From Epithemia pelagica (taxonomy: Eukaryota; Protista; Bacillariophyta), in assembly GCA_946965045.2 (NCBI GenBank), contig OX337229.1:3410001-3474000 (forward strand): a stretch of 64,000 nucleotides of DNA, in the 5' to 3' direction. Position 1 is the stretch's first letter, and each line of letters opens with the position of its first letter. Below are positions 1 through 64,000 of the stretch, in pieces. The notes below the pieces were generated by a model that had not been told where the DNA came from, ran no database searches, and worked only from the letters and a program-made list of their open reading frames with translations. The position numbers and the translations under genes are program-made.

Positions 1-2166
1 GACGATGATGACTTGTTCGCAAGTCTCGGAGGTTCTCTGATGAAGAACCTCCTTGCAGATTTGAATGACGAATCGGGAACGGGAGGGCTGCTGTCGCTTG
101 AAGAACTTGAACAGGAGTTGGCTCATTTTGAAGATCGGGCTGCTCCAGTCAGCGTGGCAGCATCTCCCGCTATGAATACAACCACTGCCAACACGGCAGC
201 CTCCATGGTTGTTCGTGCACAAGAGCAGATCCAAAACGCGAGCGCTAATCAGAATGATAGCTTTCCAAATACCATGGGAACTCCGCCTCTGGATGCTTGG
301 AGCCTTTCGCTGGAGAAGTTCACAGCGGCTTCGCTACAAGAAGATTTTTTGCTGGCTGATTCAGAGAGAAAGGCAAAAAGTTCAGGAAAACCCGCGGCAA
401 AAATGGAGGATAATTCTGCACTCTTTAGTACTGCAGAGGAGTACGATGTATCCGAGCCGATGCTTGTTTCTCCTCCGCCCGGTCTTGCAGCGCGGAGCAG
501 TGATAGTGCCGCCGAAAGTCTTGTTCAGCAGTTAACAACAAAGCTGGAAACAGTAGCAGTTGTGGATAGTTCTTCCAAACCTTCTTCGGAGGAGATTGCC
601 TCTCGACCACCGGTGCCTCATCGCCATAACTTGCCTCGAACACCACAGAATTCACTGAATCTCAATCTCCCCAAACCACCGCCGCCGACGCCACAAAATT
701 CGGTTAGCGTGAACTTGGGAGTTTCGCCAACAAATAGCTCTTCGGAAGCTCTTGAAAACATTCCCATTGTCCGTGAGGAGGCCTTGCAGAATAGACACGT
801 TTTGGGAGAACCGCCAAGTTCCATCCCTCCGCTTTCCCATGTAACTGGTTCGCCAGAGCCCAAGGTTGCAAATCTTGTCAAACCGATTGTTCCACAGGTT
901 TCTTCCCCACCTCCAGCTGCACCTAATGCATGGAACAGACCTCCAGCTCACCCCATGAGCTCTCCTATGGCGTCACCACCACCACCACCGCAGCCTGTCA
1001 GTGCCCCACAACCACGAACGATTCTCTATTGCAACCCTCGTCCGGATGCGAAGACTATACCAGCCACTGCCATTGCGGCAAATTTTATGTCGGCTCGCGA
1101 TATTTCCTACGTCGTTCATTCGATCTTGAAGCCTATTCTTAACCATCAGCTGCAAAATCCAGTTTCTCCGTTTGACTACGATCGAGCATTTTTGCAGAAA
1201 ACCATGGGAGTTCAGCCATTGGCGCCCACTGTGGCTGGTAGAAATCAGTCGAAAGCCTCTCCGGGCGGACAACAAGGAAAGTCGTTGCAGGAAGAAATGG
1301 AGAGTCGTGCGGCCAAGGCAAAAAACTGGTCCGTCGAGAACTCCGTGTTAGGCCGAACCACGAAATCTCAGGTTACGCGCCCTCGGGCCCTGATTGCACA
1401 ACCGACCAAGGAGGAACTTGAAGAGGCCAACAATAATTCTGAGCAACGTCAAAGACAGGCGCTGTGGAAGGCTCGAATCTATTGCGACCAAGCATATCAG
1501 GCGTACATGAATGTGGTACAAACCTGGCACGAAGTTGCGGCTTCACCCAACAGTGCCATGACACCTTCGGCTGCCGCAACTCTTCAACCACATTTGTTCA
1601 AGTTACTGCGATGCCTGGGATTGTCCCGAAGTGACAATAGTCAAGATGTGGAATTGACAAAAGAATCTCAGCAGCAGCTATCGTATGTCGTGGCGAACGA
1701 ATCGGCCTTGCCTCTTTTGACCAAGTTGCCAAAGGGACGCATTCTTTTGGCCCGTGTGTTGGATCAAGCCTTGCTCCCACCCGCTGCTGTCGCGGTATTG
1801 TTGCCCTCTTTATTCAAGACCATGTACTTATTACCCATGCCCAATATTCCAGCGTCGACAACTCCGACAGACCAAAACATGGCCGATATCTACAGCGCGG
1901 CGGCCGCTCAAGAACAGGCGAATGATCGCGTGTTCGCCGCAGCCACCCGTGTCCTTCAAACCTTGCCGGAGATTCCCCAAACCGAAATCCTCAAGGCTTT
2001 GGATATTGTGCAAGAGCATTCCATCGTGGCTTTGCAGTCGCCAGTACGTATGCAAGCTGTCCATGCGCTGTTGCAGCGAGGAACCCAGCTCGCGGCGTCG
2101 GACGCAGAATTTGCGCAGACGTGGAAGGGTCGCGAAGAAGCCTTCCTACAAGTTCTTTCCGGCTAA
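1..2166 (+). CDS. PAT1: PAT1-like mRNA decapping/P-body factor; 5' end runs off the window
   Basis: Frame is open from base 1 (DDDDLFASL...). An acidic N-terminus and Pro-rich middle precede FMSARDISYVVHSIL and LGRTTKSQVTRPRALI, which resemble Pat1 mid-domain motifs, then a helical C-terminus. Confidence 0.7.
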   Translation, partial: DDDDLFASLGGSLMKNLLADLNDESGTGGLLSLEELEQELAHFEDRAAPVSVAASPAMNTTTANTAASMVVRAQEQIQNASANQNDSFPNTMGTPPLDAWSLSLEKFTAASLQEDFLLADSERKAKSSGKPAAKMEDNSALFSTAEEYDVSEPMLVSPPPGLAARSSDSAAESLVQQLTTKLETVAVVDSSSKPSSEEIASRPPVPHRHNLPRTPQNSLNLNLPKPPPPTPQNSVSVNLGVSPTNSSSEALENIPIVREEALQNRHVLGEPPSSIPPLSHVTGSPEPKVANLVKPIVPQVSSPPPAAPNAWNRPPAHPMSSPMASPPPPPQPVSAPQPRTILYCNPRPDAKTIPATAIAANFMSARDISYVVHSILKPILNHQLQNPVSPFDYDRAFLQKTMGVQPLAPTVAGRNQSKASPGGQQGKSLQEEMESRAAKAKNWSVENSVLGRTTKSQVTRPRALIAQPTKEELEEANNNSEQRQRQALWKARIYCDQAYQAYMNVVQTWHEVAASPNSAMTPSAAATLQPHLFKLLRCLGLSRSDNSQDVELTKESQQQLSYVVANESALPLLTKLPKGRILLARVLDQALLPPAAVAVLLPSLFKTMYLLPMPNIPASTTPTDQNMADIYSAAAAQEQANDRVFAAATRVLQTLPEIPQTEILKALDIVQEHSIVALQSPVRMQAVHALLQRGTQLAASDAEFAQTWKGREEAFLQVLSG

Positions 2167-2316
2167 GATGCATTATTGGTACAATGTACACGAGTAAAAA
2201 TCAGTTCTGCTAATAATGAGAATTCTCTGTTGGGTTCAAGATGCCATTTGGTTGGTGAGAACACATAGGAAAGGTCTGATTCGTACTCTTGTTGTTTCAA
2301 TGTGACTGTCTTGTGA

Positions 2317-3861
2317 TTACAAAAAGGCATCGCTCTTGATTTTTTGCCATTCATGCATCAAGAATCCCAAGGCCGCAATGGGCTGGGTGGTCTTGTTATT
2401 GTCGTTGTTGTTGTCTTTATGGAGCTTACAGACACTGGAGCGAGGAATAGGGTGAGCAGACGAGGGTACCGGAAGAATGTGATTGCACAAGGGGCAAAGA
2501 ATATGGGTCGCCGTTGGCATGGCATGAATCGCATGGCCGCACGTTAAACATTGAATCATGAGTTCATTTGGGTCGTAACAATGATTCTCGGGACTGGTTC
2601 CGTCGACGGAATTGCGTGCACGTTGATAAAAGGCCAACGTCTCCTTCCTGCCCATTAGACACACCGAGGTCCCTGAGTCCACTTCCACGGTTTGACCATT
2701 GAAAAAAGACTTTGTGTCATGAGGTACTACTGTTGCTCCCTTGTTCTCCTCTCCGTTACTTCTTTGAGACTGCGAAGGGATACTTGTTTCGGAAAGGCTC
2801 CTGCTGCTGTGGTTCAGAGACATTGAAACGGACCTGGTGTATTTACCTGGTGCCTCTGTAGCATTAACCTTGTCGAATTCGCCTCTGACATTTGTATGAG
2901 CTGGGTTGTTACAGGAGGTACCATTGGGTTCGTTCAAGCATCCTTCCCCTCCTTCGTCACCGACTTCTGAAGGACTTTTGGACGGTGTCAATAGCCACGA
3001 GGGATACCGTCCAGTCAAGAGCGATTTGGAGGTTGCCGAAACCTTGGTGGTGGGTGAAGCAGACGTTGCCATGAATGGAATTTTGAGGATGGAACCGACC
3101 AAACCATCCTCCTTCTGGGTGACACCGTCAACGATGGAAATGAAGGATTTTGAAACGTTCCGAGTGGGAGTCCCCTTTTCGGCCATGTTCCGGTCCACAC
3201 CTCCCCTTTGATCTGATGCTCCTTTTGTCACTGCAATAACGTTTGTTTTTTGGCGAGTTTGTGAACTTTGCAGAGGCAATGCTCCGTTCTGGGTTGTTGT
3301 CGTCGTCTTCTTTCTTATACCGTGCAGAACTTGAGACACGTCTTGCGAGAGGGACTCGACTGCCATGGCACCTTGTGTTCGATTGGTGATTGGAGAACGA
3401 GGGCGTTCCCTGTTCTTGGCGTGTGGAGGAGAAGTATTCTTGGAGGAGGAGGCGGATCCGTCCTTCCAACACTTGCCGCCGCTACTGCTCGGAATGGAAC
3501 GTTGTCGGTGAGGGGATCTTGCCCGAAGAGGCGATCGGATTCGTCGGCCACCACTTTTATTCCTGGATGACGACTGGTGGCTGTCGCTAGTATGGTCCTT
3601 GCTGTTCTTCTTTGTTTCCTTGGCCGAGCCATCTGTCTCCACTTGGGCAGACGTCGAAGACGATGCAAACATGCGAAAGAGACCGGGACGTCGCTCTTTG
3701 GGAGGAGAGGGTGGACGACGATATCTGGCACGACCACTCTTAAGTTCCCGACTCTTTGTCGTTGTCTCGTGAGGAGGAGGCACCCAAAAGGCTTGTTGAA
3801 AGCTTTCGTCGTCGTCGTCTTGCGTCACTACCATCGGACAACGTCGTCTGGATACCTTCAT
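2317..3861 (-). CDS. Low-complexity Ser/Arg/Lys-rich protein with a C-terminal LSD1-type zinc ribbon
   Basis: Long ORF with likely ATG at 3861 (MKVSRRR). C-terminal CLTC-x14-CPLC matches zf-LSD1 spacing. Confidence 0.55.
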   Translation of the reverse strand: MKVSRRRCPMVVTQDDDDESFQQAFWVPPPHETTTKSRELKSGRARYRRPPSPPKERRPGLFRMFASSSTSAQVETDGSAKETKKNSKDHTSDSHQSSSRNKSGGRRIRSPLRARSPHRQRSIPSSSGGKCWKDGSASSSKNTSPPHAKNRERPRSPITNRTQGAMAVESLSQDVSQVLHGIRKKTTTTTQNGALPLQSSQTRQKTNVIAVTKGASDQRGGVDRNMAEKGTPTRNVSKSFISIVDGVTQKEDGLVGSILKIPFMATSASPTTKVSATSKSLLTGRYPSWLLTPSKSPSEVGDEGGEGCLNEPNGTSCNNPAHTNVRGEFDKVNATEAPGKYTRSVSMSLNHSSRSLSETSIPSQSQRSNGEENKGATVVPHDTKSFFNGQTVEVDSGTSVCLMGRKETLAFYQRARNSVDGTSPENHCYDPNELMIQCLTCGHAIHAMPTATHILCPLCNHILPVPSSAHPIPRSSVCKLHKDNNNDNNKTTQPIAALGFLMHEWQKIKSDAFL

Positions 3862-4421
3862 GCTCGTTCTCTCTCCTATTTGCAATTCAATAGCTTGTTG
3901 TTGTAGAAGTTTTGTGAATCTGGATAGAAGGCAGCCTAGTTTGACAACTGCAAAGAAAATGAACCGCACCTTGCGCCTTCTGTGTTGTGCGATGCCACTA
4001 AAAAATATGAGAGATCCTGTATCTGTTCCCGCAGAAAACAAAAGGAGGAGGCGCATCTGTGACTGAGAGGGACCCGGATAGAGGAAGCGCTTCCCACCAG
4101 TCGCATTTCGCATGTCGTTCCCTCAAACCAGTCTGCTCCTCTGTCCGTTGTGGAAAAAAGATGCTGGTTGGGGGTTGGGGCGTGTTCTTTGGCACGAGTT
4201 GAATCCACCAACCATTGAGATTTTGACAAAGACCCTATGATTCGGATCGATGGCTAATCGTAGTAACACTGGGAAAACCGTAAGGCTTTAACTGTATAAG
4301 AATGCAATGCTAATCACATATGGATAGTAATGGAACCCATGACGAAAAAGAGAGTGGGAGGAGAGAGTCTGCCAAACTGCGCTGGAGGTGTGTATGGTAG
4401 AAGGTCGAAAGCGCGATCTTT

Positions 4422-5012
4422 TTACTTTTGCGCTTTAATCATATCGTTCGAAAGTGAATCGTACGTTTCCACCCATGCCGCCTTGACTTGGCTTGAGAAT
4501 TTTTGTGGCCCCAATACTTTCTCCAGTGTCGTGAGGAGCGCCCTTCCCATGTGAGGGAACATGTCTGCCTTGACACCATATCGGACGTGCTTCGATCCCA
4601 ATTCCACCATAATTTCCGTGAGCAGTTCAATGTCTGGTCCCAACATATTAAGGGCTGTATCAAGCATTTGGATCATGTAACTGGCGTGCATAAGGAAACG
4701 CTTGGACTGCAAAAGCTCCGGAGAATTTGTGTCAATCCCAATCGGGAAGCCAAACAAAACCTTGGCTTTTGGGCAATCTTCAAACAGCCTGTTCAAAACA
4801 ATCAAGCCATGGAAACAATGTGAGACAAATGGTCTAATGCCAATGAAACAAGCTCATGACAGAGCGAATAAAGACACAGAGCGACAATCCAACAGCACTT
4901 ACTTTTGGAACAGAACCTTTCCAGCGACATTCTCGTAATCAGGAACGCGTCGGAGCTCCTCCCAGCTTTCCATGACATGAGAGATGGTTGTGTAGTTCAA
5001 TTCTTTCACCAT
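4422..5012 (-). CDS. Single-domain neuroglobin-like globin, 2 exons (4903-5012, 4422-4788)
   Basis: GT-AG intron 4789-4902 joins MVKELNYTT...VLFQK to LFEDCPKAKVLFGF. Distal His in KRFLMHASYMIQMLD, proximal His in LGSKHVRYGV, and H-helix AAWVETY. Confidence 0.92.
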
Positions 5013-5421
5013 GTTGATATGAGTGTTTCGATAGATTGAAAGATGAATGAAGAAGCTTCGTTCGAAGTCTGGTCGACGAGAATCAAGATATTTTACGATT
5101 GACAAGAAGACTGTCCACTTTGCCGTGTTATGAAATGCGTGGATACTGCTCTCAAAGATTGGGGACGATCATCGAGACAAATAATAATGACCCTGTGCAA
5201 TTCCTTAAAACTCTCCCTTCGAGCAACAGCATATCATGTCTGATGATACTTTCTGTCGAAGCTTGTGTTCCTCAAGTGACTCCTGCCCCCAAGACCCAAG
5301 ACCCAAGACACTTACTTTTTTGAGTTGTGCCTCAAGACTTCTGTACTGTTTAGCCTATACTCTTACAGTTTATAGATATAATCGAGATCAAGCTGTCACT
5401 CTTTTCTCCGTTCTTGGCTAG

Positions 5422-6269
5422 TGTCTATTCTACCCCTGTACTCATTACTCATACGAGGACAAATCCTCATATGAGTACACTTTCAAAAGAAGAATATCAA
5501 ATCAATCATGTACTCCTAAGTGGTTTTTAAGTTCAGATTCGTAATCTCCATACTTGAAAACGTACCCCGTGGTATTCTCATGGTTTAATTGTGATGAGTA
5601 GTGACGATACAGTATCAAAAACAGAATTCATCCATGTTGGAGCGATGGTGATTTTCTAAACTGAGTGTTTGGAGGGGATAAAACAGAAGACAATCAACCT
5701 GATGAGTGTTATTATCCCTAGTGATGATGACCAGTTGTCCTTTGCCTGATTGAGGCATCAGATTGAGAGAATTCAGCCAAAACAAGCCTCCATCACCACA
5801 GAGGAAAATTCTGAGACCGTAACAGCATTCGACACCAATACAGGGTCAAATGCGGCGTCTGAGCCTCCTGCACCCCAACAGTTCATGTACAGAAAGCACA
5901 GACACCTTCAGGGAACCAGGAAAGTGCAGTGGGAGACTCAAATCCGCCAATGTATGTGAAGACAGTTGATTTCCCTCGACAAAATGGTTGGATTTGCCCT
6001 ACATAAACTGGATGGATGCATTTTCCAACACACGTAGTGTCTTGCCACATAAACATAGAACATAATGGTTGATTGTGGTCTATTACTTTTCTATTTTAGT
6101 TGTTCATTTTTTTGGTAGAACGGCAGATTCCCATGGTTGGGTTACATTTTTTGTCGATAGCTTCGTACAAAAGCTACTATGGTCTACGTAGATATGATTT
6201 TAGTAGGATTGTCCTCATATGAGGACAAGCGCTGTCCTCATATGAGGACAAACCGGGGTAGAATAGACA
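5422..6269. mobile_element. Non-autonomous DNA transposon, 848 bp, CTAG-flanked
   Basis: Perfect 15-bp TIR TGTCTATTCTACCCC at 5422-5436 and 6255-6269. CTAG on both sides (5418-5421, 6270-6273). Subterminal CCTCATATGAG(G) motifs at both ends. Confidence 0.85.
6209..6251. repeat. Tandem palindromes TGTCCTCATATGAGGACA x2 (subterminal transposon motifs)
   Basis: 20-bp perfect palindrome at 6209-6228, second copy at 6233-6250, and related copies at 5437-5479. Confidence 0.9.
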
Positions 6270-6711
6270 CTAGTGTCGGTGAGCGTTTTGTTGTTCCATG
6301 CCTTATGCGTTCTACACCCATACATACGCTCTATTGCCCCAATGCCCATTCTCTCAACCCCTTACCAGTTTACCTTACCAAGGTTACTAAGGCTACAGTC
6401 GTACTCCTCTACTATCCTCTAGTGCCTCCTCTCCGGGTGTGCCCATGACGGGCGAAAACGTACCGTTGGGCACATGTTTTCAACTAGGAATAACTCGATC
6501 AATATTGGCCCTACGACAGTGATCTGATGCATCTTACCAATCTTCAATGCATCCTCTGTCACCATTTGATGCTCCATTTGGCCTACATAGGACATATGGG
6601 GGTCATAGGAGCGCCTCTATTAGAAGCTTGTGGTGTGTGCAACGTGTGTGGGCACATTATGGGCACATTATAGAAACTCATGTAAAGCTCGGCTTTTAGA
6701 CTTACTACGTC

Positions 6712-7329
6712 CTAGTATTCGAACTTGTAGGCAACACTTGGCTCCTGAGTCTCAGAGAACTCAAAGGACAGGTTGCTATCGACACCAATTGACGAATTGC
6801 GCTTTCCAAATTTGCTGGACAAGTTGTCCTTGGCTGAATCATTTTCATTATTGTCGTCATCAAAGTTGCTTTGCATTTCCACGGACTTCTTTACAGTATC
6901 TGAACATTGCTGATTGTTGCATGATGTCTCAATGTTCTTGAAGTGCATCGTCATCATCAAGTCAAAGCAAGGGGGGGACGGAGATGAGGACAACTTCTTC
7001 TCGGGTGCTGGATACAAAACAGCAACATGATTCTTCTTGTGGACAATCTTGGCATGCAACGTCTTGGCTTCCATATCCTTGAGATCTGAAACGTCCATCG
7101 CCACCTTTTCCTTTGCCTTCATGTTCTTTTTCTTGGTTGCCACTGCCTTCTTAGTTTTCGTCGTCGTCTTTTTGCGATGCGACAACCGGGACGCGGGTTG
7201 GTTGGAAACGGAAACAGAAGGAGCAAGAATGGAGCTTGTGGACAGCGAAGCTGCATCAGCTCCTGAGGCCGCTTTGATGCGCGCTTGATAGCGCAAACTT
7301 GTACGACGGCCGTTGATAGTTGTCGACAT
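6712..7329 (-). CDS. Transposon cargo ORF-A, 205 aa, Lys-rich, unknown function
   Basis: ATG at 7329 lies directly behind the duplicated upstream cassette. It has the same ATGTCGACA start context as the CRD-only gene. Confidence 0.5.
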   Translation of the reverse strand: MSTTINGRRTSLRYQARIKAASGADAASLSTSSILAPSVSVSNQPASRLSHRKKTTTKTKKAVATKKKNMKAKEKVAMDVSDLKDMEAKTLHAKIVHKKNHVAVLYPAPEKKLSSSPSPPCFDLMMTMHFKNIETSCNNQQCSDTVKKSVEMQSNFDDDNNENDSAKDNLSSKFGKRNSSIGVDSNLSFEFSETQEPSVAYKFEY

Positions 7330-7576
7330 GGTGGCTCTTTGTGGTGGTGTAACAGGAGATCCACGGAAAATATGAGGCAGATGTGGGTCGTGTCGGTTGG
7401 AATAGGTTCCGAACGGACCAAAAGTCACGCCAGCCAACAAAAATTTTCCTTAATTAAGAAGTGCGCCATGAGGCGCGAAAAACTCGTCCATGCCCGCCCT
7501 CACATATCTCAAAACGAACACATAGAACTAAAGCAAACAAGAACAACAAGTTCTGTGGAGTAGTGTAGTGCAGCAC
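7320..7576. promoter_or_regulatory. Duplicated upstream cassette, copy 1 (putative promoter/5'UTR)
   Basis: Near-identical to 9261-9529 with only small indels. Contains TTTCGCGCC (E2F consensus) at 7472-7480 on the minus strand. Confidence 0.6.
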
Positions 7577-7584
7577 ACATCGGG

Positions 7585-8502
7585 GTGCCGTACGGGCCAA
7601 GAGGACTTTGGCCATCCTGGCCACGAACCTTTGGGTGTGGCCGCGGACGAATAGTAACTGGTTCCCACCAAGGTGGATTCTTCTTCTTCGCCTTCATTGC
7701 GAATGATGGCGGTGGTGCGGCCAACAATCTCGTCATGCTCAATGTTCCCGTGGTCAAACCCAAAATCAAGGAAATCACGTCGCTTGGTGTCGCCTTTTGT
7801 GCCGGATTGGCCACGCGAGTTTGGGACAGTGTCGATGAAATCAAAACCTTGTGGGCCGTGTCCCAAACCTACCTGCCCCGCATGACGGAAAAGGAACGAC
7901 ACCGCAATTGGAGTGGATGGAACAAAGCGGTTTTGAAAAGTCTGGGGTGGATCGATCCCGAAGACGAGGAGGAACAAGACCGACAAGAGACTAATACGAG
8001 TACCGCCCGAGTGGAGCAATTCACCCGTGACAATCGGAACCGGTTCCTCCAGAACTGGTTTGGTGCTGGCTGGCTTTTTGGAGGCGTCGATGTGGTTGCT
8101 GCTCATGACCGAATGACTCTTGTCATTCTTGGTTGCCGGAATCGCCTTGTTCTTGATGGGTTTCTGTGGCACTTCTTGCCGCAGACAAGACGGCTGTGGT
8201 GTCATCAAACGACTCTTGTCGTTGATGTTGTCGTGGTCGTTGTTGCGGCTGTGGTGCTTCTTGGTGACTTGGACGTCGTTGTGTCGGTTGTGGTGCTTGT
8301 TGTTGTGGTTGGCGTGCCTTGTTGGAGGAGGAGACATGCGCCAATTCGGCAGCCAATATCATTTGCTTGGTATCCTGATTTTCTTGAAAAAAATTTTGCG
8401 CCAACACATCGAGAGTTTTTCAAAGAGTATCTTGCGTTCGTCTTCATTCATGCCCGTGGTGGAATAGGACGGAACTTGCTGGACGACCCCTTGATCGTTT
8501 GA
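7585..8502 (+). CDS. Possible transposon cargo ORF-B; strand uncertain
   Basis: 305-aa plus-strand ORF overlaps a 269-aa minus-strand ORF (7528-8337). The poly-Val stretch looks like the antisense of CAA repeats, so the real coding strand is unresolved. Confidence 0.25.
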   Translation: MPYGPRGLWPSWPRTFGCGRGRIVTGSHQGGFFFFAFIANDGGGAANNLVMLNVPVVKPKIKEITSLGVAFCAGLATRVWDSVDEIKTLWAVSQTYLPRMTEKERHRNWSGWNKAVLKSLGWIDPEDEEEQDRQETNTSTARVEQFTRDNRNRFLQNWFGAGWLFGGVDVVAAHDRMTLVILGCRNRLVLDGFLWHFLPQTRRLWCHQTTLVVDVVVVVVAAVVLLGDLDVVVSVVVLVVVVGVPCWRRRHAPIRQPISFAWYPDFLEKNFAPTHREFFKEYLAFVFIHARGGIGRNLLDDPLIV

Positions 8503-8712
8503 CTTGGCGACACTCTTGGTATTACTTTGGTGGGCCACCTTTTTGCCTATGTCAATTTCAATTTGGCAATCAAGAAATTGACTATGTAGATATCCTTAAA
8601 GTTCGAACTGTATGGATGTAACTTCAAATAGAACTATGTATTGGTCTTACCTAATCATGTATCGTGTATTTTCATTTTCATAGTACTAAATCATAGAGCA
8701 ATCGTCGTGAAA

Positions 8713-9270
8713 TCAAGCTGTGTTCTGTTGTTGCATTCGGAATCTGTGCTCCTCAACACAGGTGCGGTTCATCCCAGGACGAATCCTGTTACCGTTGCAT
8801 AGTCCAATACCTTTGGTGGTCTTGGTCTCGTCCGTTCCCGGTACCTTGCGGGTCTTCGTTTTAGCAAGACAAACAGGATGTGCGCAAATTGCTCTCGTCT
8901 TCATCAAACAGATGACGCATCGACGTGTGCGTGGTCGTTCGTTGCCATCCGCATCCTGGACTTGTTCGGGATTTGGCATGGGCCTGTGAGACAAGTGAGA
9001 CAAGAATCCAGCTGGCGGATCTCCAGAGTGGCAAAGAAGACACGACACAGTACCATCATCCTGAACTGTCAATGACTCTGCTGGGGAAACACTGGGGAGC
9101 GAATCAACAACTGAAATCGGAGGGCATCTGCTCAAGCCAGCACCAGCAGTTGAGGCCCCGAACTGAGCCATAACAGCCTCCTCCGGCATCTTCTTCGCGT
9201 ATCGCATGGCCTGTTCTGTAGGCGACTCAGCGTCGACGACATTGGAAGCAATATTGGGGCTTGTCGACAT
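8713..9270 (-). CDS. Stand-alone paralog of the transposase C-terminal Cys-rich domain (CRD), 185 aa
   Basis: Aligns with the last ~200 aa of the transposase (CVIC/CAIC, CAHPVC/CGHPAC, LCNGNRIR/ICNGNRIR, CVEEH). Has its own ATG and a duplicated 3' flank (8585-8712 vs 10222-10350). Confidence 0.85.
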   Translation of the reverse strand: MSTSPNIASNVVDAESPTEQAMRYAKKMPEEAVMAQFGASTAGAGLSRCPPISVVDSLPSVSPAESLTVQDDGTVSCLLCHSGDPPAGFLSHLSHRPMPNPEQVQDADGNERPRTRRCVICLMKTRAICAHPVCLAKTKTRKVPGTDETKTTKGIGLCNGNRIRPGMNRTCVEEHRFRMQQQNTA

Positions 9271-9529
9271 GGTGGTCTTCTTCTCTTTTGTGGCGTTGTT
9301 GTTCCTGTAACAGGAGATCCACGGAAAATATGAGGCAGATGTGGGTCGTGTCGGTTGGAATAGGTTCCGAATGGACCAAAAGTCACGCCAGCCAACAAAT
9401 TTTCCTTAATTTATTTAGAAGTGCGCCATGAGGCGCGAAAAACTCGTCCATGCCCGCACTCACAAATCTCAAAACGAACACATAAAAAAAGCAAACAAGA
9501 ACAACAAGTTCTGTGGAGTAGTGCAGCAC
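9261..9529. promoter_or_regulatory. Duplicated upstream cassette, copy 2 (putative promoter/5'UTR)
   Basis: Near-identical to 7320-7576. E2F consensus at 9432-9440. Lies between the divergent CRD-only ORF and ORF-C. Confidence 0.6.
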
Positions 9530-9648
9530 CCATCGACAGACATAGTAGTTCTTTGGTAGAAGCACGACACGACGGCAAGTAAGTAAACAATGCTGTTAAA
9601 ACCGTCTCTCCAACAAGCACTCACACTTTGCATCAATTGTCCGGCAAG

Positions 9649-10227
9649 ATGAATTCAACGAAAGGAAGCAAGAGGTTTGAGACGATGAAACTCGTCAATG
9701 GGTTCATAGTGGTTTGCGATGGTGGCCAAAAGCTTGACACAAAGGGGGAGACAGTGACAATGTTTGGAGAAGCGGGGGTGAACGTGTACATGAAGAGTGC
9801 TGGAGAATGTTCTACCGATGGTCGGTTGATTGTTGATCGTGGTGTGTTGCTGTTGCAACGAACTTATTTGTCTCGAGTCAACACGAATGCAGTCTCAATT
9901 CGCTTCTTTGACAGGACCAAAAAGGATGATTCTGTCCCAGAGCTAGTCATCCCACTGCAATACATCAACAATCAACTTGATACAACGATTCTTCAGTCAA
10001 GTAGTGGCAAAGTTGTCAAGAGCAAGATCGTGATTGCTACGACACACTCACTTAACACCGTGATGACAATGGAGCCCATGGTTGTCACGGTTAAGATGAG
10101 TGTCGTTGGAGCCACGACGTTTCTGAAACTTCTCAACGAGAAGCTTTCTAAATCTGTTGAGGGAAAGGACGATGACAAGACTGTCAATACGGTGATCAAG
10201 AAACTGACTGATCCTATGCCTTTGTAG
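9649..10227 (+). CDS. Transposon cargo ORF-C, 192 aa, beta-rich, unknown function
   Basis: Clean ATG-to-TAG ORF with normal globular composition, convergent with the transposase. Confidence 0.6.
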   Translation: MNSTKGSKRFETMKLVNGFIVVCDGGQKLDTKGETVTMFGEAGVNVYMKSAGECSTDGRLIVDRGVLLLQRTYLSRVNTNAVSIRFFDRTKKDDSVPELVIPLQYINNQLDTTILQSSSGKVVKSKIVIATTHSLNTVMTMEPMVVTVKMSVVGATTFLKLLNEKLSKSVEGKDDDKTVNTVIKKLTDPMPL

Positions 10228-10350
10228 GATATACTTGTAGTCCGAACTATTGATGTAACTTCAAATAGAACTATGCATTGGTTTTACCTAATCATGTATC
10301 GTGTATTTTCATTTCCGTACTAACAAGTTCATAGAGCAATCGTCATCAAA

Positions 10351-13300
10351 TCATTCTGTTGTTTGTTGTTGCATCCGTAGAATCTCCATCTGGATTCTAT
10401 GCTCCTCAACGCAGGGGCGTTCCATGCCCTCCCGAATTCTGTTCCCATTGCATATACCTACACCCCGAAGGATCTTGAGTTCCTCCGTACCCGGGATCTT
10501 TCGGGTCTTCCTTTTTGCAAGACAAGCAGGGTGCCCGCAAATAAATCTTGTTTTCATATTGCAAATGGCACATCGACGCGCACAAGGTCGTGCCTTGGAA
10601 TCTGCATCGACGCTTGTGTCTGGATTGCGGATTGGTTGGTGAACGTGAGTGGGAGGAACTGACGGAACGCCAGAGTTGCAAGGAAGGCACTGGGATGGGA
10701 GAGAAGAAGCAGCATCAACTTCAAGCACCGACAATGATTCTGATGGGGATACAATGGGGTGCTCTGTGGATTCCAAATCAACGACCGAAATTGGAGGACA
10801 TGATCTCAAGCCAGCAGCACCGCCAACAGTGGAGGCCCCGAACTGTGCTATTAAGGCCTCCTCAATCATCCTCTTTGCATATTGGGTGGCCTGTTCTGTG
10901 AGAGACATGGGCTGCTGCTGGGAAGCACCATCGACAACATTTGATGCAGCAATATTGGGATGAACCTGTCCTCGTGTGTTGACATTGTTGTTGAATTGAT
11001 TGTGGGTAAGATCCCACGCCAAACAATCTGCAAAATGCTCAACTCCTCCCGAGACAGGTTTCTGTTGTGCGCCCAAATGAAACTTCGTGGCAAGAAAACA
11101 ATCAACCACAGTGGTGCCGATGATTGTTGAGATCAGCCGAAACCATGGGTTTGGCGTTTTCCAATGCATCTCAAGACGTAGCACACCTTGTCGAAGATGG
11201 TTGTGCATGTCAATGAGGTTCGCCGCCCTAAAGTAGATTGACAAACATCTAGGCCGTAGGACGCGGCGCTCTCGTACATTGCCATGTTCATCCGCATACC
11301 TGGCTACGTATGGCAAGCCAGGCTCCGTCGTTTCCGCATCCCTGGACATTGCAAACAGCAAGGTCTTCTTCGAATTGTACTTGTATGCAATGGCAACCAG
11401 GTTGACGTTGGTTCCTGGTGCCATGCACTCCATCACCAGGTACGCCCCAGATGGAAAGTTCTTCATCTCTTTCTTAAGTTGCGCATGCGGGAAACAGCTT
11501 GTGTTCGATTTGATGGAACAGATGCATTCTGGTGATAGTGGATTGTTTCCCCGCTCTTTGTCTACGCACAGGGCGTATGTCCGAGGATCGCGAGCCGTTG
11601 GTGCTCTTGGTTCTCGGTACATGCACTTGAGCGACTCAACAAGCTTGACGCTTCCGAACCAAGAGTCAGCACAGACGAGAGACCGCAGGCTCCCTTGATT
11701 CTGTGCTTCGACTCGCTCCAACACTGCCTGACCCGTGTACTCGGAGCCCTCTACCAAGCGAAGCGATGTACCTGCAGTCGGGCCGGCCTCAGGCATGAAT
11801 TTCTTTTTCCGCATCGGGACCTTCCCTTCCTGTATCTCAAGGAAGAGAAGACAACCTGTTGCTGTGTCACCAGACACCTGTTGAAACAGAACAGAACAAA
11901 ACAAAACAACAACCAAACAGATGAGTTGTTGTGCACAATGGTCAGAACCGAACGCTCAAATCATCTCCCTACCTTGAATTCGGTGCCCAGTGGCTTCGGT
12001 TTGCGCTTAACGTATGACAGGTGCGGGAGTCTCGACGTTTTCGTCGTCCTCGGTTGAAACGCACTCATGGCCTCATCCAATGTGATGGTCGACGAGGCAG
12101 CAATGGTCTTACGGCGGTTGTTGTTGAATCCACTGACCAATGGCTTGATCTCGTTCCATTTTTTTCCGCGTTCATCGCCTTCAAAGGCATGAGGAAGCAC
12201 CTCTTTGATGTCAAAGAAACGCGTCTTTGACATCACGTCCATGCCAGCTTTACTGGCGTTTACCTTTGGTGAGAACTGCCGACGCGCCGAGCCATCATCA
12301 TCAAAGAGACGAATACCGCCTTTGTGGCATGGGGCCGCTCCGATGATGATCCCCCAGAATGCCCACCACTCATGCTCGGTAACAGAGCGGAGATGACGGC
12401 TCCGGACTCTGCCTTGGTTGCGCTCGCTGATTGCTCTATTCAACTTATTAAGCTGATCTCTCCAACTCCCTGTCAACAAGCAAGAGAACAACGTGAGAAA
12501 CCACTACAATCACCATCTGAGGAAGCGATTTGGGACACTCGACAATCAACGAATTACCTGGCCATAGATGGATCAACAGGCGCATAAAAGGGAAGTCATA
12601 TTGTTGGTTTATGGTTGATAAGTTTGAAGCTGAGAATGACTTGTGGAAGTCAAAGCCAATCACGCCAACCTGTTCAAACTCTTCGACGGGGTTGTCAGGT
12701 GCTATGTCGCCGTCGACAATTTGCCACTTGAACACACGGTTGTCGTGTATCTTACGAAGATCATTCCTCCCCGTAAGTCCCAGTGTCTCTTCGTTGTCTC
12801 CATCAAACAACACATCCCACAGAGGTGTACCGGGAACACTGTCGGGGTGTTTCCCGGTGACCACACCAAAACGTGGATTGTGTTGTTTGTTTTCGCGGAC
12901 TCTGTCCCCAATCTCAATGCAATTTTCTGTAGATGCCGCGATGTCCACAGTCCAGTTTTCATCAATCAGCTGATTCTTCCTTGTAATGTACCTCTCATAC
13001 CTGCGGCGATGCTCTTGTCCGCTCTCAATTTCATTTGCAAGCGCAAGGCTGTTCGGATCGATGGCATCGTCATCATCCGAAAACAAGAACGGGAAGTCTT
13101 CCGTGTCGTTGAAATAATCGTCCAACGACACGTCGGACACATCGTCCTCGTTGTTTGTATTTTGTTGGGTCTGGCCTGTCTCCCCAATTCCATGGATGCT
13201 TTGACTGTTGCTGCTCAATGAACCGTCGGACAGGATTGTCTCGACTGCTCGTTGGTTTCCATCAACTGCAGTCTGCACTGCCGGGTGAACAGTGTCACCA

Positions 13301-14070
13301 GCACTACTGTTGTCATCATCCATTGATTGTGTCGGACGGTTGTTGTTATTGATGGCTGGTTGGGCAGGTGCTTGCTGTCGTTGAGTTTCCGGACCACCAG
13401 TCACCGCAACCTGCAAATCGTTGTTGTTTTCATCCTCTCGTTCTTCAGCACGTTGTTGCTGGTTATTGTTCACCAATGGTTCTACTTCAAAACCCTCCTC
13501 CTCTTCTCCATTGTTCTCACTTGTTACAGCGGCGTGTTCTTGTGGTTGCGGTTGCTGTTGTTGGAGGCTGTTTCCATTCGGTTGTTGTGGCCGCTGGCGT
13601 TGACGACGAGCACCAACAACAACTTCGATTGCTGTCAAGTTTTCGTTCTCCTCGTTGGCTCCAGACGGCGTGGTGACGAGGAGGACCTGTTGCGCATTTG
13701 ATGAGGCCTCCATTTCTTGTTCATGTTGATCTTGCTCTCGTTGTTGTGGTTGTTGTTCTTGGGTGGCCACGTGAGTAGTTGTAGTGGTCTGAGGGAGCTG
13801 CTGTCCCTGCTGCTGTTGCACTTGTCGTGCTCCTGCTGCTGGACGGTGCGGCGCACGAGAGACATCTCCAGGGAATCTATCATCTTTAGTTATTTTTCGA
13901 AGCTGGTAAGACGTCTTGTGTAAGAGCTCACCCGTCCTGCTTCCATCCCTCATGTCGAGTAGCTCAACTTCCCAAGCCTTGCTGCCCCGAGCTTGCACAA
14001 TGATCACAGGTTCATTGCTGCCCCTGATGAAAGCCCTGGACCCAGGACCAAGCCGACTTCCTCCAGCCAT
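10351..14070 (-). CDS. piggyBac-like (DDE_Tnp_1_7-type) transposase, 3 exons (12558-14070, 11973-12469, 10351-11877), 1178 aa
   Basis: GT-AG introns 12470-12557 and 11878-11972 restore one stop-free frame (LWPG|SWRDQ; GTEFK|VSGDTATG). Catalytic motifs are TLDEAM, CADSWFGS and IDMHNH, plus KRKPKPLG and a C-terminal Cys-rich domain. Confidence 0.93.
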
Positions 14071-15116
14071 TCCTTCTTCTTCGTCGTCGTCTGTTTTGTC
14101 TTGCTCTTATCACTACCCTCGACACTGTCGTTCTCTCGTTGTCGTGTCGTCGTGCTCAAGAAATTGACACTTTTTGTAATGATTCCCATTACAAAAAGGT
14201 TCAAATACTTGAACGCAAAAATCTTCCATGCATCATCCCTCATCCAGATGTCCTGATGAACAATCCCGATGGGGACTGTTCAAATAGCACAAGAACATGT
14301 GTTGCCATTGTATGATTGTTGGATTGGTGTGTGTGTTCAAAATTTCGGGGTACATTTTTGTCAAAAACCCCGTGGGGTTCGCACTTCCGAATCAGCGCCG
14401 ACCTGGACACGCCAGGCCGGACATGGCCGGAACGTGGCTGGGAAAGTCGACCATGGGACAAAAAATGGCGCGAAAGTGTTGCAATGCATCGGCCAAGAAT
14501 GTCTCGACGTCTTATCATGGTCATAGGACTGTCATGCGACCTCCCATAATGGTGGGCCCACATGTGCCCAAGTGTCCCCAACTGTGCCCACATGCACAAT
14601 CACGGTGCACAAGCCCCTAATGGAGGCGCTCATATGACCTAGATATGTCATATATGGGTGTCATGGAATATCAAATGGTGACAGAGGATGTCTTGAAGAA
14701 AAAGTTTGAGCATCCACATGTTGCCGTAGGCCTAATATTGGTCATGTTCTATCTAGTTGAAAACATGTGCCCAAAGGGTCGTTTTGACCTGTAATGGGCA
14801 CACGGCTAGAGGAGGCACTAGTAGTAGGAAGCCTCCAATAGCTAAAATAGAGAGAGGAGTCTACTCCTTGTAGTTTGAGTACGAGGTAGATGAAGAAAGT
14901 GTCTCTAGAGTAGGTAGGCAGGTAGTAGGTACTTGCTTTTTGACAACGTCAGGCCACGTAGGCAAGCAGTTTGAAATCTGTTGAATGAAGTTTCTCACCG
15001 TTAAGACCGACCCTCATTACTCATTTTCTTACTCCACGTCTCTTGACCATGGTTTATTTGTGCACGAGTCTCGTGGAACTCAACTGATCAAGCAGGCGCT
15101 CAGAAATTTTATCGAA

Positions 15117-16020
15117 ATGATTCGCCTGGCCACGATACTTGTGGTTTATGCATGCTCTACAAGCGCATACACCGTGAAAGGGGTTGCTAGCTCCTTTGGA
15201 CAGCGCGTTCGACAAATCTCACCTTCAGCAATCTCGATGGTACAATACAGAGGATTGGAGACTCGGAGCGACAGCGCCACGCCAACAGGTACGTTCGAAG
15301 AGATCATCTCATTGGTCCAATTTTTGTGAGTTCGTCTGATTGGATGTTGTAGAGGGTGGTATGACCCTCTACCTAAAAGCAGGACCAGACGGGACTTCTG
15401 TAGGCGACTGTCCATTTGCACACTTCGTGAGAATGGTTTTGGAAGAAAAAGGCCTCGAGTACGATTTGAAACCATGCACAAAGGATACCAAGCCTTCATG
15501 GCTCGTGGACTTTTATGAAGGGAAGATGCCAGCTCTCCGTCATCGAAGGGAGTGTTATGTTGAATCAGATGTTATTGCTGAGTACATCGATTTCTTCTTC
15601 CAAGAACCTTCTCTGGAAGCAGAAAATAAGGTATTATTGGACGAAGCAGAGAAAGCAGTTTCTGGATTGTTTCCCGCTATTGCTACTTACCTCAAACACA
15701 CACCAGACGGTGACGAAGAAGATCTAGAGAAAAAGGCAAATCTTGAATCATGTCTGTCCAGGATGGAGAATCACTTGAGTCAAACGGACGGCCCGTACAT
15801 GACAGGAAAGTCAATTGCACTGATCGACTGCAGCCTTGCTCCTAAACTCTTTCATATGCAGATAGGCTTGGATGTATTCAAGGGAAACGCCATCGACGTT
15901 GGGTCTCAGTTTCCTGCAGTTGCCGCATACATGGAAAGCGTGTTCGGAAGACCGAGCTTCCAAGCTACGTCGTATCCAAAAGACACTGTGATCTGGGGTT
16001 GGCGCAATGCAAGAAGCTGA
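15117..16020 (+). CDS. DHAR: Plastid-targeted dehydroascorbate reductase (GST fold), exons 15117-15288 and 15353-16020
   Basis: GDCPFAHFVRMVL active-site motif, GKMPAL, and DCSLAPKLFH. Signal peptide ends TSA-Y and is followed by a transit peptide; intron is 64 nt. Confidence 0.85.
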
Positions 16021-16051
16021 TTAATCTTAGTGGATGAACCGTGAATTATCA

Positions 16052-16960
16052 TTATTTCTTCAATTCCCTCTGACGAGTAACAAAATTCTTGAAAACCTTT
16101 TGGTCATTAGAGACATGTCGTGGTTTCTTTTCAGTCCTCCCGTGATGTCGATTCTTCAGAGCCTCAAAGCCCATTCTGGTACTGTCGGCATCCAATCGCC
16201 TCTTTGTTTCGTCTTCCGTAGCACTATTGTTCATGGTTTGGTGCGTTTCATCCAATGTTGATATTTCTGTCTGCCGAACTCTTGACGTAACGGAAAACCG
16301 ATTGGGAATTGCTTGTGGCAAAGAGGGCGCAGGGTCCAACTTCTTCATCTTCCTAGAAGACGCGCGCGCTGACTTTGCTTTCTCAGTCTCCTCTTCAACT
16401 TTCAAGCGTTCCTTATCGGGTAGTATGACTTCTGCAATCCCAGTGCCCGCAACCAAAACAGCACCTCCCGACATTGAATCATCACGTTCCGCCGATTCTC
16501 CTTTCGTGCTCTTCCTTCCGGAAAGCTGGACTGATGAAGCAGCTATTTCAGAGAACAACGCATCGTGGGTCAAAGATTTTGAGGTTCCTTTCGACTCATG
16601 TTTTGATGACGATGAAGAAGTCGGGTTGTTGGATGGCTGAACAAGTGCTATTCTGTCATTGATGTATTCTTCCATTGCTTTTCGGTGCTTCTGGTCAAGA
16701 ATGCCCTCTGTAGATGCGTCTATCGGGGCATTATCGACATCGTTATCTTTTGGAACGTGGCCTCGGACAGTATGGCTCAACTCAACTGAATCGACGCCAC
16801 GTTTGTTTTGCACAACGGCAAGAAGTTTTCTCTTCTTTCTAACTTGGTCAATGCGCTTGGCAGTCTCCGTTTCTTCACGGTGTTCCTCTTCTCCGTCATG
16901 CGAATCATCTCGCTTCCTTATGGCTTTGGTTTTGTTTGAACCAGATCGTCTCTTGAACAT
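16052..16960 (-). CDS. C9orf78/Tls1-like splicing-associated protein
   Basis: GTGIAEVILPDKERLKVEEETEKAK resembles the Hep_59 core. C-terminal SNDQKVFKNF. Confidence 0.65.
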   Translation of the reverse strand: MFKRRSGSNKTKAIRKRDDSHDGEEEHREETETAKRIDQVRKKRKLLAVVQNKRGVDSVELSHTVRGHVPKDNDVDNAPIDASTEGILDQKHRKAMEEYINDRIALVQPSNNPTSSSSSKHESKGTSKSLTHDALFSEIAASSVQLSGRKSTKGESAERDDSMSGGAVLVAGTGIAEVILPDKERLKVEEETEKAKSARASSRKMKKLDPAPSLPQAIPNRFSVTSRVRQTEISTLDETHQTMNNSATEDETKRRLDADSTRMGFEALKNRHHGRTEKKPRHVSNDQKVFKNFVTRQRELKK

Positions 16961-17184
16961 AACGAATCGAACAGGTAACATGTAACATTGGAACAAGTTT
17001 GTTGTTGGAGTTGGACGAGTTGTCTCGGCAAACCATCCACGACTGGATGCAGGGATAAAGCGACCAAACCTTACGTAACCTAACAGAACTTTTCTGCGGT
17101 ACTCCTCTAGGTACTCCTAGAGTAGAACGGATGGCCTCCAACACAAAAGGAGAACTTTGTAACTACTGGCTATCTTCATATGGA

Positions 17185-18480
17185 TTACGCCACCTGAGCA
17201 TTGGGCATGCCATTTAGTGCTTTCACAACACCTACATCAGTCTTTGCAACGGCACTCTTCCAGATCACAACGCCATTTGCATCCGTCTTCAGGTCAGGGG
17301 CAAGTGACTCAAATATCTTTTTCTTGGCAACTTTGTTTTCGGGCTCAGGATCACCTTCTCCAAAACCCTCAAAGACAACTCGATCTCCTGGCTTCGATCC
17401 TTGGGTTGGAACAACAAATTCAACTTTACTGTGATCCGCATTGCTTGCACATAAAACCATTCCATGAGAGGGGAATCCAACTAAGCTACGCTTTTTCAAA
17501 TTGCAGAGAACAAGTACCATGCGTCCTTCAAGATCCTCAGTCTTGTAGAAAGGACGTAATCCTGACGCAATCTGACGCTTCTCTGATCCCAAATCGACCT
17601 CCTCGCAGAACAACTTGTCAGCTGCTTCATGATGCCAAGCCTTGACAATTTTTCCCACTCGAATATCCAGTGCCGATATATCAAACGAGGCAGGAACTTG
17701 GTTGCCTCCTTCTCCTGGCTTCTTTTGCTTCTTAGCGTTCTTTTGTTGATCATTGGAACCCTTGTGGTCGTTCTGTGGCTTATGCCCTGAGTTATTCGGT
17801 TCCTTTGTGTCCGATTTAGTTTCAGCAGAGGCTTTTGGCTTTGGAACTGCAAGTGGCTTAAGAACCTTACTAATATCTTCGAGTCCATAATAGAAAGTAA
17901 GAGGACCAGATGGAACCGAAGACACAGGTGAAGGTGCAGTAAGGCCTTCCGGGGCGTTCATTTGGAAGGACCATGTAACCGTAGCCAACCAGCGCTGAAC
18001 AGCGGGAAATTCCTGGATATCCAGTTCTTTCATATTCAATGATAACGCCAAATCATAATCCGCCAGACATGGCTGTGCTGTTCCAACCAAGAAAGACTTC
18101 GTTTCCAGATGCTTGTCGAGGTCGGCAATGAGTGACGTACATGCGTTGCTGTCCTTGCGGAGTGTATCTCCAACTGACATCCAATGAATAATATGGGCAA
18201 ATGAAGTAGACTTCAAATTCCCACTCCCTCCAAGCAAGTAGTGAGGATACTGATCCAAAGCGCCATGAAGTACTGTTCCACAAATTGCTCGTAAGATTGT
18301 GTTTCGGCACGTCAGAACGAGGCCTTGTGTTTCAAGTTTCAAGGGTGATTTCTGGTCTATGGTGACTTTCAATTGATATGGAGATGCATTGTGACATATC
18401 CACTTCAGTAAATTATCTTTGTCATACAGTGACTTTGAAACAGTTAAGGAAGCAAGTGCCGCATTTGATTGGATACCCAT
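17185..18480 (-). CDS. Arc1p/AIMP1-like aminoacyl-tRNA synthetase cofactor (GST-C-like + EMAP-II tRNA-binding OB domain)
   Basis: LDIRVGKIVKAWHHEAADKLFCEEVDLG, RQIASGL, LCNLKKRSLVGFPSHGMVLCAS. Confidence 0.88.
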   Translation of the reverse strand: MGIQSNAALASLTVSKSLYDKDNLLKWICHNASPYQLKVTIDQKSPLKLETQGLVLTCRNTILRAICGTVLHGALDQYPHYLLGGSGNLKSTSFAHIIHWMSVGDTLRKDSNACTSLIADLDKHLETKSFLVGTAQPCLADYDLALSLNMKELDIQEFPAVQRWLATVTWSFQMNAPEGLTAPSPVSSVPSGPLTFYYGLEDISKVLKPLAVPKPKASAETKSDTKEPNNSGHKPQNDHKGSNDQQKNAKKQKKPGEGGNQVPASFDISALDIRVGKIVKAWHHEAADKLFCEEVDLGSEKRQIASGLRPFYKTEDLEGRMVLVLCNLKKRSLVGFPSHGMVLCASNADHSKVEFVVPTQGSKPGDRVVFEGFGEGDPEPENKVAKKKIFESLAPDLKTDANGVVIWKSAVAKTDVGVVKALNGMPNAQVA

Positions 18481-18813
18481 GATGTTGCGGCGATCTTTTG
18501 GGGAGGACGGGACAACAATGGTAACCTTACGGCGAAAGGACAAGGAGTAAAGAGTAAAGATACGAATACGATAGGGATAAGGGTAATTTTGCTACCAAGT
18601 TACGCCTCCCCATTTTGCTCGCTATTGGGTTCTGAGCTCGATTTTGGGCCCCCATGAGCGACATGTCCTTCGGGGTTCCCCCTATTTGGTGATGCATTTT
18701 GGGAGCAGATAGCAGATTCTTTATTCCCAAGACGGAGGTCGCACAGACCAAGCTCGACATACTTCTCGCCCCCTCCATCCAAAACTCGAAACCATTTACG
18801 ACGTCAATGGCCA

Positions 18814-19959
18814 ATGGTACAAATGGCTGACGACAAGTCTGTTGTGCACAAGGCACTGAATGAGGCTTCTCAGAAGACTGAAACAGCAGTGCTACAAACA
18901 ATCGAACAGCATGTTTCGAATCCCGACTTCTCCCCTGAACAGGGAGTTGACTTTCTTGATGTGAAGATATCACTGATGCTTTCGTACTTGATCGAACTGA
19001 CAGCAAACATACGAGGGGAGCTTTTGTCTCTTGATCATGCTGAGTCATCGAGGCGTCGCTTCACTCTGCTCAAAGTGGTTCTGGATAAGTCAAGAGGTCT
19101 GGAGAAGAAGTTGCGTTACCAGATTGATAAATTGCTCGCGTCTGGAACCAGTACGACAACATTTGTATCTACGGAGGACCCCCTACGGCTTCGCCCTGAC
19201 ACATCGGCACTTCAGGAGCATGAAAACAAAGAGACAAGAAGTATTGAGGAAGGCGAAAGTGATGCAGATAGTGAAGATGAATCAGTGGACTCGGATCTGG
19301 ATGCGGCACGGGCAACAATAGCAGGGAGCCGTGGAAAAAAATCACCATCCCAACGTAGTGACAAGGAGGAACTTGACGACGATGCGGATGGCGTCTACAG
19401 AGCTCCTCGATTATCAGCCGTACCATACAGTCTGGACCAGGTTGACAAAAAATCGGAGAAGGAAAAGCGCAAGTTTCGTAGAATACGAGCATCTGAATTG
19501 GCACAAGCATTGCGATCGCAATACGGGGAAGGACCCGAACAAGAGGACATTCATGGTGGGAGTGAGCTCGGACGCCAAAGGGAGGCCGCGAAACGTTTTG
19601 AAAGACTCCAGGAGGAAAAAACACAGTACGAAGAAGGTGCCATGGTTCGACTCACAACCACGAGGAACGAAAAGAAAGAAAGAAAAAGGTTGCTGCGAGA
19701 AGAATCCAGCAACCTTGCTGCCATTGCGGATCTCGGGAACATTGTTCGCGATGCTTCAGTTGGTGATTCCAACAAACGGCATGAAAATGGAACAGAATCT
19801 TCTCGAAAGCTGAAACTTAAGGACCGAACGGAGGAGGAATCGAGTATTACACCTGCAAGCAAAGGGAGACGAAAGAGAATACAGGCAAGTAATCAACTCC
19901 AGGCAGCTCTCTTTGGTACAGATGTGCCACACTCAAAGAAGAAAAAGAAGAGAAAGTAG
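18814..19959 (+). CDS. NGDN: Neuroguidin/Lcp5 (Sas10/Utp3 family) ribosome biogenesis factor
   Basis: LEKKLRYQIDKLL, GVYRAPRL, YEEGAMVRL, and a basic C-terminal NLS. Confidence 0.85.
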   Translation: MVQMADDKSVVHKALNEASQKTETAVLQTIEQHVSNPDFSPEQGVDFLDVKISLMLSYLIELTANIRGELLSLDHAESSRRRFTLLKVVLDKSRGLEKKLRYQIDKLLASGTSTTTFVSTEDPLRLRPDTSALQEHENKETRSIEEGESDADSEDESVDSDLDAARATIAGSRGKKSPSQRSDKEELDDDADGVYRAPRLSAVPYSLDQVDKKSEKEKRKFRRIRASELAQALRSQYGEGPEQEDIHGGSELGRQREAAKRFERLQEEKTQYEEGAMVRLTTTRNEKKERKRLLREESSNLAAIADLGNIVRDASVGDSNKRHENGTESSRKLKLKDRTEEESSITPASKGRRKRIQASNQLQAALFGTDVPHSKKKKKRK

Positions 19960-20342
19960 ACACACTGTTGAGACGGCCATATTGTCTTCTTAGTATGCCT
20001 TGAAACTACCAGCCATCTAGAGATCGCATCGACAATAGGAAGTATCGAGGAGTTTTGTGATCCAACATCCAACGCCAGAAATCCAAGGATGTGATGCTAC
20101 CTTATGATCATCATGGATACTCTATTCTACCCGCTACCTAAAGAGAGCGACAAAGGGACATGGATGACATGGAAGGCATAGGGAATAGAGGGAGACACAT
20201 AGAGGGTAGCTGTGGTGGGCACGCGCGCACAGACGTACGTCTGTGTGGATGGTGGAGGTGGAGGGTGGAGGGAGTTTTTCTTCCAACAACCCGAAAAGTC
20301 AAGATTGCATTAACAGATAAGAGCTTGTGTGATACTTGTTCC

Positions 20343-21407
20343 ATGATGTTGCCTTTGGTGGTGTTTACATTCTCGGTGGGCGCTGCGTCTTTACTCAATG
20401 TACAGCATGGATTGCTGGAACAAAAATCCATGACTACGACAATAAGATCCTTTTCATTATTGTCAATCCCAACTGTTCCGACGCGAAAACATGCAGTTGA
20501 GCTTCGGATGGTTGATTCAAGCGATGACTTCTCTTCAGAGGAAAAGTCATTAGTTGAAAAGTTATATGACAAACTCCAAACAACTACCGATGTTAACGAG
20601 GTTCTTCTGGAGGATCTTCCATCGTTACCCCCTGCCCTTATTCTGAAACTTCGACAACCAGTCGAGCATGCCAACGAAGCCATCAGCTTTGTTTCGACCA
20701 AAATGGCTTCTTTCCTGGATAGTCAACTTCAAGAAGCGAAGCTCACACTCCAAGAGCTTCTCGATGCTGGAGAAATTCGTAAATTGGACAGTCTTATAGG
20801 AAAGGCGGCAAGGTCGGGTAAACTCAACGCCGCTTTCTTCAACGTCCTTAGCGTCAATTTACAGGACGCAACTGCTTCAGTGTCCCTTAAAGAAGATGGA
20901 ACACCAGAAGATGGCGATGGCTCTGCCAATAGGATGAATATTCTTCAGCATGTATATACACGATGCCAAGAAGAAGTTGAAAAATCAATACCTCCAGGCC
21001 TCGCTTTACTCAATAAACTTATCCGTCAACCACAGGCTTCGATCAGGAAGAACCTCTACGAGTACTACTTGACGCCCCAATCGAACCAAATTACCACCCC
21101 AGATGGAAAACAGTTGGAATTGAAAGGAGAGTCGCCCCCCTTAGTTTCGCTGGATGAATTCATTTCCGCAATTGCACAGACAGTTCGACAAATCAGGACT
21201 GCCGAACGAGCTGGGGCATCAGATAGGGTATCGTCGGCTGCGATGGTCGAATCGTGCAGACAAATTGCCAAAGAAGCTCGTATTGTCATTGCTGAGAGGT
21301 ATGGAGTTGAATCAGATGAAATCGCTTCTTTCCAGAGTGGCCTGCAACCAGTGTTCCGACCATCATCGGCTGATTCTCCCTACATAACGGGAGAGACGAC
21401 CAGCTAA
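20343..21407 (+). CDS. Probable plastid protein, PALE CRESS/At4g37920-like helical domain
   Basis: Hydrophobic leader from ATG 20343. ILQHVYTRCQEEVEKSIPPGLALLNKLIR resembles this plant plastid family (by-eye similarity only). Confidence 0.45.
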   Translation: MMLPLVVFTFSVGAASLLNVQHGLLEQKSMTTTIRSFSLLSIPTVPTRKHAVELRMVDSSDDFSSEEKSLVEKLYDKLQTTTDVNEVLLEDLPSLPPALILKLRQPVEHANEAISFVSTKMASFLDSQLQEAKLTLQELLDAGEIRKLDSLIGKAARSGKLNAAFFNVLSVNLQDATASVSLKEDGTPEDGDGSANRMNILQHVYTRCQEEVEKSIPPGLALLNKLIRQPQASIRKNLYEYYLTPQSNQITTPDGKQLELKGESPPLVSLDEFISAIAQTVRQIRTAERAGASDRVSSAAMVESCRQIAKEARIVIAERYGVESDEIASFQSGLQPVFRPSSADSPYITGETTS

Positions 21408-21457
21408 GCGCTAAAGTGCACACCAAGAAGGTCAAGAAAAAACTGGACTCGCTGTCC

Positions 21458-22205
21458 CTACGAAGGCGTGTTAAAATATCTGTCACCATAATCTCCAAGC
21501 CCGGGAACAATGAATTTCTCTCCGTTCAATCCATCGTCAACGCAGGCCGTCACAATCTTGACCGATGGATATTCTTGAGAAAGCTTTTTCAACCCCTCCG
21601 GAGCACATATCATATTAGCAAAAACAATTTTGTTTGGGTCGACTTGATGATCCCGAACAAGGACGTCTAGTGCCATCTTTGCAGAACCACCAGTGGCCAA
21701 CATAGGATCGCAGAGTAGCACGTACATCGATTGAATTCCATTCGGCATTTTTGAATAAAACAGTTTCGGCGACTTGTTAGGATCAGACTCGTCGCGCTGA
21801 ATCAGTATTTTACCGACTCTACATCCAGGCTCAATGTCCCGAACGGCATCCAATAGACAGTCGCCGCTTCGGATAATTGAAACAGCACAAATCGATGAGG
21901 GTGTGGGACCCTCTGACCCCTGAAATGTTCCGCAAGGCGTTGTAATCGTAACATCAGATGTTGGAAACTCAGCAAGAGCATCTTCGGCCAGAATCCTCAT
22001 AGCCCTTTTCGCGTACTTGACAAATTCTTCAGACGATGTCCGGACGTCTACACGCAAGAGATGATGGAACCATTAGACATGATGAAAGTTGGACAATTAC
22101 CCGTACTCCGCGATGCCCTTTGCAGGGCGTACCTCTCATCCTCGTAAAAAGAATTCGATGTGCCATCGATGATGAAACAACAACATTTTGATTCGCAGAC
22201 ATCAT
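21458..22205 (-). CDS. UPRT: Uracil phosphoribosyltransferase, exons 22133-22205 and 21458-22047
   Basis: VSIIRSG, GKILIQRDE, PRPP-binding LCDPMLATGGS, and IVPGLGDYGDRYF. An 85-nt intron adds the MMSANQNVV...RILFTRMRD N-terminus. Confidence 0.95.
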
Positions 22206-22373
22206 TTAGATGTGCGCGTTCGATCGGAAAGCCTTGCCTGGGGTATACTGTGGGACTGTGCGGTATTTGGCGGAGGAGCGAGAATAACCTTACAATACGG
22301 CGTAGAATGTTGGATGAAAGACGAAAGCTGGCGAAATCAGAATTGTGGATTGTGGTATGGATTTAGGCCCTAG

Positions 22374-22466
22374 CGGAAGGGTGAGTCCTGGTTGAGTGAT
22401 TCCGGAGTGGATTCCTGAGTATAAGAATGCACCCTCTCTCATTCACGACCAGGACTCACCCTTCCG
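22374..22466. mobile_element. 93-bp MITE-like element with CTAG flanks
   Basis: Perfect 19-bp TIR CGGAAGGGTGAGTCCTGGT (22374-22392 / 22448-22466). CTAG at 22370-22373 and 22467-22470. Confidence 0.7.
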
Positions 22467-22933
22467 CTAGGAGGTAATTATGGACTTGCGACTGGGTCTG
22501 GGTTCCGTTTCCGTTCCGTGTACTTGATCTTGATTCGCAGTTCGCATTGCGCACTCTGCACTCGTGCGTCCCCCAGCTGCTGTAAAAGTTCCACATTCAA
22601 GACAAGAAGTTTGAACGTTGCTGTGAATGAATACACGAGTACGAGTACGAGGATATTGTAAAGCGTAAAGCTCGTATTTCGAAGGTATTGTACACGAATG
22701 AACATACGAAAGCATACGAAATGTTGACTGTGTTGACTTTCCTGTATGTTGGATGGTCTGAAGTCTAAAGTTTCAGACCAGCATGAATCTCTTGGAGAAT
22801 CTTTTGACGAACAACGAACACCAATCATAGGCAAGACGGCTCAATCCTCATCCCGGGGTCTTGCGCGTCGCTTGAACGACATCGTTCATCCACAAACCTC
22901 AAGACTATCTCCTTCTTGGTCAAGATTTGAAAG

Positions 22934-23854
22934 ATGATTGTGGCTTCCGTAAATTTCTTTGCTCTCTTAATGTGGCCAGCCATGGCTTGGCCGAATGTTG
23001 AGTTGGAAAAGCGCGAGTATAAGACAATGTTGACCGCTTCCGACTACAACGGTAACTCTCCTTGTGCCTCTAGTCCCTCTGCCTTGTCTACATTGGCCAC
23101 TGATTTGGCCTCGGCGGCTACCGCCGTTGGAATTACCTCAAGTGGATCCTTCTCGCTCAAGTCAGGAATGCCTCGCACCGTCAAGTTCTACGATACTCCC
23201 AGCACTTGTCGCTTGTACAATAACAACTTTGTTTTTCGCATGCGACAGAAGACAGGCGAAACAGACTGGGAAGGCACCCTCAAGGTTCGTAGTGGTGATC
23301 GTTACTTCTCCTCCTACCGTAGATCGGATGTCAACAGCTGTGGAACAACGGATCTAGGAGGAAAGTTTGAAGAAGACCTGAACTTGTCGTGGCAGTCCAA
23401 GTTCTCGTACAGTCACAAATGCGAAATCAGCGACTCCAAGAACATTAACAAGTTGAATGACATTACGGACACCTGGGATCAGATTGACAATGTCTTTGAT
23501 ACGGAGTTTGGTTGGACCTTGACCGATTCCATTAGCAAGGTTAGCAATCTGGAGGTGACGGAATGCGTGTATGAAGGATTTGAAGTTGATTTTGACAATG
23601 GTGATGACGATGAAGTGGGAGAATTTGCCGTGACTCTGTGGTACTCAAGCAGTTCTGCCAGCAACCCTGCTCTAGCGGAAGTCTCCTTCACAATCAAGTC
23701 TACGGGTAGTGTCTTGGAAGACTGGAATGAAAACACAATCATGAATGCCCATGCCTTTTGGAAAGAAGTCAGTAGTAGCATTACTCAGATTGACACCAGT
23801 TCCTCCACCAAAACCGCGTGGGTGTACAACTACAACGCCACTTGGTGCTCCTAG
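22934..23854 (+). CDS. Secreted CYTH-like (triphosphate tunnel fold) protein, intronless
   Basis: N-terminal signal peptide. REYK, FYDT, FRMR, LKVR, KFEED and EVSF pattern typical of CYTH-superfamily proteins. Confidence 0.6.
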   Translation: MIVASVNFFALLMWPAMAWPNVELEKREYKTMLTASDYNGNSPCASSPSALSTLATDLASAATAVGITSSGSFSLKSGMPRTVKFYDTPSTCRLYNNNFVFRMRQKTGETDWEGTLKVRSGDRYFSSYRRSDVNSCGTTDLGGKFEEDLNLSWQSKFSYSHKCEISDSKNINKLNDITDTWDQIDNVFDTEFGWTLTDSISKVSNLEVTECVYEGFEVDFDNGDDDEVGEFAVTLWYSSSSASNPALAEVSFTIKSTGSVLEDWNENTIMNAHAFWKEVSSSITQIDTSSSTKTAWVYNYNATWCS

Positions 23855-24160
23855 ATCGAGTCATCTAACGATTAGATGACCATCTAACTACTAGACGATG
23901 CACTCCGACTCAATATCAAGTACTTTTATTCAAGAAATATTCTTTCTTGCAGTCCACGACAGCGAATCTACCATTGACGATTGATGCAACTACATTCCTC
24001 GTTTACTTTAGCTGTATCTCTATCTTTCAAATCTTTGGTGGCATATGATGCTTAGACGAGGAAAAACAAATCGCAAGTGATTGTATGTATTCTCCACTGA
24101 AAGAGCCTACTCTGGAATACGCCCGCCTCGACTCGAAACGAAGCGTTTGGCTCAATGTGG

Positions 24161-25731
24161 TTATGGAAGCTGCTTGTCTTTGAAGCGGCGCTCAGCACGC
24201 TTCGATTCTTTGATCACGGCTGCCCCGATTTGGAAAACTCCCAGTTTTCGGAGAGCTTCATTGCGTTTGGTGAGTTGAGTTTTCAGTCCATCAAGCCGTT
24301 TCTGTTCTTCCTGCAAGATGCTACCAGTTCTCCGAGCTACGCTTTCACGGGACTCCAGATGAAGTTTCGATTCGTCAGCGGTACCCTGGGCGTCGACCTC
24401 ACGAGCTTGCAAAAGCGCTCTCTTGGTTTCATGGTCTTTGCGGATACTCTCACGTTTGCTTCGAAGCTGAGAAAGTCTTGTCTTCTCGGTTTCAAAAGTA
24501 CGTGTTACCACTGAGCTGTTCATTTTTGCCAAAATAGCCATCGCAGCCTTCTTTTCCTCCAATATGTCTTTGTGCTCTGTAAGGGAAGGAAGAATGATTT
24601 CAGCCTCCTTCTTTATATTGTCTGCCCTTCGCTGATGGGCTTTTTCCAGCGCCTCCTGAATCTCGGCATTGTTTTTTCTCAATTGGTCGATTTTTTCCTT
24701 TGCTCTAACAAGGTCGTCTTCTGCGGCCTTTTTGGTAGCGTAAAGGCTGCTGCGCTGACAGCGTAGACTTTCTCGGGTTTTTTGTTTCTCTTCCTTGTCG
24801 CTGAGAAATGAGGCAAACATTGCGTCTCTGATTTTTAGGGCTGCAATGCTATCTTTTATCGATTCTTCCCGTTTTTTCAATTGATTCAACATATTTTCCA
24901 CTGCGCTGTTCTCTGCCGCCGCCTCTGTACTTTGTTTTTTAGCAGAAGTTAGTTTTGCATGGGTTTCCTCCTGTTTTGACAGCAGTTGTGAACGCTACAG
25001 TAAATGAAATCGAAGTATTGGTGAGGTGGAACTGAGGGGCTCTGTGCAAAATTTGAAAGTAAACATACCGAATCTGATAGTTCCTTCTCGGTTTGTTCAA
25101 GTCTTTTTTCAGCAGATCTGGTCTTAGAGCGAAGGGAGTTGTATCGAGCTTTGACTTCTTCCAGGATTTCAAGTTTCGTTGTTGTGGAAGAGATCGAAGT
25201 TTGGAGCGACTCTTCGAGTCCAGCGATTGCGGTGCTACTCTCCATTTTCTCAGCTTCCTCCTTCAACGACAACACGGCCTCTGCCTGACAAATGAGAGAC
25301 TTTTGAATATCATCAATTTGATCACGCAAACTTTCCACCCGCTTCCTTGTCGACAGTGCAGAAAGCTTGGTCGGGAAGGATCTTCCTTTTCTAGTTCCCT
25401 CGGAATCGATGGCTTGCATCAACAATTCAGTGTTTAGAGTCGTGATCAAACCATCAACTACCCCATTGTCCATTGTAAGTCGTTCGAGCGCTTCCTTTTC
25501 GGAAGATATGTGGCTTTGCATCTCCTTGGCAGAATTGGAACGATCTTTTTCGGCTTGACTTTGAATTTTTTCCTCAAGCGTTATTCCATGTGAGAGTTGT
25601 TCAGACGCCTTGGCGATTTCCTCTGTTTCGGCAACTGTCGATCGCCTGAGTTCATCACTGAATGATGCAGAGGATCCGAGCTGCAGTATTCCACTGTCGT
25701 CACCTGCATTGTTTCCAGTTTCATTCATCAT
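24161..25731 (-). CDS. Long coiled-coil protein, exons 25069-25731 and 24161-24994
   Basis: GT-AG intron 24995-25068 joins the two ORF-track fragments in frame (ELSDS|RSQLL). E/K/R/L heptad-rich composition. Confidence 0.7.
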
Positions 25732-26101
25732 TTCTTGCACACCAAAATCGAAACGAGCGGGGAAACAGAAGATGGCACAATCTCGCAATATCTTGCTCCT
25801 ACAAACTGCTGTCGTCGACAGAAGCCGTCAAGTATGTTATTCCTTTGTCCCACACAAAAGGGCCAAGCACCAATGCGACGGTGTCAATTGGAAGTGGAGG
25901 AAGAAGCTACATCGAGCGTCGAGAGTCGAGAGGGAGGGTGTATTTTGTAATAAGTTGTCTCGGCATGCGCGAATGGATACTTTTTGAATTGCCCTCACGC
26001 AAGCCAAAATCTATGTGGAACGAAGAAAAGCGAACGACAGCGACAGCTTCCAGCTTCATCAGGACGACGACAAGAAATAACATCACAGAATTCTCGTCGG
26101 C

Positions 26102-27874
26102 ATGAATCAAAATGATGTCGCTTGCCCCGATGACCATTGTCAACGAGATCCGATGCCGTGGACAGAAATACCTCGGAAGAAACAGAGAGTTCTTCCAGCC
26201 TCTCAAATTCTGATTTCCACTATTGATGGGACGCGATCGCCATGTCCGCTGATCAGGGACTTTCTTAGGTCATTGGGAAAGAGTGACAACGGGAAAGAGC
26301 AAAAGCTTCCAGAGGAACCGATTGCTGAGGAGAACAGCATTAGTGAAGAAGTAGAAGTATCAAGAGACCAGATCCAGGGTAGATCGATCGACGATTCTGC
26401 TCATTCTTCTCTCAGCACAGGGCAGCACCGGCGTTTCCTCCAGCTTTCTGAAAGAAAATCGGAACGCGAGTTGATTCCCCAAGTAAGATATGAATTCAAG
26501 AAGCTCCGTTCTCTTGTTGAATCTGAGCAATCTCTCTACTTGGAGGCGTTGCTGTTTTTCTGGCAAGCACAGGATGAAAGGCTTTCCATAGGCTTTCGAG
26601 GAGGTGAAGTATCGAGTTTTGTGCAGCATGCCGCTCAATGCCGCACGAATATGAAGATGTGGAAAGGTATGGGCTTACCAGCACGATTTGGTAAGCACTG
26701 CCAAATCATAACTGTGCCCTTGAACACTACTGGAGGGATTAATGTCCTTGATTCTGTTCAACGTCATCCCATATTCTTTTCTACTACAGAAGCCAATGCC
26801 TGCGAACATAACCCACAACTGTTGCCAGAGGGATCCCAGATTCCCTTCTTTTCTACTACAGAAGCCAATGCCTGCGAACACAAACCAAACTTGTTGCCAG
26901 AGGGATCCCAGATTCCCTCGCCATCAAAGGAAAGTGCGTCGGACGATTCTGTTCTGAACGACCCCGAGGCACTTAGAATTGCGAAGCAACATGAAGTAGA
27001 TGTTGTCATTGGCGAATCTACGCTCGCGCTTCTTATCCGAGTTGATGAAGTTGGATCATGGTTGATACCCACCTCTCGTCCCTCAGACGCGCCAAATGTG
27101 CTCGTAGTTGGGGACCCAATTATCACAACGTTCGCGTCACCAAGGGAATGTTTGACAAAAGGGTATCGAGATGCTCTCATCGAGGATTTCCGTAACCGAA
27201 CCAGAACCTGTCATCACAACAACAACGACTCACCGAACATAAGCACATCGCTCGGTTCTGAATACGTCATTTGGACACTACCTCCAGTGCGACAGAAGAA
27301 GCACAAAATTCTTGTCCGTCGGGAGAACAGGCTCATTCAACAAGAATCTGGTCCATGCGTTCGTTTGCATGTACACCTTGAATATTTTCCGGAGAGAGGA
27401 CACGAAATCTCCAGTAATGCTGATATGGCGCTTTGCATGCTTGAGTTTTTACTGGAGCCCTTTTCTCGCGTGGCGCTCGCAAAGGTAAACCCAAACACGT
27501 CAACAATCATTGGGTGGGAAGACGTCAGTCTAGCACAAACTCTGACACGAAGCGCTTCGGCGACAAGGATGCTCTCCGACGGTGATCAGTCTTGCAGCAA
27601 GAGGTGGCACACGTTACTGGATCTATTGGGTGCATTACCCATGATTGGACAGAAGCAACATGTTTTGTGCTTTCCAGTTGAACTAGGGGGGCGGCGATCC
27701 GTTCCTTCTATTTCTGTTCACCTACTGGATGAAGGCGAAACTGAATTCCATGTATCCGATTTCCTAAGTGGAGCCAGCGTTCCTTTGGATTCGTCTGCTC
27801 TGAGACGGTGCTACCGACCATGGACATGGCGGCATGAAAGAACGCCGTATACTTTTCCCACCAAAGAGAGCTGA
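26102..27874 (+). CDS. NARG2/ICE2 C-terminal-domain-like protein
   Basis: YVIWTL...ILVRR...HLEYFPERGHE...LLEPFSRV resembles the NARG2_C pattern. Confidence 0.5.
   Translation: MNQNDVACPDDHCQRDPMPWTEIPRKKQRVLPASQILISTIDGTRSPCPLIRDFLRSLGKSDNGKEQKLPEEPIAEENSISEEVEVSRDQIQGRSIDDSAHSSLSTGQHRRFLQLSERKSERELIPQVRYEFKKLRSLVESEQSLYLEALLFFWQAQDERLSIGFRGGEVSSFVQHAAQCRTNMKMWKGMGLPARFGKHCQIITVPLNTTGGINVLDSVQRHPIFFSTTEANACEHNPQLLPEGSQIPFFSTTEANACEHKPNLLPEGSQIPSPSKESASDDSVLNDPEALRIAKQHEVDVVIGESTLALLIRVDEVGSWLIPTSRPSDAPNVLVVGDPIITTFASPRECLTKGYRDALIEDFRNRTRTCHHNNNDSPNISTSLGSEYVIWTLPPVRQKKHKILVRRENRLIQQESGPCVRLHVHLEYFPERGHEISSNADMALCMLEFLLEPFSRVALAKVNPNTSTIIGWEDVSLAQTLTRSASATRMLSDGDQSCSKRWHTLLDLLGALPMIGQKQHVLCFPVELGGRRSVPSISVHLLDEGETEFHVSDFLSGASVPLDSSALRRCYRPWTWRHERTPYTFPTKES
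26774..26917 (+). repeat. In-frame 72-bp tandem duplication (24 aa x2)
   Basis: FFSTTEANACEHNPQLLPEGSQIP followed by FFSTTEANACEHKPNLLPEGSQIP. Confidence 0.95.
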
Positions 27875-27878
27875 TTAT

Positions 27879-28400
27879 TCATTTCTTATTCTGTGTATTG
27901 ATATTGATTCGTTCTTCCAGTTGCCTCATGTTCTCACGGACACAATTACCCAGCTTGCGTTGGACATCTATACAAGGAAAACCTTCTTCATCACTAATTC
28001 CTGGATTTTGTCCGGGCTCATAGAACGTCTTTCCATGAGACAGTGTGTTGATGGTTCCGTACTCCTCAAGACAGTTTCGGACTTCCACCATTTCAGATCC
28101 ACATTTCAAACAAACCGCCAGGCATCCATACACAGCATGCTCCTCTCTAGCACAAGAATGGCCTTCCGGTTGGTAGTCTCTCCATTGAAAATAACGAACT
28201 GAACGAATTCCCATAGGTATATCTTCAAGTCGTGGTCGATCTTCCTTGTTGTCTCGGCATTGTCGGAGAAGTTCCCGGAGAGCCATACATTGTTGCATTC
28301 GTTCAACCCGCACATTATCTCTCATAGACATAAATCTTCTCACAATTGAGCCGAAAAACTTCGGTCTTGAGTTTTCGTTGCCGCCTGTTTCCTCTACCAT
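27879..28400 (-). CDS. Quadruple CX9C (CHCH-like) protein, probably mitochondrial intermembrane space
   Basis: Four CX9C motifs: CMALRELLRQC, CAREEHAVYGC, CGSEMVEVRNC, CIDVQRKLGNC. Confidence 0.6.
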   Translation of the reverse strand: MVEETGGNENSRPKFFGSIVRRFMSMRDNVRVERMQQCMALRELLRQCRDNKEDRPRLEDIPMGIRSVRYFQWRDYQPEGHSCAREEHAVYGCLAVCLKCGSEMVEVRNCLEEYGTINTLSHGKTFYEPGQNPGISDEEGFPCIDVQRKLGNCVRENMRQLEERININTQNKK

Positions 28401-28795
28401 ATTTTTAAAAGGTATTTTATTGGTTATGGTGATGGTGTCGGATGTGTTCAGATTTCAGATATCACACGGAGTGTACGTTGAGCATCTTTGCGTTTTGCGT
28501 GATCTTTACCACCGAGAGTCTGTGTGGAGGGTAAGGTTACGCCCCCTATGAATCTGGGGACAATTTAGGGTTCTCCTTTCTGCTGCTGTATGTTCACCTA
28601 TGATCACCATTTTTCCCGTATCAATATCGCGGGGGATTTAGGAATGGCTCCCCCTTCAAAGTTGGGGGGGAAGCGAAGGGCGCTTGTGCTCCGGGTCTCG
28701 GTGGAAGATCTCGAAAACGAGGAACGGAAAAAAGACGCAACGGCAGAGTTGACAGATTTTCGTATGTTACATCATTGCGCGCTTGTCACCAAACC

Positions 28796-31700
28796 ATGGA
28801 TCCTAGTGAGAGCTACCCGGATGAAACACTCGAGAACACAGCCACGTTCTCGAAGCACCTTCACCAACAATGGAAGGTTCTAGTCGACCCAGATGTTCCT
28901 CGAGAGCAACGGGTGAAACAGGCTGAACTTTTAAGGTCACTTTTGTGGGAGCCGGATGGGTACATTACTTTTAAAGGATTAACGAAAGGTCTTCTTCCCG
29001 CGCTGGATTGGAACTCAAGCTTTCGAAAGGCTTACTCCCTCTTGATGTGGGTCCGACCTCGCCTTACCGACGAGACATTGGAACTTTCTCCTGAATCCGA
29101 AATGGAGATGTCGCAAACAAGAATGCTTTATCGATTCAGTTCTCATGCGGACGATTCAAGGGCGGTTGGAGTTTGTGTCAACATGTCTGATTGGCATGCA
29201 AGCTCTGATAAGACGACCGTCGAGACAACGTTAACTGCATACTCACTTCCTCATCTCAAGCCACGGTCGGTTGTCGCTGCAAGCATGGCAACATATTCGT
29301 CGTTTGTACGGGTTAATGTTTCTTTGAAGGTCGGAGAATGGCAGCTTTTGGGCATAAATCATACGTTCCCTTATTTGAAGAGGCCTGTTTGGTCCATTGC
29401 AGTTGATGGGCTCGTTCAGGGACAAGGCGAGCTTGCGTATCCAATTTGTGAGAACAAGGTGGAGATGGAGGATAACCAAGTTCTGCATAATGTTGTTGTC
29501 GGAGGCGCCGAACAAGAAGCTATCCCTGACAAGACGGACGATCAAAAATCCGCGTCTGAGCTAAACGCCAAACCACCTCCAGAGAGAATAGGACTTGAGT
29601 TGGATCTTGCTAGTCTTGCCCTATACCCTGATCCCATCAGCACTTCCATCCAAGCTGTTGTTGCGGAAGCTGGCCCTAACCTTTCTCTTCAGAAGGGAGG
29701 TCGGATTCTGCCGACTCTTCCTCCTATTCCAAACTGGTCGAAAGGCAGCAGTATGGAAGGACCTAAAGTTGGTATTCCTCTCACAGTTCACTCGGCCGCT
29801 CTTGATCTCCAGCGGCTCAGTGGGAAATTCATTTTCGGTATCTCGGCTTTGTCTGCCCGTGTCTTAGGTGAAGTGGGATCGTCGCAACGTCTTGTCTGTC
29901 CATTGTCGCTAGTTGCAGGCTCCACAGAAAGCACGCCTCGAGTTGGTTTGGTGCGACCCGCTGAGCCAATTCGTCTTGCTGAGGAAGATCTTCCTGTTCT
30001 CTATCTCATCGGAAACTCTTCCGTCTTCCATGCTATATCCAACTACTTATTGAATATACCGGATGCTGTTGATTTCAGCAACGAGAATCTCGATGAAACG
30101 ACGAAGAATCTTTCTGTGGCGCTTCAAGAGCAGAATACGCTTTCTCTGTTGGTCATGCCTTTTTTTCTCTCATTGTGTCCTCCTGGGCGACTTTTTGAAA
30201 TGCACAAATCTCTCTACATCGCGAGCATCCGTCAACTTTATGCCCTGTACTCGTCAGATGGCGAATTTGCTGCACTTCTGATTTACATGTTGGCTGACTA
30301 TGTGCGAACGGGAGGGGCAAGATCCCACGAAGAACTTCTTCAGGGTGGAATCCTACATATCCTTTCCGCTTGTTTAAGACTTAGCCTGTTGAGGTGCCAG
30401 AAAGTGAAATTCTTCCGCGATCCACCAAGCTCAGTCGAAGTCTTACAGAAGCGTTTTGAGACTTTATCAGAGGAGATTTATCCGCAGAATCGACCTGACG
30501 GAACAAGTCCGTCTTATGTTCCTGTTAAGGTCGCTGAAGCCTGCGTTGCACTCCTTGGCGCATGTTGTGGCCGCACAAGTGAGGAAATGGACCGGTTGTC
30601 GCCTGCGATGCAGATTCGGCGGACGTCAGACTCCGCTCTTACGGCGGTTTTTGGTTTGGCATTAGATATGGATCTATGGGGTGGTGACGCTGTTGCCGCT
30701 TCTCATGTGATAGGTTTTGTTGCGCAGCGATATGGTGGAACTTCTTTCACAGCTGGGTACATATTGCGGAGTCAAGTCTCAGTTCAATATTTCCTTGATC
30801 TCGTGAAGCTCAGATTTGAAGCATCGGCCGCCTCTACGCATGTTGAAGACACAGCGCTTCAGTTCAGTTTGCTTCTACAGTCCATGCTTTTGTCGTCGCT
30901 TTCCAATCGAAGATCGATCTCGCAGGGTGAACATGACGTCTCCGCTTGCGTATCTGCGCTGACTGATTCTCCTCTAGGAAGTGTTGGTTCATACGTTGTT
31001 CTCAACGCCATGGTCGGTGTTCTTGCATGGTGTGAGGTACTTCCGAGTGAAATGTCCCGAACAGTGGAACATCCAGGCACTGACGATGAACGAAAGATGC
31101 AGCTGGCTTCTAGACTTGGTCGCAATCTCCTCATGGCGCAGTTCCATGACGTTGTAGCCCCTATGATTCTGTCCAAAACCATATTTTCAGGCGAACGGAC
31201 AATGTCCATGGCAAAATTGGCAAACGCAAACTCTGAGTACCCGGGATATCTTACATGGCACAATCACTGGCAACTCGTTCTTCTTCTCTTTTCGTGGGTC
31301 GCTTCGATAGCTGGAGCGGAGGGATTGATTGCAGCTAAATCTGCGGGGAGCTTGCTGCTCGCATCCAGTGTGGCGGGATCTCTGCGTTGCGTCTTGTCTG
31401 GAAGCAGCCAGGATCTCATGGATGGCCTTTTTCTTCCCCCGCCAGCTATTGCCCTGATGATTGGAAGTACAATACGAGATGAGTGGAGCTACACGGATCT
31501 CCTGTCCGACCGACTTCAAATCATGATGCCGCTTGTACCTGGTATGGTGATCTCACTTCTCTCCACCCTTGTGGAAGACAGCGAACGGGAAACATCGATA
31601 ACATCGCTACGAGCTCTTTTACGTGCTGTAGGTGGAACTTTCCACAGGGTCTACGGAGGATTGATCCATTCAACGGGTGGGGCTCGTCGACATGTTAAGA

Positions 31701-34700
31701 ATAGCCGAGATGGCTTTGCGGAAAGCATCAAGGCTGCCAAGACCTACGTCCCACATCTTATTGCCGTGGCTATGGCAATAGAAGACTGCATGGTCAATTC
31801 ACTTTCATACAGAGAAGAATCGACAGGTCCGATCAAAGCCATGCGTCCACAAACGTCAAACGAGGATATTCGAAGGACAGATTTGGAGTCTTGGGTTGAC
31901 TTATCAACAGAGTCAGTCATTAGTGAGGTTGCCTTGGATTCTCCCGGTCTGGATGGATCAGGGAAACTAAATGCAGAGAAGGTTCTCCGATCCTGCCAGA
32001 ATGGGGCCCTGAACACAGCTGGAGGACTTTTAGCGACTGCCATGAGCCACGGTGGCGCGGGTGCGTCAGTGCCTCTCTGGCAAACAGTACTGGAAGTTTT
32101 CAAAGGCTCAATATCCTACACGTCAGGTGGGAAATCAACGAAAGATACTTCTGAGCAACCGGCTAGAGGCGAGGGAGAGGCAGAAGCAAAAATGGATTTA
32201 GGAATTTCCACGGCGACCCTTAGCCACGATGTCCTCTGTCGACTCATAGCCATCGTTCTCGTCAAATCTCTGAAGCGAGAATATCAATGGGAAGTATGGA
32301 GTTTCGAACTCAGTTCCGCTGTCTCATCTCTGCTGGTTCTCGTGGAAGAGAAAGGGCTTCTTCGAGTAAGGACAGACAGCGTCTCAACACAAAGCACTTG
32401 CAGTCATATCACTTCGGACCAAGTTGTTCTTGTTTGTGCTCTGTTATTTGTGCTGGAGTACGGACGAGACGCAACGGGCTGGTGCCAGCTTGCATTGCCT
32501 GCAATGAGCCCTACGAATGAACCAAAGACTTCTGCTCCTCTCGGTGATCTATCCGAGACATCAAAGCTTCTCTTGCCCGTCCTGTTGCCATGTGTTCGTC
32601 TACTTTTGGATACCATCGATAAGTTGTCGACCAAACAAGAAGTCTTCATACCAGGAGGCCCATCTGTGAACGAGGGAAAGGAAGAAGATCTTTCGGGGGA
32701 GTGCCTTCTTGATCGAGTCGTTGCTGAACTTGATTGTACATTGACAGCTGCTATTGTAGGGCTTGCTTTCTCCAGTGCGAGAGACATAGCCCTTGACGCA
32801 ATGGCATCTATGCGCAGGGCGTCAAAGAAGTTCGAGAGTAACGGCGAAGCATCAGGGGCGGACAAATGCCAATCACTGCTCTGCAAGGTGGCTGAAGAGC
32901 TTCGACAGCGATACAAAGCCGAAAGGAGACTTCGAGAGACAGCTTTGTTTGATGCCTATGACAACAAGAAGGAAGAAACGGCTGGAGAGTCGATCGCTGT
33001 AGAAAAACTTCTTCTTGGAGGTGACACGACAGAAACGGAGCACGATGATCAAGAAATAAAGTTTGAAGGCGGAAACGAAAGCGTAAGTGAAGATTTTGTC
33101 CTTTTTCACGAAGAAACAAATGAAAAGAGCACAGAACAGGGGACTGCTCGTCTCGGATTTAAACAGTACGAAGGACTTGGAGCCGCACTTGAAGAATGTA
33201 TGAATCCAGAAGCAAACGATCCATTACCCCGTATAACCCAGTCGCTTTTCCCTTATCTTGATACATGGGATCAGGTGGCAAGACGTCATGAGGAAGCATC
33301 TATGGTAGATCTGTTTGATCATAGTGCGAAAGACCAAAGCGATAGTGGACCCAAGTCCTCTGGTGAAAATAGGGATAATGGGCCTCACAGCTCCATCGTT
33401 CAAGGATCAGAGACTGCCGCCGATGCTATGAGCACATTCTTTGAATTTGCAGCTGCTGAAAAGTCACGATTGCGGGAGCTTTCGTTGCGCTTTCTTCCGA
33501 GTGCGCGATACAGCAGGATTTCATACGCTGATCGGTTTTGTTGGGCAAGATTCGTTGAGTTTCTGCTCGTGGAAGATGTAGATGTTTGGGAAAGAGGGAT
33601 ACCGGACGGAAATCGTGACATGCGATCTCGCATACCAACTGTTCCTTTTACTCCCCAGTTCCGTCGCCACGTACCAAAATACCTCGACAACGCAGCAATG
33701 TCAAATGCGCAGTCCAAAGACACCGAACTGAAAGAAGATGAAACGCCCACTGAAACTACAAAGCGGATGAGCGCTATCGCACCCCCTGAACTTGATGCGT
33801 TTACGAAGACGTTGCTCGAAGCAGGTAACCTTGAGATCGTTGACATTACGAAGCAAGAACTTGAAGATGAAGGACCAGATCTCGCTCTTGAGACAAATAG
33901 AGGTGAAAGTTTGGACGAGAACGACGATGACTTGTTTGTTTCCTCGGACGAAAATCACGGTGATTCTGAAGGTGAAAAACCATCTGTGGAAGGTACGGCG
34001 AAAGAAGAGTCTCATCAAGAAGAACAAAATGAAGAAGAGGACTCTGCGCCGATGGAAAACGGTCCAGATTATTCGTTTATGCCTGATGAGCTCGGTACTA
34101 AGGCAAATCATCATAGCATCACCTCCAGTGCCTTCGCAACGCCTCCGGACAACGCATCCTCCAGTCTTGGCCTTATGCACTCAGCTGCCGCTGGCATGAT
34201 TGAGATGCATCTAGACAATTGCCTTCATGTAAAACCGGAGGGAAGTCGGCAGTGCGCCATGCTACTGACGTCAACGCATCTTATCTTGGAGTACGAGTCA
34301 GAAACTGAGGGCTTTTATGACGGAGAACTTCTCGCGGTCCAAGAGGAAGTGGACCGTCAGCAGCGTATTGCTGATGACGTAGGTAATGGAAACAACAAGG
34401 ACATTGGATTGGAAGATGTCTTTCATCAAAAAGTTGAGCGAAGACAGAGGGAGATTGCTGCGATGCGGCCGAAGTCAATCCGCTGGAATCTCTCTGAAGT
34501 TTCGCATATTTACTTACGTCGCTATCGGCTGCGTGACAGTAGCATCGAAATGTTTTTCATTCCATCCGGGGGGACGGCTTTCGGTGGCCCGGGTGTATTT
34601 TCTCCGTCTTCTTCAGTTTTTCTGGATTTCGGGGCCGGTCGTGATGGAATGAGACGTCGAAATGAGGCTGCGTACGCTATGATGAAACGAGCACCCCCAC

Positions 34701-37277
34701 AAGCGATTAAGCAATGGCCTGACCGCGCTGTCCAATTTCTTCATGATCATATCACCAAATTAACTGTTGCTTGGGTCGAAGGGCGGATTTCGAATTTTGA
34801 CTACTTGCTGCACTTGAATATACTTTCGGGTAGAAGCTACAATGACATCTGTCAGTATCCGGTGGTATGTTTTATCATGAGCTGACAAATAAACTGGCAT
34901 CCTCTTCTTCTCACACTCTGCGCAGTTTCCTTGGGTGCTAGCGGACTACTCTTCAACCGAAATCCCTGATTTGACCAGAAAGAGTAATTTCCGCGATCTT
35001 TCGAAGCCCGTAGGGGCTCTCAACCCTGATAGATTGGAAGAATTTCTCGAACGTTTTGAAACATTTGCAGACCCCTCGATTCCGCCATTCATGTACGGAA
35101 GTCACTACTCAACCAGTGCTGGGGTCGTCTTGCACTTTCTAGTTAGACTTCACCCTTTTGCAGGACTTCACCGGCAACTTCAAAGCGGCCATTTTGATGT
35201 AGCCGATCGACTGTTCAGCTCAGTTCCTCGCACATGGGGGATGTGCACTGGACAATCAGCAGCCGAAGTGAAAGAACTCACACCAGAATGGTATTCCAAC
35301 CCAGCGTTTCTCAGAAATTCAAATAATTTCAAGCTTGGTACGTCCCAAGAGGGTGATATTCTTGGTGATGTCGAGCTACCACCATGGGCAGAAAATAGTC
35401 CAGAAAAGTTCATTGAGGTGATGCGCGCAGCGCTGGAGAGTGATGTTTGCTCAGAAATGCTACCAGATTGGATCGACCTTATCTTTGGCCGCAAGCAGCA
35501 AGGTCCAGAGGCGATCAAGGCGAACAACGTTTTCTTCTATCTGACTTATTACGGTTCTGTCGATGTTGCCAGTATCGAAGACGATGGACTTCGTCAGGCC
35601 ACTGAATTGCAGATTGCTCATTTTGGTCAATGTCCTATGCAGCTTTTTCGTAGGCCACATGTTCGAAGGCTACCAAGGTATGTTCATCGCGCACATTTCT
35701 TCCAGCTTATCAGTCTATACGCCCAAGCACCAAATCAAGACAGACAGGACGAGGAATCCGAAGATGAATCGGTCATCTTGAAGAAGTCTTCCTCGGGCCC
35801 TAGTCCCATGCTTGGTGAGCCTTTTTACCTGCCCTTCTTCTCGGCTCCTCTTTCCCATTGGATACATCTAGACGCACCTCCACCTGGACCGCATGCTGCT
35901 CTATTCGCGGTTCGCCTCGCTGGTGTAGATTCATGCCTTGCTGTCGATTCGAAGGGCATCTTCCACACATTTCGATGGGCGTGGCGAAATGACGAGCCGA
36001 ACGAAGAAGAAGGCGTCGAGCGAGCAGGAAGTTTTGTTCCTCAGGATCGTGGCTGTTTTATCGCCCAACGAGAGCTTCCACGTTTCCGAAGTGTTCCACG
36101 TCTCATGTATGCACCGATTGGAAACGAAGGCCCTGCTGTCGCTATATCGAAGACTCTTTTTGCAGGAAGGAGTGTTCTGTTGGTGCTCTCAGCGGGAGAT
36201 TCCCGTGGTGGACTTGGTATGCAACTAGTTGATCCAGCAAAGGGAATGATAAGAGGAGAAGTCTTGGTGCCTTCGGTACATTCGGGCCGCATCACATGCA
36301 TATCGACGGATCCAATTGGAACAGCGGCAGGGCAAGGAGGTGTTGGAGGAGAGCTCGCTGTTGTTGGAAGTTCTGACGGCAACGCGAGCCTCTGGAGATT
36401 CATGTCAAGTCATTATCTGCCCTTAAGACCACGCAATCGTCTTTCAGGACATGGAGGGTCCAGTATTTATGCAGTTAGTCTTTGCTCTGCAATAAACATT
36501 GCAGTGACGGTCTCTCGTGAACGTTGTTGTATTCACTCTGTCGGAAATGGTACACTTATGCGATCTTTCACCCCTCCGAAGAATGCTCTCGACTTTCCTG
36601 AGTCGCTGGAAGTCTGTACAAATTTCGCATGTACGCAAGCACTTGCGATATCTGTGCAAGGATATATTCTTACTGTCTGCGAGACAAGAGTAAAACATGG
36701 ATCAGACTCTGAACGGACGGTGGCCTCCCTGAATCTTTTCAACCTTGAAGGAATCTGTCTTGGTTCACAGCCTCTCGAGAGTTGGAGGGGTCTTCCAAAC
36801 CGTATGCAGTGCACGCCAGATGGAACGATCGTCTTCGTCTGTACAGGTCGAGGCGTCACTATGCACAGATTGTCGGCTGTGAAACCTCTCCAATTTGTTG
36901 ACGAATGGCAAATCGCTGAACTGGATGATGTTCTCTCTGGAAACGTTCCCGCGTGCTACGACTTAGATCTAGGACCAAGCTTGAGTCGTCCTGTTTGTGC
37001 AGCCGCGGGTTGTTCGGAAGGGGTTCTTCGACTTCATGCGCTTCCCGGGATCTCTGCATTCAGTGAACGACATCGAAAGGGCAGTCTCACACAAACTGTC
37101 GGTACCGCATTTGTACAACCAGCAAAGCGTTTCAATCGAGCTTTTCGAGAAGGACTGGGATTTGGAACCAAGATAGCGGACATGGGACGGGATATTGGTA
37201 AAGAGGTGTCAACGGATGTGAAGGAAAAAGGTGTTGGTGGGTTTCTTGGGAGCATGTTATTTCGCAAGAAGACTTAG
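28796..37277 (+). CDS. BEACH-domain protein (ConA-like, PH-BEACH, BEACH, WD40), ~2800 aa, intron 34865-34925
   Basis: LRRYRLRDSSIEMF (PH). ISNFDYLLHLNILSGRSYNDICQYPV|FPWVLADY, FMYGSHYS, ELTPEWY, WIDLIFGRKQQG and FGQCPMQLF (BEACH). WD-like C-terminus. Confidence 0.95.
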
Positions 37278-37764
37278 GAGGTTGTTTGTTTTCTGGTTGG
37301 ACCTACTTCTGATTTCAGGTTTGTATTAGGAACATGATTAGATGAATAGGTGTAGTCAGTAGTAAGCTATCCGTGATGCACAGCTATATTCACATAGAGA
37401 ACCGTTCGTGTTTTGAACCATCGTTTCTGGGACCAGACAATGACTGAAACTCGGCACAACAATCTCTGTGGTATCTGATAAGGTTCTGATTCATGCTTCG
37501 ATTACATTTTCGACATCTCTTTCTCTTATCTGCTTCACTCTAACCTCTAACACCACAAATAATATTTTTATTGGACAATAATGCTGATGGCGGGGACACG
37601 TCGTCTACGACAACTCAGCGTTCTTCTTGCTTCATCTACTGTTGACGACAGACTCATACTCTCACTCACCTCTCTGCATCATGACGTGTACACTTGTATT
37701 CTTCACTGTTTTCTCGTAACTCGTCCTTGATTACATCACCGAATCGCAAAAAAACGAAGGGACA

Positions 37765-39984
37765 ATGAGAAAAGAACACGAAGATGATCTATATGCGTGG
37801 TCAACAGCATCACCAGGTTCCGAAGATGTTGGGAATACAAGCGCACGCTGCGCAAGTCACCTCTCACTGTTCTTTGCGGACTCTCCAAGTCTCGCCATTG
37901 CAACAGAAGCTAGCAGCCATCCATCGGGCATCGTTGCGCTAGAATGGCAACCGTGGACTTGGGCTGGTGGTGGACTAGGGAACATCGCCGAGTGCCCCAT
38001 TCAAACATGTATAGCGGGGGCCGGCATTCGAAGGGACTCTCTTACGTTCGCATCACTCTGTATTGTTCCACAATGTATGGCGCGTGATCTGGTGGCAGAT
38101 GATTTTCTCGATGTTCTTGAAAATGCTAGCCATCGAGCGGAGGATGTCACTCTTGCTTCCGAGTACTCGAACTCTGTAAGACGTATAACAGAACTCAACA
38201 AATTTCTTGGTACGGGGTGGATATGTGGCGATTTCGTTGTCCCCTGGACTCTCTGGCCACTAGGATATGTTTTCATCGGTTTTGTTTCCATCTTCGTTTT
38301 GTTTGTGCTCATGGGGTCTTTCTGTCGACGCAAACGAACGAATCGTGGACGAGGTCTTTCCCAAACTGTAAACTCAGATGACATGGACGATGATCCAGAA
38401 AAAGTGAAGCTCATTAACTACGCCAATGAAGAAAAAACTGGAAACATAACTGCTTCTCCCTCCGTCGATACAACAACATCCCTAATTCAAGAGTCGCTTT
38501 TGAGATCTTTTGACCTCTTTGCGAACAGCAATGAACTCTTTGCGGAGAAATCGACAAAAACAGCAGTTCTGGACGGTCTCCGAGTTGGAAGCATTTGCTG
38601 GATAATGGTAGGACACGTAATGGCTATCACAGGAAGTGTAGCAGGCTTTTCCAATCCCAAGGAAGTTTTTCCTCCATCGGGGTACTTGGCTAGTTTTGGT
38701 GGGCAACTTGTTCTTTCAAGCAGGTTTGCAGTCGAAACTTTCCTGATAATCTCAGGCTTTTTGACTTTTCATGTGCTGAACCGCAAGTTAAGTCGTCGGC
38801 AGAACTCACGGAGTGTTCTGTTTCGTTACATGACTTCGATACCGAAGCTCTTCGTGGCAAGGGCATTTCGTGTCTTGCCATTATATTTGGTGACGCTTCT
38901 TTTTTATACTCAGATCGCTCCTCACATGGGAGGGGGGCCGTTTTGGTACCAGTGGACGGCCTTGTTGAAACCATGTCATGATTACGGTTGGACAAATCTG
39001 CTGTTTGTAAACAATTTTGTTCCATTTGGTGGTCCAACAACAGAAACCTGCTTCTATCACTCATGGTACCTTGCCGTTGACATGCAGTTATTTCTCTTGT
39101 CATCCGTGCTAGTTTTTTGGCACCAGGAAAACCCTCGCCACGGGAAACAAGCAACTGCCGTATTGTGGTTTCTGTCCATGTTCGCAACCACCTTTCTGGC
39201 TTTTTCCAGACGGTGGAGTATAAACACATTTGACGGTGCCGCCGTTGCACGATACGATGCCGAGGCTTACGCGAAGCCACATGTCAGGGCACAATCCTAC
39301 CTCACAGGCGTTTTTGTGGCAATGATTTTACCCGACCTTGATATCCAGCGACGATTCGACTTTTCCTGGAAACATAAAGTCTTGGAGTTGCTGGCGGTGC
39401 TCTCCCTTGTGTTTGTGTCTTTCATCACCTTCTTTGGTGCTAATAGCAGAAGAGCTTGCCAGTATCAGGAATGGCCTCATCTCAACGACTGTGGGTCAGA
39501 TTGGTCAGAAACGGCAAACTGGATGTACGCATCATTCAGTCAAACGATCTGGTGTTTAAGCATTGGGACACTGATTCACCTTTTCATTGGTCGCGAAACT
39601 GAGGTGAGCGCGATCTCTTCACTTCTTTCATTAAAAGTCTGGGTGCCATTGTCTCGCCTCAGCTTCGCAGTGTATTTGGTGCACCCCATCCTTATTTTCA
39701 TGTGGGAACTTGGGAGCAGTGAGAAAGAAGTTTTCCGACCATCAACCTTTGCCATGAATGTATTGGCAGTCAGCGTTGCAAGTTACCTCGTGGCATTGGT
39801 TGTTGTGCTTTTCGTCGAGATGCCCGCTGCTAATCTCTTGAAGTTTGCTCCAAGTGTGAGATTCTCATGGCCGCCGGACCTTATCAGTTCCGTTTGGTTG
39901 AAAGAGGCACGGAGGACGTTCATGCCTTCTTCATACGGCTCAACCCAACGAGAAGATGATGAACAAACAGACGGTAGAAGGTAG
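37765..39984 (+). CDS. NRF-6-like membrane acyltransferase (Acyl_transf_3)
   Basis: LDGLRVGSICWIMVGH, FAVETFLIISGFL, WTNLLFVNNF, HSWYLAVDMQLF, PLSRLSFAVYLVH, with many TM segments. An upstream exon is possible. Confidence 0.88.
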   Translation: MRKEHEDDLYAWSTASPGSEDVGNTSARCASHLSLFFADSPSLAIATEASSHPSGIVALEWQPWTWAGGGLGNIAECPIQTCIAGAGIRRDSLTFASLCIVPQCMARDLVADDFLDVLENASHRAEDVTLASEYSNSVRRITELNKFLGTGWICGDFVVPWTLWPLGYVFIGFVSIFVLFVLMGSFCRRKRTNRGRGLSQTVNSDDMDDDPEKVKLINYANEEKTGNITASPSVDTTTSLIQESLLRSFDLFANSNELFAEKSTKTAVLDGLRVGSICWIMVGHVMAITGSVAGFSNPKEVFPPSGYLASFGGQLVLSSRFAVETFLIISGFLTFHVLNRKLSRRQNSRSVLFRYMTSIPKLFVARAFRVLPLYLVTLLFYTQIAPHMGGGPFWYQWTALLKPCHDYGWTNLLFVNNFVPFGGPTTETCFYHSWYLAVDMQLFLLSSVLVFWHQENPRHGKQATAVLWFLSMFATTFLAFSRRWSINTFDGAAVARYDAEAYAKPHVRAQSYLTGVFVAMILPDLDIQRRFDFSWKHKVLELLAVLSLVFVSFITFFGANSRRACQYQEWPHLNDCGSDWSETANWMYASFSQTIWCLSIGTLIHLFIGRETEVSAISSLLSLKVWVPLSRLSFAVYLVHPILIFMWELGSSEKEVFRPSTFAMNVLAVSVASYLVALVVVLFVEMPAANLLKFAPSVRFSWPPDLISSVWLKEARRTFMPSSYGSTQREDDEQTDGRR

Positions 39985-40570
39985 CTTGAACGGTTCAATG
40001 AACCTCGTTTACCCGCTTGGTTCAAGGAAACAGGATGGACTCTCATATCTACTCAATCCCACGAGAGGGTGCGGAGGAAGGAGACAGCAGTCGATGAACC
40101 ACGTATGTCCATCCATGTTATGGACTCTTCCATAACTCCCGTATTCACGAATCGAAGTCGTTTGGAGTACCCAAGTACTCCTAGGTTGATGAAATTAGAA
40201 AAATAATTTCCAACGACCTATTCAGTACCTCTAATAAGCTATATTGCCTTCTTTCTTAAGATTCCCATAGCTATGTGTACCACTGGCTGTGGCCGTTGCG
40301 CGATCTCCCGAATTCGAAAATGACTTTCGTCGTATGGCCATTGCTCCCGCTCAAGTCTAGGAGAGTTTGTGTGGCTGCTTTCCTCTTTGGTTAAACGACC
40401 CGAACGTATTGGTCTTTTGAAGTTGTCAGGTTTGACACCTGCGATACTTTATTTTCCCTGTGTACCTTTTGACTGAAGCCAATATATCGTCTTTACCTGA
40501 ACCTCTCCGGCAGCGTCGTGCCCCTGCTCTTGTTGCGCAGTATCCAGTATCGTTTCCTGTATCCCCAGAT

Positions 40571-41347
40571 ATGGCGTCTTCTTTCGAGCAACTGAAGCGC
40601 GAGGCTGTTCAACTTGAGCGCCAGCTTGAGGAAAAGGTGACGAGATATCAACAGGTAGGTGATTGAAGGAATAATGTTGCTTTCTCATCTTCAGTATTTG
40701 CGTCTGATCCTCTGTTGCTGTTTCTTTTCAACGAGAAGTTGGCCCAGCGCCTGAATCAATCTGCTGTTAGTCATGATCTCTCAAAGACGGAGCAAGGTTC
40801 ATCGCCTGGAGTGTCATGGGACGAAGAGACCACTGTACAGCAGGATGTACAACGACTGCTCAATCATCTTCAGGACTTGATTTCGGGGCGGCTGAACCAG
40901 GCTGCCCGTAATCCTAGTCAACAAGCGGTTGTTGGACGGTACCGCGATATTATGATGGATCTACGTGCTGATTTCGAAAAAAGTCAACAAACTGTCCGCC
41001 GTGCAGCAGAACGTCGGGAACTGCTACAGGGATCTTCAGCAACATCCGTTGGTTCGGGCAATGATCCTGCCACCGAGCATTTGTTACGTGAACGAAATCA
41101 TATACAAAATTCGATGAATGCTGTCAACAGCGTAGTAGGACAGGCAGAGGCGGTTCAGCATGACTTACGTTATCAGGGACGGAGCTTACGCAACACGCAA
41201 GGCTTGATTGGACAAATTACAGGCAACATTCCAGGTTTGAACACACTTGTCGAACAAATCCGCAGAAAAAGATCTCGTGACGATATGATTGTGGCGGGGG
41301 TCATAGCAACATGCTTCGTTTTCACGCTCTGGTACATGTTCGGTTAG
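40571..41347 (+). CDS. GOS1: Golgi SNARE GOS1/GOSR1, exons 40571-40654 and ~40739-41347
   Basis: MASSFEQLKREAVQLERQLE, EHLLRERNHI, IPGLNTLVEQIRRKRSRD, and a C-terminal TM. Confidence 0.9.
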
Positions 41348-41633
41348 GAACTGTAAGCTGGCTTTTTGTTCCTTATCTGATGCATGACAGTCGCTTCCCC
41401 TTCGTACAGGACTTCCATCTTTCAACCGGCTCTTTTGAATTGTGTGGCGAGAAACGATTCAAAAGGAAGACCATCAAAGCTATGGATTACCTCTGTTGAT
41501 GATAACCAAGCTACTGTTACGTGTCGCTGAATCTTTCTATATCATTTTCGAGGATGTCGTTCGTCTCTTAGTTCAAAACACTCATGGCTGTAATTGATCT
41601 TTGGCAATTTCGCTCTTTTAGTATGTACAGAGC

Positions 41634-42308
41634 CTATCTATCACACAGAGCGGTATCAGCAAGACCAAGAACTCGTGCATATTGTACAGATTGACTGGAT
41701 GCCTCCCGATATACTTGGGCGAGACGCTCTGGTTCCGATTCGCCTTTGATGAGTTGGCTCGCCTGCTCCAGCATTACCTCAGTTCGGACATTCACAATGG
41801 AAACACAACGTGAATACATATGGTGAAACCATGACCATCTTTCCAGCCCCCTCTGCCGTTCAAACGCCTCTGATTTGCACAGAATTGATGCCTTCCGCAA
41901 GATTCCCACTGAGTTTTCCATTTCACTTGTTGATGATGAATCCTGAACATATGCTTGAAATAGCTCTGACTCGAGATCAATACTGGCACAAAACTGCTTT
42001 GCTGAGCGTTTCATATCGCGCAGAGACCTTCGTGAATACCACAGTGTCTGGCATTCATCATGATATAGTGCTTTTTCGTCGTTATGAGTCAAATTGCTGG
42101 AACCAAATCGTACTCTTCGTTTCTTCGACAGAGGGAAATTCTCAGCAGGCATTGAATGCTTCATGCAGCCGCTTCTTCGTTTTCGATGAACGTCCACCTT
42201 TGTGGTAGCAATTTCGCTGCATTCGACTTCGGCAACAACAGGAAGCAAAACCGCACGCGAAGTGAAATTCCTTCTGTAATCCACACAGACGTCAATTTCT
42301 TTCAACAT
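41634..42308 (-). CDS. Diatom-type hypothetical protein (RVRF...LWYS...RGLE...Y..AS family)
   Basis: Clean 224-aa ORF with the recurring motif pattern of a common diatom uncharacterised family. Confidence 0.65.
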   Translation of the reverse strand: MLKEIDVCVDYRRNFTSRAVLLPVVAEVECSEIATTKVDVHRKRRSGCMKHSMPAENFPLSKKRRVRFGSSNLTHNDEKALYHDECQTLWYSRRSLRDMKRSAKQFCASIDLESELFQAYVQDSSSTSEMENSVGILRKASILCKSEAFERQRGLERWSWFHHMYSRCVSIVNVRTEVMLEQASQLIKGESEPERLAQVYREASSQSVQYARVLGLADTALCDR

Positions 42309-42530
42309 TTTCCAAAGGTTATCTAGCGATTCAAGCGCCTTATCGTTGTCTCAGGTTGTTACGTTAAAAAATGATCGGACTAGGTAGTATCCTTGACCAT
42401 GCGCTCTTGATGAGAAGATTGACTACCGTAGAACTCGTAATCAAGCAACGGAATTCTCTAGCACAAACATGAAACGGGAAAAAACGCGGTGTTGTGTCTG
42501 TATACGAGTACGAGTACGGCATACGGCATA

Positions 42531-44392
42531 CGAGCTCCATCAATCGATATGTTGGCGCTCAGTTGCCCGTGCTTTTCAGTTGCCCGTGCTTTTCAGGCCC
42601 CCACTGTTTCCTCTATAGTGATTCTAGCTTCGTAGGAAGAGCACTACGGTCATTTTGCACTGCATAACACCACCATGGACAACAAGAACCGCTGTGCACC
42701 TCCAACGAAAGGTGCTAGCACTCCGCCGACCATCCAGGAAGCTTGATCTTCATGTGTATTGTGAGGGAATGGACGGGAAGGGATGAGTTGGCTAGTTTCA
42801 TCGACCTACGGCAAGGCTCTGAAGTCTTCCAAATTTTGGGCTGGAAGGAAGCAAGGAGATGACAACGATTGGAGTCAAATGATGATGGGATGAACGAAGA
42901 TTGCGGGGTGGGAGGACATTGGAAGCTTTGATATAGCTCAATGAGGCATGGCAGAGTCGCGAAAACCGCTCACAGCAATCAGACGGATCGTTTCGACAAA
43001 AACAACAACAACAACAAACTCTGGCTTCGAAGGAACGACAACAACAAGCAACCCCTTACACAAGCTCTCTAAAAGCAACAACAAGAACAAGCAATATGGA
43101 TGCAACAACAAGTCATTCCAGGAGTGGATGCCACGAAGCTGCGGTGGCGGCTATCCGATCAAGTGGTCGTCCTTCTCCTTCTCCCTTGTGTTCGGAAAAC
43201 TTTGTGGCACAACAACGACACCAAACAACAACGCAACAATCAAATGCGCTATGTTTCTTTTGGTTCCACAGTTCTACAGCCCAAACGAGGCAGAGCGGAA
43301 ACAACAAGTAGCGACAGCAACAACGAGCGGTGTCAACGACAAAGACAACGAATGGCGACCATCACAACAACACCATACTCAACAATTCACTCCTCGTTCC
43401 GGCTGTGCCCTACAGCAAGCGGCGACAACGACATGCGACAAGACAGCAAGCGGCAACAACGACAAGCGACGACAATGACATGCGACAACGCGACAATCAA
43501 CTACTCGCTGCCGCCGCACGAAACTCTCGACAACCCCAATGCAACAATCAACTACTCGCTGTCACCGAACGAAATACTCGGCGACACCACCGACAACACG
43601 CGCCGACGACAACAACGATAACAACACGCGACAATCAACTCCATCTTTCTCACGGCCTCAGCGAATCGAAAACTCGCATTGATTAGGGCAACAATCAAAT
43701 AGAAGAGACATGACCAACACAACAATCAACTACTACAATCAAATCCTTGGTTCGACAACAGCAACAGTCGCAGCCATCAAGCAAACAAAACATTCCACGA
43801 CAACCACAATCGACAACTAGATACAACAAGACAATGAAGACAACATGCAACAATCAAACTATAGTTCATCGTCTGTTTCTACTTCTCCGTCTGACTCGAA
43901 GTCTCCGTCCTCTCTCGCTCTCAGGATGGCATGGGCACCTCTGTTTCTTTCATTTCTACGGTTCTGCAAGAAACGTCAACGCCTTGTTTTTGCCGAACGA
44001 GACAACCCTGTGCCGCGACAACGACACCAAACGCAACAACGAACTCCTCGTTTCGGCCGAGTGAACCAATCCCCTATAACAACGAGGACAACAAGCAGCA
44101 GTGATGGTGGCAACCTAATATAGGCTTATCATTAGGAAGCCGTTTGTACAGTTTGATCTACTCGTAGTCCTAGTACTTTTACTTCTCGTACAGAAAGGGG
44201 AAGCGCCTCCACGTCATGGTGAAAGGTTCATCGGTAGGAGTGCGAGGTAACCTCACGAGAACATCTTGTCGATGTGGGGCAATTCGTTTTACTTTAGGAA
44301 AATGTATAGTGAAGTGAATCTCGTAGGGCCGGAAGTTTCACCGAGGTGAAGCACGGGCAACTGAGCGCCAACATATCGATTGATGGAGCTCG
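42531..44392. mobile_element. Non-autonomous Tc1/mariner-type element A, 1862 bp, TA TSD
   Basis: Perfect 44-bp TIR CGAGCTCCATCAATCGATATGTTGGCGCTCAGTTGCCCGTGCTT. TA at 42529-30 and 44393-94. A/C-rich minisatellite interior. Confidence 0.88.
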
Positions 44393-44561
44393 TACCCAGA
44401 CAGTTTCGGTACTCGGACTCATGAGGAAGAAGGATGAAGGTGCATGATACAATAAAACGGAAAAGGGGTACTCGTACTCCTATACTCGTACTCTTATTTC
44501 TCTGTAAGTGAAATAATCTAGTTATAAGTACTGTACGAGTATCAGCCAGCAGCCAGGCAGT

Positions 44562-44604
44562 CCCCAATCCCCCATCCCCAATCCCAATCCCCCATCCCAG
44601 TCCC
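44562..44604 (-). other. Potential G-quadruplex
   Basis: Seven G-runs of 3-5 nt separated by 2-3-nt loops on the minus strand. Confidence 0.6.
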
Positions 44605-44727
44605 ATGGAACCATAATTCAAGCCCTTCAATTAATTGCCCCCCTTTCAATCTTCAAGGAACGTGGACGAGTGGACGGTGGGCATAAAACAAATAAGAATA
44701 GTCACCACCCTTACGAGTACTAATCTA

Positions 44728-45668
44728 CGAGCTCCATCAATCGATATGGGTAACCGTAGTGGCCCGTGCTTTTCATACCCCCACTGTTTTTTCTACAGTG
44801 ATTCTTACTTCGTAGGGACACCACCACGGTCATTTTGCACTGCGTAACACCACCATGACACACTCAAGCCGGTGTGCACCTCCAACGAAAGGTGCCAGCT
44901 CTCTTGCGACCATCAAGGATGCCTAAGAATCAAGTGTACCGTGAGGGAATGGGCGGGCAGGGATGAGTTGGCTTTTTTTATGGACCGACGGCAAGGTTTT
45001 GAAGTCTTCTGATCGAACGAACGAACGAATGAACAAACAACAACAAAAACAACACTCGGCAACAACAACAACAACAACAACCCCCACGCAACAATCAACT
45101 ATTCGCTGTCACCGAACCCTCTGCCCGAGACTGTGCCCTTCAACAACAGCAAGCGGTGACAACGACAAGCGACGACAACGGCATGCGACAAGACAGCAAG
45201 CGGCAACAACGACAAGCGGCGACAACGACAAGCGACGACAGCGACATCCGACGACAATGACATACTCAACAATCAACTGCTCGTTTCGGCCAAACGGCAA
45301 AACATTCGGCGACCACGGCACGGCAACAGCACCATACTCAACACCGAAACGATTGCCTATTGTACGACCTACGACACAGAGAAGCATGTACTAAGCTAGA
45401 TAGATGTTCTGTACTAGTAGCTGTTTATATGCATACTCGTAGAGGAGGCGGGTTGATTATTGTGCTAGCGCCGCCTCACCATGGTGATGGTGTGGGTGCA
45501 GTTGGTGAGAAGAATCTCGCAACAAAATGTGCAAGAGAATGAGGGCAATTCATTTTACTTTAGGAAAATGTATGGTGTAGTGAATCTCGTAGGGCCGGAA
45601 GTTCAACCGAGTATCGGAAACGTGAAGCACGGGCCACTACGGTTACCCATATCGATTGATGGAGCTCG
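44728..45668. mobile_element. Non-autonomous Tc1/mariner-type element B, 941 bp, TA TSD; same family as A
   Basis: Perfect 44-bp TIR CGAGCTCCATCAATCGATATGGGTAACCGTAGTGGCCCGTGCTT. TA at 44726-27 and 45669-70. Subterminal blocks are shared with element A. Confidence 0.88.
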
Positions 45669-47499
45669 TACTAAGTAGCAACTAGTATTTAATTCCCAAG
45701 ACATTTTCTATTTTCTAGCTCCCTTGAAATTGAAAGTTGATTGATGAATGACTTTCTTTTTTCTTCATACAAAAATAATATTGATCATTGACCATGGACT
45801 TTACGGCACGGTGAGACCACGGATTGGTCTTTGGTCTACGAGTAGGTATTGAGAGAATCAGTCCGAGTTTCATCGGAACTTTGATTTTTGTGATGATTGG
45901 TACCATTGATCATGAGGTTGAGATTCAATCGGATATGGTTTATAGTTCACGGTGCATGATGCATGATACGGAGAAGCAGTTTGTGGCGTACATGGAGAAG
46001 TAGTATGCGAATAAAGAACACAAGTGAATGAGAACATCCGAAAGATGAACGGTAAGTGGGAGGAAAACCGTTGGGAAATGACGTGATTCGTGATTTTGCC
46101 CATGATCAAGAATTTTTTGAGTTGACAAGCCTCGTCAAGTTGGCACCAAATTATCAGCATTACTGAACAGGCATCAACGTTGATCTGAAATCTGAAATCG
46201 CATCAACGGAATCGCTGTTGTATCATTCCAACAGAGCATTGAAAATAGAAACCACTGATCACTAATCCGTAATCGAAGAAATGAATCGATGTATTCCAGC
46301 GAGGGATGTGTATCCGTTATCCGTTATCCGTTCACAAGCCATTCGATACCAGACATTCATCTCAGAACAAACATCATATCAAAAATTGGATCGCGAACTG
46401 GGTTCGAGAGACAAAAGTTATTACCCCACGACAGTACGAACCACTTGAAGCGAGGGAAGAAATAATAGGGAGTATCGATGCTGTTCCTCGGAGTAATAAT
46501 CTCTTACGGGATGTGGGATGTAACATTGCAAGGGAAAATAACGACAAACTCCATACTCCATTTGCCTGCTTTTTCTCCGAACACAGGAGTGTGCCTTATG
46601 ATGAGGCGTCTCGAAAATGAAATCCAAGATTTTAATGCCTTTAAGTTTGAGACAACCACCACAAAAGGGCAAATCTACGAACAGCTGCATTGAAAGAGAT
46701 TTCCTCTTCTGGACATTACATACGAGTGTGAGATCAGGTGGAGATTGGAGAGAACGATAGCAAAGAGTGTTTCATCCTCATCTGAGATGTTTTTGGGCTC
46801 ATTTTTTCAAAAAATGCGAAGGAATCTCCACAAACTAGAAAGTAGGGCGCAGGCGCAACCAGGGGTGGTCCACGCATGCGCTACAATAGCTATATAAATG
46901 TGCACGTGTGGAAGTAACGCAATCCCAGGCCCAGCCCCTTGTCCGCGACGCTGAATGCCACACACACCATCATCCCACCTGCCACACAAAAACTAGCAAA
47001 TTCATCGGATAGGAAATTTCGGACGAGAAGTCCGTGGTGGTAATCCGGCACAATATATGTACTTGAAAATTGGCGGGAAGGATCCGTTTTGTGCCATGGG
47101 ACTTCGATTCGCCTTGAAACCTTTAGGAGACCGCGTGCGTGTGCACGTGCATATGTCAGGCACGCGCTATTTTACAAGTAGGCCGTCCTATCGTCAGATA
47201 AGGTATGACATGGGATAGACAAATCCGGCGATACTTTGCTCCTGCCGACGTTCTCTTTTAGCGGCAGCGCATTCTCAGGAAAATTCTTTGTAAGCGCATT
47301 CTCAACAACAACAACAAACAAACCACACACAAGGCAAAGGAATGCCGAAAGAGAAGATCAACGGAAGGATGAACTGATGATTCATGCAAGCTTCATGGTC
47401 AAATAACGCAATCGCTAATAAGTTACTGAGTGGAAGGATAACTTGTTGGCTTGAATCAACGACCGAGACAGAAGTGAAGATAGCGCGGAGTGGACGACG

Positions 47500-49365
47500 A
47501 TGGCAGAGGCCCCTTCTTCTTCTTCATCATTTTCATCAGCTCCAACTGATAATTTGGGTACACCTGTGGGGAAACGGCCCCGAAGCGAAGTTTTCTTCCT
47601 TGTGGTTAGGAAACAACCACCTGGATTCGTTTATCCGAATGAACGATTCGAGTTGGAGTTTGCAATTGATGGAGGGAGTTCTTCCTCCGCCAGCCCCCCG
47701 ACCGATGTGGAAGTTTTGGCATCGATTATCAACATCAACCCAACATCCATTGCGTCTGAGTGCTCGCTTGAAGTGATAGCAGCTCCGAGGATTTCACCAT
47801 CGCGAAAGACGGGCACCATAAAGTGTTTTATCCGCAGTCCCAGAGTTTCAAGGCGACATGGCTGTTCCATGCAGATACATCTACGAGTGAACGATGATTC
47901 TAGAGGTATCGCACCATGCACAACAAGAACAATATGTCTGGTGAATTCGAAAATTCTCGTTTCGATGACCTCCGATTGGACCGAAAGCCCTTACACATGG
48001 TTTAAGGACGAAGGGGGACGTGATAAATGTATGGAAGGGGATGTCACCTTGTGGAACGAGCGAAACGAGAATGTCAAAGAAAGTTTGCTTCTCGACTTGA
48101 CTCTATGCTATGATGGAGACAACAAGGTTGCTGTTTCGAAACAAGAACTTCTTAGAAGAATTGGGGCTGAGCAAATGCTACAGATTGATGAAAGCACAGG
48201 TTCCGCGAAAATACGATTCAGAGTTGAAGATGTATCAAAGAATCACCAGAGACAAAATTTTGTCGTTAAAATATCGCCAGCAAAGGCCACCATTCGAGAT
48301 ATTGCGCCTGCCTTTACTCCTCCAGTCTCCGTCCGATCGAAACGGAGTCGTCATAAACAGAAACAAGGGCTCGCGCGTCCCTCACCCCCAGATCCCCAAC
48401 CTGAACTCTCTCCACCCAGCGATTCAGGAAGACGATCCAGTAGTTTGAGCGAAATTGGTGGATTCGAAGGATTGGACCCGATACGGCTCAGGAACGCTGT
48501 ACAAGCCATCGTCCGCTGGGCTGATGACGTTGTGAACAGTCTTTCGTGGATGCAATGGAAGTTTATCGGATATGAGCACAGACCTGATGGCAGTGTGGAC
48601 TTCAATCGTCCTCTTCACAACTTCCCCAATCCAAATCCTACGATTGAACGTGTACTTGCTCTTTATCACGACTCAGTTCGCTTCGACCTGGGTTATCTTC
48701 AGGGTGCGGTTGAGCAGAATACTTCAACACGTAGCGGCGCTTCAGCACCAGTAAGAGCTTCTGCTTACACTGCACCCACTTCACAATCGACCCAATCGGT
48801 TGGAGGCCAAATACAAACGCCATCATTTGCCAGTGGGATGGGATCACAACATTTCTCGCCATCTGCAGATTATGGCCGTTTCCCGGTGCCACACCAGCAA
48901 CAAACACAACCTTATAATCCATTTTTCTTCCCAGGTCAACCGCAAGCCCATGGTGCACAGCCTGCTCCCCGAGAAGAGTCACCAGTGGATGATAGAAAGG
49001 TTGCCAGCACGATTGATAGAGAAAGTGAGGTCGAATTTGTGCTTGCCAAACAGTACAAGTCGGTGCGGACGGGGGAGCCGCTTGGTTTCCCGGCCTTTTC
49101 TGCGGATCACGAAATTCTGGGGTTTTATCGAGAGTCTTCGACTGGCGTAGGGGCCAGCCATTTTGATCCAATTCAGCGCCATGATTTCCAGCCTGCAGAC
49201 AAACATGATGCGAGAAAAATTCTTGAAGAAGCTATCATCAGCAAATCAAGAGTTGTTCACGCTCGGAAAGACTGGGAGTCAATGGCGAGTCTGATAGATC
49301 ACTGCTTAGTTTATAGTTTCAGCAACGGCGGTATCGACTCGAACAGCAGCGATACAACGGGCTGA
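47500..49365 (+). CDS. Putative transcription factor with a CudA/STAT-like Ig-fold DNA-binding domain
   Basis: WFKDEGGRDKC, RFRVEDVSKNHQRQNF and PVSVRSKR core, followed by a Pro/Gln-rich region. Confidence 0.5.
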   Translation: MAEAPSSSSSFSSAPTDNLGTPVGKRPRSEVFFLVVRKQPPGFVYPNERFELEFAIDGGSSSSASPPTDVEVLASIININPTSIASECSLEVIAAPRISPSRKTGTIKCFIRSPRVSRRHGCSMQIHLRVNDDSRGIAPCTTRTICLVNSKILVSMTSDWTESPYTWFKDEGGRDKCMEGDVTLWNERNENVKESLLLDLTLCYDGDNKVAVSKQELLRRIGAEQMLQIDESTGSAKIRFRVEDVSKNHQRQNFVVKISPAKATIRDIAPAFTPPVSVRSKRSRHKQKQGLARPSPPDPQPELSPPSDSGRRSSSLSEIGGFEGLDPIRLRNAVQAIVRWADDVVNSLSWMQWKFIGYEHRPDGSVDFNRPLHNFPNPNPTIERVLALYHDSVRFDLGYLQGAVEQNTSTRSGASAPVRASAYTAPTSQSTQSVGGQIQTPSFASGMGSQHFSPSADYGRFPVPHQQQTQPYNPFFFPGQPQAHGAQPAPREESPVDDRKVASTIDRESEVEFVLAKQYKSVRTGEPLGFPAFSADHEILGFYRESSTGVGASHFDPIQRHDFQPADKHDARKILEEAIISKSRVVHARKDWESMASLIDHCLVYSFSNGGIDSNSSDTTG

Positions 49366-49663
49366 AAAATTTTTTGTACGACTATTTGAGAATTCATAAC
49401 ATCAAAGAGCGCGCTTTTCAGTAAATGATGACGGCAACTGGCAAATTCAGTCATGTTAGCGTAGCAACTTCTCGGAACAATGGACGCTGTAGCTTGAGGT
49501 CGAGCTAACGCCGATCGATGTCCCCACGATCTGCGAGATGGAGGGCTGAGACGATGACTTTAATTACAACCTGTCTGTGTCTATGAGTAATGGAGTGCCT
49601 CTAATTTGTGGGAAAACTGGTACCTCTATGCGGGATAACAGATCTTTGTCCAGATTCGATTGC

Positions 49664-52501
49664 CTACGCTCCTGAACGGGCACGGCTAAAACCACTACTT
49701 GCGACTGAACTGTTTTCATCACCAGCAATGGAGCTTCCAGCGCCACCGCGCAAGTCAGACGGATTCTTGATCAGTCCTTTTTCCCGTAAGAACTTTAGTT
49801 GAAGCTGTCTCTGCATTTCAGATCGCTCTGCCAGCGAAAGATTCTGCGAAATCGAAGGGCACAAGAGGAAGGGGAAATACATCAGAAAAAGTGCATCGAG
49901 AGAAGAGCTATATTCAGAATGCGAGAAAAAAATACTCACCGAGACAGATTCAGTCGTTTTCTTTTCTTCAGAGTCAACCCTTGACCTCGAATCTGATACC
50001 CGAGAGAGCGGGGTGGCGTCCGTGTAATCAGTGACCCGAGTTGAATAAATAGATGTCGTATCGTCCCCATCATCGTCAGAGAACACGTCACTCGATCGCC
50101 CTAGCAATGCCTCTCCTACACGGCGCACAACGGAATTTTCAGCACTTGGAGTAGAGTCTCCAAGTAAGGCTTCTCCTACACGTCGAACGACCGAGTTTTC
50201 GGCAGAAGGAGAAGAATCTCCTCCACCCATCAACGCTTCTCCGACACGTCGAACAACTGAGTTCTCTCCGTCTGCTGCCGCAGGCGATTCTCCAATAGTT
50301 GAAGTCAGGACCGAAAACGGTGCCCGTTTGGCTTCTTCAACGGCTTTCACCACGTTGTCGTCGACCCGTACTTTCACAGGAGTGGATTGACGATCTGCAT
50401 TCAACCGCGCTCTCTCTGCGACAGACAATCTCTTCTCTGGGATTCCGCTCGTAGACATACTGTCTCTCACTCTGGTGTCGCTTCTGGGGGGCAATCCAAT
50501 CGGTGGCACTGAAGCACCGGATCGTGGAACTTCACCGCCGACGGGTGTACTAACTGCCGTTTGTTGGTCTGTTCCATTATCTCCGTTGCTGACACCAATA
50601 AAAGCTGGAGGGATCGCACGAGGAGACGGAACTTGCAATCTCGAACGTTGGGGTCGCAGATTGGTGTGTCCTCCGTCGCCATGGTTGAAATCACGTTGCA
50701 TTACTTCAAAATGGCGTTGAGTTCGGTCTTCTGTGAGCTCTGAAACATGGGATCGGTTGTCATCTTCTGCAGTGCTTCTCCTTCGTCTTAACTCAGAGGA
50801 CGAGATTGGGACAAGGCCCTCTACGACATCATCATCATCGTGCTCACTTGGTTGGCCATCATCTGATGTCCTAACGTAGACAATACTTCTCCGTCCAGCA
50901 GGTGAATGCTCATATCCAGCGACTGACCCACCTCCGTAAACGCTGCCACTGGCCGACATCATTTCCATAACGTTTTGCTGTACTTTCACTTGAGATTCAA
51001 TCTTCTCTACATATCTCTCGAGAAGTGCACTTTTTTGTCGTTCTTGTTCTTTCTGAAGGTTAAGCTTTTCTTCTTTGTGTTTCAGTACTCCAAGCTCCGA
51101 GTTTGCATTTTCCAGTTTCGTCCTTAGGTCGATGACTTCCTTTTTCAAAATTTTCTTGTGCTGCTGAAGCTCGGCCATTTTATTTCTCTGCTGTGTTTGG
51201 AACATGGTGATTTCCATTTTGGTGGAGCTCAGATCCTTTTGCACGTCTTGCAGCTCCTTTTGAGATTGTACATATTTTGCAGTCGCTGTTTCCAGTTGTG
51301 TTTCCCACTGTTTCTTTTCCTGTTCAAATTTGTTCTTCGTTTCAGAAAGCTCGATGGACAGATCTTGAACCTTCGCTTGGTCGGATCGACCAGTAGCTTT
51401 CAAGTCAGATTCAAGCTTTCGATTTTCTTCGTAAAGCTTCTCATACATATCCTCAATTCCTTTGGTGTACTCGAGCATCATTCGCACAGCCGCTTGTACT
51501 CCCAAGTCCTGTGCCCGCACAGTTTCCAAACTGGCTCTAAATTCCACCTTCTTCTTCTCCAATTCAGGACAAGACGACGACGGAGTCATTGCAGCCTCTT
51601 CCATTGAGCGCCATGTAGCACGGCGATGGTCTTCTTGTTGGGAACGGACACGGTAGAGTTCATCTTGAGCCTCCGACGCAGTCAAATGTGCTTGGTCGAG
51701 GTCCGAATGTAAGAGTTGTAATTGGGAGGCAAACCCATCACAAACTTGCTTGTACGCGTCACATTCATCCTCCAACGCCGAATGACGACCATTCAAGAGT
51801 GCAGAGGTCCATGATTCGCAGTCGTCCTCATTGGCGGCACAAAAATAAAAGGCTCGCAAATCTGGATTGACTTGGTCATCACCAGCAAGCTCCAAGACTA
51901 GTTCGTTGTATGTACTTCTATGAACAGTACTATAGCACTCCAGATCAATGATGCCCGATGGTTGCAAGGTCGCATATTTTGTTGAATCGGCCGTGACTGC
52001 AGCGGCGCCCTCCACATCGTGGTCGGCCGAGTCACCACCACTGCCACTGCCTCCCCCATCTTTGTTTGCAGTAGAAGATCCCTGGTTAAAGAGATATAGT
52101 GAAGACCTCTTCTCGTGTTGCTTTCGGTTTCCGTAGCCCTTTTGAACTGCACGGTTCCACTTTTCCTGTTGCTCAGGCGACGGATTTTGTTGCAGTTTGC
52201 TCGGTGTATCACCAGAACCGACTCCAATATTGGCATCAAAGTAGTAGAGGAACATATGTGGTACCACACAGCACCATCTTGCCTGCCATACATGTTGTTC
52301 ATTGCGTTTGTACAGCCAGCCACTTTTTGTCGCCAGCATCTGCAAGACTTCTGGTGATCGAGGAGGCGCACTTTTGATCGTACACACCGTGTTGAGGTTG
52401 GAGAACCATGAACTTGTCACTCCAGTCCGCGACAACACAGCTCTCTTTGCATCTTCTCCTGCTTGAGACAGCTGTGCGGTCAGACCTTGTTTGGCTGCCA
52501 T
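49664..52501 (-). CDS. PH-domain + coiled-coil protein; probable 96-nt intron 49844-49939
   Basis: SGWLYKRNEQHVWQARWCCVVPHMFLYYF...WTSALL (PH), long coiled coil, and ENSVVRRVGEAL x3. Confidence 0.85.
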   Translation of the reverse strand: MAAKQGLTAQLSQAGEDAKRAVLSRTGVTSSWFSNLNTVCTIKSAPPRSPEVLQMLATKSGWLYKRNEQHVWQARWCCVVPHMFLYYFDANIGVGSGDTPSKLQQNPSPEQQEKWNRAVQKGYGNRKQHEKRSSLYLFNQGSSTANKDGGGSGSGGDSADHDVEGAAAVTADSTKYATLQPSGIIDLECYSTVHRSTYNELVLELAGDDQVNPDLRAFYFCAANEDDCESWTSALLNGRHSALEDECDAYKQVCDGFASQLQLLHSDLDQAHLTASEAQDELYRVRSQQEDHRRATWRSMEEAAMTPSSSCPELEKKKVEFRASLETVRAQDLGVQAAVRMMLEYTKGIEDMYEKLYEENRKLESDLKATGRSDQAKVQDLSIELSETKNKFEQEKKQWETQLETATAKYVQSQKELQDVQKDLSSTKMEITMFQTQQRNKMAELQQHKKILKKEVIDLRTKLENANSELGVLKHKEEKLNLQKEQERQKSALLERYVEKIESQVKVQQNVMEMMSASGSVYGGGSVAGYEHSPAGRRSIVYVRTSDDGQPSEHDDDDVVEGLVPISSSELRRRRSTAEDDNRSHVSELTEDRTQRHFEVMQRDFNHGDGGHTNLRPQRSRLQVPSPRAIPPAFIGVSNGDNGTDQQTAVSTPVGGEVPRSGASVPPIGLPPRSDTRVRDSMSTSGIPEKRLSVAERARLNADRQSTPVKVRVDDNVVKAVEEAKRAPFSVLTSTIGESPAAADGENSVVRRVGEALMGGGDSSPSAENSVVRRVGEALLGDSTPSAENSVVRRVGEALLGRSSDVFSDDDGDDTTSIYSTRVTDYTDATPLSRVSDSRSRVDSEEKKTTESVSVSIFFSHSEYSSSLDALFLMYFPFLLCPSISQNLSLAERSEMQRQLQLKFLREKGLIKNPSDLRGGAGSSIAGDENSSVASSGFSRARSGA

Positions 52502-53008
52502 GGTGATTGATTGTCGTCGGCACCCTCTTGTTCTACCGACGAACACAACCACAAAAGTCTCTCTTGTTGTCTGTTGGGGTTGGTCGCTCACTTTGCGATG
52601 AGGTCATGCGGGCTCTCTCGCTATTTTATTTTTCTGGAGGACTTGGCTTTTCGCCAAGAGGGCAATTGTATGACAATATAGCGATCGTGTCTGCAGCACA
52701 TTATCATTGGCTAACGTTCTCTATTAGAGAATCAGTAAAAAAGCTACCCTTTGTCCTCCAAGTAGATCTAGAGGTACTCTATCAAGGTAGCTCTAACAGG
52801 AGAGATCAGTCGCGCTTGATGCTTCGCTTTCCACCTGGAAGCATTCCAGTTCGATGATTCAGTGAATAGAGGGAATCAAGAATCAAGAACGACCGAAGAA
52901 GAGATGTGGTCTTTGGCTTCAACATCAATCCAACATCAAAATCTCGCGAGACCCATACGACGTCCCCATCCATCTCTCTTGGAGACATACCATCGAATAG
53001 CGAACACA

Positions 53009-54310
53009 ATGCGTCTCTCTCTCGCCGTCTCCGCTCTTTGCTTGGGCTTGTCAAACCATGGGGTGCAGAGCTTTAGCGCTCAGCCAACCAGTAGCACACG
53101 CCTTCACTCGGCCGTCTCCGAAGATGTCGAAACGTTGGAAGCCGACGTGGACAACTCGGAAAGTTCCCCCTTGTTGATTAGGGCAGCTCGAGGGGAAAAG
53201 ACGGAGCGTACCCCTGTCTGGATGATGCGACAAGCCGGTCGTCATATCAAGGAGTATCGTGATTTGTGTAAGAAATATCCAACCTTTCGAGAACGATCTG
53301 AGATCCCTGAGGTCGCCGTCGAAGTGTCTTTGCAGCCATGGAGAAACTACAAGACCGACGGGTGCATCTTGTTCTCGGACATTCTCACTCCATTCCCTGG
53401 TATGGGAGTTGACTTCACCATCGATGAGAAGCTCGGCCCCATCACTGACCCTATTCGAAGCTGGGACGATGCCAAAAAGGTAGGATCCTTCGTGACGCTC
53501 CACGAGTGAATCTTTTTCTGTGAAACAAATTTTCCAAATTTCATTGTTCCTTTCATTTTTTGCCAGATTCATGCCATGGATCCTACCGAATCCATGCCTT
53601 TCGTCGCTGAAGCGTTGAAAAGTCTGAGGCAGGAAGTAGGCAAAGAAACTGCCGTCTTGGGATTTGTTGGTTGCCCCTACACATTGGCAACCTACCTTGT
53701 TGAAGGAAAGACATCAAAAGAGTACTTGGAGATTAAAAAGATGGCTTTGAATGAACCCGATCTGCTCCATTCCATTCTCAAACAGCTTGCCGACAACATT
53801 GGAGATTATGCCAATTTCCAGATTGAGAGTGGCGCGCAACTCATTCAAATATTTGACTCCTGGGCTGGCCACCTTTCTCCCAGGGACTACGATGAATTTG
53901 CGGCTCCTTACCAGAAAATGGTACTCGACAAAATCAAAGCCGAGCATCCTGAAGTTCCTACTGTTGTCTACATTAAGCATTCGGGTGCCTTGATTGAACG
54001 TATGGCTGGTACTGGAGTTGACGTCGTGTCCCTTGACTGGACGGTTGACATGGCTCAAGGCCGAGAACGGATAGAACAAGGCCGCCTTGCTGCTGGCTTG
54101 GAAGGACCTGGTGGAGTTCAAGGCAACCTTGACCCCGCCATTTTGTTTGCCAAGCACGAAGTGATTGAAGAACGGGCGGTGGAAATATTGAAAAAGGCTG
54201 GAAATGTTGGTCATGTCATGAATTTGGGTCATGGGATTGAGGCCGCTACTCCGGAGGAGAATGCCCACTTCTTTATTGAAACCGTCAGAAACTACCGTCA
54301 TGAAGAGTAG
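53009..54310 (+). CDS. hemE: Plastid uroporphyrinogen decarboxylase, exons 53009-53479 and 53567-54310
   Basis: [45 protein letters not shown], and NLGHGI. Signal peptide VQS-F; 87-nt intron. Confidence 0.96.
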
Positions 54311-54548
54311 TCATCTTAAATTGATAAACACTCTCCAATATTACTTGCCTTAGAGAAACTACTCGTGAAGAATTTTGTCCATTTCGAATTGAGAATACAA
54401 GCCCTAAGGACGCATAACTGCGATACTACCAATGTTTGGTGAAATGCTTGATCTATAAAAATGTTATTATTCGACTATGTTTTCATGGTTGAAACGGGCT
54501 TCTTGATGTTACTTGTCCATCGCTATCTATGGGACTCGTGTGGATCGA

Positions 54549-56246
54549 TTATACCACAAGTCTGCTCTCATTATCCTTTCCTTTCACTCCTGCTCCATCC
54601 TGTCGGAAAAAGTCTTTTACCCACTGGTCTCCTAGATCATCCAATGCATCCACGTACTCCGAGATGACTTTTTCTTTGTTGTTGAGACGGAACTTTCGCA
54701 TGGGGGAAGGATCTGATTTACAATCCTCTGAAAACTTGAAGGCCTTGACTTGGTAACCAGCTTTTATCAGGTTGAGACGGATCGTGTGACCGACATGAAC
54801 CCCAGTATTGTTCACCGGTTTGGAATGTCCCAGTTCCATGCGCACAAGTTTCAAGTTGGGAAGAGAGTTGGCCGAAAGCCTGAAATCGGGTGAGCCTACC
54901 TTGACGTTGCCAGTCACCAACGATGCTACTCGAAGTTCTGGTCGAGCCCAGGCATATCGGTAGGCCGCCAGTGTTGCCATGGCGCCACCAAAACCATGGC
55001 CCGCAAAGACGAAATCACAGAAAGGATTGTCCTCCATGAGTTGGTCCAACTTTCCAAAGAGCTGGGATTCAAGCTCGTGAAAGGCCTTGTATCGGTCCGC
55101 AAACACCGAGACATTCTTGTTGTCGCTCAACTTTACTGTGTCTGGTTGCTTCTCTAGTTTGCCTTGTTGCTCTGGAGTCGTGCCACGAAACACGCAGAGG
55201 AACTGTCGTTGACGCTCGAGAATGAGCACCTCTCGAAAGATTGCGGCGTCTCCATTGACAGCGCTCGATCGGATATAGCCTTGGACCTGAAGAAGATCTG
55301 TTCCACACTCCAAAAGAGCTTCTACAACCGGTCGATGAGTTTCTCCAAGTTTGAGTGTAGTAGGAGATGGTTTCCCTCCCACAAACATGGCAAGGTCACC
55401 GCTTGTGCAGCCCACCAAGGTTTCTAGATCAAGGACGCCTGTTTTCTCGGAACGATAAGATTCCAAAAAGGTGGACGCTCGGCATGTGTAACTCATTTCA
55501 CTTTTGGCAGGTATTTCCAGTTGCCACTCGGTCGCGTCTGCTTCCGATGATAAAACAACCTCTCTACCTGTAAGAAAGGAAGTAGGACGTGGTTTGGCAA
55601 GAGAAGGAATGGAGAGTTCTCCAGTGGGTTGCGAAGAGACAATAGTTCCCTTTCCTACATCCTGATCTTGCATCTCCCACAGTTCCTGAAGCATATCCGA
55701 GGAGAGCGAAGCGCGAGAGGAAGTTCTCGAGTGAGCAGGGGTTGACTTTTTGGATCGCGTTCCGGGAGACTTTTTCGATGCATTCCAGCCACTCAGGGCT
55801 GCCGGCATGGACCTGGTTCTATTGTGTTGAGTCCGCTTCTTGGAGGAGCTCTGTCGCGACCAGCGAGGGCCTTTGCTTGGTGGAGGAGTAACGTTTTTGT
55901 TGTTGCGAATGGCAGGAGAGCGAGAAGGCGTTTGAGCGCCTTCCAGGTCCTGCTTCTCTTCATTTTCTGGTTTGGCCTTTCCTCCAAACAGATTACTCCG
56001 ACTAGGTGACCGTTGCGATAGTTCCGAAGCAATGGCTCGAAGCTCACTGCGCAAATCTTCTTGATTCACAACATGAGCCACAGGCGTTGAATCACGATCC
56101 TCCGCAAAATTAGACTTGAGGCCCTCCAAGGCTGTCAGCTCATCGCGAAGCAGCGGGTCAAATCCCACCAAAGATTGGCTCTTTTTGTGGTGTCTCCCAA
56201 CGACGGGAGCCGTTGCGCTGGATACACCGTGGTTGAAGTCGTCCAT
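54549..56246 (-). CDS. Class-3 lipase-fold protein with degenerate nucleophile (GHGFGG)
   Basis: LCVFRGT and FVFAGHGFGGAMATLAA (canonical GHSLGG) behind a long disordered N-terminus. Confidence 0.75.
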   Translation of the reverse strand: MDDFNHGVSSATAPVVGRHHKKSQSLVGFDPLLRDELTALEGLKSNFAEDRDSTPVAHVVNQEDLRSELRAIASELSQRSPSRSNLFGGKAKPENEEKQDLEGAQTPSRSPAIRNNKNVTPPPSKGPRWSRQSSSKKRTQHNRTRSMPAALSGWNASKKSPGTRSKKSTPAHSRTSSRASLSSDMLQELWEMQDQDVGKGTIVSSQPTGELSIPSLAKPRPTSFLTGREVVLSSEADATEWQLEIPAKSEMSYTCRASTFLESYRSEKTGVLDLETLVGCTSGDLAMFVGGKPSPTTLKLGETHRPVVEALLECGTDLLQVQGYIRSSAVNGDAAIFREVLILERQRQFLCVFRGTTPEQQGKLEKQPDTVKLSDNKNVSVFADRYKAFHELESQLFGKLDQLMEDNPFCDFVFAGHGFGGAMATLAAYRYAWARPELRVASLVTGNVKVGSPDFRLSANSLPNLKLVRMELGHSKPVNNTGVHVGHTIRLNLIKAGYQVKAFKFSEDCKSDPSPMRKFRLNNKEKVISEYVDALDDLGDQWVKDFFRQDGAGVKGKDNESRLVV

Positions 56247-57322
56247 GGTGCAGCGTCGAGGTGCTTCGGGGGTTCTTAGATGCTATATTTCTCTGAGGAA
56301 GCGGGTTGTAGGCTGTAGCACGCGAAGACAAGGAATTACACCTTTTTCTGTCGACACAGTCGATGAAGAGCTGTGTCTTATGGAGAAGAGGTACGGCGCT
56401 TTAGTGGTGTTACCTCCGAGTTGTTGTGTGGTGTGTTTCTCGTTTCTCTAAAGAGACCCACAACAACTCTTTCTAGTCGTTGGTCGTGCTTCTCGCTATT
56501 GCCCGCAAACCAACTGGATCGTGTCTCGTTTTGTTTGGCGCCAACCGACGAAAGTCAACTACTTTGGAAAAGTCAATGGACCAATTCCCGGTTCCTGAGC
56601 GCGGTCTCGCTCAAACATTCATAGAGCAAAAAGCGATAGATGCGCGAACAACAAGATTGACCAGCGCTCGACCGATCGTGCATCAAGAATCAAGAATCAA
56701 GAATCGAGTTTCTCGAGCTACTCTCGTTATTGCTCCTAAACTCGAGTTATGTAGTCTAGAGGAGTAATAAACAGGGTGCCCATGCCGACGTTTGGAATTC
56801 CGACCATCACAAGCAATTAGCCATGAGATTCGGATGCATAAAATCTGATTGTCGAATAATGAGTACAGAGGCTGCGGCCAGAAGGCCGAAGATTCAGATG
56901 GTTGTATGGAGCTTTTGTAGGTACGAACTGTTCATACACAACAAACAACCATGTACCATATGATTTACCGAGACCGGGAGTGGTTTCTTCCCTTTGGTAA
57001 TGACCATTGTTCCGACTTGTTGATTCTGTCGCGTTAAATTGTGATGACCATTGTTCCCGCCTGTTGTATATTGGGTATTGGGATTGGGAGTAATAGCATT
57101 ACACCTGCGTTTGATATACGACTATGCCTTGTGGACCACCGGCAAAGAGTAGATAGCAGCACAAAATCTATGGGTATGGCATTTTGAAACTCCAACGAGA
57201 TGAGAAATTGAGGGCAGCTAGGAGTCCATATTTTGGTCCTAGAGAGAGGATCGTTTAGTGCTCTAATATCTCAAAGCAAGTTTGCTTTGGAAAGCATCTC
57301 GCAAATGGAAACCATTTCTTCT

Positions 57323-58174
57323 CTATGTTTTGAAAATGATCGTCTCAGAACTAGGTTTGCGTTCTGGATCTCGAAATGGGACAGTCGAGTTCTCAGCTGG
57401 AAAGCCAATCGGCATAAGCAAGAAGACTTTTTCGTTCTCGGGACGACCCAGCACCTCACGAATGCCCTTTTCTGCCCCCATTGGTGTCGATGTTAGTGTT
57501 ACCAGATTTGCATTCTGGATTGCCATGCACATGATTCCACATGCAAGTCCAACAGACTCTTGGACATAGTAGTTTTCCAGTCGCTCTCCGTCTTCATTGA
57601 AACTATGCGTTTGCTTAAAAACTGTAACGATCCAAGGTGCTTCGGTCAAGTACGGCTTTTCAACGTTCTCAGTTTTGTGAACTTGGCTGACCATGCCCTG
57701 TACATCATTGACCCAAGTCTTCTTCATTCTTCTTTGGTAATTGATGCTCTCCTCGTGCTCCACAAGGGCCCGAATCATTTGCTTCAGCTCTGGAGAGCTG
57801 ATTGCTACGAAGGTCCAAGGCTGTCGATGGGCTCCGCTAGGGGCTGTGCAGGCTGTTTGTAGAATGTTGAAGATAACGTCTTTTGGCACGTGATCGGGTG
57901 CAAAAAATCGGAGAGTTCGTCTCTTTTGAGCCAGTCTCAGCATTCTTTGAGATCTCTTGCGAATCAGGGAAAGCGCCAAACGTTCATGGTAGAATGGAGC
58001 ATGAGACTCATCTGACGATAGTGGCTTGCCTTGACCAGCTTCAAAGTCCCTCTCCTCTTCGGGAAAACGACTATGCGATCGACTGAACCAAGCTGCCGTC
58101 AGTGCAAAGGTAACTCCAGCCGTGACGATCACTGGAAGCAAGATATCTTGTCTCGATCTCATAGTCATCACCAT
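57323..58174 (-). CDS. IYD: Iodotyrosine deiodinase (nitroreductase superfamily) with N-terminal membrane anchor
   Basis: RRTLRFF, TAPSGAHRQPWTF, EHEESINY..RM, KPYLTEAPW, YVQESVGLACG, TLTSTPM, and LGRPENEK. Confidence 0.9.
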   Translation of the reverse strand: MVMTMRSRQDILLPVIVTAGVTFALTAAWFSRSHSRFPEEERDFEAGQGKPLSSDESHAPFYHERLALSLIRKRSQRMLRLAQKRRTLRFFAPDHVPKDVIFNILQTACTAPSGAHRQPWTFVAISSPELKQMIRALVEHEESINYQRRMKKTWVNDVQGMVSQVHKTENVEKPYLTEAPWIVTVFKQTHSFNEDGERLENYYVQESVGLACGIMCMAIQNANLVTLTSTPMGAEKGIREVLGRPENEKVFLLMPIGFPAENSTVPFRDPERKPSSETIIFKT

Positions 58175-58679
58175 TAACACGCTCGCGGTCAAATCAAACG
58201 ACAAAGCACAAATTGTGATACTCTATAATTCATCTTTGTCGACCCTGGGTGTGATTGCCTGTTGAGCACCCTTTCCCCTTTCCCTTTCGCCTCTCTCTAA
58301 AAAGTTGTTGGAAGTTGGAAGCCACTTTCAACCGCGACCGCGACGTCATGCCATGCGGGGAGAAATGCGAACATGGGCAATAATCTTTTCATCCAATGAA
58401 AGATTCCCGCCAGTCATCCTACGGTTACAAATCAGTTGCATTGACACGTACTTTATGAACAATACTAGTACACATTGTGTTATACTACTTATTTTGGTCC
58501 ACACACTTATGCTAGCGACATTCGTTCTTGTTCTTGCTATTATTTTATTGGGCACCCTGCAAATTTCGCTGATTGTTGTGATTGTTGTGCGCTTTTGCCA
58601 ACCTTTGTCGTTGTTCCACAGTTCAACAGATAGAAGCAACGAGTCAATCTGAAGGGCCTACTAACTACCCTACTTGTAG

Positions 58680-59097
58680 TGCCTCGTCTCGGGTTGTGCC
58701 CATTTCGGCCTAGAAACACCCTTTGGGCACATAGTTTCAACTAGATAGAACATGATCAATATTAGGCCTACGGCAACGTGTGGATGCTCAAAGTTCTTCT
58801 CCAAGACATCCTCTATCAACATTTGATACCCCATTGCACCCATATATGACATATCTAGGTCATATGAGCGCCTAGCCAAAAACCGAGCACAACCCCCCAA
58901 AGGAGGTGCTATGGAGGCACAGATATGTCATATATGGGTGCAATGGGGTATCAAATGTTGATAGAGGATGTCTTGGAGAAGAACTTTGAGCATCCACACG
59001 TTGCCGTAGGCCTAATATTGATCATGTTCTATCTAGTTGAAACTATGTGCCCAAAGGGTGTTTCTAGGCCGAAATGGGCACAACCCGAGACGAGGCA
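58680..59097. mobile_element. 418-bp MITE with perfect 177-bp TIRs derived from the right end of the piggyBac-like element
   Basis: 58680-58856 is the exact reverse complement of 58921-59097. Aligns ungapped to 14817 backwards with ~26 mismatches in ~194 nt by hand. Flanks are GTAG and CTAG. Confidence 0.95.
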
Positions 59098-59228
59098 CTA
59101 GCCCCGAGTTGTTTGCTCGTTGCTTGTTCGTAACCGCTCCAATTCCGGTGTTGCGTTTCAAGTCTCTTCAACTGGAAAGTCGTTAGGGAAACTGTAGATC
59201 GAAGACATCTTATAGCGAAAGAAACAAT

Positions 59229-60923
59229 ATGCTCGGTCTTGCCTTTGCGGAGGCACATCGATATCACCAAAAAATCGCTGAGCATGCCGAGGCTGAAAAG
59301 GCGCCTGGAAGGAAGCGGAGACTCAGGAGGAAAAAGAGTAAGCCAAAGGGTAAATCTTTGATTCCACCTATTCCGGTTGCAAAAAATCCAAGCAAAAGCG
59401 ATAGACATATAGCGAAAGATCTCTACTTAGCTTTGCGCTGCTGGTGGAAGGATGACCGCAAGAAGCAACTGCATCGGGTGTTGTTGGCGAACTGGGAAGG
59501 AGACTCCGTACTTGACCACATGTTGGAAGAAGGGAATTTCGCTTCAGTGAGGGGAAAGGTTATGAATAAAATCGAAGGGAAGGTTCTTATCGGACACGGT
59601 TTGGACTATTGCTTGTATTCATTGCAAATTCAACACCCGTGGGCAAATTTGCGGGATGGTGCGTCTTACCTACCGTTCATGAGGGAAACGGTTGATCCAT
59701 TGACAGTCATGTTTCTTCCTCGGAGCCTTTCCGACTTGATGGAAGAAATCTTAAACCGCAAACTTCCAGATGAACCCTCTACATATTCAATACAACAGGA
59801 AGCCAAAGGCTGTATGGATTTGTATCGTACGGTTCGTTATGAATGGGAGAACGAGATAACTAAGCTGATCCAACAAAAAGAGCGCCAACGGGAAGTTAAG
59901 CTCGAACCACGTGAACCGGTGCAACTCTCTTGTATATCCGAGGACCCCGACCAGAGGTGTGAAGATTTTATTCGGGGCAAGAAAGGAAATGGTCGTGGCC
60001 TTGCGCCGCCACTAACAAGCCGAAAGAAATATGACGACTCCCATGATCACGCCGAAGACCTGTCAACTCAGGCTCCCACCGAAGTGACACATGAGAGTGA
60101 AGACGCGTCACTGTCTGTGCGGGATGATTTGAGTGTGAGGTCGAAAACGTCGTCTGACAATATATGGATGCCTCAAGACGCAGCATTGGAAGACGGGAGC
60201 AGGGGAACAAATGGTTCGTGGGGCCTGTGGTTGCCAAGACCAGTACACGAGAGCACACATCCTATAGATGCAGATGATTGGTTAAATGAAGAATGGCTTT
60301 CAGAATCAAGAACATTGAAACCAGAGGAATTGGGACATTATGACGAAGAGAGTTTTGGACATCTTCCTTCTCGTTTATTGAACGACTCATCGTCGGATGG
60401 TTCGGACTGCGCTGTTCCTGTTCGTGAAGAATCAAGTCTTTTTGTGGAAGGAATGGATTGGCTTGAACCTGACATTGGAACAAGGAGATCAACAAGAAGA
60501 GAAACAAGGAATGGACGACACAGGAAGTCTCACTCACGAAACAAGTTAAGCTTAACTTCGATCCAAGAAGACTCATTGTTCCCCCGTGGTTCTGGTGAAC
60601 GAGGAAGAAATAGATCAATGCATTCAAGTGGCGACGATTGGCTAACCGAAGAACGCTCTTCGAATACGTCGCGGTTCCCATTTTTTCGCAAGCGATCAAC
60701 CGGTGCTGATGACGCGACTCGTTCAGCTGATCGTGTCCCTCGCCTTTATGGCGTGGGAGATACGGGCGATGATGAAGAAGGCCATGTCGATTATCCTCGT
60801 CAAGAAACGGAGTCTTCTCATCCGGTTTTCGCCGGTGGGCTTGACTGGGATAAGGACGAAACTACAGGGACTGGTAGTCCTCGCTTCTCCCTTTTTCGAA
60901 AGAAAACCAGCGGAACTGAATAG
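59229..60923 (+). CDS. REX4/ISG20-like DEDDh exonuclease-fold protein lacking catalytic residues, with long C-terminal tail
   Basis: GKVLIGHGL...HPWANLRDGASYLPF...SLSDL...EAKGCMDLY follows the REX4 pattern, but the acidic motifs are replaced. Confidence 0.6.
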   Translation: MLGLAFAEAHRYHQKIAEHAEAEKAPGRKRRLRRKKSKPKGKSLIPPIPVAKNPSKSDRHIAKDLYLALRCWWKDDRKKQLHRVLLANWEGDSVLDHMLEEGNFASVRGKVMNKIEGKVLIGHGLDYCLYSLQIQHPWANLRDGASYLPFMRETVDPLTVMFLPRSLSDLMEEILNRKLPDEPSTYSIQQEAKGCMDLYRTVRYEWENEITKLIQQKERQREVKLEPREPVQLSCISEDPDQRCEDFIRGKKGNGRGLAPPLTSRKKYDDSHDHAEDLSTQAPTEVTHESEDASLSVRDDLSVRSKTSSDNIWMPQDAALEDGSRGTNGSWGLWLPRPVHESTHPIDADDWLNEEWLSESRTLKPEELGHYDEESFGHLPSRLLNDSSSDGSDCAVPVREESSLFVEGMDWLEPDIGTRRSTRRETRNGRHRKSHSRNKLSLTSIQEDSLFPRGSGERGRNRSMHSSGDDWLTEERSSNTSRFPFFRKRSTGADDATRSADRVPRLYGVGDTGDDEEGHVDYPRQETESSHPVFAGGLDWDKDETTGTGSPRFSLFRKKTSGTE

Positions 60924-61290
60924 TCGAAATGGTCGAATGATATACATTCCTCTTATATTCTCATAAACATAGATCTCCTTATAAAGCCCTCGATTGTATC
61001 CGTGTTTCATTTAGTGCTGGAATCATCAAGATGGTCAATAATAAGAAACAAAATGACAGCGAGTAGCTCCCCCTATCGGCGAAAGAGGGAACCTCTAATG
61101 TTCGAGTTCACGCAAAGGTTTCGTTTTGATTCTCCTGTTTACTGCGGACTTGGGAGAAAACATTGTACTCCTAGGTAGGAGTAAATTGTGTGATTGTGAT
61201 GTGTTGGTAGAGAGAGCTACTCATAGGAGTAGGTGTATTGTAGAAGTAGGTAGAAGGGCTAGGTTGCTCTAGAAGATACTCCTAACGCTA

Positions 61291-61852
61291 CTCCCTCTGG
61301 AAACCCTTTGTTGCACCAATTGGTTTTTGGTTATTTTAGTCGCATTAAAAATTCACGTATACTCCAGTACAAATCTACAGGAGGACGGCTGGCTCATTCG
61401 GAGTATCAAAGTCTAAGAATAATATGGGGGATCATATAGAATGACATGCGCGCCTCTACACTACTATACGAAAAGTACAAAATATTTGGCGACGGAAGTC
61501 AAAGCACCTCAGAAAAAGGTGCCCTGATTGACCATGGTGATGAGGGTCAAAATGGCCCGACCACAGCATTGTGCCGGCAACTCTGGTCCCTTTGACACTC
61601 CAATAGAGCGTCCTGGCCCTCGCGCTCTCCTAGGAGGCATATAAGGATCAACCGGTACGGGATGAAAGTAGGTGCTTCCAATTCGTCCCTTTTTTTATCA
61701 CAGGTCGTCAGGAATACGAGATCGAACATATAAATTATATACCGAAATGTTCGTACTAAAAAGAGCTATAAGCCTATATAATTTTTTTGACCAACGGACA
61801 TACGCCCATGAAATGACCTTTTTTTGGTGCAACAAAGGGTTTCCAGAGGGAG
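61291..61852. mobile_element. Stowaway-like (Tc1/mariner) MITE, 562 bp, TA TSD
   Basis: Perfect 29-bp TIR CTCCCTCTGGAAACCCTTTGTTGCACCAA (61291-61319 / 61824-61852). TA at 61289-90 and 61853-54. Confidence 0.88.
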
Positions 61853-62000
61853 TACATCCTATGCGCGCAACCTACACCTACAAAAATCTCTCATAGCAAC
61901 TCTACCTTACTCCGTACTCCGTGATTTTCGCGTCCAACTTCTTCTCTTTCCACTCTCCACACAACTTTGAGGAAAGGGAAAGGGAAATTTCAAAAGGATA

Positions 62001-62438
62001 ATGCGCAAAGAAGATACAAACAATTCCAATCGATCTGATTTGCTCGGTAAGGAGGGCCTGAAACGAAGGCGTGAAAGGAAAACAACGCTGAATTCGAACA
62101 ACGATACAGCGTCGGAGGCCGCAGAAATTCAGCGGTCCTTGAACAGAACACAAGGACTTCTTCAGAGCCAGCTGTTGCATGTTACTCATGTGGCGTCGGC
62201 TATTGATGACGACGGAAAAGTACTTCGTAAAACTATGGACGAACATCAAACCATGAACGCATCAGGTGCAAAGAGCGCGCTGTCAAACCTTCAGAGAGCA
62301 CAACAAAAAGAACAACGTTATTTGATAGCTTCTATTGTTTTCTTTTCGGCAGTAGTTGTTTATATATTTGGGGCGAGAGTTATTATGCATCTTCCATTTG
62401 TTGACACTATTTTGCTCTCATTCAAGTCTTTGATGTAG
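62001..62438 (+). CDS. Sec20-like SNARE
   Basis: SLNRTQGLLQSQL...L+QRAQQKEQRYL SNARE-like heptads followed by TM FFSAVVVYIFGAR. Confidence 0.7.
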   Translation: MRKEDTNNSNRSDLLGKEGLKRRRERKTTLNSNNDTASEAAEIQRSLNRTQGLLQSQLLHVTHVASAIDDDGKVLRKTMDEHQTMNASGAKSALSNLQRAQQKEQRYLIASIVFFSAVVVYIFGARVIMHLPFVDTILLSFKSLM

Positions 62439-62453
62439 ATGTGAAGAAATAAA

Positions 62454-62762
62454 CTAGATTTCAGGTTCTTGGCGCCATGGCTGTCGATAAGCACCAGGGA
62501 CTTCATTGTTGTAGTTGTCCGTTGATAGACCCATGAGCCGGCGAACGCGTGGACCTATAATGATTAGTCCGAATCCAAGAGCAGCCCCGGCCGATGCAAG
62601 AGCAGGAGCGGGGTGTCGATGGATGAAATGTTTAATCCATCCATTTGGCAAAGTACGGTCAACCAATACAAGACAGCTTGCGACTAACGACACTACCGAA
62701 AGCTCGTGACCATCAAAGAAGGGCTCGTATTGGTACGGCTTTTTTGGATCATGCGCCCCCAT
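62454..62762 (-). CDS. Small membrane protein, possibly complex I NDUFA3-like subunit
   Basis: HRHPAPALASAGAALGFGLIIIGPRVRRLMG resembles the short TM + PxRRxxG motif of that subunit. Confidence 0.45.
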   Translation of the reverse strand: MGAHDPKKPYQYEPFFDGHELSVVSLVASCLVLVDRTLPNGWIKHFIHRHPAPALASAGAALGFGLIIIGPRVRRLMGLSTDNYNNEVPGAYRQPWRQEPEI

Positions 62763-63228
62763 GTTTCACGGTATCACTGACGAGCAACGCTAGAAGGATT
62801 AGAAAACCGATCACACAAAGAAAGAAGATGAATCGCGAGTCAACACAAAGATAACTTACGAACTTATTTACGGCAAAGAGAAAGGATTGAGTTGTTGCTG
62901 ATCGATGGAACCAGAGCCAGAGTGCAAACAGCCAACGATCGCAACAATCATCGGTATCTCCAGTCCACAGACACGATGCGTAAACGTAAACCCTCTCTTA
63001 CTCTGAGTGAGAGTCAGAAACTCTTAGAGTGAGAGTTATACATAAATACGTATTGTGACTTTTAATATATCTCCATTATGTAGGAAGTCTAGTATTGGGT
63101 GTGAATGTTGTGAATACGAAACAGTGTAGAAAATCACTACCTAGGTGCGGCTTGCGCGTTCGGTTGGAAGTGTTTTTTCTCAACAGAAGTGTTGGGAGTA
63201 AGTTTTCGCTTGTACCAAATCTTAGACA

Positions 63229-63789
63229 ATGGAGACTGGAAACAGCAACAATGAAATGAGAGACCTGCAAGACCCATTAACGGGGGGAAGTGGGGATGAC
63301 GCTGCGTCACAGTCTTCTCAGAGATCGGGAGCGTCTTTGCTGGAACGAATTCGTGCTCAGCGGAGTCGAGAAGCCGCCGCTTCAGCAGGAACAGCTTCTT
63401 CGCATCTAGAGAACGGCGGCGCAGCTAGTACCACTCCTTCCACCATCCAGGTTCCTCAATACAGTCAAATACCGCAAGATCAAGGGAGAGACGCCTCATT
63501 TGAAATACCAAGTCAGTCGATGTCTAGAGATAGTTTCTTCACGCAAGCATGGACCAATATTAGTCATTCCATGGAAACAGGGATGGCGTCGTTACAGCAG
63601 GAACGGACCGACTTGGAAGCACAAGATGCATTGTTACCTCCAACTGTTGATGAAGAAGAGAACTACAGTATGATTGGATACTTTACAACATTTGTGCGCG
63701 ACGTTTACGAGACTTTTCTGAATCTTCCTCTTTGGGTCCGCATCATTGTTGTGTTTGCTCTTCTATTCACAGCCTGGAAACTCATTTAG
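63229..63789 (+). CDS. Hypothetical tail-anchored membrane protein
   Basis: 186-aa ORF, disordered N-terminus, single C-terminal TM (VRIIVVFALLFTAWKLI). Confidence 0.65.
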   Translation: METGNSNNEMRDLQDPLTGGSGDDAASQSSQRSGASLLERIRAQRSREAAASAGTASSHLENGGAASTTPSTIQVPQYSQIPQDQGRDASFEIPSQSMSRDSFFTQAWTNISHSMETGMASLQQERTDLEAQDALLPPTVDEEENYSMIGYFTTFVRDVYETFLNLPLWVRIIVVFALLFTAWKLI

Positions 63790-63835
63790 ATTTGGCAATT
63801 GATCCAAATGTCTCATTTCATGAAGTGGCCGCTGT

Positions 63836-64000
63836 TCATCGTAATCTTGAAGATACATTCCTAACGAGCGGGCCACTGAGTCCTTTACTGGTCGTGGTAT
63901 GAGAATCCGAATATGATTCGACCAGTCCATGATTTCCGCCAATGAGGTCATTTTCCCTACTAGTGGTCATCTCTGATAATTTAAAATTGTTGTTGTTGAA
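63836..64000 (-). CDS. 3' end of a probable gene entering from the right edge
   Basis: Frame is open from 64000 (FNNNNFKLSEMTTSREND...SSRLR*) and is convergent with the previous gene. Confidence 0.3.
   Translation of the reverse strand, partial: FNNNNFKLSEMTTSRENDLIGGNHGLVESYSDSHTTTSKGLSGPLVRNVSSRLR

Follow-up and report, generated by a model that had tools for sequence, protein, structure and literature searches.

Positions 6423-14817 of the window (the whole 64-kb stretch of Epithemia pelagica DNA analyzed here) most probably hold an autonomous, recently active DNA transposon from a divergent branch of the piggyBac superfamily in diatoms, a reading that we rate at roughly 85%.

Results

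The element proper measures 8,395 bp and carries a CTAG on each flank. Its ends, together with a related miniature element elsewhere in the window, were delimited as follows (no strand assigned):

6419..6422: target-site duplication, CTAG copy 1 (a single CTAG at the empty allele, L009)
14818..14821: target-site duplication, CTAG copy 2 (from flank inspection and the empty allele)
6423..6667: terminal inverted repeat (TIR) at the ORF-C end, with tip TGCCTCCTCT and four TGTGCCCA sites (6438, 6467, 6649, 6660)
14573..14817: terminal inverted repeat at the transposase end, with four TGTGCCCA sites (14563, 14583, 14766, 14795)
58680..59097: related miniature foldback element, ~418-426 bp, with the tips of the full element, GTAG on its left and CTAG on its right

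The inverted ends contain two pairs of blocks that are each 80% complementary (6419-6518 with 14722-14821, and 6541-6632 with 14608-14699), and by blastn they match at ~75% across ~250 bp. TGTGCCCA (GGGCACA) occurs 12 times in the window against an expectation of 1.84, and all 12 sites lie in the two element ends (four each) or in the miniature element. The first-pass annotation had described an intact 8.4-kb transposon at 6419-14821 with TG...CA termini, CTAG flanks, imperfect TIRs of ~240 bp, repeated GGGCACA motifs and non-canonical ends; all of these were recovered, the motif as one limited within the window to the element ends and the miniature element, and the boundaries with the backing of an empty allele. 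Tips of the form TGCCTC...GAGGCA are present in every family member, and 5'-CCC...GGG-3' tips in none. The same termini, with CTAG on both sides, are found in five diverged sister families of this genome. All 13 full-element ends (six independent elements) abut CTAG and not TTAA, and the CTAG is single in the empty allele. A CACTA/En-Spm or Tc1-type identity, which the tips suggested, was ruled out by transposase homology.

On the other haplotype, present in the same public assembly, the site is empty and holds a single CTAG, so that the insertion is hemizygous. This empty site fits a 4-nt stagger with seamless excision, but it also fits a site that was never occupied or a stagger at TA. A second copy, 99.4% identical, lies at a different locus with different flanks; the two copies are separated by 27 substitutions and 6 indel events, which leave the transposase exons undisrupted, and one of the indels (5 bp) falls inside intron 2. 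From its intact ORF, its hemizygous insertion and this near-identical copy, the element looks autonomous and recently active, in agreement with the potential autonomy first claimed for it. The basic family size is 6.4-7.6 kb; for L002 and L010, a second element end was searched for and not found. No empty site was found for the miniature element, as the public assembly contig matches the window there at 100% identity and likewise contains it.

The transposase gene is predicted to consist of three exons that together make up exactly 1,178 stop-free codons, a model first put forward in the earlier annotation and reproduced here:

12558..14070, - strand: exon 1, a long, largely low-complexity N-terminal extension, of which residues ~300-504 are kept in the family and in Epithemia clementina
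12470..12557, - strand: predicted intron 1, 88 nt, GT..AG; same position in paralogues, with variable length and frame
11973..12469, - strand: exon 2, with D636 and the Pfam DDE_Tnp_1_7 match
11878..11972, - strand: predicted intron 2, 95 nt, GT..AG; position kept in six paralogues
10354..11877, - strand: exon 3, with D741, D893 and the C-terminal Cys-rich domain

The five paralogous families, when compared, support both predicted introns; in the six paralogues that keep the position of intron 2, this intron varies in length and frame and contains stops. The public sequencing runs that cover 6650-12600 behave as genomic ones, giving unspliced contigs of up to 509 kb. Homology of the predicted transposase supports membership in the piggyBac superfamily. 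Exon 2 matches DDE_Tnp_1_7 (PF13843) at 28.8-29.3 bits, above the gathering cut-off of 22.4. Exon 3 alone has no Pfam match and its profile matches no PDB sequence, so its assignment to piggyBac is transitive: it matches the relatives P0025 and P0027 (E 1e-21 to 1e-28), which themselves match the PF13843 model across positions 4-344, and P0027 reaches only a marginal piggyBat match in the PDB (E 0.58). The DDD triad noted at first pass is borne out, as D636 (LDEsMS), D741 (DSWFGS) and D893 (iDxHNxxRQ) are invariant among 10 clade members, the Pfam-matching ones included; by motif, these residues appear to correspond to D268, D346 and D447 of Trichoplusia ni piggyBac. Near-invariant C/C/C/C/H columns in 18 aligned relatives identify the C-terminus, by sequence, as a Cys-rich domain. 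The N-terminus has no Pfam match and yields weak Tudor/Agenet/SH3-like atlas leads (scores 0.71-0.78).

Three to four additional ORFs had been reported for the element and taken as the mark of a multi-component lineage. All of them exist, but just two are conserved genes:

9649..10224, + strand: ORF-B, 192 aa, convergent with the transposase gene, predicted PH-like fold
6715..7329, - strand: ORF-C, 205 aa, mostly disordered and K/S-rich

The multi-component description would hold for these two, which are under purifying selection across lineages, but the remaining ORFs are not partner genes. ORF-B is 63-95% identical across all family members, has Ka/Ks values of 0.12-0.27 that indicate purifying selection, is more conserved than the transposase tail, and is paired with a related transposase both in L010 and in Epithemia clementina. 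ORF-C, with Ka/Ks values of 0.19-0.48 that likewise indicate purifying selection, is kept in L003-L006 and L010; it has a conserved N-terminal motif (MSTxINGRRxSLR) and a C-terminal one (SxDSNLSFEFxETQEP), and no homologues were found outside the source assembly. The trio of the clade, namely a 1,178-aa DDD transposase with a Cys-rich tail, the 192-aa ORF-B and a ~200-aa ORF-C, recurs in the more distant family L010, and its gene order and orientation are constant across lineages whose transposases are just 42-55% identical.

An AlphaFold2 model of ORF-B (pLDDT 83.9) predicts a Ran-binding/EVH1-like beta-sandwich with a C-terminal helix; an earlier model built from 6 sequences (pLDDT 36.6) was discarded. 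The top fold matches are Ran-binding domains, with that of RanBP3 at Z 12.2 (117 of 118 residues aligned, rmsd 2.9), but EVH1 (Z 11) and the pICln, GLUE and p62 PH domains score nearly as high, and against the AlphaFold database a Nup50-type protein was matched at E 4e-5. These fold matches share just 6-15% identity with ORF-B, and PH-like folds are functionally diverse. No match to Pfam, including Ran_BP1, was obtained. A C2-like identity, which came from a sub-threshold atlas feature match, was dropped in favor of the confident PH-like model.

The ~2-kb block at 7568-9526 is evidently a secondary acquisition, consisting of a duplicated ORF-C upstream region, a copy of the transposase tail and a glycerol kinase fragment:

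7348..7568, - strand: ORF-C upstream region, copy 1 of a 221-bp direct repeat, with TTTCGCGCC at 7472-7480
9306..9526, - strand: copy 2 of the 221-bp repeat, upstream of the CRD-only ORF, with TTTCGCGCC at 9432-9440
7690..7983, + strand: captured glycerol kinase gene fragment (residues ~400-492 of ~497), inside a spurious 305-aa ORF at 7585-8502
8716..9270, - strand: CRD-only ORF, 185 aa, a partial duplicate of the transposase C-terminus with the Cys/His zinc ligands retained

The kinase fragment matches PDB glycerol kinases at E 5e-17 (phmmer), with a weak Pfam match to FGGY_C. ORFs of 269 and 305 aa, considered as accessory genes, were ruled out, as they overlie this fragment and low-complexity sequence. 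The CRD-only ORF is confined to the lineage of the window, L001 and L002, and compared with the L002 transposase tail (Ks 0.17) it has a Ka/Ks of 0.84, which indicates almost neutral evolution. According to Pfam, a SET-like or 2-oxoglutarate dioxygenase domain is absent from all ORFs of the element.

Discussion

With Trichoplusia ni piggyBac and its superfamily (PF13843; PMC7351741), the diatom element shares transposase homology, the DDD triad, a C-terminal Cys-rich domain, sub-terminal end repeats, a 4-bp palindromic target with a central TA and an empty site compatible with seamless excision. It differs in its target (CTAG rather than TTAA), its tips (TGCC...GGCA rather than CCC...GGG) and its length (8.4 kb versus 2.5 kb), in a 1,178-aa transposase with an N-terminal extension of ~500 aa, in its two predicted introns and two conserved accessory genes, and in a catalytic core so diverged that exon 3 by itself matches neither Pfam nor the PDB. 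A search of published papers turned up no CTAG-targeting piggyBac. Some piggyBac and Kolobok families have a second protein of KolX/P2X7-ballast-like type (Kojima 2022, PMC9587614), and the diatom element resembles them in being a DDD transposon with a small conserved second gene. However, ORF-B is without the Cys-rich ballast motif: no P2X7-ballast/KolX-like domain was found in it by Pfam, and its predicted fold is a PH-like beta-sandwich.

Most likely, the products of ORF-B and ORF-C are cofactors that the element itself encodes, or else proteins acting at the interface with the host; ORF-B, for example, could be an adaptor that binds Ran or peptides and helps in entering the nucleus or reaching chromatin. 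We tentatively propose, as a possibility short of an even chance, that the clade has exchanged TTAA for CTAG as its strict target and operates as a system of several components, in which the transposase needs or is strongly helped by the PH-fold adaptor ORF-B and the disordered ORF-C, whose end motifs might be the ligands of the adaptor. An alternative, which we regard as possible but on balance doubtful, is that both genes are cargo serving the element or the host outside the transposition reaction, for example in silencing evasion, regulation or addiction. To our knowledge, the piggyBac transposases studied so far act alone; the fold of ORF-B is of a generic protein-interaction type and ORF-C is mostly disordered; and in the near-identical second copy, ORF-B carries a tolerated 2-bp insertion close to its end that shifts the frame of the last ~15 codons. 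Against a cargo role, the order and orientation of the trio have been held despite the low identity of the transposases, the pairing of ORF-B with a transposase persists in Epithemia clementina, ORF-B is better conserved than the transposase tail, and a free-standing host copy was not seen among the relatives, of which there were just 29.

Domesticated ciliate piggyBac nucleases such as PiggyMac and Tpb2 cut with 4-nt overhangs on a conserved TA and tolerate other outer bases, a pattern which implies that a piggyBac core is able to work on NTAN sites. These proteins are excisases without ends of their own, whereas the diatom element is mobile and strict for CTAG. If the mechanism is that of the homologous Trichoplusia ni piggyBac (PMC7351741), dimers of the transposase would bind the TGTGCCCA repeats at each end, and the inverted TGTGCCCA pair 20-50 nt from each tip is probably the palindrome for a dimer of the Cys-rich domain. 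Excision would proceed through hairpin intermediates with 4-nt overhangs, the donor site resealing seamlessly, we propose, because CTAG is palindromic, and integration would use a 4-bp stagger at CTAG. Relative to TTAA, this target retains the central TA, and the C/G pair in place of the outer T/A could make the same intrastrand contact.

Because the CTAG palindrome is continued by the inverted tips, a 4-bp and a 2-bp TA duplication are inseparable from the sequence, and the filled and empty alleles fit equally well a 2-bp stagger at the central TA of C-TA-G, by which the element would be GTGCC...GGCAC and TA alone would be duplicated. The GTAG and CTAG flanks of the miniature element are indeed what this would predict, with zero mutations, for a G-TA-G target and G...C tips. 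We nevertheless consider such a stagger quite unlikely, as a 4-nt stagger is found in every characterised piggyBac transposase (PMC7351741) and a single diverged base in the target-site duplication is unremarkable in an older miniature element. Moreover, C lies to the left and G to the right of TA at 13 of 13 full-element ends, and the outer pair is thus selected under either stagger.

That the copy in the window is no longer autonomous, its gene being a well-preserved relic and both it and its twin having been mobilised by a sister family's transposase, seems very improbable: the tips and TGTGCCCA sites of the sister families are similar enough to make cross-mobilisation plausible, the miniature element being an example, but the reading frame is open over all 1,178 codons, no catalytic residue or zinc ligand has been lost, and the indels between the two copies spare the coding exons, one of them lying within intron 2.

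The secondary block recalls two known phenomena. Its captured fragment of a host gene (glycerol kinase) is reminiscent of Pack-MULE-type transduplication, and its apparent DNA-binding-domain-only transposase copy behind a duplicated, putative promoter region is reminiscent of the KP repressor of the P element, one of the truncated-transposase regulators that exist. A point of difference is that the CRD-only ORF, whose protein is a putative one, evolves almost neutrally (Ka/Ks 0.84).

The piggyBac system is prized in genome engineering because it inserts strictly at TTAA and excises without a scar. Structural studies account for these two linked properties by the shape of the TTAA strand in the active site (PMC7351741), and a natural clade that is apparently active, and in which the palindrome and the central TA persist while the outer bases are C and G, offers a ready test of that structural model and might supply a transposase with an orthogonal target. 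If our tentative proposal of a target switch with dedicated partners is true, the clade would be the first case of a piggyBac with dedicated cofactors and would yield a cut-and-paste tool that works seamlessly at an orthogonal site; the strict co-inheritance of ORF-B and ORF-C makes one ask whether such cofactors are employed by some piggyBac elements, for instance to enter the nucleus or to gain access to chromatin. For the diatom itself, the hemizygous insertion and the near-identical second copy show that cut-and-paste elements are moving in its genome now, elements that also capture fragments of host genes and recombine with each other.

Results

Read from the sequence, the element begins at window 6419 as ...cct CTAG|TGCCTCCTCT... 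and ends at window 14821 as ...AGAGGAGGCA|CTAG tag..., with the tips and the CTAG on both flanks that the first-pass annotation had described. The imperfect terminal inverted repeats it reported were recovered both by a repeat finder, as two blocks (6419-6518/14722-14821 and 6541-6632/14608-14699, each 80% complementary), and by blastn, which aligned the two ends at ~75% over ~250 bp. Its repeated GGGCACA motif corresponds to the octamer TGTGCCCA, of which each end carries four sites in mirror-image positions; all 12 occurrences in the 64-kb window fall either within the ends of the element or within a related miniature element (12 observed vs 1.84 expected; 12 reached in 0 of 100 shuffles).

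Paralogues were collected as protein-search matches to transposase exon 3, all on long contigs of ENA ERZ21939226, where the window's own locus is also represented (L007/L008). Five further family members have both ends (L001 and L003-L006) and one, L002, has a single end; its absent second end may reflect interruption by another mobile element. The TGCCTC tip, with CTAG immediately before it, starts 13 of 13 ends of the six other-locus elements and the window element, and the DNA outside CTAG is unrelated between insertion loci, so that the other copies agree with the boundaries rather than contradicting them. Mobile-element genes lie near some members: a Harbinger-type DDE_Tnp_4, a MULE transposase and a Copia-type RVT_2 fragment (L001 21275-21581, L005 1-880 and L002 19608-20012).

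A second contig (L009, ctg1349l), retrieved via a small ORF neighbouring the element, is collinear with the window on both sides at 98% identity and lacks the element. This empty site reads ...CTACTATCCT CTAG TAGTAGGAAGCC..., with a single CTAG, whereas the filled allele has two flanking 8,395 bp; this shows that the insertion is hemizygous and that the element truly ends at 6423 and 14817. Another locus carries a second copy of this 8.4-kb element, L001, which is 99.43% identical (27 substitutions, 6 indel events) and thus closer to the window element than the flanks of the two haplotypes are to one another (98.0-98.1%). The family has therefore moved recently.

Because CTAG is a palindrome continued by the inverted tips, the ends permit three parses. 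We prefer a 4-bp target duplication with TG...CA tips, which would be in keeping with homology to piggyBac chemistry (PMC7351741), although it requires one diverged base at the miniature element, whose flanks are GTAG and CTAG. The same sequences can be parsed as a TA duplication with GTG...CAC tips, which accommodates those flanks without mutation. Under either duplication the outer C and G are invariant at every full-element end. Blunt insertion is a third parse in principle. The miniature element itself (58676-59101, 426 bp) is a foldback whose tips likewise read TGCCTC and whose arms each contain two TGTGCCCA sites. It is nearest to the ends of L006 (88-91%), has GTAG as its left flank and CTAG as its right flank, and is also present, 100% identical, in ctg1349l of the public assembly.

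Minus-strand translation gave three open segments, and removal of two predicted GT..AG introns reproduced the annotated three-exon, stop-free transposase (3,534 nt, 1,178 codons, 0 stops).

Predicted introns of the transposase gene
12557-12470, minus strand: intron 1, GT..AG
11972-11878, minus strand: intron 2, GT..AG

Comparison among family members supports both introns; the only sequencing runs found to contain this DNA behaved like genomic assemblies, with unspliced sequence. The protein flanking them is conserved in 6 of 6 members (...HLWPG | SWRxQL... and ...KPLGTEFK | VSGDTATG...). Between these blocks lie 80-100 nt with GT..AG borders, which contain stops and vary from member to member in both length and frame, and a 5-bp indel that separates the two near-identical copies falls within intron 2.

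Exon 2 matches Pfam DDE_Tnp_1_7 above the gathering score. Exon 3 by itself has no match in Pfam or PDB and is clearly related to proteins from metagenomes and diatoms, P0025 (E 1e-28) and P0027 (E 5e-21), that cover the whole length of that Pfam model. The proposed DDD triad held up, D636, D741 and D893 being invariant in the transposase and these Pfam-matching relatives. The Cys/His columns at the C-terminus are almost invariant. The clade is a divergent, deep-branching lineage within the piggyBac superfamily. The N-terminal extension (~500 aa) is largely low-complexity, with residues ~300-504 conserved even in Epithemia. Two short segments of it (residues ~13-60 and ~383-450; window 12559-14070, minus strand) resemble small beta-barrels (Tudor/SH3-like) as weak, sub-threshold atlas leads, and have no Pfam match.

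All-against-all comparison of stop-to-stop ORFs from six elements reduced the 3-4 additional ORFs of the annotation to two conserved genes, ORF-B and ORF-C. An ORF holding only the Cys-rich domain (CRD) is a copy of the transposase tail, and the 269- and 305-aa ORFs (7528-8502) were rejected as element genes, as they overlie a glycerol kinase fragment and its low-complexity flanks.

Accessory features of the element
9649-10224, plus strand: ORF-B, convergent with the transposase, in every family member
6715-7329, minus strand: ORF-C, conserved in L003-L006
8716-9270: CRD-only ORF, copy of a transposase C-terminus, restricted to the lineage of the window element, L001 and L002
7690-7983, plus strand (opposite the transposase): captured glycerol kinase fragment, last ~90 residues, E 5e-17 against solved glycerol kinases

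ORF-B is 63-95% identical among members (Ka/Ks 0.12-0.27), and only 29 relatives turned up when 1.84 billion representatives were searched exhaustively with a profile. Its AlphaFold model, built with 23 of these aligned, is confident (pLDDT 83.9, pTM 0.78) and shows a beta-sandwich with a helix at the C-terminus as its cap, which Foldseek and VIA-align assign to the PH-like superfold. The highest scores go to Ran-binding domains (RanBP3, with Z 12.2 over 117 aligned residues of 118; RanBP2; Nup50), an AFDB Nup50-type protein is matched in fold at E 4e-5, and EVH1, pICln, GLUE and TFIIH-p62 domains are close behind; identity to the fold matches is 6-15%, so the fold class alone is established. 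A KolX/ballast-like protein has been reported in a few piggyBac families (PMC9587614); ORF-B is not that protein. In L001, a 2-bp insertion at the equivalent of window 10179 alters the last ~15 codons of ORF-B, a poorly conserved tail.

ORF-C (39-49% identity and Ka/Ks 0.19-0.48 in L003-L006) consists largely of low-complexity sequence and carries strongly conserved motifs at its N and C termini; its homologues are confined to ENA ERZ21939226 among the sequences searched. Transposase, ORF-B (again convergent) and ORF-C are also found together in a more distantly related family (L010), which has a 42-47% identical transposase, and in Epithemia clementina an ORF-B homologue adjoins a convergent, related transposase, so the partnership is old.

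Upstream of the genes, an E2F-site-like TTTCGCGCC occurs at 14467-14475, 9432-9440 and 7472-7480, ~400 bp before the transposase start and ~110-150 bp before the ORF-C and CRD-only starts, and L001, L002 and L004 have it at matching positions. It may serve as a cell-cycle promoter element common to these genes. L010 carries the same 54-bp sequence (7808-7861 and 12715-12768, 94% identical) upstream of ORF-B and transposase in the same relative orientation, which suggests their co-regulation.

The CRD-only ORF retains all zinc ligands and is nearest to the L002 transposase tail (Ks 0.17), and its evolution is nearly neutral (Ka/Ks 0.84). It is preceded by a 221-bp repeat of the ORF-C upstream region (7348-7568 vs 9306-9526, 90-99% identical). 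Given this copy, the repeat and the glycerol kinase fragment, the ~2-kb block 7568-9526 is a secondary acquisition that inflated a three-gene element of 6.4-7.6 kb to 8.4 kb. Between the window element and L002, identity is ~94% across the stretch running from ORF-B to the CRD-only gene (8149-10420) but only ~83% elsewhere, including the transposase; this mosaic, together with the nearly identical ORF-B of L003 and L004 (Ks 0.008), points to recombination or gene conversion between members.

Discussion

Our data establish mobility, the target sequence, intact catalytic residues and end-specific repeats. By analogy with T. ni piggyBac, a dimer of the Cys-rich domain would bind an inverted TGTGCCCA pair close to each tip, excision would pass through a hairpin with 4-nt overhangs, leaving the palindromic flank to reseal seamlessly, and integration would occur at an unpaired tetranucleotide. 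Target specificity in T. ni piggyBac has been ascribed to an intrastrand T0-A3 contact (PMC7351741); in CTAG the central TA is kept and C0 and G3 are available as a complementary pair, which would be a simple explanation of the target switch. ORF-B and ORF-C are co-inherited with the transposase and under selection, and our best guess, put at rather below even odds, is that they act as adaptors or cofactors.

The literature searched contained no CTAG-targeting or PH-fold-partnered piggyBac. The transposase is homologous to those of the piggyBac superfamily, but the element lacks two of its hallmarks, the TTAA target and CCC...GGG tips. Transposon biologists and tool builders should find the family of real interest, although it does not amount to a new class.

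Follow-up and report, generated by a model that had tools for sequence, protein, structure and literature searches.

The Element and Its Genes

The window analysed here (the whole stretch of 64,000 nucleotides of Epithemia pelagica DNA) contains a mobile element bounded by CTAG target duplications, and inside this element lies a small gene, designated CRD', that is related to the tail of a transposase and is accompanied by a piggyBac-like transposase gene and two accessory genes, ORF199 and ORF205 (Table 1). The inverted ends of the element begin with TGCCTCC, and the GGGCACA motif that they share has 18 matches in the window against 6.6 expected by chance. CTAG flanks all the full-length copies of the element that were recovered (in the window and at loci L001-L007 and L009), the typical piggyBac target being TTAA.

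TABLE 1: Positions in the window of the element, its genes, and the segments that make up CRD' and its surroundings.
Feature	Position	Strand	Remarks
Whole element with CTAG target duplications	6419..14821	-	CTAG at 6419-6422 and 14818-14821; element proper 6423-14817, 8.4 kb
Inverted ends, ~210 bp	6423-6632 and 14608-14817		Four GGGCACA motifs each
ORF205, Lys/Ser-rich accessory gene	6712..7329	-	Ancestral; donor of the CRD' start; L007 homologue 12797-13405
P-block, second copy of the upstream block	7330..7582	-	Directly 5' of ORF205
Filler segment U2 of the CRD' insert	7583..8578	.	~1 kb; holds the FGGY sugar-kinase fragment
Last ~45 residues of the FGGY sugar-kinase C-terminal domain	~7696-7812	+	Antisense to CRD'; Pfam FGGY_C
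Copied transposase 3' flank, now behind CRD'	8579..8712	-	~134 nt, matches 10217-10350
CRD'	8713..9270	-	185 codons + stop; codons 1-3 and part of codon 4 derived from ORF205, codon 5 onward from the transposase tail
Two-zinc Cys/His domain of CRD', residues 93-180	8731..8994	-	AlphaFold2 pLDDT >90
P-block', upstream block of CRD'	9260..9535	-	94-99% copy of 7320-7582 (ORF205 upstream block and start, ATG plus 8 nt)
ORF199, convergent ~190-aa accessory gene	9649..10227	+	Directly behind the transposase gene
3' flank of the transposase gene	10217..10350	-	Source type of 8579-8712
A-type piggyBac-like transposase gene	10351..14070	-	Predicted exons 14070-12558, 12469-11973, 11877-10351
Tail of the A-type transposase gene	10351-10962	-	Paralogue of CRD'

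The transposase gene is predicted to contain two GT-AG introns (12557-12470 and 11972-11878) with good consensus sites, fitting phases and an open frame, and splicing of its three ORFs would yield a transposase of 1,178 aa. Its second exon matches the Pfam family DDE_Tnp_1_7 (PF13843; E 6.9e-07), as does the C-type homologue. ORF199 was found in all four of the element families seen (A, B, C and the element at L008; L001:9146-9685, L007:11811-12386 and L008:8613-9214). It matches no Pfam family, and an Atlas search yielded just weak leads to C2-like domains. ORF205 is conserved across families at its start and in its C-terminal ~30 residues. The conserved accessory genes of the element family are ORF199 and ORF205, not CRD'.

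Derivatives of the element were also observed. The window holds a 424-bp foldback (58677-59100) with perfect 180-bp arms of element end sequence, and at L003:428-2027 an internal deletion has left a 1.6-kb derivative made of the element's first 1,240 nt and last 363 nt. A near-perfect 22-nt palindrome pair around TCATATGA (6206-6254) lies ~165 nt beyond the element end and is not part of the element. Self-comparison of the window further revealed a cluster of direct and inverted repeats with 82-100% identity at 42529-45671.

CRD' Is a Separate Copy of a Transposase Tail

CRD' shares 57% amino acid identity (E 1e-63) and 76% DNA identity with residues 320-520 of the ORF at 10351-11916 on the minus strand, and it aligns to the last ~200 residues of DDE_Tnp_1_7 transposases, both the parent gene and the C-type homologue. 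The homology begins past the catalytic region, leaving a tail without a catalytic part. These results confirm the earlier note's description of a 185-aa ORF paralogous to the transposase C-terminus and followed by a copied 3' flank, and they support its view that this is a separate, catalytically empty gene for the Cys-rich tail only. The gene looks complete, having a putative promoter block, an ATG, an ORF and a 3' flank.

Two parts of that description needed correction. An ATG is present as claimed, but it is not original, having been copied from ORF205 together with 8 nt of coding sequence and ~260 bp of upstream DNA. The gene is likewise related to the element's transposase, but its closest relative is not the A-type tail of its own element; it is the B-type transposase tail of sister copies, with which it shares 69% amino acid and 85% nucleotide identity. 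The copied flank shows the same affinity, being 94-96% identical to its B-type counterpart but only 88% identical to the A-type one.

Every length difference between CRD' and the transposase tail is a multiple of three, and five indels (-27, -3, -12, +9 and -15 nt) were assigned to the CRD' lineage itself. The Cys/His ligands C118, C121, C129, H131, C134, C158, C171 and H175 do not vary across 12 sequences, among them CRD', which also retains H95 and an upstream CxxC at 77-80; in all, 12 of the 12 family-invariant residues are retained. The pattern of frame-preserving indels, absence of stops and kept ligands (eight of eight) that had been reported from the sequence was thus reproduced.

The Predicted Protein

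Residues 1-92 of CRD' are predicted to be disordered and are acidic (pI 4.5), and the folded half, which was modelled with AlphaFold2 from a 12-sequence alignment, is basic (pI 10.1). A Foldseek search against the PDB gave no significant match. Exhaustive alignment with VIA-align returned just six chains with Z>=2, all of them weak fold matches; two are the CRDs of piggyBat (Z 3.0, rmsd 3.2 over 56 residues) and PiggyMac (Z 2.2), and the remaining chains are cross-brace zinc fingers. At the sequence level, comparison with Pfam (E up to 0.1) found no family and no piggyBac zinc-ribbon match for CRD', and a profile search of PDB sequences produced chance matches only, none of them to solved CRDs.

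In piggyBac, the CRD recognises repeats within the element ends, and transposition cannot proceed without it (PMC5861402). Not all CRDs of the superfamily bind DNA, since that of PiggyMac, which is acidic, does not (PMC8086355). The folded half of CRD' is basic like the DNA-binding piggyBac CRD and unlike the acidic PiggyMac CRD, and by this analogy binding of CRD' to the element ends is plausible.

Copies, Subfamilies and Distribution

The copy survey was made in one long-read ENA assembly and covered seven copies, the one at the window's locus and six more elsewhere. They lie at distinct sites with their own flanks, each between CTAG duplications, and all of them carry CRD'. The element carrying CRD' is recently active. 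The same arrangement on seven long contigs with different sites and flanks, its junctions covered by contigs of three DNA runs, makes it next to inconceivable that the duplicated tail is an assembly artefact or a collapsed repeat, even if short-read contig graphs join 10218 to 8600, so that both flanks confuse assemblers.

The copies fall into subfamily A (the window, L003 and L005) and subfamily B (L001, L004, L006 and L009). Between A and B the transposase halves are 56-80% identical and the cargo halves 94-99%, suggesting that transposase genes have been swapped on a common backbone. For instance, when 6419-14821 of the window is compared with L001:4569-12995, the ends and cargo are 92-99% identical. 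The break points between the two types fall close to where the 5' inverted end terminates and close to the stop codon. Within the cargo, CRD' itself is the segment best conserved from A to B (97.7-98.6%).

The CRD' ORF is open in six of eight copies. At L009:12264-16458 the CRD' module is tandemly duplicated, in what looks like an unequal exchange between two upstream blocks, and both resulting CRD' copies bear the same 4-nt deletion at codon 69, so that the frame ends before the zinc domain. The first transposase exon of L009 is split into two ORFs. In another B-type copy, a Copia-type retrotransposon (Pfam RVT_2; L004:11317-19698) sits inside the filler segment.

Outside these two subfamilies CRD' was not found. 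The family C element, L007:6125-13701, lies between CTAG duplications and encodes the transposase, ORF199 and ORF205, but it lacks both CRD' and the kinase fragment and contains just one upstream block; a fourth, broken element at L008 keeps ORF199 and lacks CRD'. An exhaustive search of 1.84 billion representative proteins recovered ten relatives in total, and among these representatives there was no stand-alone tail without a transposase body besides two short matches, one the final ORF of a disrupted transposase and the other a degenerate chimera. The ten relatives, the lack of any other stand-alone tail and the sister families without CRD' together point to a young, lineage-specific addition. 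CRD' is not a family-wide second component, as it is absent from L007 and L008 and frameshifted in both L009 copies.

Chimeric Origin of CRD'

The composition of the insert indicates how CRD' acquired its parts. The tail, its 3' flank and the filler with the kinase fragment form one insert, with a copy of the upstream block on either side. P-block' runs on into the divergent ORF199, and this contiguity indicates that the block upstream of CRD' has retained the original intergenic context. In sister family C, the coding sequence of ORF205 opens with the same ten bases (ATG plus 7), which identifies ORF205 as the donor and CRD' as the derived chimera. The FGGY_C match is clear in the L001 copy (E 9e-09) and falls to E 0.2 in the window, where the fragment has decayed.

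In the mechanism that we propose, the ancestral element would have had three genes: a transposase, ORF199 convergent with it, and ORF205 divergent from ORF199. A patchwork of about 1.9 kb would then have entered ORF205 at approximately codon 4, and 263 bp of target would have been duplicated, made up of the upstream block and 11 bases from the start of the ORF205 coding region. The patchwork probably held a B-like transposase's last ~181 codons together with the 3' flank and, after them, a piece of a host gene encoding an FGGY sugar kinase. Such an event would have placed the transposase tail in frame behind the original promoter region and start codon of ORF205, leaving ORF205 itself behind the second copy of the block. 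By construction, the 1.9-kb insertion and the 263-bp target duplication would provide CRD' with a putative promoter region, a start codon and a 3' flank. The module would subsequently have been carried by the element and exchanged between two subfamilies whose transposase genes are ~25% diverged, and the CRD' lineage would have lost the purifying selection typical of transposase tails. If translated, the product would combine a disordered acidic half with a basic two-zinc domain and have no catalytic part. It could occupy subterminal sites of the GGGCACA type in competition with the transposase, with no sign of selection for that role.

Placing CRD' among transduplicated chimeric genes agrees with two further observations. 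Foreign gene fragments (the FGGY_C fragment and the tail) lie inside the element ends and are co-mobile, as seen in the seven CTAG-flanked insertions, and the ORF uses a borrowed start and putative promoter, its upstream block and first 11 coding bases being those of ORF205. We judge it moderately probable that CRD' is a young chimeric gene that arose by one capture-and-duplication event in one lineage of a CTAG-targeting piggyBac-like diatom transposon, and that it is a by-product that may be transcribed.

Selection on CRD'

Compared with the A-type tail of its own element, CRD' has a dN/dS of 0.30-0.35 at a dS of 0.9. This pairwise value was rejected as a test of selection, a dS of 0.9 reflecting the old split of two working transposases, and the comparison, on which the earlier note's case for selection depended, mostly measures shared history as a working transposase. 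The comparison with the nearest, B-type tail gave a dN of 0.124-0.139, a dS of 0.117-0.142 and a dN/dS of 0.88-1.19. The dS against the B tail drops from 5' to 3' (0.25, 0.12, 0.05), indicating that the CRD' region is a mosaic or that its 3' end has been homogenised. A search for a donor among transposase lineages closer to CRD' than the B-type found just the A and B clusters.

Among the CRD' copies themselves, 13 nonsynonymous and six synonymous changes were counted together with one in-frame 3-nt insertion and the 4-nt frameshift (dN/dS ~0.8-0.9). The earlier note had listed a dN/dS near 1 among the outcomes that would refute its reading, and values near 1 were what we found, both against the nearest tail and among copies.

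A branch model was fitted to nine sequences with a GY94-type codon model that we wrote ourselves. The estimated dN/dS was 0.25 for the transposase tails, 2.4-6.2 for the CRD' stem and 0.80 for the crown (CRD' and B copies). Equality of the stem with the transposase rate was rejected (p=8e-6), and a stem ratio of 1 gave p=0.043; these p-values are rough, as they come from our own implementation, 177 codons and a recombinant mosaic region. The stem ratio, nominally above 1, could mean adaptive change instead of drift. Selection on the protein rather than decay is thus not borne out by the nearest-tail, stem or crown ratios, and no purifying selection on CRD' was detectable at any depth compared (copies, nearest tail, stem).

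The two accessory genes served as controls. ORF199 is under purifying selection, with a dN/dS of 0.13-0.27. For ORF205 the ratio is 0.16 at depth (against the C-type gene) and 0.7-0.8 between the young subfamilies, a difference which indicates that shallow comparisons have little power.

The indels offer another view of the CRD' stem. All five are in frame, compared with five of 35 (14%) in the non-coding parts of the same elements, and the chance of five out of five is ~1e-4 if all of them postdate the capture. Four of the five lie in the 5' part of CRD', where the synonymous divergence from the B tail is 0.19-0.25. The duplicated upstream block has diverged three to five times less, so the indels may predate the capture and have arisen in an unseen transposase lineage.

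Under neutrality, the chance that CRD' would remain free of stops is 0.09-0.46, with a figure of 0.09-0.26 for ~35-70 substitutions. Retention of the ligands was rejected as evidence of selection; with ten changes in the zinc domain, the probability that none hits one of 11 invariant positions is ~0.12, which is not significant. A relative-rate test counted 16 derived amino acid changes in CRD' and eight in the B tail, a difference that is not significant (p=0.15). The outgroups were too distant for polarising synonymous changes.

Competing Readings

The strongest competitor to the young chimeric by-product is a working regulator encoded by the element. CRD' would in this case bind the subterminal repeats and, having neither the catalytic nor the dimerising body, would damp transposition in the manner of the P-element protein KP or help synapsis; it would be young and under positive selection. 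We consider this unlikely, though it deserves serious attention. In its fullest form, namely that a piggyBac-type transposon made its own trans-acting regulator by copying an end-binding zinc domain behind the promoter of an accessory gene, and that this gene has been kept open, is adaptive, and tunes or assists the transposition of an autonomous element in cis, the idea is likewise unlikely. To our knowledge, no such arrangement is known in the piggyBac superfamily.

The by-product reading is disfavoured by the in-frame indels of the stem, the absence of stops, the retained invariant residues, a stem dN/dS nominally above 1, the standing of CRD' as the best-conserved cargo and its full set of putative expression signals. 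In favor of a regulator are five of five stem indels in frame over a 14% baseline, an ORF open in most copies, the retention of all ligands and invariant residues, a stem ratio above 1 at p=0.043 and the inherited promoter region of ORF205. Its domain is predicted to be folded and basic, two of its six fold matches are CRDs of the piggyBac family, and each element end offers four GGGCACA motifs. Precedents exist in the binding of end repeats by the piggyBac CRD (PMC5861402) and in the truncated P-element transposases that act as repressors (reviewed in PMC7776569).

Against a regulator stands the failure to detect purifying selection at any depth. The in-frame indels are mostly 5' and may predate the capture, the gene is absent from sister families and frameshifted in L009, and it was captured together with an obviously useless kinase fragment. 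CRDs of the superfamily do not all bind DNA (PMC8086355), and an ascertainment bias applies as well, since the ORF was noticed for being open.

At the other extreme, CRD' might be a relic left by a truncated transposase copy, silent, untranscribed and open by chance. A dN/dS of about 1, the youth of the gene, the frameshift in one lineage and the sizeable chance of a stop-free frame all fit such a relic. It would, however, leave the five in-frame indels to be explained, and CRD' lies exactly behind, and in frame with, a full copy of a conserved element gene's start codon and divergent promoter region, and it has retained the transposase 3' flank. We regard this reading as improbable.

The capture of a transposase tail as a by-product that may be transcribed remains the reading that we favor, and the locus has value under either outcome. 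Should the CRD' protein be made and bind the ends, a piggyBac-type transposase would have a natural competitor or helper encoded by its own element; an autonomous element would have acquired its own regulator by reshuffling its own parts, providing a lead for the control of piggyBac tools. If CRD' is functionless, it is a clean and datable case of diatom DNA transposons building chimeric genes, at a locus that also displays transposase swaps between otherwise near-identical backbones. In both cases a caution follows: dN/dS measured against a distant paralogue mostly reflects a shared past and says little on a new gene.

Comparison with Known Systems

Pack-MULEs are known for the capture of gene fragments by DNA transposons (transduplication). 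The element described here resembles them in carrying a patchwork of gene fragments, including one of a host kinase, between its ends, and in harboring a chimeric ORF with a borrowed promoter and start that has been amplified by transposition and whose evolution looks neutral. It differs in that the CRD' fragment is the tail of a transposase from its own element family and that the promoter was supplied by the element itself.

As a domain, CRD' is similar to the CRDs of the piggyBac superfamily in deriving from the C-terminal end of a DDE_Tnp_1_7 transposase and in having eight Cys/His ligands for two zinc ions; it is also basic, like the DNA-binding piggyBac CRD (PMC5861402), and its weak fold matches include the piggyBat and PiggyMac CRDs. 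Unlike them, it has neither a Pfam zinc-ribbon match nor a sequence match to solved CRDs, its domain is longer (~90 residues), and it is encoded without a transposase body. The element itself targets CTAG and not the TTAA of piggyBac elements.

Like KP of the P element, a repressor reduced to the site-specific DNA-binding part of a transposase (PMC7776569), CRD' is a transposase derivative with only a putative DNA-binding part, and by analogy it could compete for sites in the element ends. KP comes from non-autonomous copies whose single gene has undergone an internal deletion, and what it retains is the N-terminal THAP domain, whereas CRD' corresponds to a C-terminal domain and is a separate, extra gene beside an apparently intact transposase gene in the same element. 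In ciliates, the catalytic PiggyMac acts together with PgmL1-5, further piggyBac-derived proteins that are themselves catalytically inactive (PMC6143343), and CRD' would likewise be an additional, catalytically inactive piggyBac-derived protein. The PgmLs, however, belong to the host, retain the complete transposase fold and evolve under selection, whereas CRD' is borne by the element, consists of the tail only and evolves with no detectable selection.
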